From: a virus
Taxonomy: Duplodnaviria; Caudoviricetes
DNA: 64,000 nt
Reading direction: 5' to 3' (one strand)
IMG/VR virus record: IMGVR_UViG_3300036546_000172
Span: 32,001 to 96,000 of that record
The notes beneath the pieces were generated by a model. It was not told where the DNA came from. It saw nothing but the letters and a program-made list of their open reading frames with translations, and ran no database searches. The translations under genes and the position numbers were made by a program. Of this stretch, positions 1-64,000 are shown in pieces (position 1 is the stretch's first letter; each line of letters begins with the position of its first letter).

Positions 1-306
1 CAAAGATCAGTTAAAGCTATTGTTGATGAATTTAAGTTTCACCGAGCCCCAGAATTCAAATATGGTGGTCAAACAAACTATATGATCTTTCCTTCTGAGT
101 TTGATATACAATTTCTAACACGTGAAGGTGAGAATGATTGGTTATTCAAAATCTCTACATGTGCACTCACGAACATGAACGTGAATTATAGTCCAGAGGG
201 GCAATATGCAGCGCATAGCGACGGTGCTCCATTTGCTACCGAATTGACTCTAGAGTTTACAGAGCTTGAGATTCTAACAAAAGAATCCCACAGGAAAGGG
301 TATTAA
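1..306 (+). CDS. gp48: Baseplate tail-tube cap gp48-like, 3' part (runs off window start)
   Basis: Frame open from base 1 (QRSVKAIVDEFKFHRAPEF...PSEFDI...CALTNMNVNYSP...LTLEFTELE); immediately upstream of gp53. Confidence 0.75.
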   Translation, partial: QRSVKAIVDEFKFHRAPEFKYGGQTNYMIFPSEFDIQFLTREGENDWLFKISTCALTNMNVNYSPEGQYAAHSDGAPFATELTLEFTELEILTKESHRKGY

Positions 307-308
307 TC

Positions 309-806
309 ATGGCCTATTTTACAAAGTTTCCAGTAGTCAAGGATTATGAGATCAATGGTAAAGTCTTTGATCTGATGGATATCACAAGACGAACGGGCTT
401 CTCTGAGAACATTAAAAACAACCCTGCTTTCTACATTGAACATTATATTCAGGATGGAGAAACTCCCATTGTCTTAGCAGACAGAATGTATGATGATGCT
501 GATCTGTATTGGATTATTATGATCTTTAATGATATCTATGATATTGATAATGACTGGCCAATGGATCAAGTTTCACTAAACGAGATGGTCAACCGAGTCT
601 ACACTGATCCTTATGAAGTAAGACATTTTGAATCTATTGAGACTGGTGCTGTTGTCGATGATACTTGGCCTATCTATGACAAGGCAGTGATTACGCACTT
701 CGGCTATGAAATAGAGAAGAATGATGCAAAGAGAAAGATCAAGATACCAACACCTGAAGCAGTTACTGAATTGGTAAGAGAACATAATAGGCTTATCAGC
801 AAATGA
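309..806 (+). CDS. gp53: Baseplate wedge protein gp53
   Basis: MAYFTKFP start, LysM-like DGETP..LA..MY....YWII...N motif, WPM. Confidence 0.85.
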   Translation: MAYFTKFPVVKDYEINGKVFDLMDITRRTGFSENIKNNPAFYIEHYIQDGETPIVLADRMYDDADLYWIIMIFNDIYDIDNDWPMDQVSLNEMVNRVYTDPYEVRHFESIETGAVVDDTWPIYDKAVITHFGYEIEKNDAKRKIKIPTPEAVTELVREHNRLISK

Positions 807-2017
807 GCAAGTATACAGGCAACGGACAGTTTACTCTAAATAGGGCGACTCTGCTTTATAAAGACCAGGGTGATGATCAAAAAGAGTTAGACTTATCTTA
901 TGCATTTGTTCAAATAGATCTGTTTGAATCTATCTTTGAACAGACCATGAATGGTGCAATTTCTATTCTTGATACATATAATCTTCCAGATTTTTTGCCT
1001 CTATATGGACAAGAATATATAGAACTTGAGTTCCATACTCAGGGCAATGAAGCGAATCCTATTGTATATCGAGGTGTTGTCTATAAAATATCAGAAAAAC
1101 ACAGATTGACTGAACATGCATCAGGCTATTCGATCTATTTCATCTCTGAACTAGCAATCACATCACAAAAGCTCCATGTTCAGAAATCATTTAATGAAAC
1201 ACCATCTGCTATTACAAAGAAGATTTTTGATACTACTCTAAAAGAAGAAGATAAACTTCTTGAACTCGAAGAAACAAAATCTGTTGAATCATATGTCTTT
1301 GGTGCATTGAAGCCACTGGAAGTTATTTCTATCCTATCAAAACATTCATACAGCAAAGCAGGTGATATTGGCTATGTTTTCTTTGAAGATAATTTGCAAT
1401 ACAATTTCAAGCCAATTACGAAACTGTACCAACAAGAATCTGTGAGTGAGTATAAGTCTAGGAATAAAGGCTTATATGATGACGTAGACCAAAGAGCTCA
1501 AGAAGCATTTTCTAATATTCAAGACCTAAAATTACTTGAAGAGAATTCTTATCTTGATCGGTTGATGGAAGGTCAACATGGTGCAACATTTCATAAATTT
1601 GATCTATTCACAAAAACAATGTCGTCATTCAAATATGATAGATCTAAAGAATATGATGAAACAAAGAGTCTTGGTCAATATCCGTTCAAAAAAGACATTG
1701 ATGTTTCTCTAGAAAATAAAACTTCTTTGGCTTATGGTCAAAATTCTAAATTATTACATTCAGAGATTTCTAAGGGTCTCAACTCAAAAATAGAATTGAA
1801 TATGATTCGAGCAGAATTGACTATTTTTGGTGATTCATTTTTAAGATGTGGACAATGTGTTGATATTAATCTACCAATCTGGAATAAAGATCAAGAAGAG
1901 ACAGGTGATCGACTATCTGGTAAATTTCTAATTAGCAATATTCATCACCAGATATCTCAACAAGAAAAATACACACAGACAATCATGATACAGAAAGAGG
2001 CTTATGAAGACCTATGA
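803..2017 (+). CDS. Baseplate hub protein (gp27-like)
   Basis: 404 aa, ESIF..GxI.I.D..N...LP.G.E N-terminal motif, SGKFLI..I.H C-terminal motif; between gp53 and gp5. Confidence 0.7.
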   Translation: MSKYTGNGQFTLNRATLLYKDQGDDQKELDLSYAFVQIDLFESIFEQTMNGAISILDTYNLPDFLPLYGQEYIELEFHTQGNEANPIVYRGVVYKISEKHRLTEHASGYSIYFISELAITSQKLHVQKSFNETPSAITKKIFDTTLKEEDKLLELEETKSVESYVFGALKPLEVISILSKHSYSKAGDIGYVFFEDNLQYNFKPITKLYQQESVSEYKSRNKGLYDDVDQRAQEAFSNIQDLKLLEENSYLDRLMEGQHGATFHKFDLFTKTMSSFKYDRSKEYDETKSLGQYPFKKDIDVSLENKTSLAYGQNSKLLHSEISKGLNSKIELNMIRAELTIFGDSFLRCGQCVDINLPIWNKDQEETGDRLSGKFLISNIHHQISQQEKYTQTIMIQKEAYEDL

Positions 2018-3048
2018 TTCAATTTGATGTCTTTTTGCCATTTTTTGGGGTCGTCGAAGATCTTAATGATCCAGAGAAGTTAGGCAGAGTTAGAGTGCGA
2101 TGCTACGGCTATCACACAGAAAACAAAGCTTTTATTCCATCCGAGACTCTTAGATGGTTCTCTACAGTCGTCTCAAATTCCGCAGGTACTTCAGGTGTAG
2201 GTCAAAGTCCTACTGGGTATGTTACAGGTTCAACTGTATTTGGATACTTTCTCAACAGAGAACTTCAAGACGGTTTTGTACTTGGGTCTATTACAGGTAA
2301 ACCAACACAGTCATCGATGACTGATCTAGGATTCAATGATCCAAGTGGTGTCTATCCGATTTTTGTTGATGAGTCTGATGTTAATCGGTTGTCAAGAAAT
2401 GAGCATATAGATCAAACAGTAGTACAAAAAAAGAAAGACGGGATTAGAACTGATGTGGAAACAACATCTGGCTCATGGAATGAACCAGAAACTCCGTACA
2501 ATGCAGAATATCCCAATAATCACGTATCGGAATCAACTTCGGGTCACATTCATGAAGTTGATGACACACCAGGCTCGGAGAGACTTCATGAATATCACAC
2601 TTCTGGCACGTTTAAAGAAATTCACCCGGACGGTACTCAGGTACTCAAAATTGTCCGTGATCATTATACTATCATTGCCGGTGCTAATTATTTCTGTATT
2701 GACGGTGATTCTACTGGGTTCATTGGTGGCAATCATGATCTGGTTATTAAAGGTGATAACAAGATAAACATTGATAAGACCAGTACAGTTGATGTAGAAG
2801 GGGCTGCTGTCCTACGTGCACCAATTATTCAACTTGGCGAAGATGATGCTGTTGAACCTTCTGTGCTTGGTGACAAATTATCTAATTGGATCAATAATGA
2901 ATTAGTACCGTGGCTCAATGCACATACACATATTGGTAATCTAGGGTTTCCTACATCCCCGGCTTCAACTGCACCAACAGGACCTTTTAATCCAGGTACA
3001 GCTGCTCCTGGGAATATTGTCTATTCTAAAGTCAATAAGAATCAATAA
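2014..3048 (+). CDS. gp5: Baseplate hub / central spike gp5 (no lysozyme domain apparent)
   Basis: FFGVVED..DPEKLGRVRVRC.G.H OB-fold; YP.NHV.E..SGH..E.DDTPG.ERLH..H.SGT repeat region; terminal HTH metal motif. Confidence 0.9.
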   Translation: MIQFDVFLPFFGVVEDLNDPEKLGRVRVRCYGYHTENKAFIPSETLRWFSTVVSNSAGTSGVGQSPTGYVTGSTVFGYFLNRELQDGFVLGSITGKPTQSSMTDLGFNDPSGVYPIFVDESDVNRLSRNEHIDQTVVQKKKDGIRTDVETTSGSWNEPETPYNAEYPNNHVSESTSGHIHEVDDTPGSERLHEYHTSGTFKEIHPDGTQVLKIVRDHYTIIAGANYFCIDGDSTGFIGGNHDLVIKGDNKINIDKTSTVDVEGAAVLRAPIIQLGEDDAVEPSVLGDKLSNWINNELVPWLNAHTHIGNLGFPTSPASTAPTGPFNPGTAAPGNIVYSKVNKNQ

Positions 3049-3593
3049 TGCTAGATCCAAATATTTTCCCTAGTGAATTTGATGCATTTATGAAGAGAAA
3101 AGTTTCTCTCAGTGACAGCTTTTTACCTCTTTATGATGGAGATTTTATATTGCCAGCGTTTGGAGATTATCCGTCTGCGTTTGCTAGTGCATATGATATA
3201 TATTCCTATTCTGGAGAAGTTTTAGGTGCTACACACGAACCTGCTCATGATCCAGGTATAATCGAAGCATTCATGAGATCATATAGCACCTCGGTCACAG
3301 AATTTGCTCAAGCACTTGCAGACTTTTGGTCTACGGTTCTTATTGTTCCTGGCGCTCCTATGCACGGTGGAGTTTCAGTTCAATCTGTAGTTAATGATGC
3401 ATCAGTTCAAGTAGGAGCATTTGAATCAGCAATTTTAGCCAGTATCACAACGGAATTAACTACTCCGGTCTTTATCCAGTTAATAAATAATATTGAAGCT
3501 ATTGCATTGCCTTCCGTAACTTGGACGGTAACAGAGATGATCCCAGTTGGATCATCATTAGTACCAACTCCATTTTTAGAGAAAGTTTTCTAA
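3048..3593 (+). CDS. Hypothetical baseplate-associated protein
   Basis: 181 aa ORF coupled by TAATG overlaps to gp5 and gp25. Confidence 0.55.
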   Translation: MLDPNIFPSEFDAFMKRKVSLSDSFLPLYDGDFILPAFGDYPSAFASAYDIYSYSGEVLGATHEPAHDPGIIEAFMRSYSTSVTEFAQALADFWSTVLIVPGAPMHGGVSVQSVVNDASVQVGAFESAILASITTELTTPVFIQLINNIEAIALPSVTWTVTEMIPVGSSLVPTPFLEKVF

Positions 3594-3964
3594 TGAGAAA
3601 AGATCTTGATTTAAATTTTGCTCCGCACCCATTAACCGGTGATCTTGCTATGAAATCCGGACGCAGTGCTATAGATCAATCTGTTAGAAATCTTGTTTTG
3701 ACAAATTTTTATGAACGCGGCTTTAATATTGAAGTTGGTTCTAATCTACCAGATTCTTTGTTTGATAACTTTACATCTTTGGATCAACAAACAATCAAAA
3801 GCAATATCATTCGAGTATTAAAGAATTTTGAGCCGAATGTTGAAGTGACTGAAGTTATTTCAACACTTGAGCAAAATAATGAGCTCAAAGTTGAAGTTTA
3901 CTACACATATTCAAATGATCCGGAAGTTAGATCTACAGTCATACCAATTAGACGGTTAAAATAA
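3593..3964 (+). CDS. gp25: Baseplate wedge gp25
   Basis: DLDLNF..HP.TGD....AI.QSVRNLVLTN..ER.F...FEP.V; start set at ATG 3593 (TAATG overlap). Confidence 0.9.
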   Translation: MRKDLDLNFAPHPLTGDLAMKSGRSAIDQSVRNLVLTNFYERGFNIEVGSNLPDSLFDNFTSLDQQTIKSNIIRVLKNFEPNVEVTEVISTLEQNNELKVEVYYTYSNDPEVRSTVIPIRRLK

Positions 3965-5694
3965 TGTCAGCAGAACAATTAAATACAACAAGTTTTGATG
4001 CAGTTGAGCTCAAACAAGATCTAATTGATTATTTGAAATCAACTGGAAAGTTTGATGACTTTGATTTTGAAGGCTCAACGATTAATACAATTATTGATCT
4101 TCTTGTAAGGAATGATCATTTTGATGCATTTCTTGCTAATATGCTTGCAAATGAGTCGTTCATTGTTAGTGCACAACTACGTGGTAATGTGATTGCTCAT
4201 GCACAAAAATTATCATACACTCCAAAATCAAAGACTGTATCAAGGTCAATTGTTGATCTAAAAGTTATCCCATCGGATAAAACAGATCTGGAGGATAACA
4301 TTAGTGTTCCTATTAATGCTGTCTTTTTGTCAACAGTTGGTGATCAATCATTCCAATTCGTGACTCTAGATACATACCTGATGACTCTAGATGAAAATAA
4401 TGATTATGTAGTTAATGATGTTACCTTATACCAGGGACAATATATCACAAACAGCTTTGTTCATATTGCTGGTACCCCAATTGTTATCCCAAATAGGAAT
4501 ATAGACACAACAACACTTAAAGTTGTTGTAAATGAAGGTGGTGAGTTCTTTGAATATGAACTTGCGAGTTCAATTAGTGATCTTGGTAAAGATTCTCAAG
4601 TCTATTTCTTGTCTGAAAACTATGAAGGCTTGTATCAAATCGAATTTGGTAGAGACTTGATCAGTAAAGAACCTGTGACAAATTCGGTTGTGTCTCTGTC
4701 TTATATTAATGGAGAAGCTGAGCATGGCAATGGAGCAAGAACATTTATTGCTGGTACAACAATCGGTGATTATGGTAATGTTCAGATTACTACAACTCAA
4801 CCAGGCTACGGTGGTTCTGATAGAGAAGATACAGAGAGTGTTCGATTTCTAGCAACAAAGAATTACCAGGCACAAGATAGGGCATTGACATCATCCGACT
4901 ATTCTGTTTTGATCAAGAAAGAATTCCCATTTGTTGAGTCAATCAAAGTTTGGGGTGGAGAAGAGAATGAACCACCTCAGTACGGTAAAGTCTTTGTCTC
5001 TATCATTTCCGAAGACAATCTAACAAGATCAGTTAAGAACAATATTGTGTCTTATCTGAAATCATATAATGTCGGTTCTATTACACCAGAGATTATTGAT
5101 TCAGATCCAATTCGGTTGGATCTTACTGTCTCATTTGCTGTTGATGCAAAACGAGCAACAAAAACATTTAACCAGTTATCACAAGATATCTCTGGGCTAA
5201 TAACTGAGTTTAGTTCTACATATCTTGAGTCATTCAGCGGCTATTACAATGACTCTAGACTCAGTGATCAGATTATGGCTCTTCGTGGTATTGAAAGCTG
5301 TGATATAACAAAACGAGCAGTGAAGTCCATCCGCAGATTAACATTTAATAACCCAGCATATGACTATAGATTTGATAATGAGATTGTACCGGGTTCATTG
5401 CTTGTTGAAAACATTGAATTCGATTCTTCGGCAACAAATCAGTATCTAGCCGATGATGGAAAAGGTAATATCATTGCTCATAAAACTACAGATTCAGAAC
5501 AAACTGAAGTTATAGGTTCAATAGACTATGCTATCGGGGCTTTATCTTTCACATTAAATATTATCAGCGATACATTAACATTTGATCTTAGTGTGGAGCC
5601 AAAACACGAGAACTTTTACATTTACAATAGCAAATATCTGTTCATTGGAAATACAAAGTTTGAAACCATGGAATTGTTTCCGAATAAGAGATAA
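3964..5694 (+). CDS. gp6: Baseplate wedge gp6
   Basis: F.D.DFEGS, NESF..SAQLR, YQIEFG, GG.D.E, Q.RA.T..DY, VWGGEEN.PPQYGKVF. Confidence 0.92.
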   Translation: MSAEQLNTTSFDAVELKQDLIDYLKSTGKFDDFDFEGSTINTIIDLLVRNDHFDAFLANMLANESFIVSAQLRGNVIAHAQKLSYTPKSKTVSRSIVDLKVIPSDKTDLEDNISVPINAVFLSTVGDQSFQFVTLDTYLMTLDENNDYVVNDVTLYQGQYITNSFVHIAGTPIVIPNRNIDTTTLKVVVNEGGEFFEYELASSISDLGKDSQVYFLSENYEGLYQIEFGRDLISKEPVTNSVVSLSYINGEAEHGNGARTFIAGTTIGDYGNVQITTTQPGYGGSDREDTESVRFLATKNYQAQDRALTSSDYSVLIKKEFPFVESIKVWGGEENEPPQYGKVFVSIISEDNLTRSVKNNIVSYLKSYNVGSITPEIIDSDPIRLDLTVSFAVDAKRATKTFNQLSQDISGLITEFSSTYLESFSGYYNDSRLSDQIMALRGIESCDITKRAVKSIRRLTFNNPAYDYRFDNEIVPGSLLVENIEFDSSATNQYLADDGKGNIIAHKTTDSEQTEVIGSIDYAIGALSFTLNIISDTLTFDLSVEPKHENFYIYNSKYLFIGNTKFETMELFPNKR

Positions 5695-5696
5695 GT

Positions 5697-7532
5697 ATGA
5701 ACAAGGTTATTACAGCTGATACAATTTACCAGCAATTACCATCTCATATTCTTGAGCAATACCCAAACTTTGTTCAATTTCTAAAAGCATATTATGAATG
5801 GGTATCTAGAGAAGACGGCCCATATGATAGACTTAAGAATCATATGGACTACCTGGATTTCCAGAGATCTATTGATGAGTATATAACAGCGATGAAGTCG
5901 GAATATCTTGTTGATGTTCCCGATTCTGTGTTATTAGATAAAGAACTTTTTATTAAATGGTCTAAGAAATTCAACTTGTCTCGTGGTTCACAAGAATCAT
6001 ACAAGTTCCTATTCAGTATTCTATTTGATGAACAAGATACTGAACTTTACCTACCCAAGGATAATATTCTTAGAACTTCAGATGGAGTCTGGATCAATAA
6101 TGAATCTAGACTACTTTTGACAAATTCTGGTAATCTTAATGAGTTCAGGTTTGCCAGGCTTACACAGAAAAAAGAAGTACTTCCTGGCTTCTTTGAATAC
6201 GCATATGCAAACGTACAGACTGTAAGAAACAGATACTCCGGCGGTTATAATCTTCTAGAGCTTACTGTCTCCGATGTAGAAGGTGACTTTGTTCGAGAGT
6301 TCCCGGTTGTTTCCTCCACTGGTGCCGAAGAGTGGCTAATTGAGACTGCACATGACTTCACGATCAATGCTTTCTGTGAGCAGTGTACTCCTGGCTCCAG
6401 AGTAGATTTTGAAGAGACTCCATTCTACATAGTAGAAAGAGAACTCACATCTGCTAGATTTGATACTAGAGTCACATCATATTTCAATGAAAGTCAAATT
6501 ATCGTAGAAATTAATGGTACATCAACATCTGATTTTGAATTTGATGGTAGGTATATTGACAGTCCATTAATGTCTATTGGTGATACGATTAAGGTGACCT
6601 TCCCTACTTATAAAGGCTATATGATCTTCAATGGCTCTGACATAGAGGTGTTAGAGACTCCAATTGGACTATCTGATGATGCAACATTAACAATTGAAGC
6701 TCCCTATGCTACAATCTTTGATGTTGTTGCACATCCGGGTGCTTCGAGTCCGATTGCTGGATATTATGAAGATAACCGTGGACATTTATCTTCGACGATG
6801 TATCTTCAGGATAGCTTCTATTATCAAGAATATTCATATGCAATAAGAACAAAACAGAATATTGATTCTTATGCTAATACAGTTAAGGATCTGTTGCATC
6901 CGTCCGGCTTTGCAATGTTTGGTTATCTGCGAATTGTGGATATTCTTGAAATTCTCCTTGAGCTTGTGTCTAGTGAATATGACATCTTGCCTTGGGGGAT
7001 AGAGTCAAGGGCAAAATATACTCTTGGTCCGAACTATTCATTCTTGGATAAGTTCAAACATGGGTTGTCTGGTAGACTTTATAATCTTTCACACTTCAAT
7101 GATAAGAATGGAACTGAGTATGAGTATTATGTAGATAATTCTTACATGATAGATCAAGAAGACTATGTTTATACTAAGGTTACATATAATTCAACCTATG
7201 AGCTAATTTATGCTATAGGTGAAGATGGATACGATCTTGAAGACTCATCGATGACAAAAACATTTATTGGTGGATCGTATAATATCAGAGGATATACAAC
7301 ATACCTAGAATTAAATTACATAGATGATCAAAATAAATATTTAATTAATAATGTTCCTATCTATAGACAAGAGACTACCGATGGTAATTGGGTTGTGGAC
7401 AAGAAAGGCTGGATGACCAAGCATTACCTACAAGACTATCATTTGTATCTACCACAAGACTATTCAGAAGAAACAGAAAGCGGCTTCAACTATTTTGAAA
7501 CCGGATATATCACACAGAGGGTACAGCAATAA
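5697..7532 (+). CDS. gp7: Baseplate wedge gp7-like
   Basis: QLP....YP.FV.FLKAYYEW, RGS..SYKFLF, LQDSFYYQEYSY, HPSG..MFG. Confidence 0.8.
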   Translation: MNKVITADTIYQQLPSHILEQYPNFVQFLKAYYEWVSREDGPYDRLKNHMDYLDFQRSIDEYITAMKSEYLVDVPDSVLLDKELFIKWSKKFNLSRGSQESYKFLFSILFDEQDTELYLPKDNILRTSDGVWINNESRLLLTNSGNLNEFRFARLTQKKEVLPGFFEYAYANVQTVRNRYSGGYNLLELTVSDVEGDFVREFPVVSSTGAEEWLIETAHDFTINAFCEQCTPGSRVDFEETPFYIVERELTSARFDTRVTSYFNESQIIVEINGTSTSDFEFDGRYIDSPLMSIGDTIKVTFPTYKGYMIFNGSDIEVLETPIGLSDDATLTIEAPYATIFDVVAHPGASSPIAGYYEDNRGHLSSTMYLQDSFYYQEYSYAIRTKQNIDSYANTVKDLLHPSGFAMFGYLRIVDILEILLELVSSEYDILPWGIESRAKYTLGPNYSFLDKFKHGLSGRLYNLSHFNDKNGTEYEYYVDNSYMIDQEDYVYTKVTYNSTYELIYAIGEDGYDLEDSSMTKTFIGGSYNIRGYTTYLELNYIDDQNKYLINNVPIYRQETTDGNWVVDKKGWMTKHYLQDYHLYLPQDYSEETESGFNYFETGYITQRVQQ

Positions 7533-9664
7533 TGGCTATTTCCGATTCAACTAAAGTTACTCTTAGATCAGAGACTAATCAACCATTGTCTCACATTGAG
7601 ATGGATGAGAACTTTAAACAAATTAAAAACGTTATCACTGATTCTACAAATAACAGTGATTCAATCCAAGATATTGATGAAAGGTTAGTTACAAGAGAAG
7701 AACAAGTAGATGATCTTATTACTAAGCCGTATACGGTTGCTGCTCTGTCTTCGCTTGGTTATTCTCTTGTGGGTGACTACGCCGCTGGGATCGAAATTAC
7801 CAACTACAACCAGATCGTGCGGGACTCTTCCGGCGAGTTCTGGCGAGTGTCCGGCTCCACTGCGTTGCCGTATACGACCACGGGCGCAGGGCTGCCAGAG
7901 GGCGGGGCGTTTGTGGCGGTTGGGGATGCGGCGTTGCGGCAGGAGCTTGGCAGCAATACGGCAGGCCAAGGCTCCGACCTAATAGCCCACACCGGCACCG
8001 CTGACACGGTGACTGAGGCTCTGGATAAGCGAACCATTTATGTGGGGAGTGTGGCGGAGCTTGAGGGGCTGGATGCCGGTGATTTGGCGGAAGGGCTCAC
8101 TGCCCTTGTGTCTGGTATCCCTTTTGTTTACCGATCAGGGGAGTGGAGGCCGTCAGCCGGAGTGGTGACACCGGAAATCTACGGGGCAGTTGGCGACGGA
8201 GTTGCAGACGATGGCCCAGCTTTTCGTGCGGCAGAAGCGGCGCTATACGAAGTGGGGGGCGGCACAATCAGATGCGCGAAAGACCGTGTGTACGCTGGCG
8301 GTACGGTCGGCACCGCAGGCATCCCTAGCATTCTCCCTTTGAGAAAGAATACTACGTTATACCTCAACGGGAGTGTGCTGAAGACGCACGAAACTGTGAC
8401 ACGCGCGCTCTACAGTTGCGTCGGCTTAATTCGAGCCGTCAATTGTTGGGTTGAGAACGGCACCCTTACAGGTAATAGATACAACCCTCTGGCTGATCTT
8501 GTCGAAGAGGCGGGTCTCGGCATCTCGCTTAACTCGGCAATTGCCTGCGGGGGACGGAACTTGTTATGTAACGAGCATGGCGGCGATGGACTATACTTTG
8601 GCATAGCGTCATATGATGACAATGCCCCATCAGTCGGATGTTATTTTGAGAACATTGAATGTGACGATAATGTTCGTCAGGGCATATCTATAATTGCCCT
8701 TCATTCTTCTGATTTTGTTAATGTTACGCTGTCAAACAGTGCCGGGGGAAGTCTTCAAACTGGCCTTGATATAGAGCCAGACAATAGCAATCAAACTGTT
8801 GTCGGTGTGAAGTTCAAAAACTTGGTGGTTAAAAGCTGTGCTGAAGCGGGCATTGTCATTTCTACTCGTGCAAATACCCCCGCTGAAAGGATTGATGTCA
8901 CATTTGAGAATACGCTGGTTGAAGACTGCCCACTAGGCATCTTCTCGCCTTCATCAGCCATCGACAGTCCAACTGGGTCTGTTGCCTTTTCCGGCCGCAC
9001 TAGAATTAAAAACTCAAGCTCGGCGGGATTGTTTATAACAGCAAATGATAACACAAGGTATGTAATCGATGACCTTGAGATAACAGGCACTAATAACTCA
9101 TACCTCGGGCAATCTGGTGCTGATCCAGAATTGCCGATAAAAAATATCGAGATTGGAGCCCTAAGGGGGGCCGGAAGGTTTCTTATCCGTAGCGGTAGCG
9201 CGGAGGCCAAGAACATAAAAATTCGAGTCACCGAAGACTTCACTGGGACCCTCAGGCTAATTTCGTCGGAGGGTCTGATCGAAAATGTTGACTTTTTAGC
9301 GGATAAATTTGCCAACTGTGTGGCGTACGGTGCGGGGGATCATGTGTATGATCCAATAGATCACCACGTCAATGTTCAATTTTACTGGGGTGAAGCAACA
9401 TACGACATCAGTGCCCTGCCCATTGGATTGTCGGTTACAGTGTACAACGACAGACGATCCCCCGAACGAGGTGGGAATGGGCCTGTTTACATTCTTGCCA
9501 ACACCGTACCTACATACACATTTTCGCCAAGAGAGGTAGGGGGCGTCGAGTTGACGAGATGCGTGCTGAACTCTTACGGGGCGTGGGCGAGAATCAGAAG
9601 AGATCGGGATGGCATTTTTATTGTCGAGGAAGGTTCAGGGTATTCGCTTGACAACCCCGTGTAG
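7532..9664 (+). CDS. Tailspike / receptor-binding protein with right-handed beta-helix (putative depolymerase)
   Basis: N-terminal TLR....PLS..EMDENF anchor, tailspike head-like segment (DYAAG..I..YNQ...PYTTTG...VGDAALRQEL), YGAVGDGVADD pectate-lyase-like start, N.RQGISI and GLDIEP repeats. Confidence 0.85.
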   Translation: MAISDSTKVTLRSETNQPLSHIEMDENFKQIKNVITDSTNNSDSIQDIDERLVTREEQVDDLITKPYTVAALSSLGYSLVGDYAAGIEITNYNQIVRDSSGEFWRVSGSTALPYTTTGAGLPEGGAFVAVGDAALRQELGSNTAGQGSDLIAHTGTADTVTEALDKRTIYVGSVAELEGLDAGDLAEGLTALVSGIPFVYRSGEWRPSAGVVTPEIYGAVGDGVADDGPAFRAAEAALYEVGGGTIRCAKDRVYAGGTVGTAGIPSILPLRKNTTLYLNGSVLKTHETVTRALYSCVGLIRAVNCWVENGTLTGNRYNPLADLVEEAGLGISLNSAIACGGRNLLCNEHGGDGLYFGIASYDDNAPSVGCYFENIECDDNVRQGISIIALHSSDFVNVTLSNSAGGSLQTGLDIEPDNSNQTVVGVKFKNLVVKSCAEAGIVISTRANTPAERIDVTFENTLVEDCPLGIFSPSSAIDSPTGSVAFSGRTRIKNSSSAGLFITANDNTRYVIDDLEITGTNNSYLGQSGADPELPIKNIEIGALRGAGRFLIRSGSAEAKNIKIRVTEDFTGTLRLISSEGLIENVDFLADKFANCVAYGAGDHVYDPIDHHVNVQFYWGEATYDISALPIGLSVTVYNDRRSPERGGNGPVYILANTVPTYTFSPREVGGVELTRCVLNSYGAWARIRRDRDGIFIVEEGSGYSLDNPV

Positions 9665-9724
9665 GCCGAAATTCGACCGCAAAGGGCGCGGCCATTACGG
9701 CGCATCTAGGGGCAGGAAATTACC

Positions 9725-9921
9725 ATGAGATACTTCAACCTACAGAGTTTGCCTGTCCCTGCTGCGGAGAGGGCTTTGATCACATGAGCCAGGAGCTGCT
9801 AATCCATCTGGACGCGGCTCGGCACATGGCCGGCGTCCCGTTTGTGATCAATTCGGCACATCGGTGCGAGAAACACAACGCTGATGTGGGTGGCGCTCCG
9901 GGATCAACACAAGTCGCTTGA
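9725..9921 (+). pseudogene. Frameshifted, truncated peptidase M15 (endolysin-like) remnant
   Basis: Restoring one base after MRYF gives PTEFACPCCGEGFDHMSQELLIHLDAARHMAGVPFVINSAHRCEKHNADVGGAPGSTQVA*; ends before the SxH zinc ligand. Confidence 0.8.
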
Positions 9922-9976
9922 CTTCTACGCGTTTGTAAAGGGAAGTTTTATTCTCTATCCTATGTGGTTTTTTTAA

Positions 9977-9984
9977 TATAAATA
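9977..9984 (+). promoter_or_regulatory. T4-type late promoter
   Basis: TATAAATA upstream of gp8. Confidence 0.8.
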
Positions 9985-10018
9985 CTTTCAAATATAGAAA
10001 CAAATCGGGATATATGAA

Positions 10019-11338
10019 ATGCCAGCCATAATCACAAACGATCTGAGAATCACAAATGGTGATTACTTTCAGAATGACATCACCAGAATCCCTATGTATG
10101 TGTATTTTGGTGGTACAGAAGAATGGGACGATGAAACAAATCCACCAGACACTGTGGATTCAACAATCGGTCGAATTGACTCCACAAAAGAAATTTTGGG
10201 GCTTAAAAGAGTCTTCAGTAATGATGTAATCTCTGTTTTACCACGAAGAGATTGGCAAGAAGGTTTTGTCTATGATGAATATACTGACAAAGCCAATATC
10301 ATCGATGACAAGAATCCAGAAACCAATGACTTCTATAAGTTTTATGTCGTTACTGATGAGTTCAACGTCTATAAATGTATCTCAAATAATGATCGAAGTC
10401 CATCAACAATTAAACCCACTGGGACAACAATTACATCATTCCAAACGCCGGATGGTTATGTCTGGAAGTACATGTATACGATCACAACTGATGATGCATT
10501 CAAGTACATGACACCAAACTGGATTCCTATCTATTCTATCTATAATGATAACGGATCACAGCAATGGCAAGTTCAAGAATCCGCGGTTCACGGTTCTATT
10601 GAAAATATCAAGGTTCTAGCTGGAGGTGGTGGCTATCTGTCGACCAATCCACCCACTGTTACTATTACAGGTAATGGTACTGGAGCAACGGCTATTGCTC
10701 AAGTTAATGATGTTTCTGGTCAAGTTGAGAGAATCATTATGACTAATGTTGGTGAAGGTTATACTGAAGCTGAGGTTTTGATTAGCGGTGGCAATGGTCT
10801 TGGTGCATCAGCTGAAGCTGTTATGAGCCCAATTGGCGGTCATGGTTCTGATGCCAGACGAGAACTTGGTGCCGTTTTTAAGATGATTCGAGTTGCTATT
10901 GAATCAGATGAGGGTGGTATTCTTCCAATTGGCATAGACTATAGAAAATCAGGCCTTCTTCTTGAACCAAGAACAAACCAATCTGGTGTAAGTCTATTCA
11001 TTAGTGATACGAAACTTTATGATATTGGTGAGACTGTAACAGGTCAGACTTCAGGTGCTTCGGGTGTAATTAAGTCAATTAACGTCTTGAAGAATCAAAT
11101 CTATTTAGAAGGTGTTACTGGCACATTTACACAAGGTGAGTATGTTTCATCACAGCCTTATAATCAAGATGAAGTGCTTATAGCAAAACAAGAAACTACT
11201 CTTCCTATGACTGATCTGGTTGTTAATGGTAATGATTATGCACCAATGACTGGAAGAACCGTATATTTTGCTAATCGAGAAAAGATTACACGGGGTATTA
11301 ATCAAATTGAAGAATTCCGATTCATTATTCAATTTTAA
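10019..11338 (+). CDS. gp8: Baseplate wedge gp8
   Basis: FYVVTDEFNVYKCISNN, DGYVWKYMYTI, PIGGHG.D...ELGA. Confidence 0.88.
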   Translation: MPAIITNDLRITNGDYFQNDITRIPMYVYFGGTEEWDDETNPPDTVDSTIGRIDSTKEILGLKRVFSNDVISVLPRRDWQEGFVYDEYTDKANIIDDKNPETNDFYKFYVVTDEFNVYKCISNNDRSPSTIKPTGTTITSFQTPDGYVWKYMYTITTDDAFKYMTPNWIPIYSIYNDNGSQQWQVQESAVHGSIENIKVLAGGGGYLSTNPPTVTITGNGTGATAIAQVNDVSGQVERIIMTNVGEGYTEAEVLISGGNGLGASAEAVMSPIGGHGSDARRELGAVFKMIRVAIESDEGGILPIGIDYRKSGLLLEPRTNQSGVSLFISDTKLYDIGETVTGQTSGASGVIKSINVLKNQIYLEGVTGTFTQGEYVSSQPYNQDEVLIAKQETTLPMTDLVVNGNDYAPMTGRTVYFANREKITRGINQIEEFRFIIQF

Positions 11339-11346
11339 TTGGTGTG

Positions 11347-11354
11347 TATAAATA
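11347..11354 (+). promoter_or_regulatory. T4-type late promoter
   Basis: TATAAATA upstream of the 1643-aa gene. Confidence 0.8.
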
Positions 11355-11391
11355 CCTTGTATACCAACATTGAAATATTAAAGGTTGTTAC

Positions 11392-14300
11392 ATGACTCAA
11401 GTAGATAAGTCAAAGTCTCCATACTATGATGATTACAGCGCTGATAAGAATTATCACGAAATTCTGTTCCGCCCGCGTCGCGCTGTTCAAACTCGTGAGC
11501 TAAACCAAATTCAGTCACAGTTTAAAGAGCAGCTTAGTCGGTTCGGTGATAATATTTTTGAAGACGGGTCTGTTGTAATTCCCGGTGAATCAAATTATGA
11601 TTTAGAATTTAAATATGTCCAAGTTAATATTACTAACTATTCTCAGATTGTTGGTCTTCTTGGTTCACAAAATCTTGAACTAGAAATGGCAAATGGTATC
11701 AGAGCAAAAGTTAAAATGTTTGCTGAACCGGAAGGTGCTGATCCTGCTACTTTCTATATTGAGTATATGGAAGGCTCAAATGATGGGGGTTCAAATAACT
11801 TCCAAGCCGGAGATACTATAACAATTAATTTGGCTGGCAACCAGATTGGACAAGCATCGGTTATTGGTACTGGACTTGGTTCTAAGTTTACACTATCCGC
11901 TGGTGTTTACTATATCAACGGTCGATTTGTTCTTGTCACCACGGAATCTGTTTTACTAGACAAATATAGTAATGCTCCATCAAAAGTTGTTGGTATTCAA
12001 TATGATGAAGTAGTTGTTACTGAGTCTGGTGATAGCAGCCTATTTGATAATGCTCAGGGTACGCCAAACTTCTCTGCTCCTGGTGCACATAGACTCCGTG
12101 TAGATACAAAGCTTGTTGTTTATGATCTGGACAGTTCAGAAACAATCCCAGACAATGTGGTTGAAATCTTCCGAATTAGTAATGGTCAGATTCAGAAGAA
12201 GTATCGCGGACCTGACTATAACATTCTTGGTGATGTTATGGCTCAGAGGACATATGAAGAGTCTGGTGACTACACTGTCAAGTCATTCAATATCGGTTTT
12301 GCTGATTTTGAGGAAGGATTCGGTCTTGAGGATGATAGCAAATTTACTATCCAACTAGATCCGGGTCTTGCTTATGTGCGTGGTTATAGGATTGAGACAA
12401 ACTCCAAGACTAATATTGCGGCAGATAAAGCACGAGATGTTGGTTTAATTAATAACAGTTCTATTTCTGCTGCTTTGGGATATTATGTTGAGGTTGAAAA
12501 TCTCAGTGCTATGCCAAGTGTTGTAAATTTACAATCTCTGAACTTTAAAGATGGTACATCGACTCTACTAGGCACCGCACGGATTCGTTTTATATCTAAT
12601 CCATCAACAAATGTTTACAGATTGTATTTATTTGATGTCCGTGATACGGCAGGTATTAGATCTACAACATTTATCAATAGTGCTGTAACGGTTGATTCTA
12701 CAGATACTGTTACATTTAGTGCTGATTTGATTGAATCAACCATCTACGAAGCAACATTTAACTCTTTGCTATTCCCGATGAACGTAGAGTTTGTCCGTTC
12801 TTTGAATGTTAACAATGGACAATCAGATACTTCATATTCTTCGGTTAAGCAAGTAACAAGTACTGTTGATTCATCGGGTCAAGTTACTTTCACTGCTGGT
12901 GGTAATGAGGTCTTTGTTGGACAAGATGCACGTTTTGCATTTGGCGCGTTCACAGATACAAATGAGTTTGTTGATATTTCTACAAGCTATACTCTTGGTG
13001 GTTCTCCGACTGGTTCATTTATCACCTTGAATCTTGGTTCTGCAAATGCTGGACGACCTGTAAGACTGAATCTTCAGGTAGCCAAGCAAGAGGTTATTCA
13101 AAAGACAAAAACAGTTACCCAGCATACAATCTCTGGTTCGGTTACTAATGGCAGACTGGCTCTCGGTAAGGCCGATGCTTTCCGTATTATCTCTATAACA
13201 GATAATGGGAATAATGATGTAACTAATCTGTTTACACTGGAACCAAATAAAACCAGTTCGTTTTATGGTACATCATACATAGAGACAGGATCATCGGTTT
13301 CCAATCCAGTTACAGTTGTTTTCGAATATTTCTCTCATTCTAGTGGTGATTATTTTGGTCCAGATTCTTATGTTGATCTGGATTATGATGACATTCCAAA
13401 TGAGGGTGGTATTAGATTATCTGATGTTCTGGACTTTAGGCCTAGAATTAATGATGCCGGTACTGGATTTACCGGTGCTGGGTCATCGGTTGGTAATATT
13501 CCGACGCCATTCAGTATTATCAGAACCGACCTTGAGCACTACTTGAAGCGTATTGATAAGGTGTATGTGAATAGTGAAGGTGAATTTGGTGTGGTTAAGG
13601 GTGTTCCTGATCTTGATCCGTCGGCACCAGCTGATCCTGCTGAGTCTATGGTTCTTTATACACTTTATGTTCCACCATATACATTTGATCTCGAAGGTGT
13701 TCAGGCTGAAAAGGTTAATAACCGCAGATATACAATGAAAGATATCGGTAATATTGAGAACCGATTGTCAAACGTTGAATACTATGTTACATTGAATATG
13801 CTTGAACAAGAAACAGAATCCGCCCAAGTAACTGATCCTGTGACTGGTGCAAACCGCTTCAAAAACGGTTTCTTTACAGATCGGTTTATTGATCACGGCT
13901 CTGCTGATTTTGCATGGCCTGGCTATCATGTCGCGATGGATGACGAAGATTCAGAACTTCGTCCTGAATTTTCCATGAATGCTATTGATCTACAGATGAA
14001 TGAGCTCGGATCTTCTAATGTTGTTGTGTCTGATAACATTGTTACATTGCCTTATGAAGAAGTAACATATGTTAAGCAGAATCAACGGTCAAGAACCCTG
14101 AATGTTAACCCATACGCAATCTACAGATGGACTGGTACACTTAAGCTGAATCCTTCTATGGATTCATGGATTGATACACACTATACCAATCCAGATGTGA
14201 CATACAGAGTCTTCAATAATGGTCGTTTGACACAAAGTTGGAAATCTTGGCAGCTTAACTGGACTGGTGGAGTTAATAGCACATCTCGTTCATTTACACG

Positions 14301-16323
14301 GACATCCGCTCCACATAGTGTGTGGAAATCAGCTGGTGCATGGGGTGAGCAAGGTGACCGCTGGAACGCAGCCAGTGCATCGGGTTGGAGAAGAACTACA
14401 GATACATTCCGTACAACCACAACAACTAGAACCAATATTGATGTTGTGAATGACCGTGTTGTAGACACATCCGTGATTCCGTTTATGCGTTCAATTAATG
14501 TTCGGTTAACCGGTAAGGGCAACCGTCCATTGTGCCGTATGCACTTCTTCTTTGACGAGACGAATATTAATCAATATATCCGCCCCGTTTCAGGAAGTTT
14601 CGGTAATCCAGTTGTGACTGATATTGATGGTAATTTTGAAGCTATCTTCAGGATCCCGAACAATGAACAACAAAGATTCCGTACAGGTGAAAAGCAGATT
14701 GTTGCAACTGATGAAGCCGGCAATAATCAACAAGTTTCTACTTCGTATTCACAGGCTCAGTTTACATCAACTGGTACTAGACAGGTTAGACAAAGGACTA
14801 TTGTTGCAACAAGATCAACTACAACTAATACTAATTTGGTTCGTCGTGTTTGGTCTGATCCACTTGCACAGTCTTTCCTAGTTGAACGACGCGGTGGTAT
14901 GTTTGTGACAAAGATCAATTGTTTCTTTAAAACAAAAGACCCTTCCGTTCCTGTAGCTGTGCAAATCCGTGAGATGGATAATGGTCAACCAACACAGACG
15001 ATTGTGCCTGGTGGAGAGAAGCTGTTGAATCCATCTGAGGTCAATCTATCCGATGATGGTTCTGTAGCGACTACGTTCGTGTTTGATCACCCGGTTTATC
15101 TTCAGGACGGTACAGAATATTGTTTCGTATTGATGTCAAACTCTAATCAGTATAATGCATTTATTGCAACTATGGGTGAACAAGATCTTGGCAATGGTCG
15201 GATTATTGTGAAACAACCATATGCGGGTGTTCTGTTTAAATCACAGAATAACTCTACTTGGACAGAGGATCAACAGTCTGATCTTCAATTTGAGATCTTT
15301 GCTGCAAAATTCAACACTGATGTTGTTGGAATATTAGAGATGGAAAATACTGATTTTGATCCAATCAGACTTCCTGCAAATCCGTTTAAGACCGAAGAGA
15401 GTAGTCAAGAAGTTATTGTGAATCGTGAACATCACAATTATGTAGTTGGTTCACAAATTACTATTTTGGGTGCTGTAGGGAATAACGGTATTACAACACT
15501 GAACGGTAATCATATCGTGACCGAAGTTCTGAATCCTAATCAGTTCAAGATCACTATGACAGAAACTGCCACACTTACCGGTGATATTGGTGGTGAAAAT
15601 GTAGAGATCTCTGACACTGTTCAGGCAAGTATCTTGAATCCAAATATCCCTGTGATTAATTTGCCTAGTACAACAATTGCTTTTGGTGCAAAAGGAACTA
15701 CAGGTAAGTCTATTGATGGAGCTGAAACCCCATATGTTGCACAGGCTAGCTATATTCCTGTCGACAATGAAACAATCAATAATTTGAGTGTTCCATGGAT
15801 CATTACAAACCGTGCTGATGAAGATTACAATGCGGGTGGGGAGCGGACATTCAAGATGCACGCTATTATGTCTACAACGAATGAAAACGTATCACCTGTT
15901 ATTGACTTGTCTGGTGCTAACGTGATTACACCATTTGTTGAAGTTACTAAGAAATCTACTGTAGAGGCGGATGGTTCTAATAACTGGGCAAATTATAGAA
16001 CTCGTGTGAATCCTTTGGCTACTCCAGCTGATATGATCAAATGTTACCTGGATATTAGAACAATTGATCCAGCTAACGTGATCATTTCTGTCAGGACAGC
16101 AAACAGTCAGGAAGAGTTTGAGACTTCAACATGGCAAGTTATTCCTAACATAACTACCGATACACCGGCAGATGGTAATAATTTCTATGAATATGAATTT
16201 GAAAAGACGGGTATGTCTCAATTCTCATTCTATCAAATCATGATTCAACTGAAGTCTGATAGTTCGGTTGTTTTCCCAAGATGCAAACGGCTGAGGGTTA
16301 TGGCCTTGTCTGATTTTAGTTAA
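11392..16323 (+). CDS. Large virion structural protein (VrlC / DUF4815-like)
   Basis: SPYYDD....Y..ILFRP...VQ.RELNQIQS, APGAHR, RTYEESGDY, RYTM.DIG, RFKNGFF.D.F, DPLAQSF, LFKSQN..TW. Confidence 0.85.
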   Translation: MTQVDKSKSPYYDDYSADKNYHEILFRPRRAVQTRELNQIQSQFKEQLSRFGDNIFEDGSVVIPGESNYDLEFKYVQVNITNYSQIVGLLGSQNLELEMANGIRAKVKMFAEPEGADPATFYIEYMEGSNDGGSNNFQAGDTITINLAGNQIGQASVIGTGLGSKFTLSAGVYYINGRFVLVTTESVLLDKYSNAPSKVVGIQYDEVVVTESGDSSLFDNAQGTPNFSAPGAHRLRVDTKLVVYDLDSSETIPDNVVEIFRISNGQIQKKYRGPDYNILGDVMAQRTYEESGDYTVKSFNIGFADFEEGFGLEDDSKFTIQLDPGLAYVRGYRIETNSKTNIAADKARDVGLINNSSISAALGYYVEVENLSAMPSVVNLQSLNFKDGTSTLLGTARIRFISNPSTNVYRLYLFDVRDTAGIRSTTFINSAVTVDSTDTVTFSADLIESTIYEATFNSLLFPMNVEFVRSLNVNNGQSDTSYSSVKQVTSTVDSSGQVTFTAGGNEVFVGQDARFAFGAFTDTNEFVDISTSYTLGGSPTGSFITLNLGSANAGRPVRLNLQVAKQEVIQKTKTVTQHTISGSVTNGRLALGKADAFRIISITDNGNNDVTNLFTLEPNKTSSFYGTSYIETGSSVSNPVTVVFEYFSHSSGDYFGPDSYVDLDYDDIPNEGGIRLSDVLDFRPRINDAGTGFTGAGSSVGNIPTPFSIIRTDLEHYLKRIDKVYVNSEGEFGVVKGVPDLDPSAPADPAESMVLYTLYVPPYTFDLEGVQAEKVNNRRYTMKDIGNIENRLSNVEYYVTLNMLEQETESAQVTDPVTGANRFKNGFFTDRFIDHGSADFAWPGYHVAMDDEDSELRPEFSMNAIDLQMNELGSSNVVVSDNIVTLPYEEVTYVKQNQRSRTLNVNPYAIYRWTGTLKLNPSMDSWIDTHYTNPDVTYRVFNNGRLTQSWKSWQLNWTGGVNSTSRSFTRTSAPHSVWKSAGAWGEQGDRWNAASASGWRRTTDTFRTTTTTRTNIDVVNDRVVDTSVIPFMRSINVRLTGKGNRPLCRMHFFFDETNINQYIRPVSGSFGNPVVTDIDGNFEAIFRIPNNEQQRFRTGEKQIVATDEAGNNQQVSTSYSQAQFTSTGTRQVRQRTIVATRSTTTNTNLVRRVWSDPLAQSFLVERRGGMFVTKINCFFKTKDPSVPVAVQIREMDNGQPTQTIVPGGEKLLNPSEVNLSDDGSVATTFVFDHPVYLQDGTEYCFVLMSNSNQYNAFIATMGEQDLGNGRIIVKQPYAGVLFKSQNNSTWTEDQQSDLQFEIFAAKFNTDVVGILEMENTDFDPIRLPANPFKTEESSQEVIVNREHHNYVVGSQITILGAVGNNGITTLNGNHIVTEVLNPNQFKITMTETATLTGDIGGENVEISDTVQASILNPNIPVINLPSTTIAFGAKGTTGKSIDGAETPYVAQASYIPVDNETINNLSVPWIITNRADEDYNAGGERTFKMHAIMSTTNENVSPVIDLSGANVITPFVEVTKKSTVEADGSNNWANYRTRVNPLATPADMIKCYLDIRTIDPANVIISVRTANSQEEFETSTWQVIPNITTDTPADGNNFYEYEFEKTGMSQFSFYQIMIQLKSDSSVVFPRCKRLRVMALSDFS

Positions 16324-16335
16324 AGGAGAAATACG

Positions 16336-16824
16336 ATGAAATTTAATAAAACTGCTTTGGGTGTTATTGCTTTCATCGTTGTTCTTATTCTGGCCGGGTA
16401 TTCTGCCCGGTCAGGAGCAGACAACGGTGCAAGGATTGGCGTTGGTAAGACTCTGATTAATTCTCATTTGAAGATTGGTGAGATCGGATATGAATATAAT
16501 GACTGGGAATTCTCTGCTACCATACTTGAAGAAGGCCAAACGAAAAACGGCTTCCAGTCAGACAACATGCACATCTATTCGGTTAGTTATCTTACTAAGC
16601 CCAAATGGGGTGTTTATGGTGTAGACCCTTATTTTAGACTAGGTGTTTCTTATAATGATGGTTCTAAGTTGATAGGAAACAGTAATTTCAGACTTGGAGT
16701 TGGTTTAGACTTTCACGATGTTTGGCGTGTAGAGTTTAGCCACCATTCTAGTGCAGGTATTCACAACCCAAACACTGGATTGGATTACATCACACTAACG
16801 TACAAAATTCCACCAATGTTCTGA
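16336..16824 (+). CDS. PagL-like lipid A 3-O-deacylase (outer-membrane beta-barrel)
   Basis: Signal peptide, alternating beta strands, C-terminal HHSSAGIHNPNTGLD matching the PagL HxSNAGxxxPNxGx(E/D) motif; RBS AAGGAG. Confidence 0.75.
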   Translation: MKFNKTALGVIAFIVVLILAGYSARSGADNGARIGVGKTLINSHLKIGEIGYEYNDWEFSATILEEGQTKNGFQSDNMHIYSVSYLTKPKWGVYGVDPYFRLGVSYNDGSKLIGNSNFRLGVGLDFHDVWRVEFSHHSSAGIHNPNTGLDYITLTYKIPPMF

Positions 16825-16831
16825 GGCAATT

Positions 16832-17068
16832 ATGGAACTCTATTTAATCATAGCATTATGCTTTATTATCATATTAATGTTAATTCCAACTGCTCTTGGG
16901 ATGTTGATGCTATTTCATACTCTAGTAAGAGAAAAGAAATCTCCAGTAGATAAGAGTAATAGAATTAATCATCTTAGACTCGTTTGGTTTGCAATGGCAA
17001 ATGAAGAAGATTTCGTTGATTTGTATCCATGGCTAAGAAAAGATGAAAAAGACAACTTGAGAAAATAA
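16832..17068 (+). CDS. Small membrane protein
   Basis: Long N-terminal hydrophobic helix, charged C-terminus. Confidence 0.6.
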   Translation: MELYLIIALCFIIILMLIPTALGMLMLFHTLVREKKSPVDKSNRINHLRLVWFAMANEEDFVDLYPWLRKDEKDNLRK

Positions 17069-17070
17069 CT

Positions 17071-17277
17071 ATGAACAAAGTACAAGGTAAAGATCATCTA
17101 ATTAAAACCGAGACAGGGGCAGTTATTAATGCTGATCAAAATGCTTACAAGTTGGCAAAGCAGCATAAAAGACGCATTATGCAAGAAAGAGAAAAGCAAC
17201 AATCACTCGAAGATCGAATTGGAAGACTCGAACAGCTTATCTCAAAACTTACCGGAGAAGAAGGTGAACAACTTTAA
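17071..17277 (+). CDS. Small coiled-coil protein
   Basis: 68 aa, L.K..TGAVIN.D motif; position before the neck genes. Confidence 0.6.
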   Translation: MNKVQGKDHLIKTETGAVINADQNAYKLAKQHKRRIMQEREKQQSLEDRIGRLEQLISKLTGEEGEQL

Positions 17278-17731
17278 GTTCAGTCAGAGAAGTATAAACA
17301 ATCTCCAATATGTAGATGAAGACCTGGTAGAGACTTGTTACTTGGCTCTAGAGTTTAGCACAGTCGATTTTGGTATTTCCGAAGGGCTTAGAACAAAATC
17401 TAGACAAAAAGAGTTGTTTGATAGCGGTAAATCACAAACAATGAATAGCAAACATCTCGATAATCCATCTACACCGGATATTATTGACAGCTGGGCTGTT
17501 GATGTTTACGCCTATGTCAATGGTGGTGTTTCCTGGGACATTAAGCATTATATTCAAATTGCTGAAGCATTTAGACAAGCTGGTATTGAATTAAATAACA
17601 AAATAAGATGGGGCGGTTCGTGGACAATCTTAAATAATGAACCAAGTGCAGAGATCGCATATGAAGATTATGTTGAATCTAGGCGAAGTCCATTTGTCGA
17701 TGGCCCTCACTTTGAAATCATTAAGGACTAA
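17264..17731 (+). CDS. Endolysin, peptidase M15 (L-Ala-D-Glu peptidase type)
   Basis: FS.RS..NL..V..DL, EGLRT..RQ, SKH....AVD, RWGG.W, DGPHFE; GTG 17264 follows GGAGAAG. Confidence 0.85.
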   Translation: MNNFKFSQRSINNLQYVDEDLVETCYLALEFSTVDFGISEGLRTKSRQKELFDSGKSQTMNSKHLDNPSTPDIIDSWAVDVYAYVNGGVSWDIKHYIQIAEAFRQAGIELNNKIRWGGSWTILNNEPSAEIAYEDYVESRRSPFVDGPHFEIIKD

Positions 17732-17734
17732 CAA

Positions 17735-18472
17735 ATGGCTGTAACATCAAGAGAAGAATTAAAACAATATTGCTTACGTCGCCTTGGTCAGCCAGTCATT
17801 GATATTAACGTTGATGATACACAGCTTGAAGATCGTATTGATGAAGCACTGGAGGTTTATCAAGAGAAGCACTATGACGCAACCGAACGTGACTGGGTCT
17901 ACTATGAGATAACTCAGACTGACATCGACAATGGATACGTGTCTATTCCTGATGACATCTTGGTGGTGATCTCTATATTACCATTTAATGAGATTATCGC
18001 CCAAGGCAATATGTTCTCATATCAGTATCAAATTGCACTGTCTGAATTGTCTCCTTGGCGTCCATTTAACCAATTAGACTATTTCATGAAAGTGACTAAT
18101 TACGAGTCCATTGCTAACATGACATCCGTGACTCCTACCATGGATTTTTCGCGTCATGGTCGCAAATTGAAGATCTTTGCCGAGCTTGGGAACTTGGGTG
18201 TAGGCTATAAGCTGGGCGTACAGGTTCAAAGAATAATTGACCCTGAAACAGTGACAGCTGTTTATAATGACAAATGGTTGAAGCAATATGTTACTGCTTT
18301 GATGCAAAAACAATGGGGAATGAATATGAAAAAGTTCTCTGGTGTTCAGATGCTGGGTGGTGTAGAGCTTAACGGTCAGCAGTTATTCGATGAGGCAGTA
18401 CAAGAGATTGAGCGTCTGGAAGAGCAGTTAGAAACAACGTATATGCTCCCTGTTGATATGCTTATAGGATAG
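17735..18472 (+). CDS. gp13: Neck protein gp13
   Basis: LKQYCLRRLG.PVI.INV...Q.EDRI.EAL; W.K.Y.TAL...QWG.N..KF.G..M.GGV.LNG. Confidence 0.92.
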   Translation: MAVTSREELKQYCLRRLGQPVIDINVDDTQLEDRIDEALEVYQEKHYDATERDWVYYEITQTDIDNGYVSIPDDILVVISILPFNEIIAQGNMFSYQYQIALSELSPWRPFNQLDYFMKVTNYESIANMTSVTPTMDFSRHGRKLKIFAELGNLGVGYKLGVQVQRIIDPETVTAVYNDKWLKQYVTALMQKQWGMNMKKFSGVQMLGGVELNGQQLFDEAVQEIERLEEQLETTYMLPVDMLIG

Positions 18473-18475
18473 AGT

Positions 18476-18748
18476 ATGGATAACAGAGAGCGAGAAGAGA
18501 TAGAATTTCAAAGAGAAACACGCAAATGGCGCATACGACGTCGATTTGCAGTGATCTCATTTGTTCATTTGCTGATGCTGACTCTGTTCTATCTCATTGC
18601 ACCGTTTCATCTGACTCCAGAAGAATCTAAGGTGTTTGCCGATTTCAACTCCATTATGATGACCCTCATCGGTTTCTTCAGTGGAATTGTGATGCTGTAC
18701 ATGGGAGCGGTTACATACGCTGATCAGCACGTCAAGATAAATAGTTAA
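18476..18748 (+). CDS. Two-TM membrane protein (holin candidate)
   Basis: Basic N-terminus RKWRIRRR followed by two hydrophobic helices. Confidence 0.5.
   Translation: MDNREREEIEFQRETRKWRIRRRFAVISFVHLLMLTLFYLIAPFHLTPEESKVFADFNSIMMTLIGFFSGIVMLYMGAVTYADQHVKINS
18736..18743 (+). promoter_or_regulatory. Late promoter variant
   Basis: GATAAATA upstream of gp14. Confidence 0.55.
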
Positions 18749-18813
18749 ATGTATACCTATACCATCCACCACGTAACTAAGAAAACCCCGTCTCCATGGG
18801 GAGAGAAGGTTCT

Positions 18814-19446
18814 ATGGCCATAGTCAGTCCTCATTTTAATCACTACCGAGCCTCCAACGAACAGAGCTTGATCCAAGATCTGGTGGATGAAAGCATATAT
18901 CAGAGAGGATTGGAGTGTCTTTATATTCCTCGTTCTCAAGATAATATCGATTATCTGTACAATGAAGACTCGAGTCAGTACTATTCATCGTTCGCATCTG
19001 TTGCTCTGTATCCCATGTTTGTAGATGGGTTTGACGGTCAGGAAATGATGACCATGTTCGGTGATGAGTTCCAGAAGAGCGGAACTTTTGCATTGTCTAA
19101 GCGTAAGTTCACCGAATGGCTGCCGACTATGTCCAGACCACAAGAAGGTGATCTTATATTCATGCCCATTACTAACACTATCATGGAAATTAAATTCGTG
19201 GAGCACGAGTCTCCTTTCTTCGAGAAGGGCAAGCAGTACGTCTATGAACTGAAGTGCGAGGCGTTTGAATTCTCCTATGAGGATATTGCTACAGGCAACA
19301 CTGAATTCGATGATTTGGTGGATGCTGAAATAGACATTATAGATCCAGATATCAATACTGAAATCTATGGCGACAATGACGATATTGAGACAGATACTGC
19401 TGACGATATCGACTTTGATCCAAATAACCCATTCGGAGTCAGATGA
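18814..19446 (+). CDS. gp14: Neck protein gp14
   Basis: EQ.L..DLV.ESI...G....YIPR, RP.EGDLI.MP, EIKFVE.E.PF. Confidence 0.92.
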   Translation: MAIVSPHFNHYRASNEQSLIQDLVDESIYQRGLECLYIPRSQDNIDYLYNEDSSQYYSSFASVALYPMFVDGFDGQEMMTMFGDEFQKSGTFALSKRKFTEWLPTMSRPQEGDLIFMPITNTIMEIKFVEHESPFFEKGKQYVYELKCEAFEFSYEDIATGNTEFDDLVDAEIDIIDPDINTEIYGDNDDIETDTADDIDFDPNNPFGVR

Positions 19447-20141
19447 TGGCGATTCTTGAGCAGCATTTCTACCATAAAACCATTCATCTGTATACCGGTG
19501 TATTCGGTACGGTATTTGATGGGATCCAAATAGAGAGATCGAATGGCAAACTGATCAAGGTGCCTATTTCGTATGCCGGGCAACAGAAGCAGAATACTAG
19601 ACTGGATCAGAATGAAGACCCCAATGCATCTAGATACAAGATGAGGCTGCCTCGGCTGTCCTTCATGTTGACTGGGTGGCAGAAAGATGAGTCTCGTATC
19701 ACTAATAAGATGCATATGCTGCAGGAGCAAGGTGTAGATCGAAGCGTTAATAACCAGGTTAACAGCCAAATGAACCGTGTGCCATACACGTTCAATTATG
19801 AACTGCGCGCTAAGACCAAGCACCTGGATGATATGATGCAGATTGCCGAACAAATACTGCCGTTCTTCAATCCATCGATCAAAATAGTAGTCAATGATAA
19901 TCCTGATTTGAATATGACAACCGCTCTCAATTTGACTCTGACTGATTCGAATCTAGAGGATCAATTTGAGGGTGCGTTTGAAGAGGGTCGAGTGATTGAG
20001 GCTGTGTTCAACTTCGCTCTAGAGGGATACTTGTACGGTCCTACTTCACCCTCTGGTGTCATTCAGACAGTCTATGTTAACTACTACGATTTGCTAAATC
20101 CAGATGATATACTTGAAACTGATGTGTTTACGGAGCGGTAA
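19443..20141 (+). CDS. gp15: Tail sheath stabiliser / terminator gp15
   Basis: FYH.TI....FGT.F, KVPI.Y, LPR.SF, VPY, Q..EQILPFF.P, GYLYGP. Confidence 0.92.
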   Translation: MMAILEQHFYHKTIHLYTGVFGTVFDGIQIERSNGKLIKVPISYAGQQKQNTRLDQNEDPNASRYKMRLPRLSFMLTGWQKDESRITNKMHMLQEQGVDRSVNNQVNSQMNRVPYTFNYELRAKTKHLDDMMQIAEQILPFFNPSIKIVVNDNPDLNMTTALNLTLTDSNLEDQFEGAFEEGRVIEAVFNFALEGYLYGPTSPSGVIQTVYVNYYDLLNPDDILETDVFTER

Positions 20142-20623
20142 TGGCAGAGTCTAAGTTTGATAGACAATTGAAACAGTTGCTCAATGGAGACGTTGAGAAC
20201 GACATTGATTCCCTACCGGATGGTGAGGAAGAAGAGCAGCAAGTTGAGGAGCTTGTACCTGTTGTATATGACGACAAACCATCTCAAATGTCTATTGACA
20301 ACAATCCAGATCTGCAGCATGACTATGAGTTCGCCAGGTCTAATTACTACGGTCTGATTGGTCGCACTAATGCAGCGGTTGATCTAGCCCTTCGTGTGGC
20401 TCAAATGTCTGAGCATCCACGTGCTATGGAAGTGGCCGCTAATTTGATGAAAACTTCGGCTGATATCACCAAAGACCTGCTGTCTCTGCAGAAGTCTATT
20501 CAGAACGACACTAAGAGTACAAAGACTCCAAGCGGAACTTATGTGCAAAACAACTACTACGGTGATAAGTCACCAGATGATATAGACCAAGAGCTCGATG
20601 GCCTGGACGACACGAAAAAGTAA
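20141..20623 (+). CDS. gp16: Terminase small subunit gp16
   Basis: DYEFAR.N, SEHPRA.EV. Confidence 0.9.
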   Translation: MAESKFDRQLKQLLNGDVENDIDSLPDGEEEEQQVEELVPVVYDDKPSQMSIDNNPDLQHDYEFARSNYYGLIGRTNAAVDLALRVAQMSEHPRAMEVAANLMKTSADITKDLLSLQKSIQNDTKSTKTPSGTYVQNNYYGDKSPDDIDQELDGLDDTKK

Positions 20624-22394
20624 AAATCTTGCAACAGACGAGAACACTCTCACACACAAAATCAAAGAGCTGAAGGATGTGTGTGAGTTTGATGTCGTGG
20701 GATTTTACCAGGCGAACAAAGGACTGGTCAAGAAGTACCTTCGTAAAGATACATCTAAGCTGCATATTGACGACTTCAACGAAGAAGACATACCAGACAA
20801 CTGGTGGTATAAGAACAAGGAAGGACTATTACGCGCCAAGATAAAAGATAAACCCTTTACTACCTATCAAAAGCTTGAATGGATCAAGTGCGGACTGGAT
20901 GTGGTTTATTTCACCAGACGTCATGTTAAGATCATATCTATTGACGATGGTATAATTCCTTTTGATCTGTACGATTATCAGGAAGATCTTCTTGAGATGT
21001 ACAGTGACAATCGATTCTGCATCAGTTTACAGGCTCGTCAATCTGGTAAGACTCAAACAACAGCGTCATTCATTCTGCACTTCTCGTTATACAATGCTGC
21101 CAAGCTCTCAGCTATTCTGGCTAACAAAGCGGATCAAGCTCAGGAAATACTAGAGCGCATTCAGTTATCATTTGAAATGCTGCCATTGTATTTGCAGCCC
21201 GGTGTTAAAACGTACAATAAGCGGTCAATGGTGTTTGGCAGTAATTCTAAGATTATGACCTTTGCGTCCAGTTCAGGCTCTGTGCGCGGGAAATCTATTG
21301 CGTGTCTGTATGTTGATGAGACTGCCTTCATCCCGAATGACATGGCGTTCTATGAATCCACCTATCCTACCATCGCGTCTGGTAAAGAATCTAAGGTAAT
21401 ACTAACCAGCACACCTAATGGCACCCGAGGCATGTTCTACAAGCTGTGGACTGAGTCTGTGTCTGGTAAGAACAGCTACCAACGCAAGATCGTTACATGG
21501 GATATGGTACCTGGACGTGATGACAGATGGAAAAAAGAAACTATTGCCAACTCCAGTGAAGAACAATTCCGTCAGGAGCATGATGTTCAGTTTCGAGGAA
21601 GCTCAAACTCTCTGCTATCCGGCAATACTCTTGAGCGGTTGGTCAGCATTGATCACGTGGAACAGATTGAAGATTTCAAGGTGTTCAAGCCAGTTGAGGA
21701 TGGACATTCATATGTCACTGTTGTAGATTGCTCCGAGGGTGTGGGTGGAGATTATCACGCCGTTACTGTGATTGATATTACAGCCGAGCCGTATGAAGTA
21801 GCGGCCACCTACAAGAACAACAAACTGTCTCCTTTGATGTTGCCTAATTTGTTATTCAACGTAGGGTCAAAGTATAACGACTCGCTGATTCTGATAGAAA
21901 ACGCCAGTACTGGATCTCAGGTAGCCTCTGATCTGTATTACGATCTTGAATATGAAAATACCTTGATGACCGTACAAGAGAAAGGTAAGCAGGTACTGGG
22001 ATTCAATCACAATGGACGTCTTGGCGTGAAGCCAACTAAGCAAGTCAAAGCCATTGGATGCTCAACTATTAAAACTTTGATCGAAGACGGTAAGATTAAT
22101 CTCAACGATCAGGATATCATTGATGAGTTCGGTGACTTTGTTCCACGGGGTGGTTCATACGCAGCTGCCGAGGGCGCTCATGATGATCAAGTGATGACCC
22201 TGGTGCTGTTTGGATGGCTCACTACTCAATCATTCTTCATTGAACTGACAGATGTAGATATTAGACGCAAGCTATTCTCTGAAATGCTGGATCGGTCGGT
22301 TGAGGAGATGCTTCCGTTTGGTATCATTGACAACGGACATACTGAGTATGATGGCAATCACACCGTTGACTACAGTGAGTACGGTGCGTTTTAA
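20598..22394 (+). CDS. gp17: Terminase large subunit gp17
   Basis: RQSGKT Walker A, YVDE Walker B, STPNG, nuclease D.SEG.GGDY and HDD. Confidence 0.97.
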   Translation: MAWTTRKSKNLATDENTLTHKIKELKDVCEFDVVGFYQANKGLVKKYLRKDTSKLHIDDFNEEDIPDNWWYKNKEGLLRAKIKDKPFTTYQKLEWIKCGLDVVYFTRRHVKIISIDDGIIPFDLYDYQEDLLEMYSDNRFCISLQARQSGKTQTTASFILHFSLYNAAKLSAILANKADQAQEILERIQLSFEMLPLYLQPGVKTYNKRSMVFGSNSKIMTFASSSGSVRGKSIACLYVDETAFIPNDMAFYESTYPTIASGKESKVILTSTPNGTRGMFYKLWTESVSGKNSYQRKIVTWDMVPGRDDRWKKETIANSSEEQFRQEHDVQFRGSSNSLLSGNTLERLVSIDHVEQIEDFKVFKPVEDGHSYVTVVDCSEGVGGDYHAVTVIDITAEPYEVAATYKNNKLSPLMLPNLLFNVGSKYNDSLILIENASTGSQVASDLYYDLEYENTLMTVQEKGKQVLGFNHNGRLGVKPTKQVKAIGCSTIKTLIEDGKINLNDQDIIDEFGDFVPRGGSYAAAEGAHDDQVMTLVLFGWLTTQSFFIELTDVDIRRKLFSEMLDRSVEEMLPFGIIDNGHTEYDGNHTVDYSEYGAF

Positions 22395-22405
22395 CCTGTC
22401 CTTCC

Positions 22406-22413
22406 TATAAATA
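22406..22413 (+). promoter_or_regulatory. T4-type late promoter
   Basis: TATAAATA upstream of gp18. Confidence 0.85.
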
Positions 22414-22454
22414 CTCATAAGACCTAAACCTTAACTCAACACGAGGTACAACAA

Positions 22455-24053
22455 ATGGCTAGTCCTAGCGTAATTACACGTGAGAAGGACGTCAGCTTCA
22501 ACGTCAACAGCATTGAATCAAACGCCGGTTCAATGATTGGTTTGTTTCGTTGGGGTCCAGTAAATGAAGCCATTCGGATCACCACCAATGAGGGTGAACT
22601 GCTTCAAAAACTGGGACGTCCAGATCAAGCAACAACACAATTCTTTCATTCGGCTCTCAACTACATCCTGTACGTAACTCCTCTCTATGTGGTTCGTGCT
22701 ATCGATGATGCAGTAGCTTTGAACGCAGTACCTACCGCTGAAACACCTATTCTGATCAAGAATGAAGGTGACTATGAAGCTGCTGACCTAACTGGCATAA
22801 GTGCCATTGGTCGTTATCCTGGTTCTCTCGGTAATACCATCAAGATTTCGGCCGCTGACGATCAGGGCTTTGACGGATGGGCTTACAAAGACGAGTTCAC
22901 TTATGCACCTCAAGCTGGTGAATTCAACTTGGTAGTAGTAGATGAGGGCGGTGAAATCACCGGTACTCCAGGTCAGGTGCTTGAGCGTTATGAACTGATG
23001 ACCAAAGTCGAAGGTTCTAAGAAGCCTAATGGCACAACCGCTTATGTAGTTCGAGCTGTACAGGAACAATCTCAGTACATCTGGATCGGTGATGTAGATG
23101 CTATCGATTTCGCATCATCCGGCTCTCTGGGTGTTTATGAAGACTCACTTCAGGGCGGTGTAGATGGTAATGATAAGACTACCGCTGACTTTGCAACAGC
23201 TGCTGGTGTCCTAGCTAACACTGAAACACTGGACATCATCAACACATTCACCTCTGTGATTCCATCTGCCGGTGTTGGTACCATCATCGACACCATGGAT
23301 TCTCGTCAAGATGCTGTAGCCTTTGTGCCGCCGCAACTGGCAGACGTATACAACAATCCTACAGCCGCCGACGACGTGTTGGTGTATTTCAACACTACTA
23401 TCAATAAGAACACCTCTTATGCGTTCTACGTTGATAACTGGAAGATGGTATATGACAAGTACAATGATACCAACATCTGGATACCAACTGATTCTGATGC
23501 TGCTGCGTTGACTGCACGAGTATTCGTACAGAACGAGCCTTGGTTCTCACCAGCCGGTCTCAACCGCGGTCAGTTGAAGAACGTGATCAAGCTGGCTTGG
23601 AATCCAAACAAACCTCAGCGTGATCTTCTGTATACATCATCTATCAACTCTATCATTGCCTTTCCTGGCGAAGGTACGGTTCTATGGGGTGATAAGACAG
23701 CGCTGAAGCGTCCGAGCGCATTCGATCGAATCAACGTTCGTAACCTGTTTATTGTGCTGAAGAAGTCTATCAGCCAATCGGCTCGTTATCAGTTGTTTGA
23801 ACTGAACGATCAAATCACTCGCTCGGTGTTCCGTAACGCAGTTGATCGTTACCTGAATAGTGTTCAAGGTCGTCGTGGTATTGCGCGGTATCGAGTAGTG
23901 TGTGATGAGTCTAACAATACAGCTCAGGTGATCAACTCTAATGAGTTTGTTGGTGACATCTACATCGATCCTGCGCGTTCAATCAACACCATTAAGCTCA
24001 ACTTTATAGCGGTAGCTAGTGGCGTTTCCTTCGATGAAGTGGAGGGGGTATAA
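22455..24053 (+). CDS. gp18: Tail sheath gp18
   Basis: SP.V...E.D, G.F.WGP, WFSPAG.NRG, WGDKT, FDRINVR.LF. Confidence 0.97.
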   Translation: MASPSVITREKDVSFNVNSIESNAGSMIGLFRWGPVNEAIRITTNEGELLQKLGRPDQATTQFFHSALNYILYVTPLYVVRAIDDAVALNAVPTAETPILIKNEGDYEAADLTGISAIGRYPGSLGNTIKISAADDQGFDGWAYKDEFTYAPQAGEFNLVVVDEGGEITGTPGQVLERYELMTKVEGSKKPNGTTAYVVRAVQEQSQYIWIGDVDAIDFASSGSLGVYEDSLQGGVDGNDKTTADFATAAGVLANTETLDIINTFTSVIPSAGVGTIIDTMDSRQDAVAFVPPQLADVYNNPTAADDVLVYFNTTINKNTSYAFYVDNWKMVYDKYNDTNIWIPTDSDAAALTARVFVQNEPWFSPAGLNRGQLKNVIKLAWNPNKPQRDLLYTSSINSIIAFPGEGTVLWGDKTALKRPSAFDRINVRNLFIVLKKSISQSARYQLFELNDQITRSVFRNAVDRYLNSVQGRRGIARYRVVCDESNNTAQVINSNEFVGDIYIDPARSINTIKLNFIAVASGVSFDEVEGV

Positions 24054-24055
24054 TT

Positions 24056-24586
24056 ATGGCTTCTGGTATTTCTGATTTTCTAGCTGCGCTTCAAGGTGGT
24101 GGAGCTCGACCAAACCGGTTTGAAGTTCTGGTTGAGTTTCCAGCCTTTGCTGCCACTCAAGAAGCTATTCGTCAAACAGCGTTCCTTTGTCAATCAACAC
24201 AGCTGCCTGGTTCTAACCTAGGCACCATGGAAGTTGGCTTCCGTGGTCGTCAGTTGAAACTAGCCGGTGATCGCACATTCGAAGATTTGGATCTGACGTT
24301 CTACAACGACACAGATTTCGCTCTTCGTGATGCGTTTGAAGCTTGGCAGAATGCTATCAACCAATACAACTCTAACATCGGTCTTCCTAGTCCATCTGAG
24401 TATTTGTCCACTGTGACATTGTATCAGCTGGATAACCAGGATAACCGTATCAAAGAGTACGTGTTGAAGCTGGCATGGCCTACGGTTGTAGCTCCTATTG
24501 AAGTCGCGCAAGATTCCAACGACCAAATAGAGACCTTCGCGGTAACCATGGCATACTCTGACATCAGCAATGGTGTAAGCACTTAA
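24056..24586 (+). CDS. gp19: Tail tube gp19
   Basis: GGARPN.FEV, LPG, FRGR..K.AGDRTF. Confidence 0.95.
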   Translation: MASGISDFLAALQGGGARPNRFEVLVEFPAFAATQEAIRQTAFLCQSTQLPGSNLGTMEVGFRGRQLKLAGDRTFEDLDLTFYNDTDFALRDAFEAWQNAINQYNSNIGLPSPSEYLSTVTLYQLDNQDNRIKEYVLKLAWPTVVAPIEVAQDSNDQIETFAVTMAYSDISNGVST

Positions 24587-24595
24587 TTATTGTGG

Positions 24596-24628
24596 TATAA
24601 ATAGCGGTGGATATCCACCGCTTATTTT
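24596..24628 (+). promoter_or_regulatory. Late promoter followed by terminator-like hairpin
   Basis: TATAAATA 24596-24603, then AGCGGTGG-ATAT-CCACCGCT-TATTTT. Confidence 0.7.
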
Positions 24629-24642
24629 CATAAAGGTCTTTT

Positions 24643-26190
24643 ATGGCAGACGGATTATTTGGCAACTTTCTGAGTAAGTTTAAGCTCTCAGATGAGAAGC
24701 AGGAAGAGAGAGTTCATTCTAATCAAATTGCAACCGACTACGATGACGGTGCAATTGAGCTAGATGACTCGTTTTCTCAGTACCTGCTTAATATTGATTG
24801 GTCATACAACAGTCAAGCTGAACTCATTGAGACGTACCGTGAAGTAGCTAATTACAGCACCGTAGACTATGCTATTGAAGATATAGTCAACGAAATGGTA
24901 TCGTTCGCTGAACACGAAGATGCCATTGAGCTGGATCTGTCTGACCTGACTGAGGATCTTTCTGAAAATATCAGGAACAAAGTTCACGAGAAGTGGGAAA
25001 AGATTGTTGGACTGCTGGAGCTGAATAACACCATTCACAGACGTGCACGTCAATTTTATGTGGATGGTCGATTGTCTTATCAGAAGGTCATCGATCAGAA
25101 GAAGCCAACTGACGGTCTATTGGATGTAATAGAGCTCGATACTCGATACACCACCAAGGTTCGTCATAAGGAATATGATCGAGAGACTAAAACGATCAAG
25201 AATATCCAAGAATATTTTCTATACGATGAGAATATCACCACATCTCGTAATCAGGCTAAGAACAATCAACCTGGGCGTAATAACAACAAGCAATTCAAAG
25301 AAGCATTAAGAATTGATCCTAGAAGCCTGACTTATGTGACTTCTGGTATTACTGACCTGTCTACTGGCATGGCTATCAGTTGGCTTCATAAGGCTGTCAC
25401 GCCAGCCAATCAACTGCGTATGATGGAAAACGCATTGGTAATCTATCGGATCACCCGTGCACCTGAGCGTCGAATTTTCTACGTAGATACAGCTAATCTA
25501 CCTAAGACTAAAGCTGAGCAATACATCAGACATCTGAAGAACATGTACCGTAATAAGATGTCATTTGATCCTGAGACAGGTACGTTTAAGGATCGCAGAC
25601 ATCTTCAAACCATGCAGGAAGATTACTGGCTGCCTCGTAATTCCAACGGACGTGGAACTGAGGTGAGTACTCTGCCTGGGGGTGCGAATCTTAGTGATAT
25701 AGACGATGTTCTTTACTTCCAGAAACAACTGTTCAAAGCTCTGAACCTGCCAGTCACTCGGCTGGAGCCTGAGAACTCAATGATTGGCGGTCGTGGAGCT
25801 GAGATTTCACGCGATGAGTTGAAGTTCTCTAAATTTGTATCAAAGATTCGTAAGCGTTTCAATCTAGCACTTCTGGATCTGCTCAAGACTGAACTGATCT
25901 TGACCAAGGTGATGACCGTTCAGGAATGGGACGAGATCTCGTCAAGGATTGACTTCAGATATGCACAAGATATGCAGCTGGAAGAGATGCGAGCATCTGA
26001 GCTTAAGCGTGAGCGTTTGGATCTGTTGCAGATGTATGAACCTTACGTTGGTAAGTATGTATCTAATCGATACGTTCGTGAACAGATCTTGATGCAAACA
26101 GAACAAGATATCCAGGACATGGACGAACAAATCAAGGAAGAGAAAAACAATCCACAGTACCAAGCGCCTGAAGATGGCATGGGTCGATGA
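24643..26190 (+). CDS. gp20: Portal protein gp20
   Basis: YVDGR, NQLRMME..LVIYRITRAPERRIFYVD, EDYWLPR, ISRDELKF.KF. Confidence 0.97.
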   Translation: MADGLFGNFLSKFKLSDEKQEERVHSNQIATDYDDGAIELDDSFSQYLLNIDWSYNSQAELIETYREVANYSTVDYAIEDIVNEMVSFAEHEDAIELDLSDLTEDLSENIRNKVHEKWEKIVGLLELNNTIHRRARQFYVDGRLSYQKVIDQKKPTDGLLDVIELDTRYTTKVRHKEYDRETKTIKNIQEYFLYDENITTSRNQAKNNQPGRNNNKQFKEALRIDPRSLTYVTSGITDLSTGMAISWLHKAVTPANQLRMMENALVIYRITRAPERRIFYVDTANLPKTKAEQYIRHLKNMYRNKMSFDPETGTFKDRRHLQTMQEDYWLPRNSNGRGTEVSTLPGGANLSDIDDVLYFQKQLFKALNLPVTRLEPENSMIGGRGAEISRDELKFSKFVSKIRKRFNLALLDLLKTELILTKVMTVQEWDEISSRIDFRYAQDMQLEEMRASELKRERLDLLQMYEPYVGKYVSNRYVREQILMQTEQDIQDMDEQIKEEKNNPQYQAPEDGMGR

Positions 26191-26216
26191 TTTTTAACAC
26201 AGAAGAGGAAAAACCG

Positions 26217-26459
26217 ATGCAAGCTGCAAAGCAATTTATGAAACAGCTTCAGGAAGGTAACACTACTGAGGCAATCAAAACTATTAAAGAGTCTATTCAT
26301 CAGCGTTCAGTTGGTCTTATCGAAGAGCAACGCGTAGCTGTCCTTGAGTCTTATGGCTTCTCTGAAAAGAAAATGCAGGAAGAGGAAGACAAAGAAGAGA
26401 AGGACATGGACGATGAGGATGAGGAAGACGAAGAGAAAGAAGAAAGCGAGGACGAATAA
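26217..26459 (+). CDS. Prohead core protein gp67-like
   Basis: Very acidic C-terminus, follows gp20; ATG 26217 follows GAGGA (ORF track starts at 26187). Confidence 0.65.
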   Translation: MQAAKQFMKQLQEGNTTEAIKTIKESIHQRSVGLIEEQRVAVLESYGFSEKKMQEEEDKEEKDMDDEDEEDEEKEESEDE

Positions 26460-26461
26460 TC

Positions 26462-26728
26462 ATGTCTGAGCAAATCGAAGAAGCGCGTCGAGTTGTTCGA
26501 GTCAATTCAAAAGGACAAAAGACTCGACGTATCAAGTGCCGCAAAGGTTTCAAGCTGTCGTCTAATGGCAAGACGTGTGTTCCAATTACTGGATCCGAAA
26601 AAGCCTCTAAGAGAAAGGCTACTAGAAAAGCGATTAGGTCCAAGAGGGCGGCTGGTTCCGGTGCAAAGAAACGAGCTACACGTAAGCGTCTGAAGGCGAT
26701 GCGCAAGAGAAAGAGCTATAACCTATGA
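26462..26728 (+). CDS. Prohead core protein gp68-like (very basic)
   Basis: IEE/A putative cleavage site, K/R-rich, ends KAMRKRK; precedes gp21. Confidence 0.65.
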   Translation: MSEQIEEARRVVRVNSKGQKTRRIKCRKGFKLSSNGKTCVPITGSEKASKRKATRKAIRSKRAAGSGAKKRATRKRLKAMRKRKSYNL

Positions 26729-27357
26729 AAAACAAATATAACCTACTCATAGAAAGTTCAGATCAAGTTGAAGTTCTAACCGAACAAACAGACCAAGGCA
26801 AGAAGCTTTATATTGAAGGCGTCTTTGCCCAGGCTGAAGTCAAGAACGGTAACGGCCGAATCTATGAGCGTAAGGTCATGGAAGGTGCCATGGACAAGTA
26901 CATCACTGAGTATGTTGACCGTCGTCGTGCATTGGGTGAACTGAATCATCCTGACTACCCTATGGTTGATCCTGCTCATGCTTGTATTCGGATTACCGAG
27001 CTTAAATGGGACGGTAATGACGTATATGGTAAGGCTCTGGTGCTTGATACCCCTAAGGGGCAGATTGTCCGTGGTCTGCTTGAAGGTGGATTTAATATGG
27101 GTGTATCTACACGCGCTCTAGGATCACTGAAAGAGCGTAATGGCGTGAAATATGTTCAGGATGATCTCATGTTTACTGCTGTTGATTGTGTAGACAATCC
27201 CTCTGCACCTAAAGCCTATGTTAATGCTTTGACTGAGTGTCAGAAATGGACCATTAACGAATCTGGCATGTGGGTTCCTGCTCAGCCAGAAGAAGATATA
27301 GATCAAGAACTTTTTCTCGAAAAACTCGAACAATTTATAAAAGGATACAAGAGATGA
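26725..27357 (+). CDS. gp21: Prohead protease gp21
   Basis: YIEG.F.QA...N.NGR.Y, ALGELNHP, GVSTR.LGS, D.V..PSAP.A. Confidence 0.95.
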   Translation: MKNKYNLLIESSDQVEVLTEQTDQGKKLYIEGVFAQAEVKNGNGRIYERKVMEGAMDKYITEYVDRRRALGELNHPDYPMVDPAHACIRITELKWDGNDVYGKALVLDTPKGQIVRGLLEGGFNMGVSTRALGSLKERNGVKYVQDDLMFTAVDCVDNPSAPKAYVNALTECQKWTINESGMWVPAQPEEDIDQELFLEKLEQFIKGYKR

Positions 27358-27687
27358 AACAATTCAAAGAGTTTGTTAATGAAGTGATGGTTAACACAAC
27401 CAAAGCTCGCTCAGGAGCCAGTGAGGCTTTTAGAAGTATGAATAGTGATAGGATAGGTCAGCCTATATTAAATGTTAGAGGCAAAGAAGTTAATAACACT
27501 ATTGTCCTGTCTCCTTCATCCTTTGCACAAAAGCAAGGTAGAGGTTGGAGAATCACTTCTTATGAACTAGACGGTACTGTATCTACTGTTGAGATTTCTC
27601 AGGAAGAGCTTAGGTTGCTGAAGTAACACTGTCCGAGATACAACAATTCATAAAAGGATACAAGAGATGAAACTGTTTAAAGAATTT
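27329..27687 (+). repeat. 46-bp imperfect direct repeat (27329-27374 and 27642-27687)
   Basis: AACAATTTATAAAAGGATACAAGAGATGAAACAATTCAAAGAGTTT vs AACAATTCATAAAAGGATACAAGAGATGAAACTGTTTAAAGAATTT. Confidence 0.9.
27354..27626 (+). CDS. Putative internal head protein with capsid-targeting sequence
   Basis: N-terminus MKQFKEFVNE resembles the T4 internal-protein targeting peptide; ATGA overlap with gp21 stop. Confidence 0.7.
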   Translation: MKQFKEFVNEVMVNTTKARSGASEAFRSMNSDRIGQPILNVRGKEVNNTIVLSPSSFAQKQGRGWRITSYELDGTVSTVEISQEELRLLK

Positions 27688-28500
27688 CTAGGCGAAGCTG
27701 CACAGCCTGAATGGCGTGTATCTTTCAAGAAGCAAAAGATGAATGGTGTTGCAATCGACGAGAAGCCTGTTACTGTTAAGGCTCGTGATAGTCGAGAGGC
27801 TATTGTGAAAGCAGCTAAAAAGGTTGGTGTTAGTGATAAGTCTGCAGCTATGCAGCTCAAGACCAAGAATGTTGACAAGTTGGATGAATCACTGACTGAA
27901 GCCTTAAAGATTAAAATTGGTGATAAGGTTAAGAGTAAGAATACCTTTGCCTCTACCAATAACGTCAAGGGCGAAGTTGTAGATATCAAGACGGTAAAAT
28001 TTGCTTCGGGTGATCAGACTAGATATGTGGTAAAGGAACCAGACGGTTACAAGATAGAGTTGCGAGCTGATGACATCATCAAAGAAGGTCTGACTGAAGC
28101 CAAATATGAAGTTGAAGTTGAAGTCCGTGATGCCCGTGCGGCTAACGATCTAGCAAAAGATATGTTCCGTGGTTCGTATAAGAATGATGGATCAAACGTG
28201 TTCATCTTTAAGAATGAAGACGACTATGAAGATTTCAAATATGAGCTTGAAAATGCTGGATTAAAGCTCATGGAGCAAACTCAAGTAAATGAGGCTGTTT
28301 CTATTGATCCGGAGTTCATGAAGATGTCGAAGATGCTCAGCGATGTCAAGAACACATTCAAAGATGTGGCGCGCAAGGTTAAAGCTGACACTGATATCCC
28401 AGTCAGACAATACCAGTCAACGGTAGATAATATCGAAGATTCGATTGAGCGGCTCAGGAAGGAACTGGATAAAGCTCAAACTATCCTGAAGAAAGCTTAA
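27667..28500 (+). CDS. Putative internal head polyprotein
   Basis: MKLFKEFLGE N-terminus; LTE/A, LTE/A and VNE/A sites at ~66-aa spacing. Confidence 0.7.
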   Translation: MKLFKEFLGEAAQPEWRVSFKKQKMNGVAIDEKPVTVKARDSREAIVKAAKKVGVSDKSAAMQLKTKNVDKLDESLTEALKIKIGDKVKSKNTFASTNNVKGEVVDIKTVKFASGDQTRYVVKEPDGYKIELRADDIIKEGLTEAKYEVEVEVRDARAANDLAKDMFRGSYKNDGSNVFIFKNEDDYEDFKYELENAGLKLMEQTQVNEAVSIDPEFMKMSKMLSDVKNTFKDVARKVKADTDIPVRQYQSTVDNIEDSIERLRKELDKAQTILKKA

Positions 28501-28511
28501 CTATAGCATCT

Positions 28512-28519
28512 AATAAATA
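28512..28519 (+). promoter_or_regulatory. Late promoter variant
   Basis: AATAAATA upstream of gp22; the same variant lies at 29307-29314 upstream of gp23. Confidence 0.6.
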
Positions 28520-28551
28520 CCATTAAGCCAATCAATTAAGAGGTTTAAACA

Positions 28552-29295
28552 ATGAACGAAGATCTGAAGAAAATCTTCGAAGGTATGGAGCTTACAGGAG
28601 ACTTCAAGAAGAAGTTTGAAGAAATCTACGAGGCTCGCATTACTGAAGAGAAGAAACAAATCGAGGAAGCTGCAGAGCAAGCCGCTGAAGAAAAGTACAG
28701 CGCTCTGGCTGAAGAGTATTCTCAGTACGTAGTCGCTGAAACTGAAGAGAAAATGGATGCTTATCTGAGTGAGGAAGTGATTCCCGCAGTTGAGCGTTAC
28801 ATGGATCATGTTGCTCAAGAGTTCGTTGCCGAGAACAAAATGGTGATTGAATCTGAAACCAAGGTAGAGCTGGCTGACAAGTTTCTGTCTGGTTTCTCTC
28901 AAATTGCTGAGCAGTATAACGTCACTGTACCGGAAGGTCAGGATGACGTGGTAGCTGATCTTAAAGGCAAGCTGGCTGAAGCCAACGATACTGTTGATCG
29001 TCTTCTGTCTAAGACTGAGCAGTTGAAAGAACAGGTAGAAGCTAATGCCATGTCTGACATCGTGGATGCTGTTGCATCTGGTATGACTGAGACTCAAAAG
29101 GAACGGTTCTTTGAGAGTTGTGCCAAGGTCAAGTTCCACAATGAAGGTCAGTATAAAGCTGCTGTCCAAGAACTATACGAGTCTTTCTCTCCTGAATCTG
29201 AAAAAGAGCAGATCACCGAGAGTAAGGACAAGGGCGTAAAAGAGAAGATCGTTGAAAGTGATTCCTGGCTTGACGGCCTGCTTTCAAAGGTTTAA
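28552..29295 (+). CDS. gp22: Prohead core scaffold gp22
   Basis: Acidic coiled coil, D.YL..V..EF..EN, M.ETQKERF; precedes gp23. Confidence 0.85.
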   Translation: MNEDLKKIFEGMELTGDFKKKFEEIYEARITEEKKQIEEAAEQAAEEKYSALAEEYSQYVVAETEEKMDAYLSEEVIPAVERYMDHVAQEFVAENKMVIESETKVELADKFLSGFSQIAEQYNVTVPEGQDDVVADLKGKLAEANDTVDRLLSKTEQLKEQVEANAMSDIVDAVASGMTETQKERFFESCAKVKFHNEGQYKAAVQELYESFSPESEKEQITESKDKGVKEKIVESDSWLDGLLSKV

Positions 29296-29348
29296 CTGCT
29301 GAGTTAAATAAATAAAATCAAGCAATCCAATTAAGAGGTTCAATCACA

Positions 29349-30629
29349 ATGGATATGATTCAAGAAAAGATCAGTCAACTGATCGAATCTGATAAGTTTC
29401 CGAAAATCGGAGACGATTACAAGAAGTACGTAACTGAACGTGCTCTTGAAAATCAGATCAAGTACATGAAGAGCGTAAACGAGGCTTCTGCTGACGCTAC
29501 TACCGCCACTCCTGGTGTTGCTAATTGGGACCCGGTTCTAATTCGCATGGTTCGTCGTTCTATGCCTCAGCTGATGGCTTTCGACCTGGCCGGTGTTCAG
29601 CCGATGTCTGGTCCGACAGGTTCAGTGTTCGCCATGCGCGCGCGCTACACCAATCAGACTGGCGCTGAAGCTCTGTACAACGAAGCTAATTCAGGTTTCT
29701 CTGGTGCAGGCACTCAGGTCGGTGATACTTCTGGTTTCGCTGCTGATGCATTCGGTTCAGGTGATCCTGCAGCCGGCACTGCATACGGTACTGGTATGGA
29801 TCTGGCTACTGCTGAAGCCAAAGGTACTGAAAGTGGTACTCCTTGGGCAGAAATGAGCTTCAGCATCGAGCGCACCGACGTTAGTGCTAAGTCTCGTAAG
29901 CTGAAGGCCAGCTTCACCCGCGAACTGCAGCATGACCTGCGTCAGATTCACGGTCTGGATGCTGAGACTGAACTGGCTAACATCCTCTCTACTGAAATTG
30001 TAGCTGAGCAGGATCGCGAACTGCTGCGTACCATCAACGTCTCCGCTCAACTGGGTGCTCAAGACGCTGCTGTACCGGCTCTGTTTGACCTGGCTGCTGA
30101 CAGTGATGGTCGTTGGTTGGTTGAGAAGTTCAAAGGTCTGCTGTTCCAGATCGAACTGGAAGCGAACGAAGTAGCTAAGAGCACTCGTCGTGGTAAGGCT
30201 AACCGCATCATCTGTAGCTCTAACGTTGCATCTGCCCTGAACATGGCCGGTGTTCTGGACTACAATCCGCAGCTGGCTGCTAACCTGAACGTTGATGAAG
30301 CATCTACCACCTTCGCTGGTGTACTGATGGGTCGTTATCAAGTTCACGTTGACCCGTATGCTACCCGTGATTACATCACTGTTGGCTACAAGGGCGGCAA
30401 TGCCTGGGATGCTGGCGTATACTGGTGCCCATACGTACCGCTCGAGATGGTCCGTGCAGTTGGTGAGGATTCTTTCCAGCCACGCATCGGCTTCCAGACT
30501 CGCTATGGTGTAATTGCTAACCCATACAGCTCTACACTAGCTAACGGCGATGCCAAAGCTGGTAAGGGTCTGGGTCAAGGCGAGAACGATTATTTCAGAA
30601 AAATGGCTGTGGCAAACTTGACTGGCTGA
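29349..30629 (+). CDS. gp23: Major capsid protein gp23
   Basis: VRR.MP.L.AFD..GVQPMSGPTG, AKSRKLKA, DL...HG.DA..EL..IL, DAG.Y.CPYVPL, FQP.IGF.TRYG. Confidence 0.98.
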   Translation: MDMIQEKISQLIESDKFPKIGDDYKKYVTERALENQIKYMKSVNEASADATTATPGVANWDPVLIRMVRRSMPQLMAFDLAGVQPMSGPTGSVFAMRARYTNQTGAEALYNEANSGFSGAGTQVGDTSGFAADAFGSGDPAAGTAYGTGMDLATAEAKGTESGTPWAEMSFSIERTDVSAKSRKLKASFTRELQHDLRQIHGLDAETELANILSTEIVAEQDRELLRTINVSAQLGAQDAAVPALFDLAADSDGRWLVEKFKGLLFQIELEANEVAKSTRRGKANRIICSSNVASALNMAGVLDYNPQLAANLNVDEASTTFAGVLMGRYQVHVDPYATRDYITVGYKGGNAWDAGVYWCPYVPLEMVRAVGEDSFQPRIGFQTRYGVIANPYSSTLANGDAKAGKGLGQGENDYFRKMAVANLTG

Positions 30630-30663
30630 TTGCTAGCTATTATAATAAAAACTATAAACGTTT

Positions 30664-30690
30664 AGAGGGGACATTGTCCCCTCTTTTTTT
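30664..30690 (+). terminator. Intrinsic terminator after gp23
   Basis: AGAGGGGAC-ATT-GTCCCCTCT followed by a T run. Confidence 0.85.
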
Positions 30691-30722
30691 AAGTTAGAGA
30701 ATCAATATTTTAGGAAGTTAAA

Positions 30723-31724
30723 ATGGGGATAGTATACGCATTACTGGATTTGTCTAGCCCGGGTAGATATGAAACACCTTATTTCACCTTACTATATAAA
30801 CCATATTATATAGGCAAGGGTTATAGCGAAACGAGAGCAAAGTCTCATTTTCACGAATCCATAACAAGATCTAAATCTAAAGGTAAGCGGTCCTATAAGC
30901 AAAACAAAATTATTGATCTTCATAATCGTGGAATAGACTATAGTTATATTGTTTGTGAATGTGAAGACGAAGATGATGCTTTTATCAAAGAAATGGAATT
31001 AATTGAACTGTTTGGAAGGTTTTCAAATGGTGGTATACTAACTAATGTGAATCCAGGGGGTTTGGTTGGGACAAGAAAAGGCTATATTCACTGCCACGAT
31101 AAGAATGGTATGATTGTATATGTAAAAAGTGATGATAAAAGAATAGAATTAGGTGAATTAAGTAGAACTTTATTTTATGAGCATTCAGTGATGTGCGTAG
31201 ATACTGAAGGTAAAATTTACAGAGTGGATAAACATAAATACAACCCTAATATCCATACAACGATGCATAATAGAAGGAAAAGATCAAAAAGCACGAGAAA
31301 GGCTATATCAGAAGCAAAATTAAAATACAAATTCACAGAAGAACACTTAAAAAATATAACAGAAGCTAATAGATTAACTTCAAAAAATGTACACACTGGC
31401 GCAAAGAGAAAAGATTCAACTAAAACAGCAATATCAAAATCTAGATTTGGTAGTAAATCAAAAGTTGCTAACACCTGGAGATTGACAGATCCAGGTGGAA
31501 GTGTTTTTGTTTATAAAGGTGGGATTGCTTTAGCAGAAGATTTGTTTGATATTAATGCAAATAGACTACTAAGATACGAAGGAGATAAAGTTCCTTATCC
31601 AGATTATACTGGACATAAGAGCCAAAGAATCTTTAATACAATCGGATGGATGCTAGAAAAGAATCCAGATGATGCAGAAATAACATTTGAATTTATATTT
31701 AAGAAGAAAAGGTTGGGGAGCTAA
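30723..31724 (+). mobile_element. Free-standing GIY-YIG homing endonuclease with NUMOD-like repeats
   Basis: VYAL...YYIGKG...R, E..LI...G, LTN..PGG; basic repeats STRKAISEAK and STKTAISKSR; AT-rich relative to flanks. Confidence 0.8.
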
Positions 31725-31738
31725 TGCTCCCCTTTTTT
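31715..31738 (+). terminator. Intrinsic terminator between convergent units
   Basis: GGGGAGC-TAAT-GCTCCCC-TTTTTT. Confidence 0.8.
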
Positions 31739-31773
31739 GTGTTTGTCATTTCAAACTTGGATCTGATCACACG

Positions 31774-32244
31774 CTACTCTCCAATACAACACATACCTTT
31801 AATCACATGATGCACTGATGCTATTGCTATGTTATCGAAGAACCTATGTTTACGATCCTGAGACATGGAGTCTAAAATGAACATGTGTCTTCTAGAATCT
31901 CCTACAAACCTCACCTTAAGACCTTCTACGCTGGTTTCTGCGCTTAACACGCGATCCTTAAGACCTGCGTGATTCTGAACAATCAATTTTGCTGCACGGT
32001 TGTTGTGGACAACGAGGTAAGAGTTCGGGTTGCGATATAGATACTCTAATGCTGCAGAGGTGTGACCGGATTGTCTACCAAACGAGAACGACGTAACACA
32101 CAGCTCAGCCCACTGTGCAATTCCACCGACAATAGTGTCTCTGTACTGATCATTCTTAAGCTCTGAGATCTTTAACATAGACTCCAGGATCTCGTAAACT
32201 TTATATTCAACCGTCTGTGTGTAAAGTTTCATACCAAACCTCAA
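31774..32244 (-). CDS. Hypothetical protein with P-loop-like GRQSGHT
   Basis: 156 aa; overlaps the upstream gene's stop. Confidence 0.55.
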   Translation of the reverse strand: MRFGMKLYTQTVEYKVYEILESMLKISELKNDQYRDTIVGGIAQWAELCVTSFSFGRQSGHTSAALEYLYRNPNSYLVVHNNRAAKLIVQNHAGLKDRVLSAETSVEGLKVRFVGDSRRHMFILDSMSQDRKHRFFDNIAIASVHHVIKGMCCIGE

Positions 32245-32501
32245 TACAAGTTTTCAGAAAATAACATGCCAGCAGCTGACACATCACGAATAATTTGTCC
32301 ATTCTTCTCAGCAATCACCCATGCCTCTTCTCTATTATAGAACCGACCATACTGATCAATGAACCCCTGGATATGAGGATCAGAGCCTTTAACTCCCATA
32401 TACGACATTTGAACATGCATATGTTGATCGAAGTGTCTTGCTCCGATCAACAGTGGTCCGTTCTCAAATTTGTTAGCTGCACAAACAATGCGTGGTTCCA
32501 T
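32241..32501 (-). CDS. Hypothetical phage protein
   Basis: RIVCAAN...GARH...QGFIDQ.G.F..R.EA..IA...GQ; translationally coupled. Confidence 0.65.
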   Translation of the reverse strand: MEPRIVCAANKFENGPLLIGARHFDQHMHVQMSYMGVKGSDPHIQGFIDQYGRFYNREEAWVIAEKNGQIIRDVSAAGMLFSENLY

Positions 32502-32695
32502 TACACACCCCAGATTACCCCAAGAATGAAGAGCAGTAGTCCTGATGTAATAGAGAATAGAACCAAAGCACCACCAATCAAATTATAATACTCAAACTTC
32601 TTCTCACCCACAGCTTGTTTAACTGGAGTATCTATGAACATCATGACAATAGCTATTAGAGCTGTCGTCAATGTAATCTTAAACCAAATATCCAT
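32501..32695 (-). CDS. Small two-TM membrane protein
   Basis: Two hydrophobic helices; coupled. Confidence 0.55.
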   Translation of the reverse strand: MDIWFKITLTTALIAIVMMFIDTPVKQAVGEKKFEYYNLIGGALVLFSITSGLLLFILGVIWGV

Positions 32696-32974
32696 TTACC
32701 ACCTCTTCGTTTTCACTTTAACCACATCATCCCAATACAGATTAGGGTAGCGCTTTTCATAGTATTGCACGGAGTTTGTGTTCTTGGTGCCATAGAGTTC
32801 TAGTGTCATGGTATCACTGTAATGAATACCAATAAACTCCTTACCTTGCCAAACAACAGTGCCTCTATCGTCAATAGGCTCATTGATAGGCTCACCAGGA
32901 ATATCCATAGATTCAATGACACGATGACACACAGAGAGATCACTTACATTAGCGTTATACTTGAAGACAATCAC
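32696..32974 (-). CDS. Hypothetical protein
   Basis: Abuts uvsY; RBS AGGAGG lies in the end of uvsY. Confidence 0.55.
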   Translation of the reverse strand: MIVFKYNANVSDLSVCHRVIESMDIPGEPINEPIDDRGTVVWQGKEFIGIHYSDTMTLELYGTKNTNSVQYYEKRYPNLYWDDVVKVKTKRW

Positions 32975-33463
32975 TTACATACCTCCTTGGGTAAATCGTC
33001 GCCAATCTACCGCTACTTTACAATGGAAATTACGAGATTGAATCTCTTTCATGCACCGTTCAAGATAATCTACAATAGCTTTTTGAGTGCCAACGATCTC
33101 GCTCACCAGTATCATCTTTTCATCTGCTGACATGTATTTGTCAATGTCTCCTTTGAGTATCTTTTCATGCACCAGTCCATGAGTGGCGTAATACTGGTCT
33201 GTTTGTCGTCCCATCCAATATTTCCAGCGTTCCATCTTGACCTTTTCTCTGAAAGCGTAGAGCTCTTTAAGCGTCAAGGTATGATCAGTCAACAGCCCGT
33301 TGTACTTGTTCATAAGCTTGGGTGTATATAGAACCGCTGAGTCTAGATCAATATCATCTATTTCAAGATCTGTTTCTGCTTGTTTCTTGACCTTATCCAG
33401 AGATTGCCTCAGATCATCTCGAAGCTCTTCCAGGTCAGAACGCGCTTTGTCACTGAGCATCAT
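32975..33463 (-). CDS. uvsY: Recombination mediator UvsY
   Basis: DL.ID..DLD......PKL..KY, W.Y..G, K.DI.KY..AD, I..R.F..K.A.DW.RF..G. Confidence 0.88.
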   Translation of the reverse strand: MMLSDKARSDLEELRDDLRQSLDKVKKQAETDLEIDDIDLDSAVLYTPKLMNKYNGLLTDHTLTLKELYAFREKVKMERWKYWMGRQTDQYYATHGLVHEKILKGDIDKYMSADEKMILVSEIVGTQKAIVDYLERCMKEIQSRNFHCKVAVDWRRFTQGGM

Positions 33464-33956
33464 CTACTCCGTACTGTTCATTGATGATCTCGCCATCGGC
33501 AGTAACCACTTCAAATTGATTATATCGTAGAGTAGCGTCAAATGTCAACACTGTAGATTCATCTAAAGATGTATACTCGATAGCTGAGATGTTAGTGATG
33601 AAGCAATCCTTGTATATGAATTTGGTAGATGGTTGATTCTGAGAGTCTAGTGAGGTGAGTTCACATGTTCGCGCCAGATCTGGGAATATGGTCTGTTTGG
33701 CATTCTTCAATTGAAGCATCCATTTGTAACAGTCCAGCCACTCACGGTGATCCTCGGATAGAAGGAATTGAACAATGAGTGGCGCTGTGTCAATCTTGTT
33801 GGATGGCACAAACAGATCTTTAGGTCGCGCACCATACAACGTTTCACCTAAGGTTAGATCGGCAATGTTAGATGACTGTACGCTGTATGTCACGTCTCGG
33901 TTGTCGCCGAACACGAATAGGTAGTTGGTGGTGCGTGAGGCGTTTCTTTGTTTCAT
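33450..33956 (-). CDS. gp3: Tail tube terminator gp3-like
   Basis: Y.VQS.NI....LG, L.V.FL..ED...W...Y.W, F..CF.T.IS, F.AT..Y; adjacent to uvsY as in T4-like phages. Confidence 0.75.
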   Translation of the reverse strand: MKQRNASRTTNYLFVFGDNRDVTYSVQSSNIADLTLGETLYGARPKDLFVPSNKIDTAPLIVQFLLSEDHREWLDCYKWMLQLKNAKQTIFPDLARTCELTSLDSQNQPSTKFIYKDCFITNISAIEYTSLDESTVLTFDATLRYNQFEVVTADGEIINEQYGVDDAQ

Positions 33957-34009
33957 GATATTCTCTGTGATAAATGAATGTGTATCAATTTATTCGGAGC
34001 ATAACGATT

Positions 34010-34402
34010 ATGCAGACATTTGCGCAATTTATCAACGAGACGCCGTCATTCTCTGCGTTCTTGATCTCACGTGTCTCTATGCCCCAGATTCGCAACGTCT
34101 CTGATTTCGGTCAATTCTTGGACCAGTTAGGTGTCAGCGGAACATACACTGAAATAGATCCTCAAAATTATAATCCTACTCAAACAGACTTTGATCAATC
34201 TAAGGTGGATCGACTGATCGCAGCTGAGGACCAGGAGACTACCCCTATCATCGTCAGTGAGGATAATTTCGTAGCTGACGGTCATCATCGATTTTATGCC
34301 GCGCTTCAGTCTAGTAGTACGGTTCAAGCTCTGATAGTAAATCTGCCTATCAACAAACTGTTAAAACTCATGTACGATTATACTGAGCTAAGAAATGGCT
34401 GA
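34010..34402 (+). CDS. ParB/sulfiredoxin-like protein with capsid-targeting-like N-terminus
   Basis: PTQ..F...KV, PIIVS.D.FV.DGHHR; N-terminus MQTFAQFINE. Confidence 0.7.
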   Translation: MQTFAQFINETPSFSAFLISRVSMPQIRNVSDFGQFLDQLGVSGTYTEIDPQNYNPTQTDFDQSKVDRLIAAEDQETTPIIVSEDNFVADGHHRFYAALQSSSTVQALIVNLPINKLLKLMYDYTELRNG

Positions 34403-35534
34403 TATCACCATTACCAAAATAAGCGATGTTTGGATGAAGGTTGTGTGCTCCGAACGCTGGATGGAGCTCGATCTGAACGATCGCTTCAAATTCGAGGTGC
34501 CAGGCGCTAAGTTTGATCCACGCGTGAGAGCTGGTAAGTGGGATGGATTTAAGAAGCTCTATAACAGAAAGACTCGTCGGATGTACACCGGTCTTCTGTT
34601 CAAGCTTTTAATGTTTTGTGAAGACAAGAAACTGACATACCACATCGATCCTGACCTGGTACCGCCTGGTGATGAGATTGATGATGAGGATTTAGACCAA
34701 TTGATCTCGTTGATTCAGCCTCACTCTGATGGTCATCCGGTCAATCCATACGATTACCAGCGCGAGGCTGTTAAGTACATGCTCAGTATGGATCGATCTA
34801 CAATTCTGGCAGCTACATCAGCTGGTAAGAGTCTCATACTGTACCTGGCCATTCGCATATATCAGTTGCTTGATGAGATGCAGGACAAGACAATCTTTGT
34901 CATTGTACCATCCACTTCATTGGTTGAGCAGCTATACTCAGATTTCGAAGACTATTCTTCATTCAAGGATTCTAACTGGACGGTCAGCTCCCACGTCCAG
35001 AAGATATCTGGCAAATATTCAAAGTTTGTGAACAAGCAGGTAGTCGTTACAACCTGGCAAAGTCTAGACAAATTACCGCACAGTATCTATGAAGATCTGG
35101 GTGCGGTGTTTGTGGATGAGACTCATACGGCATCTGCTAACATTTTGACTAATATTTTGGAGCGATGTACTACCACTCCTCATCGTCATGGGTTGACGGG
35201 CACTTTAGATGGCTCCGAGTGTTTGCACGGCGATTCAGAAGTAAGAATGCATGATAATTCATTAAAGAAAATAAAAGATATTGTTGTGGGTGATTTAGTA
35301 AAAACCTTAAATGAATCTACTGGGGAAATAGAAAATAAAGAAGTTAAATATATATATAAGAATCTATCAATTTCAAAAAAGGAAAGAAGATTTGAAATTG
35401 AGTTTGAAAATGGAAAGGTTCTTAGATTAACAGGAAATCATAAGGTATTTGTAAGATCATATGGGTGGAAAAGAGCTGATCAGCTTGAAGAAGGTGATGA
35501 TATCATTTGTGTAGAGGAGTATTATGAATTATAA
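34395..35534 (+). CDS. uvsW: UvsW helicase N-terminal half fused to split-intein N-fragment (starts at Cys276, nt 35220)
   Basis: WDG...LY, PYDYQ, ATSAGKS, VDETH, GLTGT, then intein block A CLHGDSEV and block B LTGNHKVF. Confidence 0.92.
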   Translation: MADITITKISDVWMKVVCSERWMELDLNDRFKFEVPGAKFDPRVRAGKWDGFKKLYNRKTRRMYTGLLFKLLMFCEDKKLTYHIDPDLVPPGDEIDDEDLDQLISLIQPHSDGHPVNPYDYQREAVKYMLSMDRSTILAATSAGKSLILYLAIRIYQLLDEMQDKTIFVIVPSTSLVEQLYSDFEDYSSFKDSNWTVSSHVQKISGKYSKFVNKQVVVTTWQSLDKLPHSIYEDLGAVFVDETHTASANILTNILERCTTTPHRHGLTGTLDGSECLHGDSEVRMHDNSLKKIKDIVVGDLVKTLNESTGEIENKEVKYIYKNLSISKKERRFEIEFENGKVLRLTGNHKVFVRSYGWKRADQLEEGDDIICVEEYYEL

Positions 35535-36402
35535 AAGGATATACAATGAGTTAATATCAAATGCTCTGGAGAGGAATATTGAAGATGGCGTGTATTATGA
35601 GAAGCACCATATTGTTCCTAGATCGTTGGGAGGAACTGATGATGCGATTAATCTTGTTTGTTTAACCGCTAGGGAACATTTTGTTGCACACTGGCTTTTA
35701 TGGAAATTTAGTGAAGGAAGAGACAAATATAAGATGGGGCATGCTTTCTTTAGAATGTGTTACCATAATTCAGATAATAGAAAGATAAAGTTAAAACCAA
35801 GAGATTATCAATATGCGCGAGAAGCACATAGAGAGTCTGCAAGATATTTTCACACCGGTAAAAAGTTATCTGAAGAACAAAGAAAAAGAAGAAAGACCCA
35901 CAACCCAAATGCAAGAAAATGTATAATAGAAGGGAAAGAGTTTAACGCCATTTCATTAGCTGCAGAGTATTATGGTGTCACTTCAGCTAAAGTAAGAAGA
36001 TATCTTGATGGAGATGGAACTTTAGAGTGGTTAAAAGGAGAAACAAGGTATGCGAACAAGGAAATAGAGAACAAGGTATACATCAACAATACAAATAATG
36101 GAAGAAATCACAAGATAACAGAAGATGGAAGAAAACGTGTTATAGAGTCAAATAAGAATAGAAAATGCAGTGAAGAAACTAGAAGAAAGATAGGCGAAAA
36201 AACAGCAAAGAATACATATATTGTACATCCAGACACAAAAGATATTATTATAGTGAGGGGTAGGAAATCTTGGTGTGAAGATAACGGATATAGCAAAAGT
36301 ATGCTACATAATATTGTAAATTCAGAGAACCCTATCCACAAAGGAGAATATATAGGGTATTATGTATATTCTGAGGAAGAATATGAAAATAAAAAAGATT
36401 AA
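35524..36402 (+). mobile_element. Free-standing HNH homing endonuclease (MobE-like) between the intein halves
   Basis: YYEKHHIVPRSLGGTDD..NLV.LTAREHFVAH; NUMOD-like GKKLSEEQR and CSEETRRKIG; AT-rich. Confidence 0.9.
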
Positions 36403-37237
36403 AGAAACTTATGATGATTATGAAACATACAATCTTCATATTGAAGATAATCATAATTATTTTGCTGAAAGTGTTCTAGTTAAAAATTGTAATGAGATGG
36501 TGATTGAGGGACTGCTTGGTCCGGTTAAGAGGATTGTAACGTCACGCGAAATCATAGATCAGGGACGCGCCTCGGACATTGAGGTCAGAATGTCTATGGT
36601 TGAATATCCGCAGTCTGTTTTATATGAGTTAAAAGCCGCCTGTGATCAACTGCCTCCTAAGCAGAGATACGCCAAGGAGATTGAGTTCATCAACAGTTAC
36701 GAACCTCGCTGCAGATTCTTATTGGACATGATTCAGTCTATGCCAGGTAATTCTCTGGTGCTGTTTGATCGAGTAGAAGGATACGGTAAGGAATTGTATG
36801 AAGCTCATCTGCAGGTACATGAGCATGTGTTTCTTATTGTAGGTGATGTAGATGTAGATCGACGTGAAGAGATACGTCAGATCATGGATCAATATGACGA
36901 TGCAGTAATCTATGCCAGTTATGGCACGATGCAGCAGGGGGTCAGCATCAAGAAACTGCATAACCTGTTTCTGATTTCATCATCTAAGTCTGTGATTCGA
37001 ATCTTACAGTCTATTGGTCGAATGATGCGATTGCATGATTCTAAATCCAAGGCTCGGATTTTCGACATCGTGGATAATATGACTATCGATGGAAAAGAGA
37101 ACTACGTGTTGAAGCATGCACAAGAGAGAATCGGAATGTACAGTCAGCAGCAGTTTCCAATCGAATTTGATCAATATTCAATTTCACGATATATCGAAGA
37201 ACCTTCTGAGACTAATTCTCTCCAATTCTATGACTAA
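36383..37237 (+). CDS. uvsW: 35-aa split-intein C-fragment fused to UvsW helicase C-terminal half
   Basis: MKIKKIKE...TYNLHIEDNHNYFAESVLVKN/C, then LVLF..VE..GK, ASYGT...GVSIK.LHN, SKS.IRILQSIGR.MR; RBS GAGGA 36373-36377. Confidence 0.92.
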   Translation: MKIKKIKETYDDYETYNLHIEDNHNYFAESVLVKNCNEMVIEGLLGPVKRIVTSREIIDQGRASDIEVRMSMVEYPQSVLYELKAACDQLPPKQRYAKEIEFINSYEPRCRFLLDMIQSMPGNSLVLFDRVEGYGKELYEAHLQVHEHVFLIVGDVDVDRREEIRQIMDQYDDAVIYASYGTMQQGVSIKKLHNLFLISSSKSVIRILQSIGRMMRLHDSKSKARIFDIVDNMTIDGKENYVLKHAQERIGMYSQQQFPIEFDQYSISRYIEEPSETNSLQFYD

Positions 37238-37288
37238 GGTATATCCTAACTTACCTATGCTTGTAAAATTGGAGAGCGATAGAGAGAT

Positions 37289-37549
37289 TCAGTCTCTCGT
37301 TTGATTAAACATAGCAGCCATAGCCTGTTGAACGTTGCTGCATCGAATCACACCTCTTTTCATATACTGATCAATTTCTGATCTTGTGATGTTATGATCA
37401 CTCATGAAAGCAGTTTGAATCTGAATATCTGACTCATATCGATGACGATTAGTCTCATTGCGGTTGTGCTCAAACAGATATTCAGATTCACGAGTGTTGT
37501 CACTCAATGTCATGTACTGCTTGATGATGTTCTGTCTTTTGTTATCCAT
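37289..37549 (-). CDS. Hypothetical protein
   Basis: ATG 37549 preceded by AGAGGA, overlapping the RNase H stop. Confidence 0.5.
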   Translation of the reverse strand: MDNKRQNIIKQYMTLSDNTRESEYLFEHNRNETNRHRYESDIQIQTAFMSDHNITRSEIDQYMKRGVIRCSNVQQAMAAMFNQTRD

Positions 37550-38006
37550 GAACGGTAATCCTCTTACAAAGTTCATCTACTCTTTCATTCTCCGGAATTC
37601 CAGAATGACCTCTGATCCATTGGAAATAAAGAGATCCGTATTTCCTTTGATGTGCTAGCTCATACAAAGTCTTCCAGAGTTCAACGTTCTTGGTCTTTTG
37701 GTAATTAACCAGTCTCCAATTATGAACCCACTCGTTGATCCCCTTGACACAATATTGAGAGTCTGAATAGACTGTAATGTGACATTCTAGTCTATTGACA
37801 TCAGACTGTTCTATAAGAGAATTGATATACTGCAGCGCTTTGATGATGGCGGTAATCTCCGCCACGTTACCCGTCCGTTGCCCAGACAGTATTTCTTGGT
37901 AATCTTCTATGAAGAATTCATCGTCAATTTTAATCAGGTATGCATAAGAACATTTATTATTCTTACTTCGGTTAATCGAGCCATCAGTCCATATTTTAAT
38001 ATTCAT
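37542..38006 (-). CDS. Ribonuclease HI
   Basis: WTDGS, N.AE..A...AL, YSDSQY, W..W, KN.ELW, W.RGH.G...NE.VD. Confidence 0.92.
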   Translation of the reverse strand: MNIKIWTDGSINRSKNNKCSYAYLIKIDDEFFIEDYQEILSGQRTGNVAEITAIIKALQYINSLIEQSDVNRLECHITVYSDSQYCVKGINEWVHNWRLVNYQKTKNVELWKTLYELAHQRKYGSLYFQWIRGHSGIPENERVDELCKRITVHG

Positions 38007-38042
38007 ACAAAGATTCCACAAAAAGACAAAGAGAAAGAAAAG

Positions 38043-38109
38043 ATATTATTTAAATAATTATTAGAATCAAATGAAATTTTAATTAGTTTCTTAATTATTT
38101 AAATAATAT
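38043..38109. repeat. 18-bp perfect inverted repeat in an extremely AT-rich intergenic region
   Basis: ATATTATTTAAATAATTA (38043-38060) / TAATTATTTAAATAATAT (38092-38109); each arm contains the palindrome ATTATTTAAATAAT. Confidence 0.8.
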
Positions 38110-38253
38110 TTAATTAGTAATGTAAATTAAAATAGATGATCATATCATCCTGTTATATTATCAGCACTCTCTTTTATCCCCTAGTATGAATATAATGCTG
38201 CTTCCTCCGAGAAAATCAAGGTCAAAAACTGAAATTTAATGAAAATTTAATAT

Positions 38254-38282
38254 TTGCATTTCATCTCGTATGAGTCTATCAT
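38254..38282 (+). promoter_or_regulatory. Sigma70-type promoter for the gp55 operon
   Basis: TTGCAT-17 bp-TATCAT with AT-rich upstream tract. Confidence 0.7.
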
Positions 38283-38306
38283 ATCAAATCACGAAGGGGA
38301 GGCAGT

Positions 38307-39026
38307 ATGAAACTAACAAAAGAAATAGATAGTGTCGATGATGTTGAATTCGAACTCATTGAAAGCGGTAGACTTAAACCATCCAACGGTGGCAATTATG
38401 TCAACAACAAAGAATTGTACCAGGAATTTATAGAGTACACGAAGAAAAAGCAAGCTCTGTTTGATGAGTTTTTGATCCAGGTACATTCTGAGTTTCAAAT
38501 TCAATCGCCTGATGAACTGAAAGATAGTCAGCGTAAAGATTACCAGAAGCGCATCAAAGAATTCAGACCACCACGCTTGACAAACAAGATCGGAGCGGCT
38601 ATTATCCAGATTGCTACACGTCGTTGCAACGCGCGGCAGTTCGTAGGATATTCCAACAACTGGAAAGAAGAGCTGATTGCTAATGCGATCATGACAGCTA
38701 CCATCCGGTGTCATAATTTCAATCCAGAAAAAAGTGATAATCCATTTGCATACTTGACTCAGATTTGCAACAACGCTATACTGGATCAGCTGAAGAAGGA
38801 AAAGCGTCAGTTGTATATTCGATACAAGTCGATGGAAGAGGCCGACGGTTTTGTCGGTGAGGTAGACGAGAACAACATGGATGAAAGTGAATTGCATCAC
38901 ATGATGGACAGCGCACCTTCAGATCAGCGACGCAAGTACATTGAAGATTATGAAGCATCGAACTTCACCAAGAAGGAAGATGCAAAAGACGAGCCAGATG
39001 ATGGCGTCATGAGTTTTGTAGATTAG
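38307..39026 (+). CDS. gp55: Late transcription sigma factor gp55
   Basis: YVNNKEL, IG.AI..IA, F.GYS..WKEE.I, NF.PEKS.NPFAY.TQI..NA....LKKEK. Confidence 0.93.
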   Translation: MKLTKEIDSVDDVEFELIESGRLKPSNGGNYVNNKELYQEFIEYTKKKQALFDEFLIQVHSEFQIQSPDELKDSQRKDYQKRIKEFRPPRLTNKIGAAIIQIATRRCNARQFVGYSNNWKEELIANAIMTATIRCHNFNPEKSDNPFAYLTQICNNAILDQLKKEKRQLYIRYKSMEEADGFVGEVDENNMDESELHHMMDSAPSDQRRKYIEDYEASNFTKKEDAKDEPDDGVMSFVD

Positions 39027-39038
39027 TTGGAGATACAC

Positions 39039-39392
39039 ATGAATGCTTATGAACGTGAACAGTTGCGGGATGTTACAGCTCAACTCAACGAATCATTGAC
39101 AGGAGTGGACTTCAGCACCACTTTCAGTGTCGTATTCTTTCGTCGTCTAGCTGTCAGGTTGAAAGAAACACTCGGGCTCTCATATCCGAACGCGATCAAA
39201 GTTGCTAGCAAGGCCAAGTGCGACGTGCAACTGCTGATCGAAACTGATGAGGATCGAGACGTATTGTACGAGATGGTTGAGCTATATATCCATTCAATTA
39301 CATCTATTGCTGATGAGATATGTGACGATGACTCAGTAATGGTTGACGTTCTTGAGAATATAGTGTCGCAGTCTCACGTGACTTTTTCATAA
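39039..39392 (+). CDS. Hypothetical protein
   Basis: ATG 39039 follows GGAG. Confidence 0.55.
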   Translation: MNAYEREQLRDVTAQLNESLTGVDFSTTFSVVFFRRLAVRLKETLGLSYPNAIKVASKAKCDVQLLIETDEDRDVLYEMVELYIHSITSIADEICDDDSVMVDVLENIVSQSHVTFS

Positions 39393-39400
39393 GGTGTGAA

Positions 39401-40285
39401 ATGAGTAATATCAAATCGCTGTACAAATCAAAACACATTAAGAACATTGAGCCTTGGATCGTTGAGAATATCCAATACGAGACTATCATGGGATCTCAAG
39501 CCTACGGAGTCTCCTCTGATAACAGCGATCTGGATCTGTACTCATTCACTGTACCTCCTCGTGGAATAGTGTTTCCTCACACTCAAGGGTTCATATCGGG
39601 GTTTGGCAAGCAACCTCCAAATTTCAAAGTGTATCAACAGCACCACATTGAGACAGATGGCGTGTCTCACGATATCAACGTGTACAACATCGTCAGCTAT
39701 TTCCAGTTATTGATGGACAATAATCCCAATCTGATTGACAGTCTCTTTACACGCACACAGTCTGTGACTCATTCAACCAAGATTGGCAACATGGTGAAGG
39801 ATCAACGTCGTATTTTCCTGCATAAGGGAGCATGGCACAGGTTTAAAGGCTATGCTTACGCTCAGATGAAGAAGCTCAGGAGCAAACACGTTGAACCTGA
39901 GAGTAAGCGCTTTGAATCCATCATGAAATATGGCTACGATGTCAAGCACGCGTATCACGTAGTTCGTCTCCTGAATGAGGTTGAGCAGATCTTGATGTAC
40001 GGTGATATTGATCTCATGCAGAACAACGACCAGTTAAAAGATGTGCGTAATGGTGAATGGTCACTGGAGTTCTTGGAACAATATTTCGAGACCAAGGAGG
40101 TTGCGCTTGAGAAGTGTTATCACCAATCGGAGTTGCAGAAATATCCAGACGAGACTAGAATTAAGCAATTATTACTAGATTGTCTGGAAGAATTCTATGG
40201 CCAGGTTAGCGAAGAGGAGGTGCGTTTAGTGTCTGAGCACGAACGCGCCATTGAAGAGATTAAACAGATCATGAGGAAGCTATAA
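39401..40285 (+). CDS. Pol-beta superfamily nucleotidyltransferase (RlaP / PF10127-like)
   Basis: GSQAYG....SDLD, NPN.I..LF, F.GYA..Q, GYD.K.A.H..RLL, L..VR.GE. Confidence 0.8.
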   Translation: MSNIKSLYKSKHIKNIEPWIVENIQYETIMGSQAYGVSSDNSDLDLYSFTVPPRGIVFPHTQGFISGFGKQPPNFKVYQQHHIETDGVSHDINVYNIVSYFQLLMDNNPNLIDSLFTRTQSVTHSTKIGNMVKDQRRIFLHKGAWHRFKGYAYAQMKKLRSKHVEPESKRFESIMKYGYDVKHAYHVVRLLNEVEQILMYGDIDLMQNNDQLKDVRNGEWSLEFLEQYFETKEVALEKCYHQSELQKYPDETRIKQLLLDCLEEFYGQVSEEEVRLVSEHERAIEEIKQIMRKL

Positions 40286-40749
40286 TGAGTGATAGAGCGG
40301 AGTTTGAGAAGTATTTTCGGCGACCCGACGGTGTGTTTTGGGATAATGAATTTTGCCGGTATGAAGCTAATGAAATGGAGTATGAGCTTGACGCAGATGA
40401 GTATAATACGATGTGTCAGGTCTGGGAAGCTGCTTGTGCCCAAAGTAGGCAGGATGTGGAGCGGGTGACAAACGACCGTAGAGCTTTCTGGCAAGAGCTT
40501 CAGTCGTTCGTTGATGACTATGTAAGCGGCTACGAATTTCAGGGAGACGGTGACTATACGCCAAACGAAAAAGAGCAGTTCTTGATTGAGGATTACGTAG
40601 CCGGACTGCTGTATGAGTTGCGTCAGGAGGGTTATTTCTACGCCCAACCTCAGCTACAAGGTCAGCAAGGGAGTGTGTCGGATTACGTAAACAAGGCATT
40701 TCAGAGACTCATTGAGAATGGTGGCAACCTTGGTCCAGCAAGCAGATAA
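40285..40749 (+). CDS. Island protein, probably frameshifted near its end
   Basis: MSDRAEFEK...; a family-type tail LTTPQPEGG continues in another frame to about 40831. Confidence 0.6.
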   Translation: MSDRAEFEKYFRRPDGVFWDNEFCRYEANEMEYELDADEYNTMCQVWEAACAQSRQDVERVTNDRRAFWQELQSFVDDYVSGYEFQGDGDYTPNEKEQFLIEDYVAGLLYELRQEGYFYAQPQLQGQQGSVSDYVNKAFQRLIENGGNLGPASR

Positions 40750-40820
40750 AGACGCTTTGGTAGTTGTTCAATACCGGCGTGAGTTCCTTACCACACCCCA
40801 GCCAGAGGGAGGCCATAACA

Positions 40821-40928
40821 ATGAGCATTAAGTGCAAGCCATTAGATATACATCTCCTTCAAAGCCTTCTGGCTTACGATCCGGTTACCAGTCTCAAGTG
40901 CCCACAACCACCACAGGAGGGTGAGTGA
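40821..40928 (+). pseudogene. Truncated HNH-endonuclease-like N-terminus fused to a linker repeat
   Basis: MSIKCKPLDIHLLQSLLAYDPVTSLKCPQPPQEGE*; LL.YDP.T resembles phage HNH N-termini. Confidence 0.4.
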
Positions 40929-41188
40929 TGGCAAAGGCAATAGCGCGACTCTGCGATATGAGAGAAGGCAAGGCCCTTCAGTTATTCGTTGAAGACGATG
41001 GCGATGTGATCGTGTCCGTTATCCCAGAGGATGGGATCTATGCAAGAGGCGTCCAATTCTGCGTTTCTGGATCTCAGTCACGCCGCACGGTTCGTGCATT
41101 ACATGAGCTTTTCGAGGCGATGGCCGAAGACGAGAAATCACTGCCCCATGGCGTTGGCATGAGGTTGGAGGACGAAGGCGATGAGTGA
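40928..41188 (+). CDS. Hypothetical island protein
   Basis: TGATG coupling, RBS GGAGG. Confidence 0.6.
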   Translation: MAKAIARLCDMREGKALQLFVEDDGDVIVSVIPEDGIYARGVQFCVSGSQSRRTVRALHELFEAMAEDEKSLPHGVGMRLEDEGDE

Positions 41189-41450
41189 TGTGAGAGATGC
41201 GTTTGAGAAGTGGTACGTAAACAACTTTAATAGAAGGCCGACAGAAGTTGGTTATGAAACTGATATCTGCTGGCAGGCATGGCAAGCCGCCCGCGCCAAG
41301 AAAGTGCGTGTACCGGAGGGATGGAAGTTGGTGCCGGTTGAGCCAGATGAGTATATGCGTAATGCTGGAGTAAGTGCATTTTGTGGGGGTGGGAAGGTGT
41401 TTCAGGCCATGGTCAATGCCGCCCCACAACCACCACAGGAGGGCGAGTGA
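41181..41450 (+). CDS. Hypothetical island protein (Eaa/Ea22-like linkers)
   Basis: AFEKW...WQAARA...VPEGWKLVPVEP..M...AAPQPP. Confidence 0.65.
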   Translation: MSDVRDAFEKWYVNNFNRRPTEVGYETDICWQAWQAARAKKVRVPEGWKLVPVEPDEYMRNAGVSAFCGGGKVFQAMVNAAPQPPQEGE

Positions 41451-41641
41451 TGATTTCAGCGTACATCCCGAAGGTGGGTGATCCGTGCGAAATACGGAGT
41501 AACGGGGTCAAGTGGAGGTCATCTTGGGTCAAAGTGCAGTTGTTGTTTGCGACGGATCAGATTTTTGTTTTTGAACTCGCAGCGTCAGGAAATCATTTTT
41601 GCGTGAGACTTGGCGAAGTTGAGATTCGAGAACCACAGTAG
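41450..41641 (+). CDS. Hypothetical island protein
   Basis: TGATG coupling; P.VGD.CE motif. Confidence 0.5.
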   Translation: MISAYIPKVGDPCEIRSNGVKWRSSWVKVQLLFATDQIFVFELAASGNHFCVRLGEVEIREPQ

Positions 41642-41651
41642 GACTCAAGTG

Positions 41652-42206
41652 ATGAGTGATAGAGAAGAGTTTGAGGAGTTTGCAAAAGACAGGGGATTGA
41701 GTATTGGTAAGCTGCCGCACGGCGACTACCGACTGTTTAGCACTGGTGAAGCATACGCAGCATGGCAAGCCGCCCGCGCCCAGTGTGGACAGGGAGTGGA
41801 GCCGGTGGCGTGGTGGAACGGCTTCGGCCTACTAACGCGGCACGAAGAGCTGCCGGTTAATCACAGATGGGCCAAAATAATCCCCCTCTACACCCACCCC
41901 CAGCCGGTCGTGCCGGATAAGAAGCCTTTGCCTGATCTGTTTATGGCCTCGTACCACGAGGCTATAGGCTGGAATGCTTGTGTAGACGCGATACTCACCG
42001 CCGCCCAAAGTGGGCAGGGTGTGGAGCCGGTAGAGTTTCAAGACTACGACGCGGGAATGCTTAATGATTGGGGTGGAGGAAATGTGTCTTGGTGGCTGGA
42101 CTATTTGAGGGCCGAGATAGATAGAGCCAACAACCACTGGCGGGAACAGACCGGCCCTCTACCTCTCTACACCCAATCCCAGCCGCCCAAGTCGAAGGAG
42201 GATTGA
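41652..42206 (+). CDS. Hypothetical island protein (Eaa/Ea22-like mosaic)
   Basis: MSDREEFE...WQAARA..EPVAW...PLYT.PQP...GWNAC...EPV...PLYT. Confidence 0.65.
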   Translation: MSDREEFEEFAKDRGLSIGKLPHGDYRLFSTGEAYAAWQAARAQCGQGVEPVAWWNGFGLLTRHEELPVNHRWAKIIPLYTHPQPVVPDKKPLPDLFMASYHEAIGWNACVDAILTAAQSGQGVEPVEFQDYDAGMLNDWGGGNVSWWLDYLRAEIDRANNHWREQTGPLPLYTQSQPPKSKED

Positions 42207-42415
42207 TTATGTGGGACCACAGGTACAGACAACTGGAAGAAGGCGAAACTGTGCAGGAAGGCGACGAGGTAGAGATAAGTAATGATGGATGGCGCGATCC
42301 GCCGAAGTGGGTGAAGGCTACCGGAAGTATCGGGCACAAAGCTCCCTGCCCACATTATCCGTCACACCGCAAGTTTCGCAGGCTTAAATCTAAAGAGGAC
42401 CGCGACCATGGGTGA
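42203..42415 (+). CDS. Hypothetical island protein
   Basis: YR.L.EGE.VQEGDE; RBS GGAGG. Confidence 0.55.
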   Translation: MIMWDHRYRQLEEGETVQEGDEVEISNDGWRDPPKWVKATGSIGHKAPCPHYPSHRKFRRLKSKEDRDHG

Positions 42416-42689
42416 TCCAGTAATCCGGCGAGTGCGCCGGTCAATCGACGAAGCCAAAAACCGTGGCGGGATGCAGGCAGGAATGCCCAAGGTGACTATT
42501 GATGCAGGTGATGCCGAACGGCTATGCATTGTGACGGAAGCCCTCACCACTACCCAAGCCGAAAACAAGGCGTTGCGGGAGGCTTTGGAAGACGCCTTAG
42601 AGGCATGGAATTACGGGGAGTCGGTTAACCAGACTGACGCTTACGTAAAGGCCCGCGACCTGTTAATAGAGCTGGAGAAAGGATCATGA
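42408..42689 (+). CDS. Hypothetical island protein
   Basis: EN.ALREALE coiled segment; coupled. Confidence 0.55.
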   Translation: MGDPVIRRVRRSIDEAKNRGGMQAGMPKVTIDAGDAERLCIVTEALTTTQAENKALREALEDALEAWNYGESVNQTDAYVKARDLLIELEKGS

Positions 42690-43429
42690 GTGACAAAACA
42701 GAGTTTGAGAAGCGACTTTCGGTGCCTGAAGACGCTACCTGGAGCGAGAAGAAACAGGGCTACTACTGGAGCAACTATCCGACCGTAGCGCACCCGTTCA
42801 ATGATGACTGGTAAGTGTGGCAGGAGGCACTGGAGTATGTTCGTGATCAGCAGTGGGTGCCATCTGGAATTGATTACGATCGGGCAATTCATCATAACCC
42901 TGACGCAAAAGCATGGGCCGACCTTTTCATGCAGACGTTCCCTCATTGCGGAGCCGATCCTGAGACAATGCACGGCTGGTTTGCCAATTCCATGATGGCG
43001 ATGTATGACCACCTGAAAAACAATCAACCCGCCCAGCAAGGGAGTGTGCCGGATGTAGGTTCGATGGCTGAAGTGCTTGGCGAGTGGGTGCGGAACACTA
43101 CAGGCACCGCTCTTACGCATGTAACCCTTGTTGACATGGTTCGCGTAATGCTTGCCACCACCGCGCCCCAGCCAGGGAGTGATGGCAATAAGCGTCATTG
43201 GTACGCCCTCAGCTACCGAGGCAGAGACCGGGAATCCGGATACACTGCCGACGCAGTTACATATACCGGTTACCCGGAGAATGCTCTGACATTAGCAAGG
43301 ATCCAGGCCGCAAAGGCTGACGCTGGTGTTGACGACAAGGCCGTTCTCGTTTGTGCAACCTACCTCGGGCACATGACCAAAGAGGAGTTCACCGCACAAC
43401 CACCACGGGAGGGCGAAGGTGATGAGTGA
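42686..43429 (+). pseudogene. Island gene with in-frame premature stop (TAA 42812-42814)
   Basis: MSDKTEFEK...NDDW*VWQEA... continues in frame into the 42815 ORF. Confidence 0.7.
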
Positions 43430-43898
43430 TTTTAAGAGCTGCGATGAGCTGGTTGAACACTTTGATAACCACACAAAGTACCTAATTGACAGCGACACAT
43501 ACGACATGATCCGTTTTGCATGGGAAGAGGCAAGCTCTGCGGTGCGGGACGAGATTAAAGCCGATCTTGAGCAGACTCAAGCAAGGGTGGCGGAGTTGGA
43601 GTCGATTCTTATCAGGCAACAATGTGAATATGTGAAAGGCCCTGACGGCTTTGAGACATGGAGAGATGCCGCGGTTTCGGAGAGGGCTTGGAGGGTATCA
43701 ATGAAGCCTCTTAATGAAGTTGTAGACCTTGCGCGCGAAGCGATGGACATATTCACCGGACCAAACATGAACGAAAGAAAGCTTTGCGCCGAACTGGTCA
43801 GACTGGATGAATTTTACACCAGAGAGGCTCAGCGCCTCCGTCAACAAGCCGACGAACTAGAGCAACACCCGGATGGTGATGTGCGTCGGAAATGCTAA
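43422..43898 (+). CDS. Hypothetical island protein
   Basis: MSD start after a linker repeat, ARVAELE, EAQRLRQQA. Confidence 0.6.
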   Translation: MSDFKSCDELVEHFDNHTKYLIDSDTYDMIRFAWEEASSAVRDEIKADLEQTQARVAELESILIRQQCEYVKGPDGFETWRDAAVSERAWRVSMKPLNEVVDLAREAMDIFTGPNMNERKLCAELVRLDEFYTREAQRLRQQADELEQHPDGDVRRKC

Positions 43899-43990
43899 CC
43901 TTTCCGAGAAAGACATTTACTACTTTGCTTAGAGATGTCACCAATATCTACCGCCAAGTCGATGAAATTGAAAAATATGAGAGGTTAAAA

Positions 43991-44497
43991 ATGAGTTGTA
44001 TTTGGCTGTGTTCTGATTGGCATCTCGGGCATCAAGGTATATCAAAGAAGTTCCGTACTCAGTTCAGTTCTGATGAAGATCACGATCAATTTTTCGTTGA
44101 TGCTTATCACCAAGCTGGTGTCAAGAAACGAGACATAATCTTTATGCTCGGTGATATGGTGATCACTCAACGTGGATTCGATAGCTTGAGTCAGCTACAC
44201 GGTGACAAGAGGATCATTCTAGGTAATCACGACCTGGAACGAGGGTGCAGTCTTGAACAGTTTCAACAACACTTCACTCAAATTCACGGAGCTTTGAAAT
44301 ACAAAGAGTTCTGGATGACTCATATTCCTATTCATCCGAACGAGCTCTTTGGTAAGATTAATCTTCACGGACACGTACACAACAAAACGGTTCAGGATGA
44401 GCGGTATATTAATCTTTGCCCTGAATTCTTAATGGAAGAGTTCGGAACACCGATCATCAAACTACAAGATCTTAGACAATGGTTGAGAACAAGATGA
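43991..44497 (+). CDS. Calcineurin-like metallophosphoesterase
   Basis: SDWHLGH, LGD, GNHD, HIP, NLHGHVH; ATG 43991 follows GAGG. Confidence 0.88.
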   Translation: MSCIWLCSDWHLGHQGISKKFRTQFSSDEDHDQFFVDAYHQAGVKKRDIIFMLGDMVITQRGFDSLSQLHGDKRIILGNHDLERGCSLEQFQQHFTQIHGALKYKEFWMTHIPIHPNELFGKINLHGHVHNKTVQDERYINLCPEFLMEEFGTPIIKLQDLRQWLRTR

Positions 44498-44961
44498 GAA
44501 TTTGGATAGATACAGAGTTCAACGGGTTTGGCGGTAAGCTGTTATCCATTGCGCTCGTGGCAGAAGATCAGTCGTATTTGTATGAAGTACTTCCTGCTGC
44601 TATGGAAGAATGTGTTGAATGGGTACAAGAGAACGTGCTGCCTCAGATTAAAGCCGATCCTGAAGGAGGTGAAATAGAATTCTATACTCCGTTGATCACA
44701 GTTAAACACAAGATCTCTGAATTCTTATGCAAATATGACCACGTAGAGATCATTGCTGACTGGCCAGATGATATTCGATATCTGATGGAGCTGCTCATCG
44801 TTGGTCCTGGACTGGCTGTGTCTACTCCTACTATAATGAATCTAACCATAGATCGATCATTGAACGGTCTGTCAATGCTGCCTCATCATGCCTATTTCGA
44901 TGCTGTAGGTAACATGATGCAACAACTGAATAACGAATACGGAACAAAACCTTATGTGTGA
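44494..44961 (+). CDS. DEDDh 3'-5' exonuclease-like protein
   Basis: IDTEF, LLSIALV, WV.ENVLP, ADW..D, HHA..DA. Confidence 0.8.
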   Translation: MRIWIDTEFNGFGGKLLSIALVAEDQSYLYEVLPAAMEECVEWVQENVLPQIKADPEGGEIEFYTPLITVKHKISEFLCKYDHVEIIADWPDDIRYLMELLIVGPGLAVSTPTIMNLTIDRSLNGLSMLPHHAYFDAVGNMMQQLNNEYGTKPYV

Positions 44962-46027
44962 TAGGATCTTAGTACTTGGAGATATTCATATTGGAGCTAG
45001 AAACAGCTCGCACGTATTTCGTGAATTGTTTCGCAGCTACTTTCGAGATTGTGTGTTTCCATCAGTCAAAGAACGTAAGATTAAGAAGATCATTCAACTG
45101 GGCGACTTTTTCGACAATCGCAACAGCGTGTCTCTGCATGACATCGACTATGTGTTGCGTGAATTCTTGCCTCAGCTTGAAGAGACAGGCGCACACATGT
45201 ACGTTCTGGCTGGCAATCACGACGTAGCCTTCAAGAACACCAACCGCGTACATTCTCTGTCTATTCTCGAAACATCTCCTAGTGTCACGATTGTTCATGA
45301 CCATGTAGAATCGATCCGTACTGAGTCTAAGACGTTCGTTCTATGTCCGTGGATCAACAACGAGAATGAAGAGCAGTTGATGGAGGACTTGAAGGCGTAC
45401 GCTACGAAGAATCACATCTTGTGTGGTCACTTTGAGTTCGAAGGCATGCGCATGAACAAGACATCCAAACCATGCGAACATGGACTTAATCCAAAAGACT
45501 TTAAGAAATACGATCGTGTGATCAGCGGTCACTTCCATCATCCGTCTACGTATGGTAATGTAAGCTACATGGGATCGGTGTTTCATCTGACGTGGCAAGA
45601 TCACGACGATTCCAAGTTCATCTACATCTATGATACTAACACCGATGAGTTCGAACCGATTGAGAATCCGTACTCGCTCTATACTCAGATTGATTATCAC
45701 GAGTGTAACATGACCGACGATGAGCTGTCTGATGAATGTCGTGGTAAGTTTGTACGCATCATCATAGATCAAGAGTACAAGCGCGTGGAGCTCAAGGATC
45801 TGATTCATCGTATTGAGAAGGTCAAGCCTCTGTCTGTAGATGTCATTGATAACACGATCCTAGATGTACAAGTTAATGATACCTCAGAGGTTGAACTATC
45901 TGACTCTAAGGATATCAAAGACTACGTGGATGAGTTCTTAAAAGACTCTGAGAGTAAAAGCACTCTGGTATCTATGTTCGATGAGATCTATACTGAAGCT
46001 CAGCAACGTATGAAAGAGATTGAATAA
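44954..46027 (+). CDS. gp47: Recombination nuclease gp47 (Mre11-like)
   Basis: GD.H.G.R, LGD.FDNR, GNHD, PWIN, GHFE, SGHFH. Confidence 0.93.
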   Translation: MCDRILVLGDIHIGARNSSHVFRELFRSYFRDCVFPSVKERKIKKIIQLGDFFDNRNSVSLHDIDYVLREFLPQLEETGAHMYVLAGNHDVAFKNTNRVHSLSILETSPSVTIVHDHVESIRTESKTFVLCPWINNENEEQLMEDLKAYATKNHILCGHFEFEGMRMNKTSKPCEHGLNPKDFKKYDRVISGHFHHPSTYGNVSYMGSVFHLTWQDHDDSKFIYIYDTNTDEFEPIENPYSLYTQIDYHECNMTDDELSDECRGKFVRIIIDQEYKRVELKDLIHRIEKVKPLSVDVIDNTILDVQVNDTSEVELSDSKDIKDYVDEFLKDSESKSTLVSMFDEIYTEAQQRMKEIE

Positions 46028-47727
46028 TGCCTTATTTCACGTCATTAGAATACAAGAACATCCAGAGCGTCGGTAATCACCCAGTTAAGATTCAACTGGA
46101 TCGCAGCCCCAATACGCTAATAGGCGGTCCTAACGGAGCGGGAAAAAGCACCATGCTTTACGCGTTCGCCTACTCATTATTCGGTAAGTTTCCATCAGGT
46201 GCTAAACTGGCTGATGCGATCAACAGCGTCAATAAGAAGAATCTGCTGGTGACTATAGAGTTCTCCGAGCGTGGAGATAATTACCGTGTCGTCCGAGGTG
46301 AGAAGCCCAAGAAGTTCGAGATCTATAAGAACGATGAGCTTGTAGATCAACAGGCTAACTCACGTGATCAACAGAAGATGCTTGAAATCATACTGGGCAT
46401 GGACTACAAGACGTTCACTCAGATCGTCATGCTCAATAAAGAACGGTACGTTCCGTTCATGGAGATGAACGCAGCCGAACGACGGAAGGTGATCGAGGAT
46501 ATACTAGGCATCTCTATCTTCTCAGAGATGAATGAGGTGTTGAAAGTTAGGCTCAAAGATAGCCAAAGAGAGTTGGCTAACATCGAGCGTCAAATCGAGG
46601 TTAAGACTACTGAGCTTCAAGGTCAACAGAGACTGGTCAATCAGATTCAAGACAGCATGAAGGTTGCGTCTGCTAATAACCAGACTAAAATAGATGAGCT
46701 CAAGGTCAGTATCGTCGATCTGAAGCAGCAGAAGCAAGATCTAGAATCACAACTCAGTAAGCTATCTACTGACGGTCATGACAGCATTAAGAAGCAGAAA
46801 CGTGAATTTGAGACTCTAGCTATACAATTTGAGCAGAAGATCAACAATGCTAAGAAGAACTCATCGTTCTTTGAGCTGAACGATCACTGTCCTACGTGTG
46901 GTCAAGATATTGATGATGCGTTAAAGCATGATAAGAAGCATGAGTGTGATATCGAGGTTCAAAAGATACAGGACGTAGTAGCTGAGATGATGGTCGAGCT
47001 TGAATCTGTGATCAAGCAGGATGCTCATTACAAAGACATCATCGAACATCAACAGAAGATCAATACTGAGCTGAACAGTATCAATTTTGAAATACGATCG
47101 GTTACGTCACAGTTAAACAGCTATTTGAAAGAAAGCACATCTATTGATCAGCAAGAAAAACTTGATGAGGCTGTGTCAGAGTACAACAGCCTTGAATCGC
47201 ACATCAGTGAACTGAGACAGCATTATACTGATAGTGATAAGCAGAACGACGTACTGGAGTCTATGAAGGCTGTATTAAAGGATGATGGTGTAAAGGCGAT
47301 CATTATCCAAGAGTATATGGCTCTGATGAATCGTAAGGTTAATGAATATCTTCAAGCTATGAACTTCTATATCAATATGACACTTGATGAGAACTTCAAA
47401 GAGACGTTCGGTGCCATGCATAAAGAGAAGTTCACGATGAACAATCTATCCACGGGACAGAAAGCTCGTGTCAACATAGCGATATGGTTGGCGTTGCTTG
47501 AGGTGGCTGCGATCAAGAACAGTGTGGTCTCTAACGTAATCCTAATGGATGAGATTCTCGAGAACGTAGACTCTGAAGGGGTCAAAGATGTGATGAACCT
47601 ATTCAAGGAGAAACTCAGTGACAAGAACATCTTCTTGATCACTCAGCGCTTTGATGAGTTTGAAGATCTGTTCAGGTCATCTATTAAGTTCAAACTGAAC
47701 CAAGGCTTCACAGAGATGTGTAACTGA
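46027..47727 (+). CDS. gp46: Recombination ATPase gp46 (Rad50-like)
   Basis: G.NGAGKST, CPTC hook, LSTGQK, MDE. Confidence 0.95.
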   Translation: MPYFTSLEYKNIQSVGNHPVKIQLDRSPNTLIGGPNGAGKSTMLYAFAYSLFGKFPSGAKLADAINSVNKKNLLVTIEFSERGDNYRVVRGEKPKKFEIYKNDELVDQQANSRDQQKMLEIILGMDYKTFTQIVMLNKERYVPFMEMNAAERRKVIEDILGISIFSEMNEVLKVRLKDSQRELANIERQIEVKTTELQGQQRLVNQIQDSMKVASANNQTKIDELKVSIVDLKQQKQDLESQLSKLSTDGHDSIKKQKREFETLAIQFEQKINNAKKNSSFFELNDHCPTCGQDIDDALKHDKKHECDIEVQKIQDVVAEMMVELESVIKQDAHYKDIIEHQQKINTELNSINFEIRSVTSQLNSYLKESTSIDQQEKLDEAVSEYNSLESHISELRQHYTDSDKQNDVLESMKAVLKDDGVKAIIIQEYMALMNRKVNEYLQAMNFYINMTLDENFKETFGAMHKEKFTMNNLSTGQKARVNIAIWLALLEVAAIKNSVVSNVILMDEILENVDSEGVKDVMNLFKEKLSDKNIFLITQRFDEFEDLFRSSIKFKLNQGFTEMCN

Positions 47728-47734
47728 CGTCGAG

Positions 47735-47763
47735 TTGATTTAAAGTTGTTATCTATATACAAT
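47735..47763 (+). promoter_or_regulatory. Sigma70-type promoter for the RNA repair operon
   Basis: TTGATT-17 bp-TACAAT. Confidence 0.7.
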
Positions 47764-47794
47764 GAAAACACTATTCATTATTTGAGGTTATATC

Positions 47795-49051
47795 ATGGAT
47801 TCTTATAGACAAGCTCTTCAGTACTGCCGAGATGGTTTGTTAAAAATGACAGACGATGGCGAGGGTCATCGTCTGTTCTGCTACACCAAGTCTTGCTTTT
47901 TTGGTAAAGATACATGGGACGATGTCACTAAGACTCATCGCGGCAAGCTGTACTATGAGAACAAGCCCGTTAATCACCCATTCACTAAGATCTTTAACGT
48001 AGATGAAGTTACAGAGACTGAGCATAACCTCATCTACAATCGCATGCAGAATGAACCATACGAGATCCTAGATAAGGCTAATGGACATTTGTTCATAGTA
48101 TCGATGTTCCAGGACTCCAAAGGTGAGCAGCACGTGGTATTCTCTACCAAGGGCTCAATGCCGAACCCCGAGAACGATCTACTGAATGATGACATTCGTA
48201 TATTCGCTCACAAATACTCAGAACAACTGGATAAGCTGTGTTTTGTGATGCCTAATGTTACATTGATGTTTGAGGCTATCGTCGCTCATGATAAGCACTC
48301 AATGTATGATCTGCAGGTCGAGCAGTATGGATCTGAAAACGACTTTGTTCTGCTCGGTGCTGCAATCAACCTAGGACGCGAGCACATCGACCTCGGTAAC
48401 GAAGATGAGTTAAAGAACATCCAGCATTCAGAGCACAATACAACTACACTGGCTGACTATCCGTGGGTAGAAAGTGATTGGCACCAATTGTTGAAGCTAT
48501 CACATTTCATCGGTTGTCCTGTTGTCCATTGCTACGATTTCATTGAAGGCTCACCTGAGACCTGGAAAGAGCATACTGATCGTGAAGGTTATGTGATTCG
48601 TTTCCTGACAGATAACGCAAGAGTTAAGATCAAGACTACTGAATATTGGAAGAATCGATTCAAAAAAGATCTGACACCTGAGGTATTATTATCTACGTTC
48701 GCTAAAGGCGGAGCTGCATTGATGCAGGAGAAGATCGCTAACAAATGCATTGCTAAAATCGAAAGTTATTTCATCTCATGGTACATGGATGATCTGATTC
48801 GATGGAAATCTGAAGTGCTGCCATACCTGAAACAGAAGAACAATCAATTGTCATCTAAAGATCGCAAATGGCTGTTCACTGAATCCTACTTCTGCAGTTT
48901 CCAGCGTCAATACATTGCAGCGATAGTAGATGGTAAGAATCTGGATATCACACAGAACAAAACTCTGCGTCAGATGTTCGTAGATGATGTAGCTCTTGAG
49001 CGTGCAGATATCAAACAATCGCTTGAACAGATTGTAGTGAATGCTCTATAA
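47795..49051 (+). CDS. RNA ligase (Rnl1-like)
   Basis: RG...PF.KIFN, motif I DKANG, STKG, TLMFE, EGYVI, VKIKT..Y. Confidence 0.82.
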   Translation: MDSYRQALQYCRDGLLKMTDDGEGHRLFCYTKSCFFGKDTWDDVTKTHRGKLYYENKPVNHPFTKIFNVDEVTETEHNLIYNRMQNEPYEILDKANGHLFIVSMFQDSKGEQHVVFSTKGSMPNPENDLLNDDIRIFAHKYSEQLDKLCFVMPNVTLMFEAIVAHDKHSMYDLQVEQYGSENDFVLLGAAINLGREHIDLGNEDELKNIQHSEHNTTTLADYPWVESDWHQLLKLSHFIGCPVVHCYDFIEGSPETWKEHTDREGYVIRFLTDNARVKIKTTEYWKNRFKKDLTPEVLLSTFAKGGAALMQEKIANKCIAKIESYFISWYMDDLIRWKSEVLPYLKQKNNQLSSKDRKWLFTESYFCSFQRQYIAAIVDGKNLDITQNKTLRQMFVDDVALERADIKQSLEQIVVNAL

Positions 49052-49054
49052 TGA

Positions 49055-49579
49055 ATGAAACGTGAGGACATAACTATGATATTTTTAATGAGAGCTACCA
49101 CTTGTTCAGGCAAGAGCACATTCATTGCTCAAAACTTTCCTAATTCAAATGCAGTATTCTCATCAGATGATTTCCGTGAGATGCTGACCGGTGATAGGAC
49201 AAATCAGCAGTTCAATAAGCGAGTGTTTGAGATCATGCATTCGATTATTGACTTCCGTCTGCACAATCGAGCTGAATACACAGTGTATGATGCTACTAAT
49301 CTGCGCATTCGTGATGCTTCAATGATGATCGAATTGTCCAAGAAACATCAGATTCCATTGACGGTGATTTCAATCGAACCTCCTACACTGGATGAACTGA
49401 TCAGACGCAACCGCATTCGTAATAACGAGACTGGATTCAACGTACCTCAGAATGTGATAGAGAAGCATCTTCATCGATACTATGAGTGTATGGATCCTTT
49501 CTTGGAGGAGAGTAAAAATAATCTTCTGTTCAAGTTTATTGAGATAAACCAAGATCATGAGGTGATTCGTGAAGTATAG
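49055..49579 (+). CDS. Polynucleotide kinase-like P-loop protein
   Basis: CSGKST, SSDDFR, YDATN, RN..R...VP..VI. Confidence 0.82.
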   Translation: MKREDITMIFLMRATTCSGKSTFIAQNFPNSNAVFSSDDFREMLTGDRTNQQFNKRVFEIMHSIIDFRLHNRAEYTVYDATNLRIRDASMMIELSKKHQIPLTVISIEPPTLDELIRRNRIRNNETGFNVPQNVIEKHLHRYYECMDPFLEESKNNLLFKFIEINQDHEVIREV

Positions 49580-50330
49580 TCCAATACATTCACAATCTGT
49601 GACTATGGGTCATCACATACGCACGTTTGGTCAAGATGTGTGGATTATTGGTGACGTACATGGATGCTATCGTGAGTTTAGAGATCTGTGTCATCAGATC
49701 AGACGTCTAAATTCACAAGCTATCATTATACAACTGGGTGATCTCATCGATCGAGGACCTGGGATGTCTCAAGTGTTTGATGTGATTGAAGATTATAATG
49801 TGATATGCACCATTGGAAACCATGAGTTGAACTTTCTGATGGAGCATGATGGAGTCAAGCGATGCAACAGCAAAGCACGACACATCAATCATGATCGCAT
49901 GGCTTCATACTCCATCGGTGAACAAGATCGTATCTTAACTCACCTGCGAAGCATGTATAATGTCATAGTGGTAGATATTGAGCTCAAAACAGGTGAAATC
50001 GAGCGCTGGTGTCTATCACACGCTCCGGTCAAAGGGTATGAGCAGGCCTGGCCTTTCCATGGTCTGCAATCACGCAATGCCTGGACCTATTGCTCACGCA
50101 CAGAGCCTTATGATGAGACTTACCTACACAGTGATGACAGAGCCGCTCACGGACATCAGCATTGGAACTATATTCCAATTGAGGATCAGATTGCTCAGAT
50201 ATTAGCTGGTGAGAGAAAAACATTGAACGTGGATGGAGGCTGTGTGTACGGCGGTGAACTAGCGGCTGTTAATCTCAACAGTCTATTTGCATTAAAAATC
50301 GGTGCATATGAGAGTTACTGGAAACAGTGA
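49569..50330 (+). CDS. Metallophosphoesterase (Pnkp phosphatase-like)
   Basis: IGDVHGC, LGDLIDRGP, GNHE, HGH, VDGGCVYGGEL. Confidence 0.88.
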   Translation: MKYSPIHSQSVTMGHHIRTFGQDVWIIGDVHGCYREFRDLCHQIRRLNSQAIIIQLGDLIDRGPGMSQVFDVIEDYNVICTIGNHELNFLMEHDGVKRCNSKARHINHDRMASYSIGEQDRILTHLRSMYNVIVVDIELKTGEIERWCLSHAPVKGYEQAWPFHGLQSRNAWTYCSRTEPYDETYLHSDDRAAHGHQHWNYIPIEDQIAQILAGERKTLNVDGGCVYGGELAAVNLNSLFALKIGAYESYWKQ

Positions 50331-50373
50331 CCTATATCATGTACAATAGTGTTCTTTATAACAGAGGTGAACT

Positions 50374-51075
50374 ATGAAATTGAATCTTAGCAAGCAAACC
50401 ATCGATACATTGAAGAAAGTGTATGAAGTCAACCAAGGCATCAAGTTCGTAGAAGGTGACAAGACTCTCAAAGTCAAATCCACTGATAACACGCTGCTGA
50501 TGCATGCGCCTATCGACGAAGAGTTTCCACGTGATTTCTACGTGTATAACCTTCGTGAGTTTCTGTCTGTGTTGTCTATCATTGAGGATCCGACTCTGGA
50601 TTTTTCAAATGATCAGTTTATGACTGTGACATCCAAAGACGGTAAGCAGAAGCTGCGCTACCTGGAATCAGATCCACAATTTGTCACATCATACACAGAC
50701 AAAGAGCCTCGTGTACCGTCTACGGAGTTTATTGCTGATGTGACAGCTGATCAATTTGCATCGGTAATGAAAGCTGCTCAAACCATGCGATTGGAATTCG
50801 TAGGCTTTGTCTGCGATGGCAGCACAATCACCTTGACAGCATTCAATCGCAATAACGGTGATCAAGCCATCACCAATAACTTTGCCATTGAAATGGGAGA
50901 TCACGACACTCCGTTTGAAATGTTCTACAAATTGGATTCTCAGAACATTGGTGTACTGCTCGGTGAGGGTGATTTGTCATTTGAGGTCTCTGAGAAGAAG
51001 ATCAGCAAGGTGTCAACCGACAGTGGTAAGACTTTCTGGATCGCCATGAACGCTAATTCCAAGTACGGTGAATAA
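50374..51075 (+). CDS. gp45: Sliding clamp gp45
   Basis: LS.QT...LK....N, EEFP.DF.VY.L.EFL, WIA; synteny with gp44, gp62 and regA. Confidence 0.88.
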   Translation: MKLNLSKQTIDTLKKVYEVNQGIKFVEGDKTLKVKSTDNTLLMHAPIDEEFPRDFYVYNLREFLSVLSIIEDPTLDFSNDQFMTVTSKDGKQKLRYLESDPQFVTSYTDKEPRVPSTEFIADVTADQFASVMKAAQTMRLEFVGFVCDGSTITLTAFNRNNGDQAITNNFAIEMGDHDTPFEMFYKLDSQNIGVLLGEGDLSFEVSEKKISKVSTDSGKTFWIAMNANSKYGE

Positions 51076-52021
51076 TATGGATTTTGATGCAACACAATCT
51101 TTATGGGTTGAAAAGTACAGACCGCGAACCATTGATGCTTGCATTCTGAAACAGAGCACGAAGGTTGAAGCCAAGAGCATGGTGAAGGAGGGTAAGATTC
51201 AGAATTGTCTGTTCTACGGCCCTCCTGGTACAGGCAAGACTACACTGGCTCGTGCTCTGTGTAATGAGCTGGATATCGACTACATGATCATTAACGCGTC
51301 TAATGAACGCGGCTTGGATGTTATCCGTGAGAAGATCACAAGCTTCGCCTCTACTGTCTCTATGTCTGGTAATGGTAAGTGCTTCATTCTAGATGAGGCT
51401 GATCACCTGCTTCCCAATACTCAGGCAGCTCTGCGCGGGGCAGCAGAAGAGTTCTCTAAGTCATGCTCGTTTATTATGACAGCCAACTATCCTAACCGGA
51501 TTATCCCGGCGCTGCATTCACGATTTGTAGGAGTGGATTTTGGTGTAGATAAGGCTGAAATGGATCAGATGCAGGCTCAATTCTTCATGCGAGTGATTGA
51601 GATCCTGGAGAATGAAGACATCGAATATGATGAGGCTGTATTAGCTGCTGTCATTCAGAAACACTTTCCTGACAATCGCAAGATCCTAGGTCTGTTACAG
51701 CAGTATGGTCGTCATGGTAAGATTGACGAAGGTATTCTGATGATGATGGAGGAGGTGTCTATTGATAACCTGCTCACATCTATCAAGAGCAAAAAGTTCA
51801 AACAGATCGTACAATGGGCTGAAGACAATAAGGACAACGATACATCTACAGTCTATGACAAGATCTATAAGGCGTTGAAGCAATGGATCGAGCCATCATC
51901 TGTACCGGATGCTATTATGATCTTAGAAGAGTACCAGCGTCACGATTCTATTGTACCTAGCAAAGAATTGCATCTGGCGGCTATGTGTACTGAGCTCATG
52001 ACTACTGTGGACTTTAAGTAA
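51068..52021 (+). CDS. gp44: Clamp loader large subunit gp44
   Basis: WVEKYRP, GPPGTGKTT, INAS, ILDEAD, LHSRF. Confidence 0.95.
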   Translation: MNNMDFDATQSLWVEKYRPRTIDACILKQSTKVEAKSMVKEGKIQNCLFYGPPGTGKTTLARALCNELDIDYMIINASNERGLDVIREKITSFASTVSMSGNGKCFILDEADHLLPNTQAALRGAAEEFSKSCSFIMTANYPNRIIPALHSRFVGVDFGVDKAEMDQMQAQFFMRVIEILENEDIEYDEAVLAAVIQKHFPDNRKILGLLQQYGRHGKIDEGILMMMEEVSIDNLLTSIKSKKFKQIVQWAEDNKDNDTSTVYDKIYKALKQWIEPSSVPDAIMILEEYQRHDSIVPSKELHLAAMCTELMTTVDFK

Positions 52022-52446
52022 TGGCTAAGAAGAGAGAGCTTGATCAGAAACAGGAGAAGAATGTCACTCTGTTTGACTTCATTAACGATATCTCTTGTGA
52101 TAAGCGCTACCTTCTCAATGACGACACGATCGGAGCCTATAACGCGTTTATGGTGAATCGTGGATTGTCACAGCATATGGATACTATACTGCTGGCGAAT
52201 GAAATGAATAAGAGATCCGGTGTAACAGACGAGATGCATCATGACTTTTTGTTCTTTGCTGTCGATAGTAAGAAGCGATATGGTAAATGGGCTAAGAAGA
52301 CTGAGACAGATGCAGAGGTGATAAATCACATCAGGCTCCAATACAACATTGGTCCTGAACGTGCAATTGAATATTTTAATCTGATGTCTGATGATGAAAA
52401 AGATCAGATTGAGAAACTCTTGAAATCAAAAGGTGGTAGAAAATGA
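52021..52446 (+). CDS. gp62: Clamp loader small subunit gp62
   Basis: FDF.N.I, Y..FMVNRGLS...D....ANEMN, KR..KWAK, GG C-terminus. Confidence 0.88.
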   Translation: MAKKRELDQKQEKNVTLFDFINDISCDKRYLLNDDTIGAYNAFMVNRGLSQHMDTILLANEMNKRSGVTDEMHHDFLFFAVDSKKRYGKWAKKTETDAEVINHIRLQYNIGPERAIEYFNLMSDDEKDQIEKLLKSKGGRK

Positions 52447-52865
52447 AGTACACTGTTAATACCGATCGTAATGTTGTGCTGTCTAATATGGTCGAAATCG
52501 AATTCTGTGATAATGTACAGGATGGCTTTCGCAAGGTTAAAGAGACGCTTGAGCGCATGGGCATTCCGAAACGCGAGAGCAACGTCTTGATCCAAACAGC
52601 TCATATTTTGCACAAGCAAGGACGATACTACATCTGTCACTTCAAGGAGTTGTTCGCGATGGATGGCAAAGCAGCTGAGCTGTCTGAAGAGGATGTAGGT
52701 CGTAGAAACCTGATCGTGAAGTATCTCACAGATTGGGAACTGATCAAACCGATTACCAGTAACAGCGAACGTCCAGTATGCTCACCTCGTCGATTGAAAG
52801 TGATCAAGCACATCGATCGTGAAAACTGGGATTTCGAGAGCAAGTACAGTATTGGTAATCGGTAA
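52443..52865 (+). CDS. regA: Translational repressor RegA
   Basis: F.KVKETL.R.GI, Q..HILHKQG.YYI.HFKELF..DG, RRN.I...L.DW.L, KY.IG. Confidence 0.95.
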   Translation: MKYTVNTDRNVVLSNMVEIEFCDNVQDGFRKVKETLERMGIPKRESNVLIQTAHILHKQGRYYICHFKELFAMDGKAAELSEEDVGRRNLIVKYLTDWELIKPITSNSERPVCSPRRLKVIKHIDRENWDFESKYSIGNR

Positions 52866-52872
52866 TAATACA

Positions 52873-52949
52873 GGGTCTTTAGCATAATTGGTTAATGCCG
52901 CGGCCTCATAAGCCGTACTATCTCGGTTCAAGTCCGAGGGGACCCACCA
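52873..52949 (+). tRNA. tRNA with CAT anticodon (probably Ile2, possibly elongator Met)
   Basis: Cloverleaf, loop CT-CAT-AA, GGTTCAAGTCC, encoded CCA. Confidence 0.85.
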
Positions 52950-52975
52950 TTTTAAATCATGTAGAAGGTCTATAT

Positions 52976-54262
52976 ATGCAACTGAATGACAAACAATCGT
53001 ATGCGATGAAACAGGTGATCTCAGGCGCTAACCTGTTTATTGACGGCCCGGGTGGCGTTGGCAAATCTGTGCTGGTTCGTGAAATTATGGACAAGTTCAG
53101 CACATCGACGGTGTTCCTGGCACCAACTGGTATCGCAGCACTGAATATCAACGGGTCTACGATTCACTCCGCCTTCAAGCTCCCGTTCAATGTGTTGACC
53201 AAGCGCGATCATTTAAGAATCAACGACAAGACATTGGAGCTCTTTGACAAAGAGGGTCCGGTTAAGCGCATCGTCATCGATGAGATCTCTATGGTGAGGG
53301 CGGATCTATTCACCTGCATGGATCAGCAGCTCAGGCGCATTCGTCGTTTGAACCAACCGTTTGGCGGGTTGCAAGTGATCGTAGTGGGTGACTTCTATCA
53401 GCTGCCTCCGGTTCTGACACCTAAGGATAAGCACTGGTATGAGAAGGAAGGATTTACTTCACCGTTTGCATTCAGCACCGAGAGCTGGAGCGCCGCTGAC
53501 TTCGTTCATGTTGAGCTGGATCAAATCATGCGTCAATCAGATGAGCAAATGATCTCAAACCTCATGAAGATTCGACGCAAAGCTGATGGTTGGGAAAAGT
53601 CGGTTCAATTCTTCAACAGCATCGGTTCTGATAACAAAGAGACAGTGCTCGATGAAGATCCAATCTTTTTATGCGCTACCAACAAGAGCGCCAACACCGT
53701 CAATGAACTGAACTACAGCGAACTCGACGGTGAAGAACTGGTATCGTTTGCTCAGAAGAGTGGTCAGTTTACATCAGAACCAGCACCATTTGAGCTTCGT
53801 CTCAGATATGGTACCAAGGTGATCCTAACAGCTAATACTGAGAGCCATAAGAACGGCCAGGTAGGATACGTCATTGGCTTCATCGGTGATAAGATTGAGG
53901 TCCTGCTTGAAGATACTGAAGTGAAGATCCTGGTTGAGAAGTACAAGTGGGAAGAGATGGATTATGAGCTTGGAGCCGAGGGTCAGATTTCAAGAGTGCC
54001 GAATGGAACATATAAACAGTATCCGATGAAACATGGCTGGGGCATCACTATTCACAAGAGCCAGGGTCAATCTATCAATCACGCTATGATAGACACCGGA
54101 CGTGGATGTTTCGCTCATGGTCAAGCTTATGTGGCTCTATCCCGACTGCGCACACTTGAGGGTCTGGCTCTGTTGAATCCTCTGATGAAGCAGGATATTA
54201 TAGTGGCTCCTGAGATCAATGACTTTTACGAGAACGGGTGTCGAGGTATAGGTCTGTTCTAA
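52976..54262 (+). CDS. Pif1/RecD-like SF1B helicase
   Basis: GPGGVGKS, APTGIAA..I.GSTIHS, IDEISM, GDFYQLPPV, TIHKSQG, YVALSR. Confidence 0.92.
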   Translation: MQLNDKQSYAMKQVISGANLFIDGPGGVGKSVLVREIMDKFSTSTVFLAPTGIAALNINGSTIHSAFKLPFNVLTKRDHLRINDKTLELFDKEGPVKRIVIDEISMVRADLFTCMDQQLRRIRRLNQPFGGLQVIVVGDFYQLPPVLTPKDKHWYEKEGFTSPFAFSTESWSAADFVHVELDQIMRQSDEQMISNLMKIRRKADGWEKSVQFFNSIGSDNKETVLDEDPIFLCATNKSANTVNELNYSELDGEELVSFAQKSGQFTSEPAPFELRLRYGTKVILTANTESHKNGQVGYVIGFIGDKIEVLLEDTEVKILVEKYKWEEMDYELGAEGQISRVPNGTYKQYPMKHGWGITIHKSQGQSINHAMIDTGRGCFAHGQAYVALSRLRTLEGLALLNPLMKQDIIVAPEINDFYENGCRGIGLF

Positions 54263-54269
54263 CCGTCTG

Positions 54270-54296
54270 AGCCCGGGTCTCCCCGGGTTTCTTTTT
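54270..54296 (+). terminator. Intrinsic terminator
   Basis: AGCCCGGG-TCTC-CCCGGGTT followed by a T-rich tract. Confidence 0.8.
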
Positions 54297-54314
54297 GAGT
54301 GTGTTAGCGTATAG

Positions 54315-54947
54315 GTGGAGATAGAAAACGTGATAGAGCGTATATATGATGGAGAGACGGTAATATGCATGGCCAGCGGCCCTAGCATTACCGAAGAGCA
54401 AGTAGAAACAGTGAGACAATCTGCACATCCGGTCATTGCAGTCAATAACACGTTTCAACTGGCACCCTGGTGCGATCATATCTTCGCAGCTGACATATTA
54501 TGGTGGTATCGATACTACAATGAAGTCACTGAAGTATCTGATGCCAAGAGATGGACACTGGAGGGAGTAGGACGTCATTTTCAGAAGAAGCGAGGGTATG
54601 ACAAGATATTACATGAGCTTCCATTTGATCGTGAGATGGGATTAGGCAAGACCAGAGTCAATCATGGCGGTAATTCAGGCTATATTGCAGTGAATCTAGC
54701 TTACCTGATGGGTGCTAAGAAAATCATCCTCATTGGGTACGACCACCAGCACACCAACGGCCAGCGACATTTCCACGGTGATCACGATCCTAAGCATTTC
54801 CGAACGAACGCTGATGACATTGATCGATGGGTCACTAATTTCGCTTGGCTGGATTGGGATCTGAGGAAAGAGGGAGTAAATCTAGTAAACTGTTCTACAG
54901 AGACAGCCTTAAACTGCCGTCGTGGTAATCTAGAGGATGAAATATGA
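54315..54947 (+). CDS. DUF115/Maf-like putative glycosyltransferase
   Basis: ASGPS, IAVN, AAD..WW, NSG..A.NLA..MGA..I.L.GYD, VNCS. Confidence 0.65.
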   Translation: MEIENVIERIYDGETVICMASGPSITEEQVETVRQSAHPVIAVNNTFQLAPWCDHIFAADILWWYRYYNEVTEVSDAKRWTLEGVGRHFQKKRGYDKILHELPFDREMGLGKTRVNHGGNSGYIAVNLAYLMGAKKIILIGYDHQHTNGQRHFHGDHDPKHFRTNADDIDRWVTNFAWLDWDLRKEGVNLVNCSTETALNCRRGNLEDEI

Positions 54948-55576
54948 AGATCGTCACAGTGTTAAAGACTGGTGGAGACTTTGATCTCGAGTATGTTGAA
55001 GCCATAGCACAATCTGTACCTTCATGCTATGAGTTTGTGTGTCTCAGCGATGATCCTCGCGTTCCGGGCTATATCCCACTAGAGCGTAGTTATTCCGGTT
55101 GGTGGTCTAAGATGGAGATCTTTCGACCGGGTATTATTGACGATGATATGTTCTATCTGGATCTAGACACTGTCATTCTTCATGACATATCAGAAGAATT
55201 GCGTCAGTTGGAGCAAATAGATCACATTGTTATGTTGTCTGACTTCTATTTTCCGGAAAGATCCGCGTCCGGGATCATGTACATACCAGAATACTTGAGA
55301 TTAGCTGTGTGGTGCTCCTGGCTGAAACATAATCCTCAGCTAATCATGAGTCAGATGCGAGGTGATCAAGACTTCCTCAACACCCTGTATGATTCCTATC
55401 TGCGATTTGATGATGTAATTGACAAGGACTGGATCTGCTCATACAAAGCTCATATTGCTAAAACATATCCAAAACACCTCAAACCATCAGATGTAGATGT
55501 GTCTAAATCTAAGATCATCTGCTTCCACGGTAAACCAAGACCACGTGAAATCAGTGGTATATGGAAAACGAGATGA
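54944..55576 (+). CDS. GT8-like glycosyltransferase
   Basis: GWW.K..IF, YLDLD, S.IM, GDQ.FL, SYK, FHG.P.P. Confidence 0.75.
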   Translation: MKIVTVLKTGGDFDLEYVEAIAQSVPSCYEFVCLSDDPRVPGYIPLERSYSGWWSKMEIFRPGIIDDDMFYLDLDTVILHDISEELRQLEQIDHIVMLSDFYFPERSASGIMYIPEYLRLAVWCSWLKHNPQLIMSQMRGDQDFLNTLYDSYLRFDDVIDKDWICSYKAHIAKTYPKHLKPSDVDVSKSKIICFHGKPRPREISGIWKTR

Positions 55577-55846
55577 GGTGGAGATCAAGGACAGCGCTAC
55601 GACGGCTCTCAATGTAAAGGTTCTCTATCTCACTTGCCTCGGTTGTTTGAGACTGCGCATCAACAGTTGATCGATAATGGAATTACAGTATACAATGGAA
55701 ACATAGAGAGTCGGATTGAATGTTTCCCGAAATTTGACTATGTTAAGGAAGGGTATGAAGGATTCTATCGAGCAATGGCTCAAAGAGCTGGAGCCTCTGA
55801 GTTCACAGCACCAAGATCTGATGGAAAAATATACGACCGGGTCTGA
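55577..55846 (+). pseudogene. Headless C-terminal fragment resembling a second DUF115-like gene
   Basis: Frame stays open right after the GT8 TGA: GGDQGQRYDG...QLIDNGITVYNG..ESRIECFPK, similar in pattern to the 54315 protein C-terminus; no good start codon. Confidence 0.45.
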
Positions 55847-55940
55847 TAATGTTTCATTGAAGCAAATAGATCAGACATTCAGAAAGATGAAGCCACTGAT
55901 GAAGCAGCTCAGAGCTGCAGCTAGGAGTGATCATGATTAA
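55755..55940 (+). CDS. Small hypothetical protein
   Basis: ATG 55755 follows AAGGAAGG. Confidence 0.4.
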   Translation: MKDSIEQWLKELEPLSSQHQDLMEKYTTGSDNVSLKQIDQTFRKMKPLMKQLRAAARSDHD

Positions 55941-56397
55941 CGTTGAATATACTAATGCAGAATTGGATCATATGTTGATATCCAGAGAAGCTGATGTCAT
56001 TGCTGTTGGTATGAACTGCTTTCATCACATGCTGGGCATCAACAACCGGTTAAACAAGATGACCGGCGGTCAACTGATTATGACAGACTATCAAACACCA
56101 TACGCTGATATCAATAAACTCGGCACTCAGATATCCATCGAAGAGTCTATCTTTGGTCATCGTATTCAATTGGCTCTGCTCTATGTCAGTTACACCATAG
56201 CATCAGATGATCATAACTGCATCCATTATGTCTCGTTGTATGATTCGTTGGTCAGTCTGATCTCTGAGATGGAATCTGGACAGACGTTGTGTTTGCCGGT
56301 TATAGGCAATCCTGAATCTTTTAATCAGGCGCTGGACGTGATTGTCAGTGAATCAGACGATCTGCCTGACATCAATATTTTGGTATCGAGGACGTGA
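55933..56397 (+). CDS. Degenerate macro-domain-like protein
   Basis: DVI..G.NCF..M.G, D..T...D..KLG, P.IG. Confidence 0.55.
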   Translation: MINVEYTNAELDHMLISREADVIAVGMNCFHHMLGINNRLNKMTGGQLIMTDYQTPYADINKLGTQISIEESIFGHRIQLALLYVSYTIASDDHNCIHYVSLYDSLVSLISEMESGQTLCLPVIGNPESFNQALDVIVSESDDLPDINILVSRT

Positions 56398-56398
56398 C

Positions 56399-56863
56399 AT
56401 GCAAATTATGTTTATGAGTCGACATGAGTTTACAAATTTATGCTCTCAACTAAATTCGACACAATCGGCTATCATCTCTATCTCAGATAATACCGAAGAG
56501 ATGGAAGAAATGCAGCGGCTGGTTGAGACGCAAGCACCAACTGCACGTGTCATCTACTTGGCGTTTCAAGACGTAGATGATCATGATTGTGGTGGAATCA
56601 CGAACAATCAAGCTCGTAAGTTGTTCAAATTCATCAAGCAGAACAATGACTGCTCGTTCTATGTGCATTGCTTTGCAGGTGTCTCAAGGTCGGCGGCTGT
56701 TGCAAAGTTCATTCAAGAATATTACGATGTACAAGGCACAGTTCTTGAAAACTACAGGATCTATAACAATCGAGTATTCAGCAAGCTGATGTCGTTTGTA
56801 GGATCTATGAGTATCGAAGACTATTATCGTCAACTGGAAGCAGAGGAGCGTGGTTATGAGTGA
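56399..56863 (+). CDS. CX5R (tyrosine / dual-specificity-type) phosphatase
   Basis: IISISD, F.DV, VHCFAGVSRSAAVA. Confidence 0.85.
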   Translation: MQIMFMSRHEFTNLCSQLNSTQSAIISISDNTEEMEEMQRLVETQAPTARVIYLAFQDVDDHDCGGITNNQARKLFKFIKQNNDCSFYVHCFAGVSRSAAVAKFIQEYYDVQGTVLENYRIYNNRVFSKLMSFVGSMSIEDYYRQLEAEERGYE

Positions 56864-57089
56864 AGTTAGTAAGGTGAAGCAGCATCTGAAGCGTACAATG
56901 AAGCGTCCGATGAAACCAAGATTGGATGATTGTCCGGTGTGTGGTGCAAAGGATCAAGCAACTGACATCATCGCACACGGTCCAGGAATTGGAGTGCTAG
57001 GATATGAATGTGGTTGCTCAGTAGCCTCTGAAGAAGGAAAACTTACAGAGTATCGTAAATACGATGGAACAATAACTAAAAAGGAATAG
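56856..57089 (+). CDS. Small zinc-ribbon protein
   Basis: CPVC...YECG; RBS GAGGAG. Confidence 0.55.
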   Translation: MSEVSKVKQHLKRTMKRPMKPRLDDCPVCGAKDQATDIIAHGPGIGVLGYECGCSVASEEGKLTEYRKYDGTITKKE

Positions 57090-57091
57090 AC

Positions 57092-57202
57092 ATGATCGAC
57101 TCAGTGTTACATCACGTACTGGTAGGTATCGCTTCAATAGGTCTGTGGATGATGCGTATCTTCTTTGATGTACTGAGTCGATTGTTTCCGTCCTTTTTCT
57201 GA
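57092..57202 (+). CDS. 36-aa hydrophobic peptide
   Basis: MIDSVLHHVLVGIASIGLWMMRIFFDVLSRLFPSFF; RBS AAGGA; fills the intergenic gap. Confidence 0.4.
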   Translation: MIDSVLHHVLVGIASIGLWMMRIFFDVLSRLFPSFF

Positions 57203-57209
57203 GGTGACT

Positions 57210-57524
57210 ATGAAACTGTTATTATGCACCAAATGTCAATCTATTTTCAGCTTAGTACAATCTAAAGTTCGTTCGTGTGAATGTGGTAACGTCAAAGGTA
57301 TCTACATCGATGACCTTAACGCCAGATTCACGTCCGATACTGAGGACTACTTCATGCTTGGCTTCGCCAACTACACGGTGAGCAAAGCTATTTCTGATTA
57401 TAGCAGGTATGGCAGTCCAGACGGAATGGGTCTAAACTTTACCGCCTTTGTCATACCAGAACCGTGTGATACCTTCATTCGTGTTGGTGCAGATGAGTTT
57501 AGTGAAATCGAGGCAAATTTGTAG
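57210..57524 (+). CDS. Zinc-binding hypothetical protein
   Basis: MKLL.C..C...C.CG. Confidence 0.6.
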   Translation: MKLLLCTKCQSIFSLVQSKVRSCECGNVKGIYIDDLNARFTSDTEDYFMLGFANYTVSKAISDYSRYGSPDGMGLNFTAFVIPEPCDTFIRVGADEFSEIEANL

Positions 57525-57583
57525 TAGATTTTATGCTCAGTGTAGTGTAATATGTGGTTGTCCATTGAGAAAGGAGCTGTATA

Positions 57584-57781
57584 ATGAATGATTATATGCG
57601 CGGTAAAATTGAAGCTTGTATTGAACTGTCTGACGGTGATGCTGAGAAGTTTAAGCAAGACGTGATTAAGGTTACTGGACTCACAGATCAAGGTTTTCAC
57701 AATCTGAACATGACGGACGTAGCATTCGATATGCTGAACCGTGGAGAGGATCTCAACGAGATCATGGATGCTGTCCTATGA
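57584..57781 (+). CDS. Hypothetical protein
   Basis: RBS AAGGAG. Confidence 0.55.
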   Translation: MNDYMRGKIEACIELSDGDAEKFKQDVIKVTGLTDQGFHNLNMTDVAFDMLNRGEDLNEIMDAVL

Positions 57782-57975
57782 AGAAGATTATCAGATTCGG
57801 TCTCGCTTGGACAGTAGGTGTTCCATTTATACTGATCGCTTTGGGTCTTCTGGGATTGATGGCCGCAGTGTTCTCGTTGGTAGAGGATGATGATGAAGTC
57901 ACCGATTGTGGTAATTACATCAAAGAGATCGTTGCAGCCTGGTGGAAGTGGGCAAGTTTCTCGTCTCTTAAATAG
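57778..57975 (+). CDS. Small membrane protein
   Basis: ATGA overlap, one TM helix. Confidence 0.5.
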   Translation: MKKIIRFGLAWTVGVPFILIALGLLGLMAAVFSLVEDDDEVTDCGNYIKEIVAAWWKWASFSSLK

Positions 57976-58078
57976 GGTGTGGTGGGTGCTCTTAGGACGC
58001 TGACAGGGTATGGCATAAGCCGTCTGAATCGCAGCACCCACTCTTTTTTGCTCGGGTAGCCCAATAGGCAGAGAAATC

Positions 58079-58162
58079 GGGGGAGTGGTGAAATGGCAGA
58101 CACAGCGGTGTTAAGTACCGTCGCCTTAGCGCGTGTGGGTTCGAATCCCACCTCCCCCACCA
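58079..58162 (+). tRNA. tRNA-Leu(TAA)
   Basis: GGGGGAG/CTCCCCC acceptor, long variable arm, loop GT-TAA-GT, CCA. Confidence 0.85.
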
Positions 58163-58196
58163 AACAACTCCCGATAGCTCAGCTGGATAGAGCAAC

Positions 58197-58324
58197 AGAG
58201 ACAACAAAGCCTCGCGCTAGCTCAATTGGATAGAGCACCTCCCTTCTTTTGTGCATTCGTGTAGTGTACAAAAGAAGGAGGTGGTTACTGGTTCGACTCC
58301 AGTGCGCGAGGCTTTGTTGTCTTT
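58197..58324 (+). ncRNA. tRNA-Arg(TCT)-derived RNA with a 27-nt anticodon-loop insert and extended acceptor helix
   Basis: Intact D and T arms; insert 58248-58274 pairs with the anticodon; 19-bp terminal helix; no CCA. Confidence 0.8.
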
Positions 58325-58377
58325 AAAAATACAAAATATGATTCCCACTCGGGAATCCAATATAAGATAGGTGACAT

Positions 58378-58656
58378 ATGAATTCACATTTGAGTTTACT
58401 CGGATGCCGAGCAAGAGATAAAGTAACAGGTATCGAAGGTGTGGTAACTACTGTATCATTTGATTTGTACGGTTGCATTCAAGCAGTACTGACTCAGAAG
58501 GCAGATGAGAAAGGTGAGTATAAGATGTCACCGTGGTTTGATGTTACACGCCTTGACATCGTTGACCATAACCCGGTTATGACACAGCCGAACTTTGAAC
58601 TGGGATATGTTGCAGAAGGTAAGAAGGGAGCTGCAGAAAAACCTCAGCCTATGTGA
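58378..58656 (+). CDS. Hypothetical phage protein (SH3-like)
   Basis: LLG...RDKVTG..GVVT...FDLYGC.Q...WFD..RL. Confidence 0.65.
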   Translation: MNSHLSLLGCRARDKVTGIEGVVTTVSFDLYGCIQAVLTQKADEKGEYKMSPWFDVTRLDIVDHNPVMTQPNFELGYVAEGKKGAAEKPQPM

Positions 58657-58673
58657 TGTTAAATCGACAGTTA

Positions 58674-58864
58674 GATAAATAGAAAGGTATAAACAAGGAA
58701 CCAATGATGAACACTCAAAACACCATCGATGCGTCCAATATGCATCCCGGATATAGTAATTCGATGGCTCTCTGTGGCTATAAGCCAGGATACAGAGAAC
58801 GAGGGTTTTGAGCTGATATTGCAGTCATAGTTCATCAAACCCTCCAGTTGGAGGGTTTCTTTTT
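58674..58864 (+). promoter_or_regulatory. Late promoter, leader ORF and attenuator-like alternative hairpins
   Basis: GATAAATA 58674-58681; ORF 58704-58811; terminator AAACCCTCC-AGTT-GGAGGGTTT-CTTTTT 58837-58864; competing GAGGGTTT at 58801-58808. Confidence 0.7.
58704..58811 (+). CDS. Putative 35-aa leader peptide
   Basis: RBS AAGGA 58695-58699; MMNTQNTIDASNMHPGYSNSMALCGYKPGYRERGF*. Confidence 0.55.
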   Translation: MMNTQNTIDASNMHPGYSNSMALCGYKPGYRERGF

Positions 58865-58892
58865 ATACTCGGATAAGGTACAATGAGTTTTC

Positions 58893-58978
58893 GGGTAAGC
58901 GGTGAAGTTGGAGAGTCACACCAGATTGTAACCCTGGCGCCATGTGCTGAGTAGGTCCGAATCCTACCTTACCCACCA
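58893..58978 (+). tRNA. tRNA-Tyr(GTA), degenerate
   Basis: Cloverleaf with CCA, but C at position 8, T-loop GTCCGAA and an A31-C39 mismatch. Confidence 0.7.
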
Positions 58979-58985
58979 ATAACAG

Positions 58986-59014
58986 TTGCACAACATCACA
59001 GGACATCATATAAT
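58986..59014 (+). promoter_or_regulatory. Sigma70-type promoter
   Basis: TTGCAC-17 bp-TATAAT. Confidence 0.75.
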
Positions 59015-59051
59015 ATTTGTAAGTTAAGATGACCTAGAGAAGGAATCAGAG

Positions 59052-59537
59052 ATGAACGCAACTACCTATATCATGAGCAAGCTGGATGAAGTTTTCGCGC
59101 CAATGGATGCAAAAGTACTGGAAGCTTCAAAGAAGTGGGGCGTTGAGCGTTTTGAGGCGATCAAAGAGCTGAGAGCTTCAGGAGAACTGAACGGTTTGAA
59201 CTCAGCTGAGAAATATGATCGTCTCTACGCGGTAGCTGGTGGTAAGACTTGGTACAATATCTTCAACGGTCGTAATGCTAAAATGATCGAAGAGATCATG
59301 GAAAAGAATTGCAAGATGACCGCTGAGAAGCGGAATGCTAAGATTGCAAGTAAGTTGGAGAAGGCTGGCGTTACAGAGGTGCTCAGCTCTGACTTCAGCG
59401 ACACACACGATGGATTCAACGGCTACTTCGGCGTCGAAACCAACAAAGGTAAGAAGACAGTAGAAGTAGAAACAATTTATGCAGGTGGATACAACATTCA
59501 ATGCCTGCATCTGAGAGTACTGGTGAGGGTCAAATGA
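59052..59537 (+). CDS. Hypothetical phage protein inserted in the tRNA array
   Basis: 161 aa, C-terminal TI.AGGYNIQCLH.R.L; own promoter and RBS. Confidence 0.7.
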   Translation: MNATTYIMSKLDEVFAPMDAKVLEASKKWGVERFEAIKELRASGELNGLNSAEKYDRLYAVAGGKTWYNIFNGRNAKMIEEIMEKNCKMTAEKRNAKIASKLEKAGVTEVLSSDFSDTHDGFNGYFGVETNKGKKTVEVETIYAGGYNIQCLHLRVLVRVK

Positions 59538-59546
59538 CCCTCCTTT

Positions 59547-59623
59547 CGGAGCTTAGCTCAGCTTGGTAGAGCATCCGGTTTGGGACCGGAAGGTCGAAGG
59601 TTCAAGTCCTTCAGCTCCGACCA
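59547..59623 (+). tRNA. tRNA-Pro(TGG)
   Basis: Canonical cloverleaf, loop TT-TGG-GA, CCA. Confidence 0.92.
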
Positions 59624-59630
59624 TTTTTAT

Positions 59631-59718
59631 TCCCAGGTAGACAAACTGGTAAAGTCGCCGGACTGTTAATCCGGTTTCCGAAAGGATATTGTAGGTTCGA
59701 AGCCTACCCTGGGAGCCA
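59631..59718 (+). tRNA. tRNA-Asn(GTT) with long variable arm
   Basis: TCCCAGG/CCTGGGA acceptor, G73, loop CT-GTT-AA, CCA. Confidence 0.88.
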
Positions 59719-59724
59719 GACAAC

Positions 59725-59813
59725 AGAGAGTGATTCCAGCTGGTGCTGGAGACCGCCTGCTAAGCGGTTCGCCTGATTCATCGGGTGTGGTTCAATTCCA
59801 CCGCTCTCTGCCA
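59725..59813 (+). tRNA. tRNA-Ser(GCT)
   Basis: Loop CT-GCT-AA, long variable arm, G73, CCA. Confidence 0.82.
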
Positions 59814-59814
59814 T

Positions 59815-59913
59815 GGAGAGGTAAGCCGAAAGATCCGGGGTAGCGGCAACGGTCGTGAAAACCGAGGGTTTACGAAAGTAGACGTCAGGGTTCGAATCCC
59901 TGTCTCTCCGCCA
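59815..59913 (+). tRNA. tRNA-Ser(TGA), atypical G33
   Basis: GGAGAGG/TCTCTCC acceptor, long variable arm, loop CG-TGA-AA, G73, CCA. Confidence 0.78.
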
Positions 59914-59919
59914 TATTGT

Positions 59920-59998
59920 GGTGAAGGTGGCCGATATTGGTTAAGGCGCAAGGTTGTGACCCTTGTATATGCGAGTTCGATTCTCGTCCTTCACACCA
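59920..59998 (+). tRNA. tRNA-His(GTG)
   Basis: Loop TT-GTG-AC, G-1 present, A73, CCA. Confidence 0.85.
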
Positions 59999-60003
59999 CT
60001 TAT

Positions 60004-60081
60004 AGGGGCGTAGCTCAGCGGTTTAGCAGCAACCGGCTTTTAACCGGTAGGTCGTGAGTTCGAATCTCACCGCCCCTACCA
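60004..60081 (+). tRNA. tRNA-Lys(TTT)
   Basis: Loop CT-TTT-AA, CCA. Confidence 0.9.
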
Positions 60082-60082
60082 T

Positions 60083-60156
60083 GACGAGTTGGCCGAATGA
60101 CCAGGCGACGAGCTGCAACCTCGTTCATGTGAGTTTGAATCTCACACTCGTCTCCA
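60083..60156 (+). tRNA. tRNA-Cys(GCA)
   Basis: Loop CT-GCA-AC, U73, CCA; T-loop TTTGAAT. Confidence 0.82.
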
Positions 60157-60294
60157 ACATTGATGGTCTTTCGAAATGAATAGTAGTTATCACATATAAA
60201 TGACGCTACAATGTATTTCGAAAGTTAAGAACACCGCCGGACTGGCCCATCCGGGTACTGGTAGGGATTGAAGTTCCTAGGGCCACGCTCTTTA

Positions 60295-60679
60295 ACAAAC
60301 ATCATTGAGGTAGTCTCTAGGTGAGTTAACGGCCATTGACTCATTGAGGATTGGCGGAATAAAGTCGGAGGTCTTGGGCTTAACGCACGTTCAAAGAGGT
60401 GGTTCTCGGTCATCTATCAAATGGTAGATGACGCAGTCTGAAAAGGCTTGAACGGTTCCTTGCATACACTACAGGCTACAGACCCTACTCTGTTAAGCAT
60501 GTCAACAGTTCTCTCACCCTCATGCATGACTTGAAGATATTCTTCATAGTCGATGTCTGGCAACAGATGAGACAACAGATGACCAATCTAAGTCAGTCAG
60601 AGTCAACAAAGAGAGATGCAGGGGTGTTGGTAATAAGCTAGTCCAGCATTCTCACAGAGACTACCTCAATGATGTTTGT
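60295..60679 (+). ncRNA. Unassigned ~385-nt highly structured RNA
   Basis: Perfect 24-bp terminal helix, many internal helices, GAAA and GCAA tetraloops on the + strand. Confidence 0.75.
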
Positions 60680-60684
60680 ATTAG

Positions 60685-60762
60685 TGCAGGGTGGACTGGA
60701 GATGGTTCCAGCTCGGTCTCATAAGCCGAATGACGGGGGTTCGAATCCCTCCCCTGCTTCCA
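60685..60762 (+). tRNA. tRNA-Met(CAT), initiator-like
   Basis: Unpaired 1:72, TCGGT/GCCGA anticodon stem, loop CT-CAT-AA, CCA. Confidence 0.82.
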
Positions 60763-60840
60763 TATAATCGAAAACCTGGTGCGGTGTGATGATACATCTA
60801 CTACAGGGTACCGAGGATGGTAGTTCACTCGGATCTTTTA

Positions 60841-60916
60841 GCCCGGTTAGCACAATTGGGAGTGCAATCGCCTTGTAAGCGATAGGTTGTAGGTTCGAGT
60901 CCTACACTGGGCACCA
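60841..60916 (+). tRNA. tRNA-Thr(TGT)
   Basis: Loop CT-TGT-AA, CCA. Confidence 0.92.
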
Positions 60917-60952
60917 TATCTGCATTTGATAAATACAAATAAATGCAGGTGA
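60917..60952 (+). promoter_or_regulatory. Late promoter inside an RBS-sequestering hairpin
   Basis: TATCTGCATTT / AAATGCAGGTG arms with GATAAATA (60928-60935) between them. Confidence 0.65.
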
Positions 60953-60955
60953 TCT

Positions 60956-61807
60956 ATGTTTAAAGTAACTCTTCCTTCTAACGATGACTTCTACTGTCTG
61001 TGTAATCTGACTGGGTTACCACTTGGTCAATCTCTCATCATCACCAACAATACCAACTCACAAATCAGAGTCAATCGAGTATCGGTTAAGCCAGAAGATC
61101 CTCTATTAGGATTCCCAGTATGGCCTGGTCAGACTATTCTAGTTCATGGTAATGAAGAGCAACCGGTCTGGACCAGAGGTAATACCAACGGCTACATTCT
61201 GGTACAAACTCTGACTGAAACCATGATGCCCCTAACCGGAGTAGAGTTTCCACAGGACATCGTGACATCAGGCATTGAGGGTTTTCGCAGACTTCAAGTC
61301 GATACAGGACAGACCGGATTCTTCGAAGGTCGTGAGTTTCGTTTTCTGCGTAAGATAAGATCCGGCATTACTTTCAAGTTCGTATCGGCTGTAGATTTCG
61401 TGTTGTATGAACAGGTGTTCGGTATCTCTTCAGGAGCTTACGAGTTTCATGCCTGGCGTGTAGATAATGTAGAAGAGACGGCGTCCTTTGGTACTGATCT
61501 GTCACAACACATCATTAACAAAAACGCCTCTGGCGAATACCGAGATTATAATGGAGATAGATATCAAACTCAGGTAAGCATATCATCAGGAGGAACGCTG
61601 GCTATTAACGATGTTGAATTATATACTGACTATGCTGAAATGAGAACGGCAGGTTCTACAGCACAACGAGCGAGTGTGAATCAAGGCGGTAACACACAGC
61701 GATATCTACCAGCAGGTACGTATTACCTATCGTTTACTGTTCTTGATGCACTAGTTCGCGGTACGTATCAAATTGGATGGGAAGAAAGACCATCGGGAGT
61801 GAAATAG
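60956..61807 (+). CDS. Hypothetical late (probably virion) protein
   Basis: 283 aa, beta-rich, preceded by a late promoter. Confidence 0.65.
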   Translation: MFKVTLPSNDDFYCLCNLTGLPLGQSLIITNNTNSQIRVNRVSVKPEDPLLGFPVWPGQTILVHGNEEQPVWTRGNTNGYILVQTLTETMMPLTGVEFPQDIVTSGIEGFRRLQVDTGQTGFFEGREFRFLRKIRSGITFKFVSAVDFVLYEQVFGISSGAYEFHAWRVDNVEETASFGTDLSQHIINKNASGEYRDYNGDRYQTQVSISSGGTLAINDVELYTDYAEMRTAGSTAQRASVNQGGNTQRYLPAGTYYLSFTVLDALVRGTYQIGWEERPSGVK

Positions 61808-62454
61808 TGACACATGCATTAGTGAATAAAGTGAAATTAATTGATGATCGAGACATGGTGATTCGTGCATCTATCGACGGTCAGTTTGAAGCAGATACCT
61901 TCAAGTTCGTTGATCATCATATGCCTGTAGGTGGTCTGTTTATGGATATCGGCGCGTATTCTGGTATCTACTCACTGTACGTGGCTCAGTTCAAAGATGC
62001 AGTAGCTTATGGATTTGAGCCTAACCCATTATTGTTTGAGCGTTTCAATCAGAACATTGAACTGAATGGATTGAGATCTAACATTCAACCGCTCAACTTC
62101 GGATTATCAAACAAACAACAGAAAGCCTCGTTGTACGTCAATCCAAACACACACCTGACATCCGCTGGCAGTCTATCACCAGAACGCGGTAAGACCTCTG
62201 TATTCGAAGTAGATATAGAGGTGTATGATGACATGCCGTTCTCCGTGCTGTCTATTGACATGGTCAAGATAGACGTTGAGGGTCACGAGTCTCAGGTGAT
62301 TGAGGGAATGATTTACACGCTTAAACGTGATCATCCAATTGTCATTGTAGAGTGCTTAGATGAGCAGGCGGTGAAGCAATGTGATGATCTTCTACTACCT
62401 CTTGGATATGAAAGGACTGGTTGTCTCGATGACAGAAACTACACGTACCAATAA
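61807..62454 (+). CDS. FkbM-family SAM methyltransferase
   Basis: DIGA..G.YS, FEPNP, N..LN, KIDVEGHE. Confidence 0.88.
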   Translation: MTHALVNKVKLIDDRDMVIRASIDGQFEADTFKFVDHHMPVGGLFMDIGAYSGIYSLYVAQFKDAVAYGFEPNPLLFERFNQNIELNGLRSNIQPLNFGLSNKQQKASLYVNPNTHLTSAGSLSPERGKTSVFEVDIEVYDDMPFSVLSIDMVKIDVEGHESQVIEGMIYTLKRDHPIVIVECLDEQAVKQCDDLLLPLGYERTGCLDDRNYTYQ

Positions 62455-62671
62455 CATCACGGTAGGTGTCCTATGGGCATCTTCATATAATGATTTTGAG
62501 CGAGCGACCATCATTGAGCACTGGCTTGGCGTCGACAGAGACGACATAATGGACATAGTAAATGAGTACATAGAAGGAAGAGAGGATGTGTTTTATTGGG
62601 TACACATCTTTGATGGAGAACCAACATCGGTTAAGCCGAGTCTTGTAACGATAAGTGAAGGAGAGTCATAA
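62429..62671 (+). CDS. Hypothetical protein (start uncertain)
   Basis: ORF coupled to the next gene by TAATG. Confidence 0.45.
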   Translation: MTETTRTNNITVGVLWASSYNDFERATIIEHWLGVDRDDIMDIVNEYIEGREDVFYWVHIFDGEPTSVKPSLVTISEGES

Positions 62672-63075
62672 TGGCAGGTAATAAAGGTCGCGGTCAGAAG
62701 GCAGCGAAGAAGCAGTATTACAGCTCGTACAACTATGAAAAGAACCGCAAACTTCGTCTTGAGCGTCATCTGAGCAAGCACCCTGAAGATGCTCAGGCAA
62801 AAGCTGCGCTCAAGAACATCCATCATCGCGGACCTCGTCCGTCTACTAACAAGATGGGATGGGTAGATCGCTCCATGACCATCCAGGGTGGATACACCGA
62901 TAAGAAAGATGATTACAGTCTGGTATTTGCTAATGTCAGTGGGTCAGCTGAAGCTAAAGCACTGGCACAAATGGCTGCACATGTTCGCAAAGTCGAGCGC
63001 ATGAAGCAGCATGGAGTAGACTTCTTGAACGAAAAGCCCAAGAAGAAGTCTAAGAAATACGGCATGCCTCAGTGA
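62671..63075 (+). CDS. Basic hypothetical protein
   Basis: K/R-rich, KN....LERH...HP.D.QA..AL; RBS GGAG. Confidence 0.65.
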   Translation: MAGNKGRGQKAAKKQYYSSYNYEKNRKLRLERHLSKHPEDAQAKAALKNIHHRGPRPSTNKMGWVDRSMTIQGGYTDKKDDYSLVFANVSGSAEAKALAQMAAHVRKVERMKQHGVDFLNEKPKKKSKKYGMPQ

Positions 63076-63083
63076 GATAACGT

Positions 63084-63332
63084 ATGAGATGGATTGTACT
63101 GATATTAGCGTCCGTCGGAGTGTACCTGTCTGCATTGGCAGGTATCACTTTTTTCCTAACCTTAATATTTTCAATGGGATCGTATTTCATCTACGGTGAA
63201 TGGATCTGGCTCTGGGAGATGAGATCCACGCCAGGTCTCATGGTTCTCATCCTATGCGTCGGGATCTCTAATTACCTGATTGAAGACTACATCAAATGTG
63301 AATGCGGTATCGATGAGCATAAGGATAAATAG
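63084..63332 (+). CDS. Small membrane protein
   Basis: Two hydrophobic helices. Confidence 0.5.
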   Translation: MRWIVLILASVGVYLSALAGITFFLTLIFSMGSYFIYGEWIWLWEMRSTPGLMVLILCVGISNYLIEDYIKCECGIDEHKDK

Positions 63333-63353
63333 AAGCATCATTCACTAAAGGAT

Positions 63354-63656
63354 ATGAACATGCTATCATTCAAAGAACATCAGATGCTGTCAGAGATGGT
63401 GCAGTCTATGGACGCTCAATTCACAGACGATATCATTGACAAGGCTGAGTACTATGACATTGAAGAAGATGAGATCACTCTTCAAACCACCGTCACAATC
63501 TATGACGCTAACGGTGGTGTACTGACTACGGTCACTGTAGAAGATTATGACATGGCTGAGACCTACCTTGAAGATATGTTTGATCTTGAGCCTTACGAGC
63601 CTTCTGATGCCAATGATGAAGCTGCTGCATCTAATTCTCGTTACGGCCATGCTTAA
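63354..63656 (+). CDS. Acidic late protein with capsid-targeting-like N-terminus
   Basis: GATAAATA at 63324-63331; MLSFKEHQMLSE. Confidence 0.6.
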   Translation: MNMLSFKEHQMLSEMVQSMDAQFTDDIIDKAEYYDIEEDEITLQTTVTIYDANGGVLTTVTVEDYDMAETYLEDMFDLEPYEPSDANDEAAASNSRYGHA

Positions 63657-63659
63657 GAG

Positions 63660-63710
63660 TTGATCTCCATCTCCATTCAATCTATTATATTATGGTAGAT
63701 TGAATGGAGA
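63660..63710 (+). promoter_or_regulatory. Sigma70-type promoter overlapping a 15-bp RBS-sequestering hairpin
   Basis: TTGATC-17 bp-TATTAT; arms TCTCCATTCAATCTA / TAGATTGAATGGAGA. Confidence 0.65.
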
Positions 63711-63716
63711 CACATC

Positions 63717-64000
63717 ATGATAGACAAGCAATACATTGTTAACCTCCTGAAGACCAATGACAAGGCTGTAGCTCGCGCGTTGGTTGTGCTCACCGAACGT
63801 CAAACACCTCAAGAACAAGCTAATCAAACCACAGTTGTTGAAAACGGCGAAGGCTTTCGCCCGTGTCATGCGCGGATGGGAACCTCTATGGCTGAGTTCT
63901 ATAAAAACCGCGGCTTTCTCACGGAGAAGCAGATAAACTACTGGCGTCATACTCAGAAAGACGGTAAAATGCGCATTGAAGTATACGCCAATCAGTTGCT
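63717..64000 (+). CDS. Hypothetical phage protein, 5' part (runs off window end)
   Basis: MIDKQYIVNLLKTNDKAVARAL...RQT..EQ...NG.GF...LTEKQ; RBS GGAG. Confidence 0.7.
   Translation, partial: MIDKQYIVNLLKTNDKAVARALVVLTERQTPQEQANQTTVVENGEGFRPCHARMGTSMAEFYKNRGFLTEKQINYWRHTQKDGKMRIEVYANQL

What the first reader, a model, noticed from the sequence alone, without database searches (positions are those of the whole stretch)
60295..60679. Unassigned ~385-nt structured RNA inside the tRNA array
Seen: perfect 24-bp terminal helix ACAAACATCATTGAGGTAGTCTCT / AGAGACTACCTCAATGATGTTTGT. Internal helices include 60321-60329/60336-60344, GCTTAAC/GTTAAGC, CGTTCAA/TTGAACG, GTCATCTATC/GGTAGATGAC, TCTCTC/GAGAGA and GGGTGTTGG/CCAGCATTC, with GAAA and GCAA tetraloops and a possible pseudoknot GATTGG (60349) / CCAATC (60583). 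No credible ORF. Known: large RNAs of unknown function such as GOLLD and ROOL often neighbour phage tRNAs; I cannot match this one to those, tmRNA, RNase P or a group I intron by eye. Inference: possibly a new large ncRNA class, perhaps a ribozyme or a decoy for a defence protein.
Basis: partly seen in the sequence, partly recalled or inferred. Interest (0 to 1): 0.8.

Follow-up and report, generated by a model that had tools for sequence, protein, structure and literature searches.

The report
Enlarged manA-like phage RNA with clamp
The flagged 385 bases encode a real, evolutionarily maintained folded RNA of an uncultured T4-like phage; it is an enlarged, uncatalogued relative of the known 'manA' RNA (recently reported to build RNA-only cages), with its two ends clamped by a 24-bp helix, and its function is still unknown.

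Summary
The stretch is a real, plus-strand, non-coding structured RNA. The perfect 24-bp terminal helix exists (60295-60318 / 60656-60679). The element is single-copy, has no target-site duplication and no conserved ORF.

I recovered three further lineages from metagenomes (L264, L275/L276, L284; 65-73% identical, 378-381 nt). On their alignment 114 predicted pairs are 99% kept and 45 show compensatory changes (0 of 500 shuffles), ten of them in the terminal helix.

It is not a wholly new class. All four copies hit Rfam manA (RF01745) below threshold (24-41 bits; cut-off 55.2). A model of their 5' core hits canonical manA RNAs in return. Helix order and signature motifs match: the GAAUAA/UAA loop, the GUGGU hairpin, a GNRA hairpin, and the last hairpin plus closing strand.

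Three things differ:
- manA's P8 hairpin is replaced by a ~168-nt multi-helix domain.
- The ACCA loop is missing.
- A 22-24-bp helix clamps the ends.

Best reading: a free-standing, enlarged manA-type RNA released from the phage tRNA-array transcript. By analogy it may self-assemble; its function is unknown. This scan noted enlarged manA-like RNAs before on other phage DNA; they share no sequence words with this one.

The parts
60295..60679 (+). Whole RNA element (381-385 nt from clamp to clamp)
   Evidence: Homologues of 378-381 nt in L264, L275/L276 and L284. 99.1% of 456 pair cells are kept, with 45 compensatory pairs. 45 G-U cells mark the plus strand as the RNA strand: 452 cells pair on plus against 409 on minus.
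60295..60318 (+). P0 clamp helix, 5' arm (pairs with 60656-60679)
   Evidence: 24-nt perfect inverted repeat. 22 bp are kept in all four copies, 10 of them with changes on both sides (helix 1).
60656..60679 (+). P0 clamp helix, 3' arm; ends 5 nt before tRNA-Met (60685-60762)
60321..60344 (+). P1 hairpin, 9 bp, invariant loop CGGCCA (manA P1 equivalent)
   Evidence: 6 of 9 pairs are compensatory (helix 2). Aligned to manA model positions 1-16.
60345..60350 (+). P2 closing helix, 5' strand (UGAGGA), pairs with 60650-60654 (UCUCA); equivalent of manA GGGAG/CUCCC
   Evidence: helix 3: 100% paired, 1 compensatory and 2 one-sided changes. Comparison with canonical manA.
60354..60386 (+). P3 hairpin with GAAUAA / UAA internal loop (manA signature)
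   Evidence: helices 4, 5. GAAUAA, UAA and the spacing are shared with canonical manA.
60388..60454 (+). P4 junction stem enclosing P5 (loop GUGGUU), P6 (10-bp hairpin, loop CAAAU) and P7 (GAAA tetraloop)
   Evidence: helices 6-9 (P4: 5 of 6 pairs compensatory). Aligned to the manA four-way junction.
60457..60624 (+). Domain B: 8-bp stem P8 (60457-60464 / 60617-60624) enclosing five further helices. It stands where canonical manA has its 36-nt P8 hairpin.
   Evidence: helices 10-17 (17 compensatory pairs). Coordinates. No Rfam match.
60627..60646 (+). Last hairpin (UUGG / CCAG, 12-nt loop UAAUAAGCUAGU), equivalent of the manA P9 hairpin
   Evidence: helix 18. The loop is nearly invariant in the four copies. 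Resembles canonical GGUAAUACAGAAUUCC followed by CUCCC.
60650..60654 (+). P2 closing helix, 3' strand
   Evidence: helix 3.

Best explanation
**What it is.** Window 60295-60679 is the gene of a free-standing, about 380-nt structured RNA of an uncultured T4-like phage (137.9 kb; nearest isolate Pseudomonas phage pf16). It is a divergent, enlarged member of the manA RNA lineage.

**Shown: it keeps the manA architecture in the same order.**
- P1 hairpin and closing helix P2.
- P3 with the GAAUAA/UAA loop.
- A four-way junction with the GUGGU-loop hairpin and a GNRA hairpin.
- A last hairpin with a UAAUA... loop, then the closing strand.

**Shown: three changes from manA.**
- manA's P8 hairpin has grown into a ~168-nt multi-helix domain.
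- The ACCA loop is gone.
- A 22-24-bp helix (P0) clamps the 5' and 3' ends.

**Inferred: how it is made.** It is transcribed on the plus strand together with the tRNA array. It is probably cut out by the host's tRNA and rRNA processing enzymes. RNase P cleavage at tRNA-Met, 5 nt downstream, would set the 3' side. The long perfect clamp is a likely RNase III substrate and/or a shield for the ends.

**Inferred by analogy only: what it does.** It probably acts as an RNA particle that self-associates through its invariant loops. In a 2026 preprint, canonical manA RNAs do this in vitro, forming decamers and a 60-mer cage. It probably does not act as a switch for a neighbouring gene.
For: **A real RNA.**
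- Four distinct copies in three lineages are 65-73% identical and 378-381 nt long.
- Of 114 consensus pairs, 99.1% of cells pair and 45 pairs have compensatory changes. No shuffle of 500 reaches this, and slid controls give 1-5.
- 45 G-U cells favour the plus strand, and indels are 1-2 nt.
- The neighbouring FkbM methyltransferase is only 43% identical in protein between the window and L264, while the RNA is 73% identical in nucleotides.

**Related to manA.**
- Rfam RF01745 matches all four copies full length at the same place: 33.1, 37.1, 41.3 and 24.4 bits, E 5e-8 to 5e-3.
- L275 and L284 were found through a protein neighbour, not through a manA-like pattern.
- Model R1 of this family's 5' core hits 13 canonical manA RNAs at their Rfam positions (E 2e-7 to 1e-2). 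It hits nothing else in 261 kb.
- The 3' hairpin plus closing strand correspond by inspection.
- The context is the same: canonical manA RNAs lie flush between tRNAs in phage contigs.

**A self-contained module.**
- Its neighbours differ. Downstream: tRNA-Met 5 nt away (window), ~110 nt then tRNA-Met (L284), or the methyltransferase ORF (L264, L275). Upstream: a pseudoknot RNA, a tRNA, or ~300 nt of other sequence.
- Precedent: the T4 tRNA cluster transcript also yields the non-tRNA species I and II RNAs (PMC2330249).

**Assembly analogy.** Preprint 10.64898/2026.07.01.735769.
Against: - All manA scores are below Rfam's gathering score of 55.2, whereas canonical copies score 89-195.
- Sequence-only comparison with canonical manA is weak: nhmmer E 4e-4 at best, and only over the motif region.
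- The ACCA loop, which in canonical manA is complementary to the GUGGU loop, is absent.
- The P9 correspondence rests on inspection, not on a score.
- There are only three independent lineages, so tertiary contacts cannot be tested.
- In L264 and L275 the RNA ends about 40 nt before the methyltransferase start, so a leader role there is not excluded.
Confidence: 0.7

Rival explanations
1. It is a new RNA class unrelated to manA. On this view the shared short motifs and helix order are convergence, or a chance sub-threshold match.
For: - Scores of 24-41 bits lie below the manA cut-off of 55.2.
- More than half of the molecule (domain B and the clamp) has no counterpart in any Rfam family.
- One homologue (L264) and the canonical set used for the reciprocal test were retrieved with a pattern that contains the shared motifs. 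This favours matches.
Against: - The first Rfam hit was not pattern-selected.
- L275 and L284 came through a protein neighbour. L284 lacks the exact pattern (GAACAA, GUGGG) yet still matches manA full length.
- The reciprocal model hits only manA sites in 261 kb.
- The same nine-element order, the identical 15-nt spacing between UAA and GUGGU, and the same genomic niche are shared.
Confidence: 0.12
2. It is a cis-acting leader or riboswitch that controls the downstream FkbM-family methyltransferase. This was the role first proposed for manA motifs.
For: - The RNA and the methyltransferase are linked in all four contigs.
- In L264 and L275 the RNA ends about 40 nt before the start codon.
Against: - In the window two tRNA genes and a 283-aa ORF lie between them (about 1.1 kb). 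In L284 three tRNAs lie between them.
- The clamp closes the RNA on itself and leaves no expression platform.
- Linkage is expected from shared ancestry of these phages.
Confidence: 0.08
3. It is a catalytic RNA: a self-cleaving or self-splicing element, or a processing ribozyme, lodged in the tRNA transcript.
For: - Its size, the many invariant unpaired nucleotides and the position between tRNAs fit.
- The paired ends resemble the geometry of some introns.
Against: - There is no match to group I or II introns, RNase P, or any self-cleaving family, even at E up to 10.
- The flanks are not two halves of a tRNA or of a gene.
- The core matches manA, for which no catalysis is known.
Confidence: 0.05
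4. It is a DNA-level element: a MITE-like transposon with terminal inverted repeats, a cruciform, or a replication or packaging signal.
For: A perfect 24-bp terminal inverted repeat.
Against: - There is a single copy in the 137.9-kb genome.
- There is no target-site duplication: the flanks are ...CTTTA and ATTAG....
- The arms change by paired compensatory substitutions, including a G-U pair.
- 45 G-U cells over the whole fold work only on the plus-strand RNA.
- Internal helices covary as well.
Confidence: 0.02

Closest known systems
manA RNA motif (Rfam RF01745; Weinberg et al. 2010, PMC2864571; cryo-EM preprint 10.64898/2026.07.01.735769)
   Same: - The order of elements is the same: P1 hairpin, closing helix, P3 with the GAAUAA/UAA loop, a four-way junction whose first hairpin carries the GUGGU loop, a GNRA hairpin, and a last hairpin with a UAAUA... 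loop followed by the closing strand.
- The niche is the same: tRNA arrays of T4-like phages.
- Covariance-model matches are mutual.
   Different: - Scores are below the family threshold (24-41 against 55.2 bits).
- The 36-nt P8 hairpin is replaced by a ~168-nt five-helix domain.
- The P7 loop is GAAA instead of ACCA.
- The P1 loop is CGGCCA instead of GACG.
- The ends are clamped by a 22-24-bp helix that canonical manA lacks.
- Total length is ~380 nt against ~190 nt.
GOLLD and ROOL large ornate RNAs (cryo-EM: PMC12286853)
   Same: Large, ornate, phage-associated non-coding RNAs that often lie beside tRNA genes. They form RNA-only multimers in vitro and their function is unknown.
   Different: No sequence or model similarity. 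This RNA is shorter and its core is manA-like.
Species I and II RNAs of the phage T4 tRNA gene cluster (PMC2330249)
   Same: Non-tRNA stable RNAs that are co-transcribed with, and processed out of, a T4-type tRNA cluster precursor.
   Different: The T4 RNAs are much smaller. No relationship to them was tested here, and the comparison is of context only.
RNase III processing stems that flank 16S and 23S rRNA in bacterial rRNA operons (textbook knowledge)
   Same: Long, near-perfect helices formed by the sequences flanking a structured RNA. These are the classical way to excise an RNA from a polycistronic precursor.
   Different: Cleavage of this clamp is not shown. Here the stem is conserved as part of a ~380-nt RNA and may stay in the mature molecule.

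Membership tests
manA RNA (RF01745) | Covariance-model score at or above Rfam's gathering score (55.2 bits) | tested here: not met
   33.1 bits in the window. 37.1, 41.3 and 24.4 bits in L264, L275 and L284. Canonical copies score 89-195 bits.
manA RNA (RF01745) | 5' P1 hairpin followed by a closing helix (GGGAG...CUCCC) that encloses the rest | tested here: met
   P1 is 60321-60344, with 6 compensatory pairs. P2 is UGAGGA 60345-60350 with UCUCA 60650-60654, 100% paired in four copies with one compensatory pair. The Rfam alignment placed the 3' strand wrongly because of the large insertion.
manA RNA (RF01745) | P3 hairpin with conserved GAAUAA and UAA internal-loop strands | tested here: met
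   GGAAUAA at 60356-60362 and UAA at 60381-60383. L284 has GAACAA.
manA RNA (RF01745) | Four-way junction: stem plus three hairpins, the first with loop GUGGUG, 15 nt after UAA | tested here: met
   P4 to P7 lie at 60388-60454. The P5 loop is GUGGUU, and its spacing is identical to canonical manA.
manA RNA (RF01745) | Third junction hairpin with ACCA loop (complementary to GUGGU; the L5-L7' kissing contact of the preprint) | tested here: not met
   P7 carries an invariant GAAA tetraloop in all four copies. An invariant GCCA in the P1 loop could substitute, but that is conjecture.
manA RNA (RF01745) | P8: single ~36-nt hairpin with internal loop | tested here: not met
   It is replaced by domain B, 60457-60624: an 8-bp stem enclosing five helices.
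manA RNA (RF01745) | P9: short hairpin with 11-nt loop, directly followed by the closing strand | tested here: inconclusive
   UUGG / CCAG with the 12-nt loop UAAUAAGCUAGU, followed 3 nt later by UCUCA. It resembles canonical GGUAAUACAGAAUUCC...CUCCC by inspection. nhmmer gave no hit there.
manA RNA (RF01745) | Homo-oligomeric assembly (decamer or 60-mer) through kissing loops | not testable with these tools
   Known only from in vitro cryo-EM of canonical manA.
MITE-like DNA element | Multiple copies, target-site duplication, terminal repeats conserved in sequence rather than in pairing | tested here: not met
   Single copy, no duplication, and 10 compensatory pairs in the arms.

The most novel reading that the evidence does not exclude
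The clamp brings the two ends of a manA-type core together, so the RNA is cut within P0 and then either kept as a nick-closed particle or ligated into a circle. The phage's own Rnl1-type ligase, kinase and phosphoesterase set at 47795-50330 could do the ligation. In this reading domain B and the palindromic GGCC loop supply new contacts, so the RNA builds an RNA-only multimer or cage in infected cells. That would be a distinct architecture from the canonical manA 60-mer.
Probability: 0.15. Interest if true: 0.85.

Novelty: new variant of a known kind. Interest (0 to 1): 0.55.

Why it matters
manA was catalogued in 2010 as a riboswitch candidate and has no known function. A 2026 preprint reports that canonical copies form RNA-only decamers and a 60-subunit cage in vitro.

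This family shows that the manA core tolerates three changes under strong selection for structure:
- a doubling in size;
- loss of one kissing-loop partner;
- a long terminal clamp.

It also occurs as an autonomous module among phage tRNA genes. Two uses follow:
- It gives structural biologists a natural variant for asking which contacts set the assembly geometry.
- It gives phage biologists a defined RNA to delete or overexpress when asking what manA-type RNAs do during infection.

It also marks a gap in Rfam: the present manA model misses this subfamily.

Tried and rejected
**Searches that found no further copies.**
- blastn of the element and of two homologues against 50,697 GenBank phage records gave no match.
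- pf16, the nearest isolate, has neither the element nor manA.
- Neighbour proteins as single queries in IMG/VR found no relatives.
- Contigs carrying homologues of the 283-aa neighbour (L143-L147) lack the element at the syntenic place. Their full records are not held.

**Pattern scans.**
- The loose manA-like patterns in IMG/VR were swamped by chance hits and canonical manA.
- The refined pattern found only canonical manA there. It found one true homologue in metagenomes and none in GTDB genomes.
- Scans with three other conserved blocks gave only chance hits: L289 is coding sequence.

**Other steps.**
Domain B has no GAAUAA or GUGGU motifs and gives no manA hit.
- nhmmer with a canonical manA profile gave only weak motif-level hits. 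That profile was partly contaminated by chance pattern hits.

Full report
**Setting.** The window is bases 32001-96000 of a 137,942-bp IMG/VR virus record with direct terminal repeats.
- It encodes T4-type terminase, tail sheath, major head protein, gp46-like and Dda-like proteins.
- Its head protein is 72.6% identical to that of Pseudomonas phage pf16. The next relatives are Methylophilales, Pelagibacter and cyanobacterial T4-like phages.
- All genes and tRNAs around the finding are on the plus strand.
- ARAGORN and Rfam together find tRNA genes from 58079 to 60916. The finding lies between tRNA-Cys (60083-60156) and tRNA-Met (60685-60762).

**The observation.**
- The arms 60295-60318 and 60656-60679 are perfectly complementary over 24 nt.
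- The plus strand folds with z = -6.5 against shuffles.
- Only short ORFs overlap the stretch.
- The element occurs once in the genome, and the flanks carry no duplicated target site.

**First clue to identity.** No Rfam family reaches its gathering score. With permissive thresholds, positions 60321-60491 give a full-length match to manA (RF01745): 33.1 bits against a cut-off of 55.2, E 4e-8 for the genome.
- Canonical manA RNAs fetched from IMG/VR score 89-195 bits, so this is not an ordinary member.
- manA was described in marine metagenomes and T4-like cyanophages as a riboswitch candidate (PMC2864571).
- A 2026 preprint reports that canonical manA RNAs form RNA-only decamers and a 60-mer cage through kissing loops L5-L7' and L8-L9' (10.64898/2026.07.01.735769).
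- In IMG/VR contigs canonical manA often lies flush between two tRNA genes. One example is L247 8018-8216, between tRNA-Thr and tRNA-Asn.

**Finding homologues.** GenBank phages, pf16 and IMG/VR gave nothing.
- I built a pattern from the positions that the element shares with canonical manA and made it exclude the canonical type. In JGI metagenomes it found one true relative, L264 (nhmmer E 4e-53).
- In L264 the RNA lies just upstream of an FkbM-family methyltransferase. That protein is 43% identical to the window's ORF 61777-62454.
- Searching with that protein pair and fetching the contigs gave two more copies: L275 (identical in L276) and the more distant L284.
- From clamp to clamp the copies are 378-381 nt long. 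The three lineages are 65-73% identical, and indels are 1-2 nt.

**Structure.** RNAalifold on the four sequences (A3) predicts 114 pairs, 45 of which carry changes on both sides.

| Measure | Result |
|---|---|
| Pair cells that pair | 99.1% of 456 |
| Compensatory pairs | 45 |
| Shuffled mean | 17.3 |
| Shuffles reaching 45 | 0 of 500 |
| With partners slid by 1-3 columns | 1-5 |

- The clamp P0 keeps 22 bp in every copy. Ten pairs are compensated, and only the inner half varies.
- There are 45 G-U cells. Read as the minus strand, pairing falls from 452 to 409 cells, so the RNA is the plus strand.
- The helices, with window coordinates:
  - P0.
  - P1 hairpin, 60321-60344, with the invariant loop CGGCCA.
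  - P2, 60345-60350 with 60650-60654.
  - P3, 60354-60386, with GAAUAA/UAA.
  - P4 junction, 60388-60454, holding P5 (loop GUGGUU), P6 and P7 (GAAA).
  - Domain B, 60457-60624: P8 stem plus five helices, one capped by GCAA.
  - A last hairpin, 60627-60646, with loop UAAUAAGCUAGU.

**Relation to manA.**
- The three other lineages also match RF01745 full length at the homologous place: 41.3, 37.1 and 24.4 bits. Two of them were retrieved without any manA-like pattern.
- A covariance model of this family's 5' core (R1, 138 positions) hits 13 canonical manA RNAs at their Rfam coordinates (20.6-41.5 bits, E 2e-7 to 1e-2). It hits nothing else in 261 kb.
- Full canonical alignments show what follows the junction: a 36-nt hairpin (P8), then a short hairpin with an 11-nt loop (for example GGUAAUACAGAAUUCC), then CUCCC, which pairs with GGGAG.
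- Here the same places hold domain B, then UUGG-UAAUAAGCUAGU-CCAG, then UCUC, which pairs with GAGG.
- The Rfam alignment had forced the closing strand onto ACCCU at 60482 because it cannot span the insertion.
- So every manA element is present in order except two. P8 is expanded about five-fold, and the ACCA loop of P7 is absent.
- The clamp P0 is an addition. Canonical copies that lie flush between tRNAs have no room for one.

- GATTGG/CCAATC and GCTTAAC/GTTAAGC fail on covariation.
- TCTCTC/GAGAGA is kept in all copies with one compensatory change and would be a pseudoknot.
- GGGTGTTGG/CCAGCATTC is also largely kept but excludes P8 and P2. This is unexplained with three lineages.

**Mechanism.** Shown: this is a plus-strand RNA under strong selection for a manA-like fold. 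It has variable immediate neighbours but constant linkage to the same genome region.

Inferred:
- It is co-transcribed with the tRNA array, as T4 species I and II RNAs are with theirs (PMC2330249).
- It would be released by RNase P at tRNA-Met, 5 nt downstream.
- It would also be released by cleavage near or in P0. A perfect 22-24-bp duplex is the classical substrate length of bacterial RNase III (textbook knowledge).
- The same array holds a tRNA-like RNA whose acceptor stem is prolonged to a perfect 19-bp helix (58199-58322). This suggests a shared way of release or protection.

By analogy only, the invariant loops may mediate self-assembly as in canonical manA. These loops are CGGCCA with a palindromic GGCC, GUGG, GAAA and the 12-nt last loop. 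A leader role for the methyltransferase is unlikely, because tRNAs and an ORF intervene in two of three lineages.

**Limits.** There are only three lineages. The P9 correspondence rests on inspection. Part of the comparison set was selected by pattern.

**Earlier notes.** Earlier notes of this scan describe enlarged manA-like RNAs in other phages. They share no sequence words with this one, so whether they are the same subfamily is open.

**Verdict.** This is a real RNA and a new, enlarged, clamp-closed variant of the manA kind, with unknown function.

Noticed in passing
window 60225-60290: A ~65-nt pseudoknotted RNA lies just upstream of the element and is a separate conserved module. Its hairpin CCGGA/UCCGG covaries. 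Its loop UGGCCC pairs with downstream GGGCCA, covarying as UGGCUC/GAGCCA in L284 and UAGCUC/GAGCUA in L279. It also occurs in L264, in L275 (631-709), and alone before tRNA-Glu in L279. No Rfam match.
   Followed up: partly
window 58199-58322: A tRNA-like RNA (Rfam tRNA, 51 bits at 58211-58311) whose acceptor stem is prolonged to a perfect 19-bp helix and whose anticodon arm is an ~18-bp hairpin. A partial duplicate of its 5' part precedes it at 58168-58194.
   Followed up: partly
window 59724-59810 and 59816-59908: ARAGORN missed two long-arm tRNA-like genes. Rfam calls the first tRNA-Sec (59.8 bits), but its anticodon loop reads CUGCUAA, that is GCU (Ser). The second scores only 27 bits.
   Followed up: no
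window 47795-50330 and 39401-40285: RNA repair genes in the same phage: an Rnl1-type RNA ligase, an AAA_33 kinase, a metallophosphoesterase and an RlaP nucleotidyltransferase. They matter for any idea of RNA end-healing or circularisation.
   Followed up: partly
window 60622-60624 (A3 columns 348-350): These three G covary with two mutually exclusive partners: the 5' strand of P8, and 60649-60651. This is either chance or two alternative conformations.
   Followed up: partly
L247 8018-8216; L248, L249, L252, L253, L257: A second sequence type of canonical manA (GAAUAACUCUGUUGG...) scores 119-133 bits. It lies flush between tRNA-Thr or tRNA-Ala and tRNA-Asn in uncultured phage contigs. Of the canonical types it is the closest to the present family by model R1.
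   Followed up: partly
L275 700-1020: In L275 about 300 nt of non-coding sequence lie between the small pseudoknot RNA and the big RNA. They include a tRNA-like T-arm (GGTTCGATTCC) and repeated ...GAGCCGCC... blocks. Their nature is unknown.
   Followed up: no
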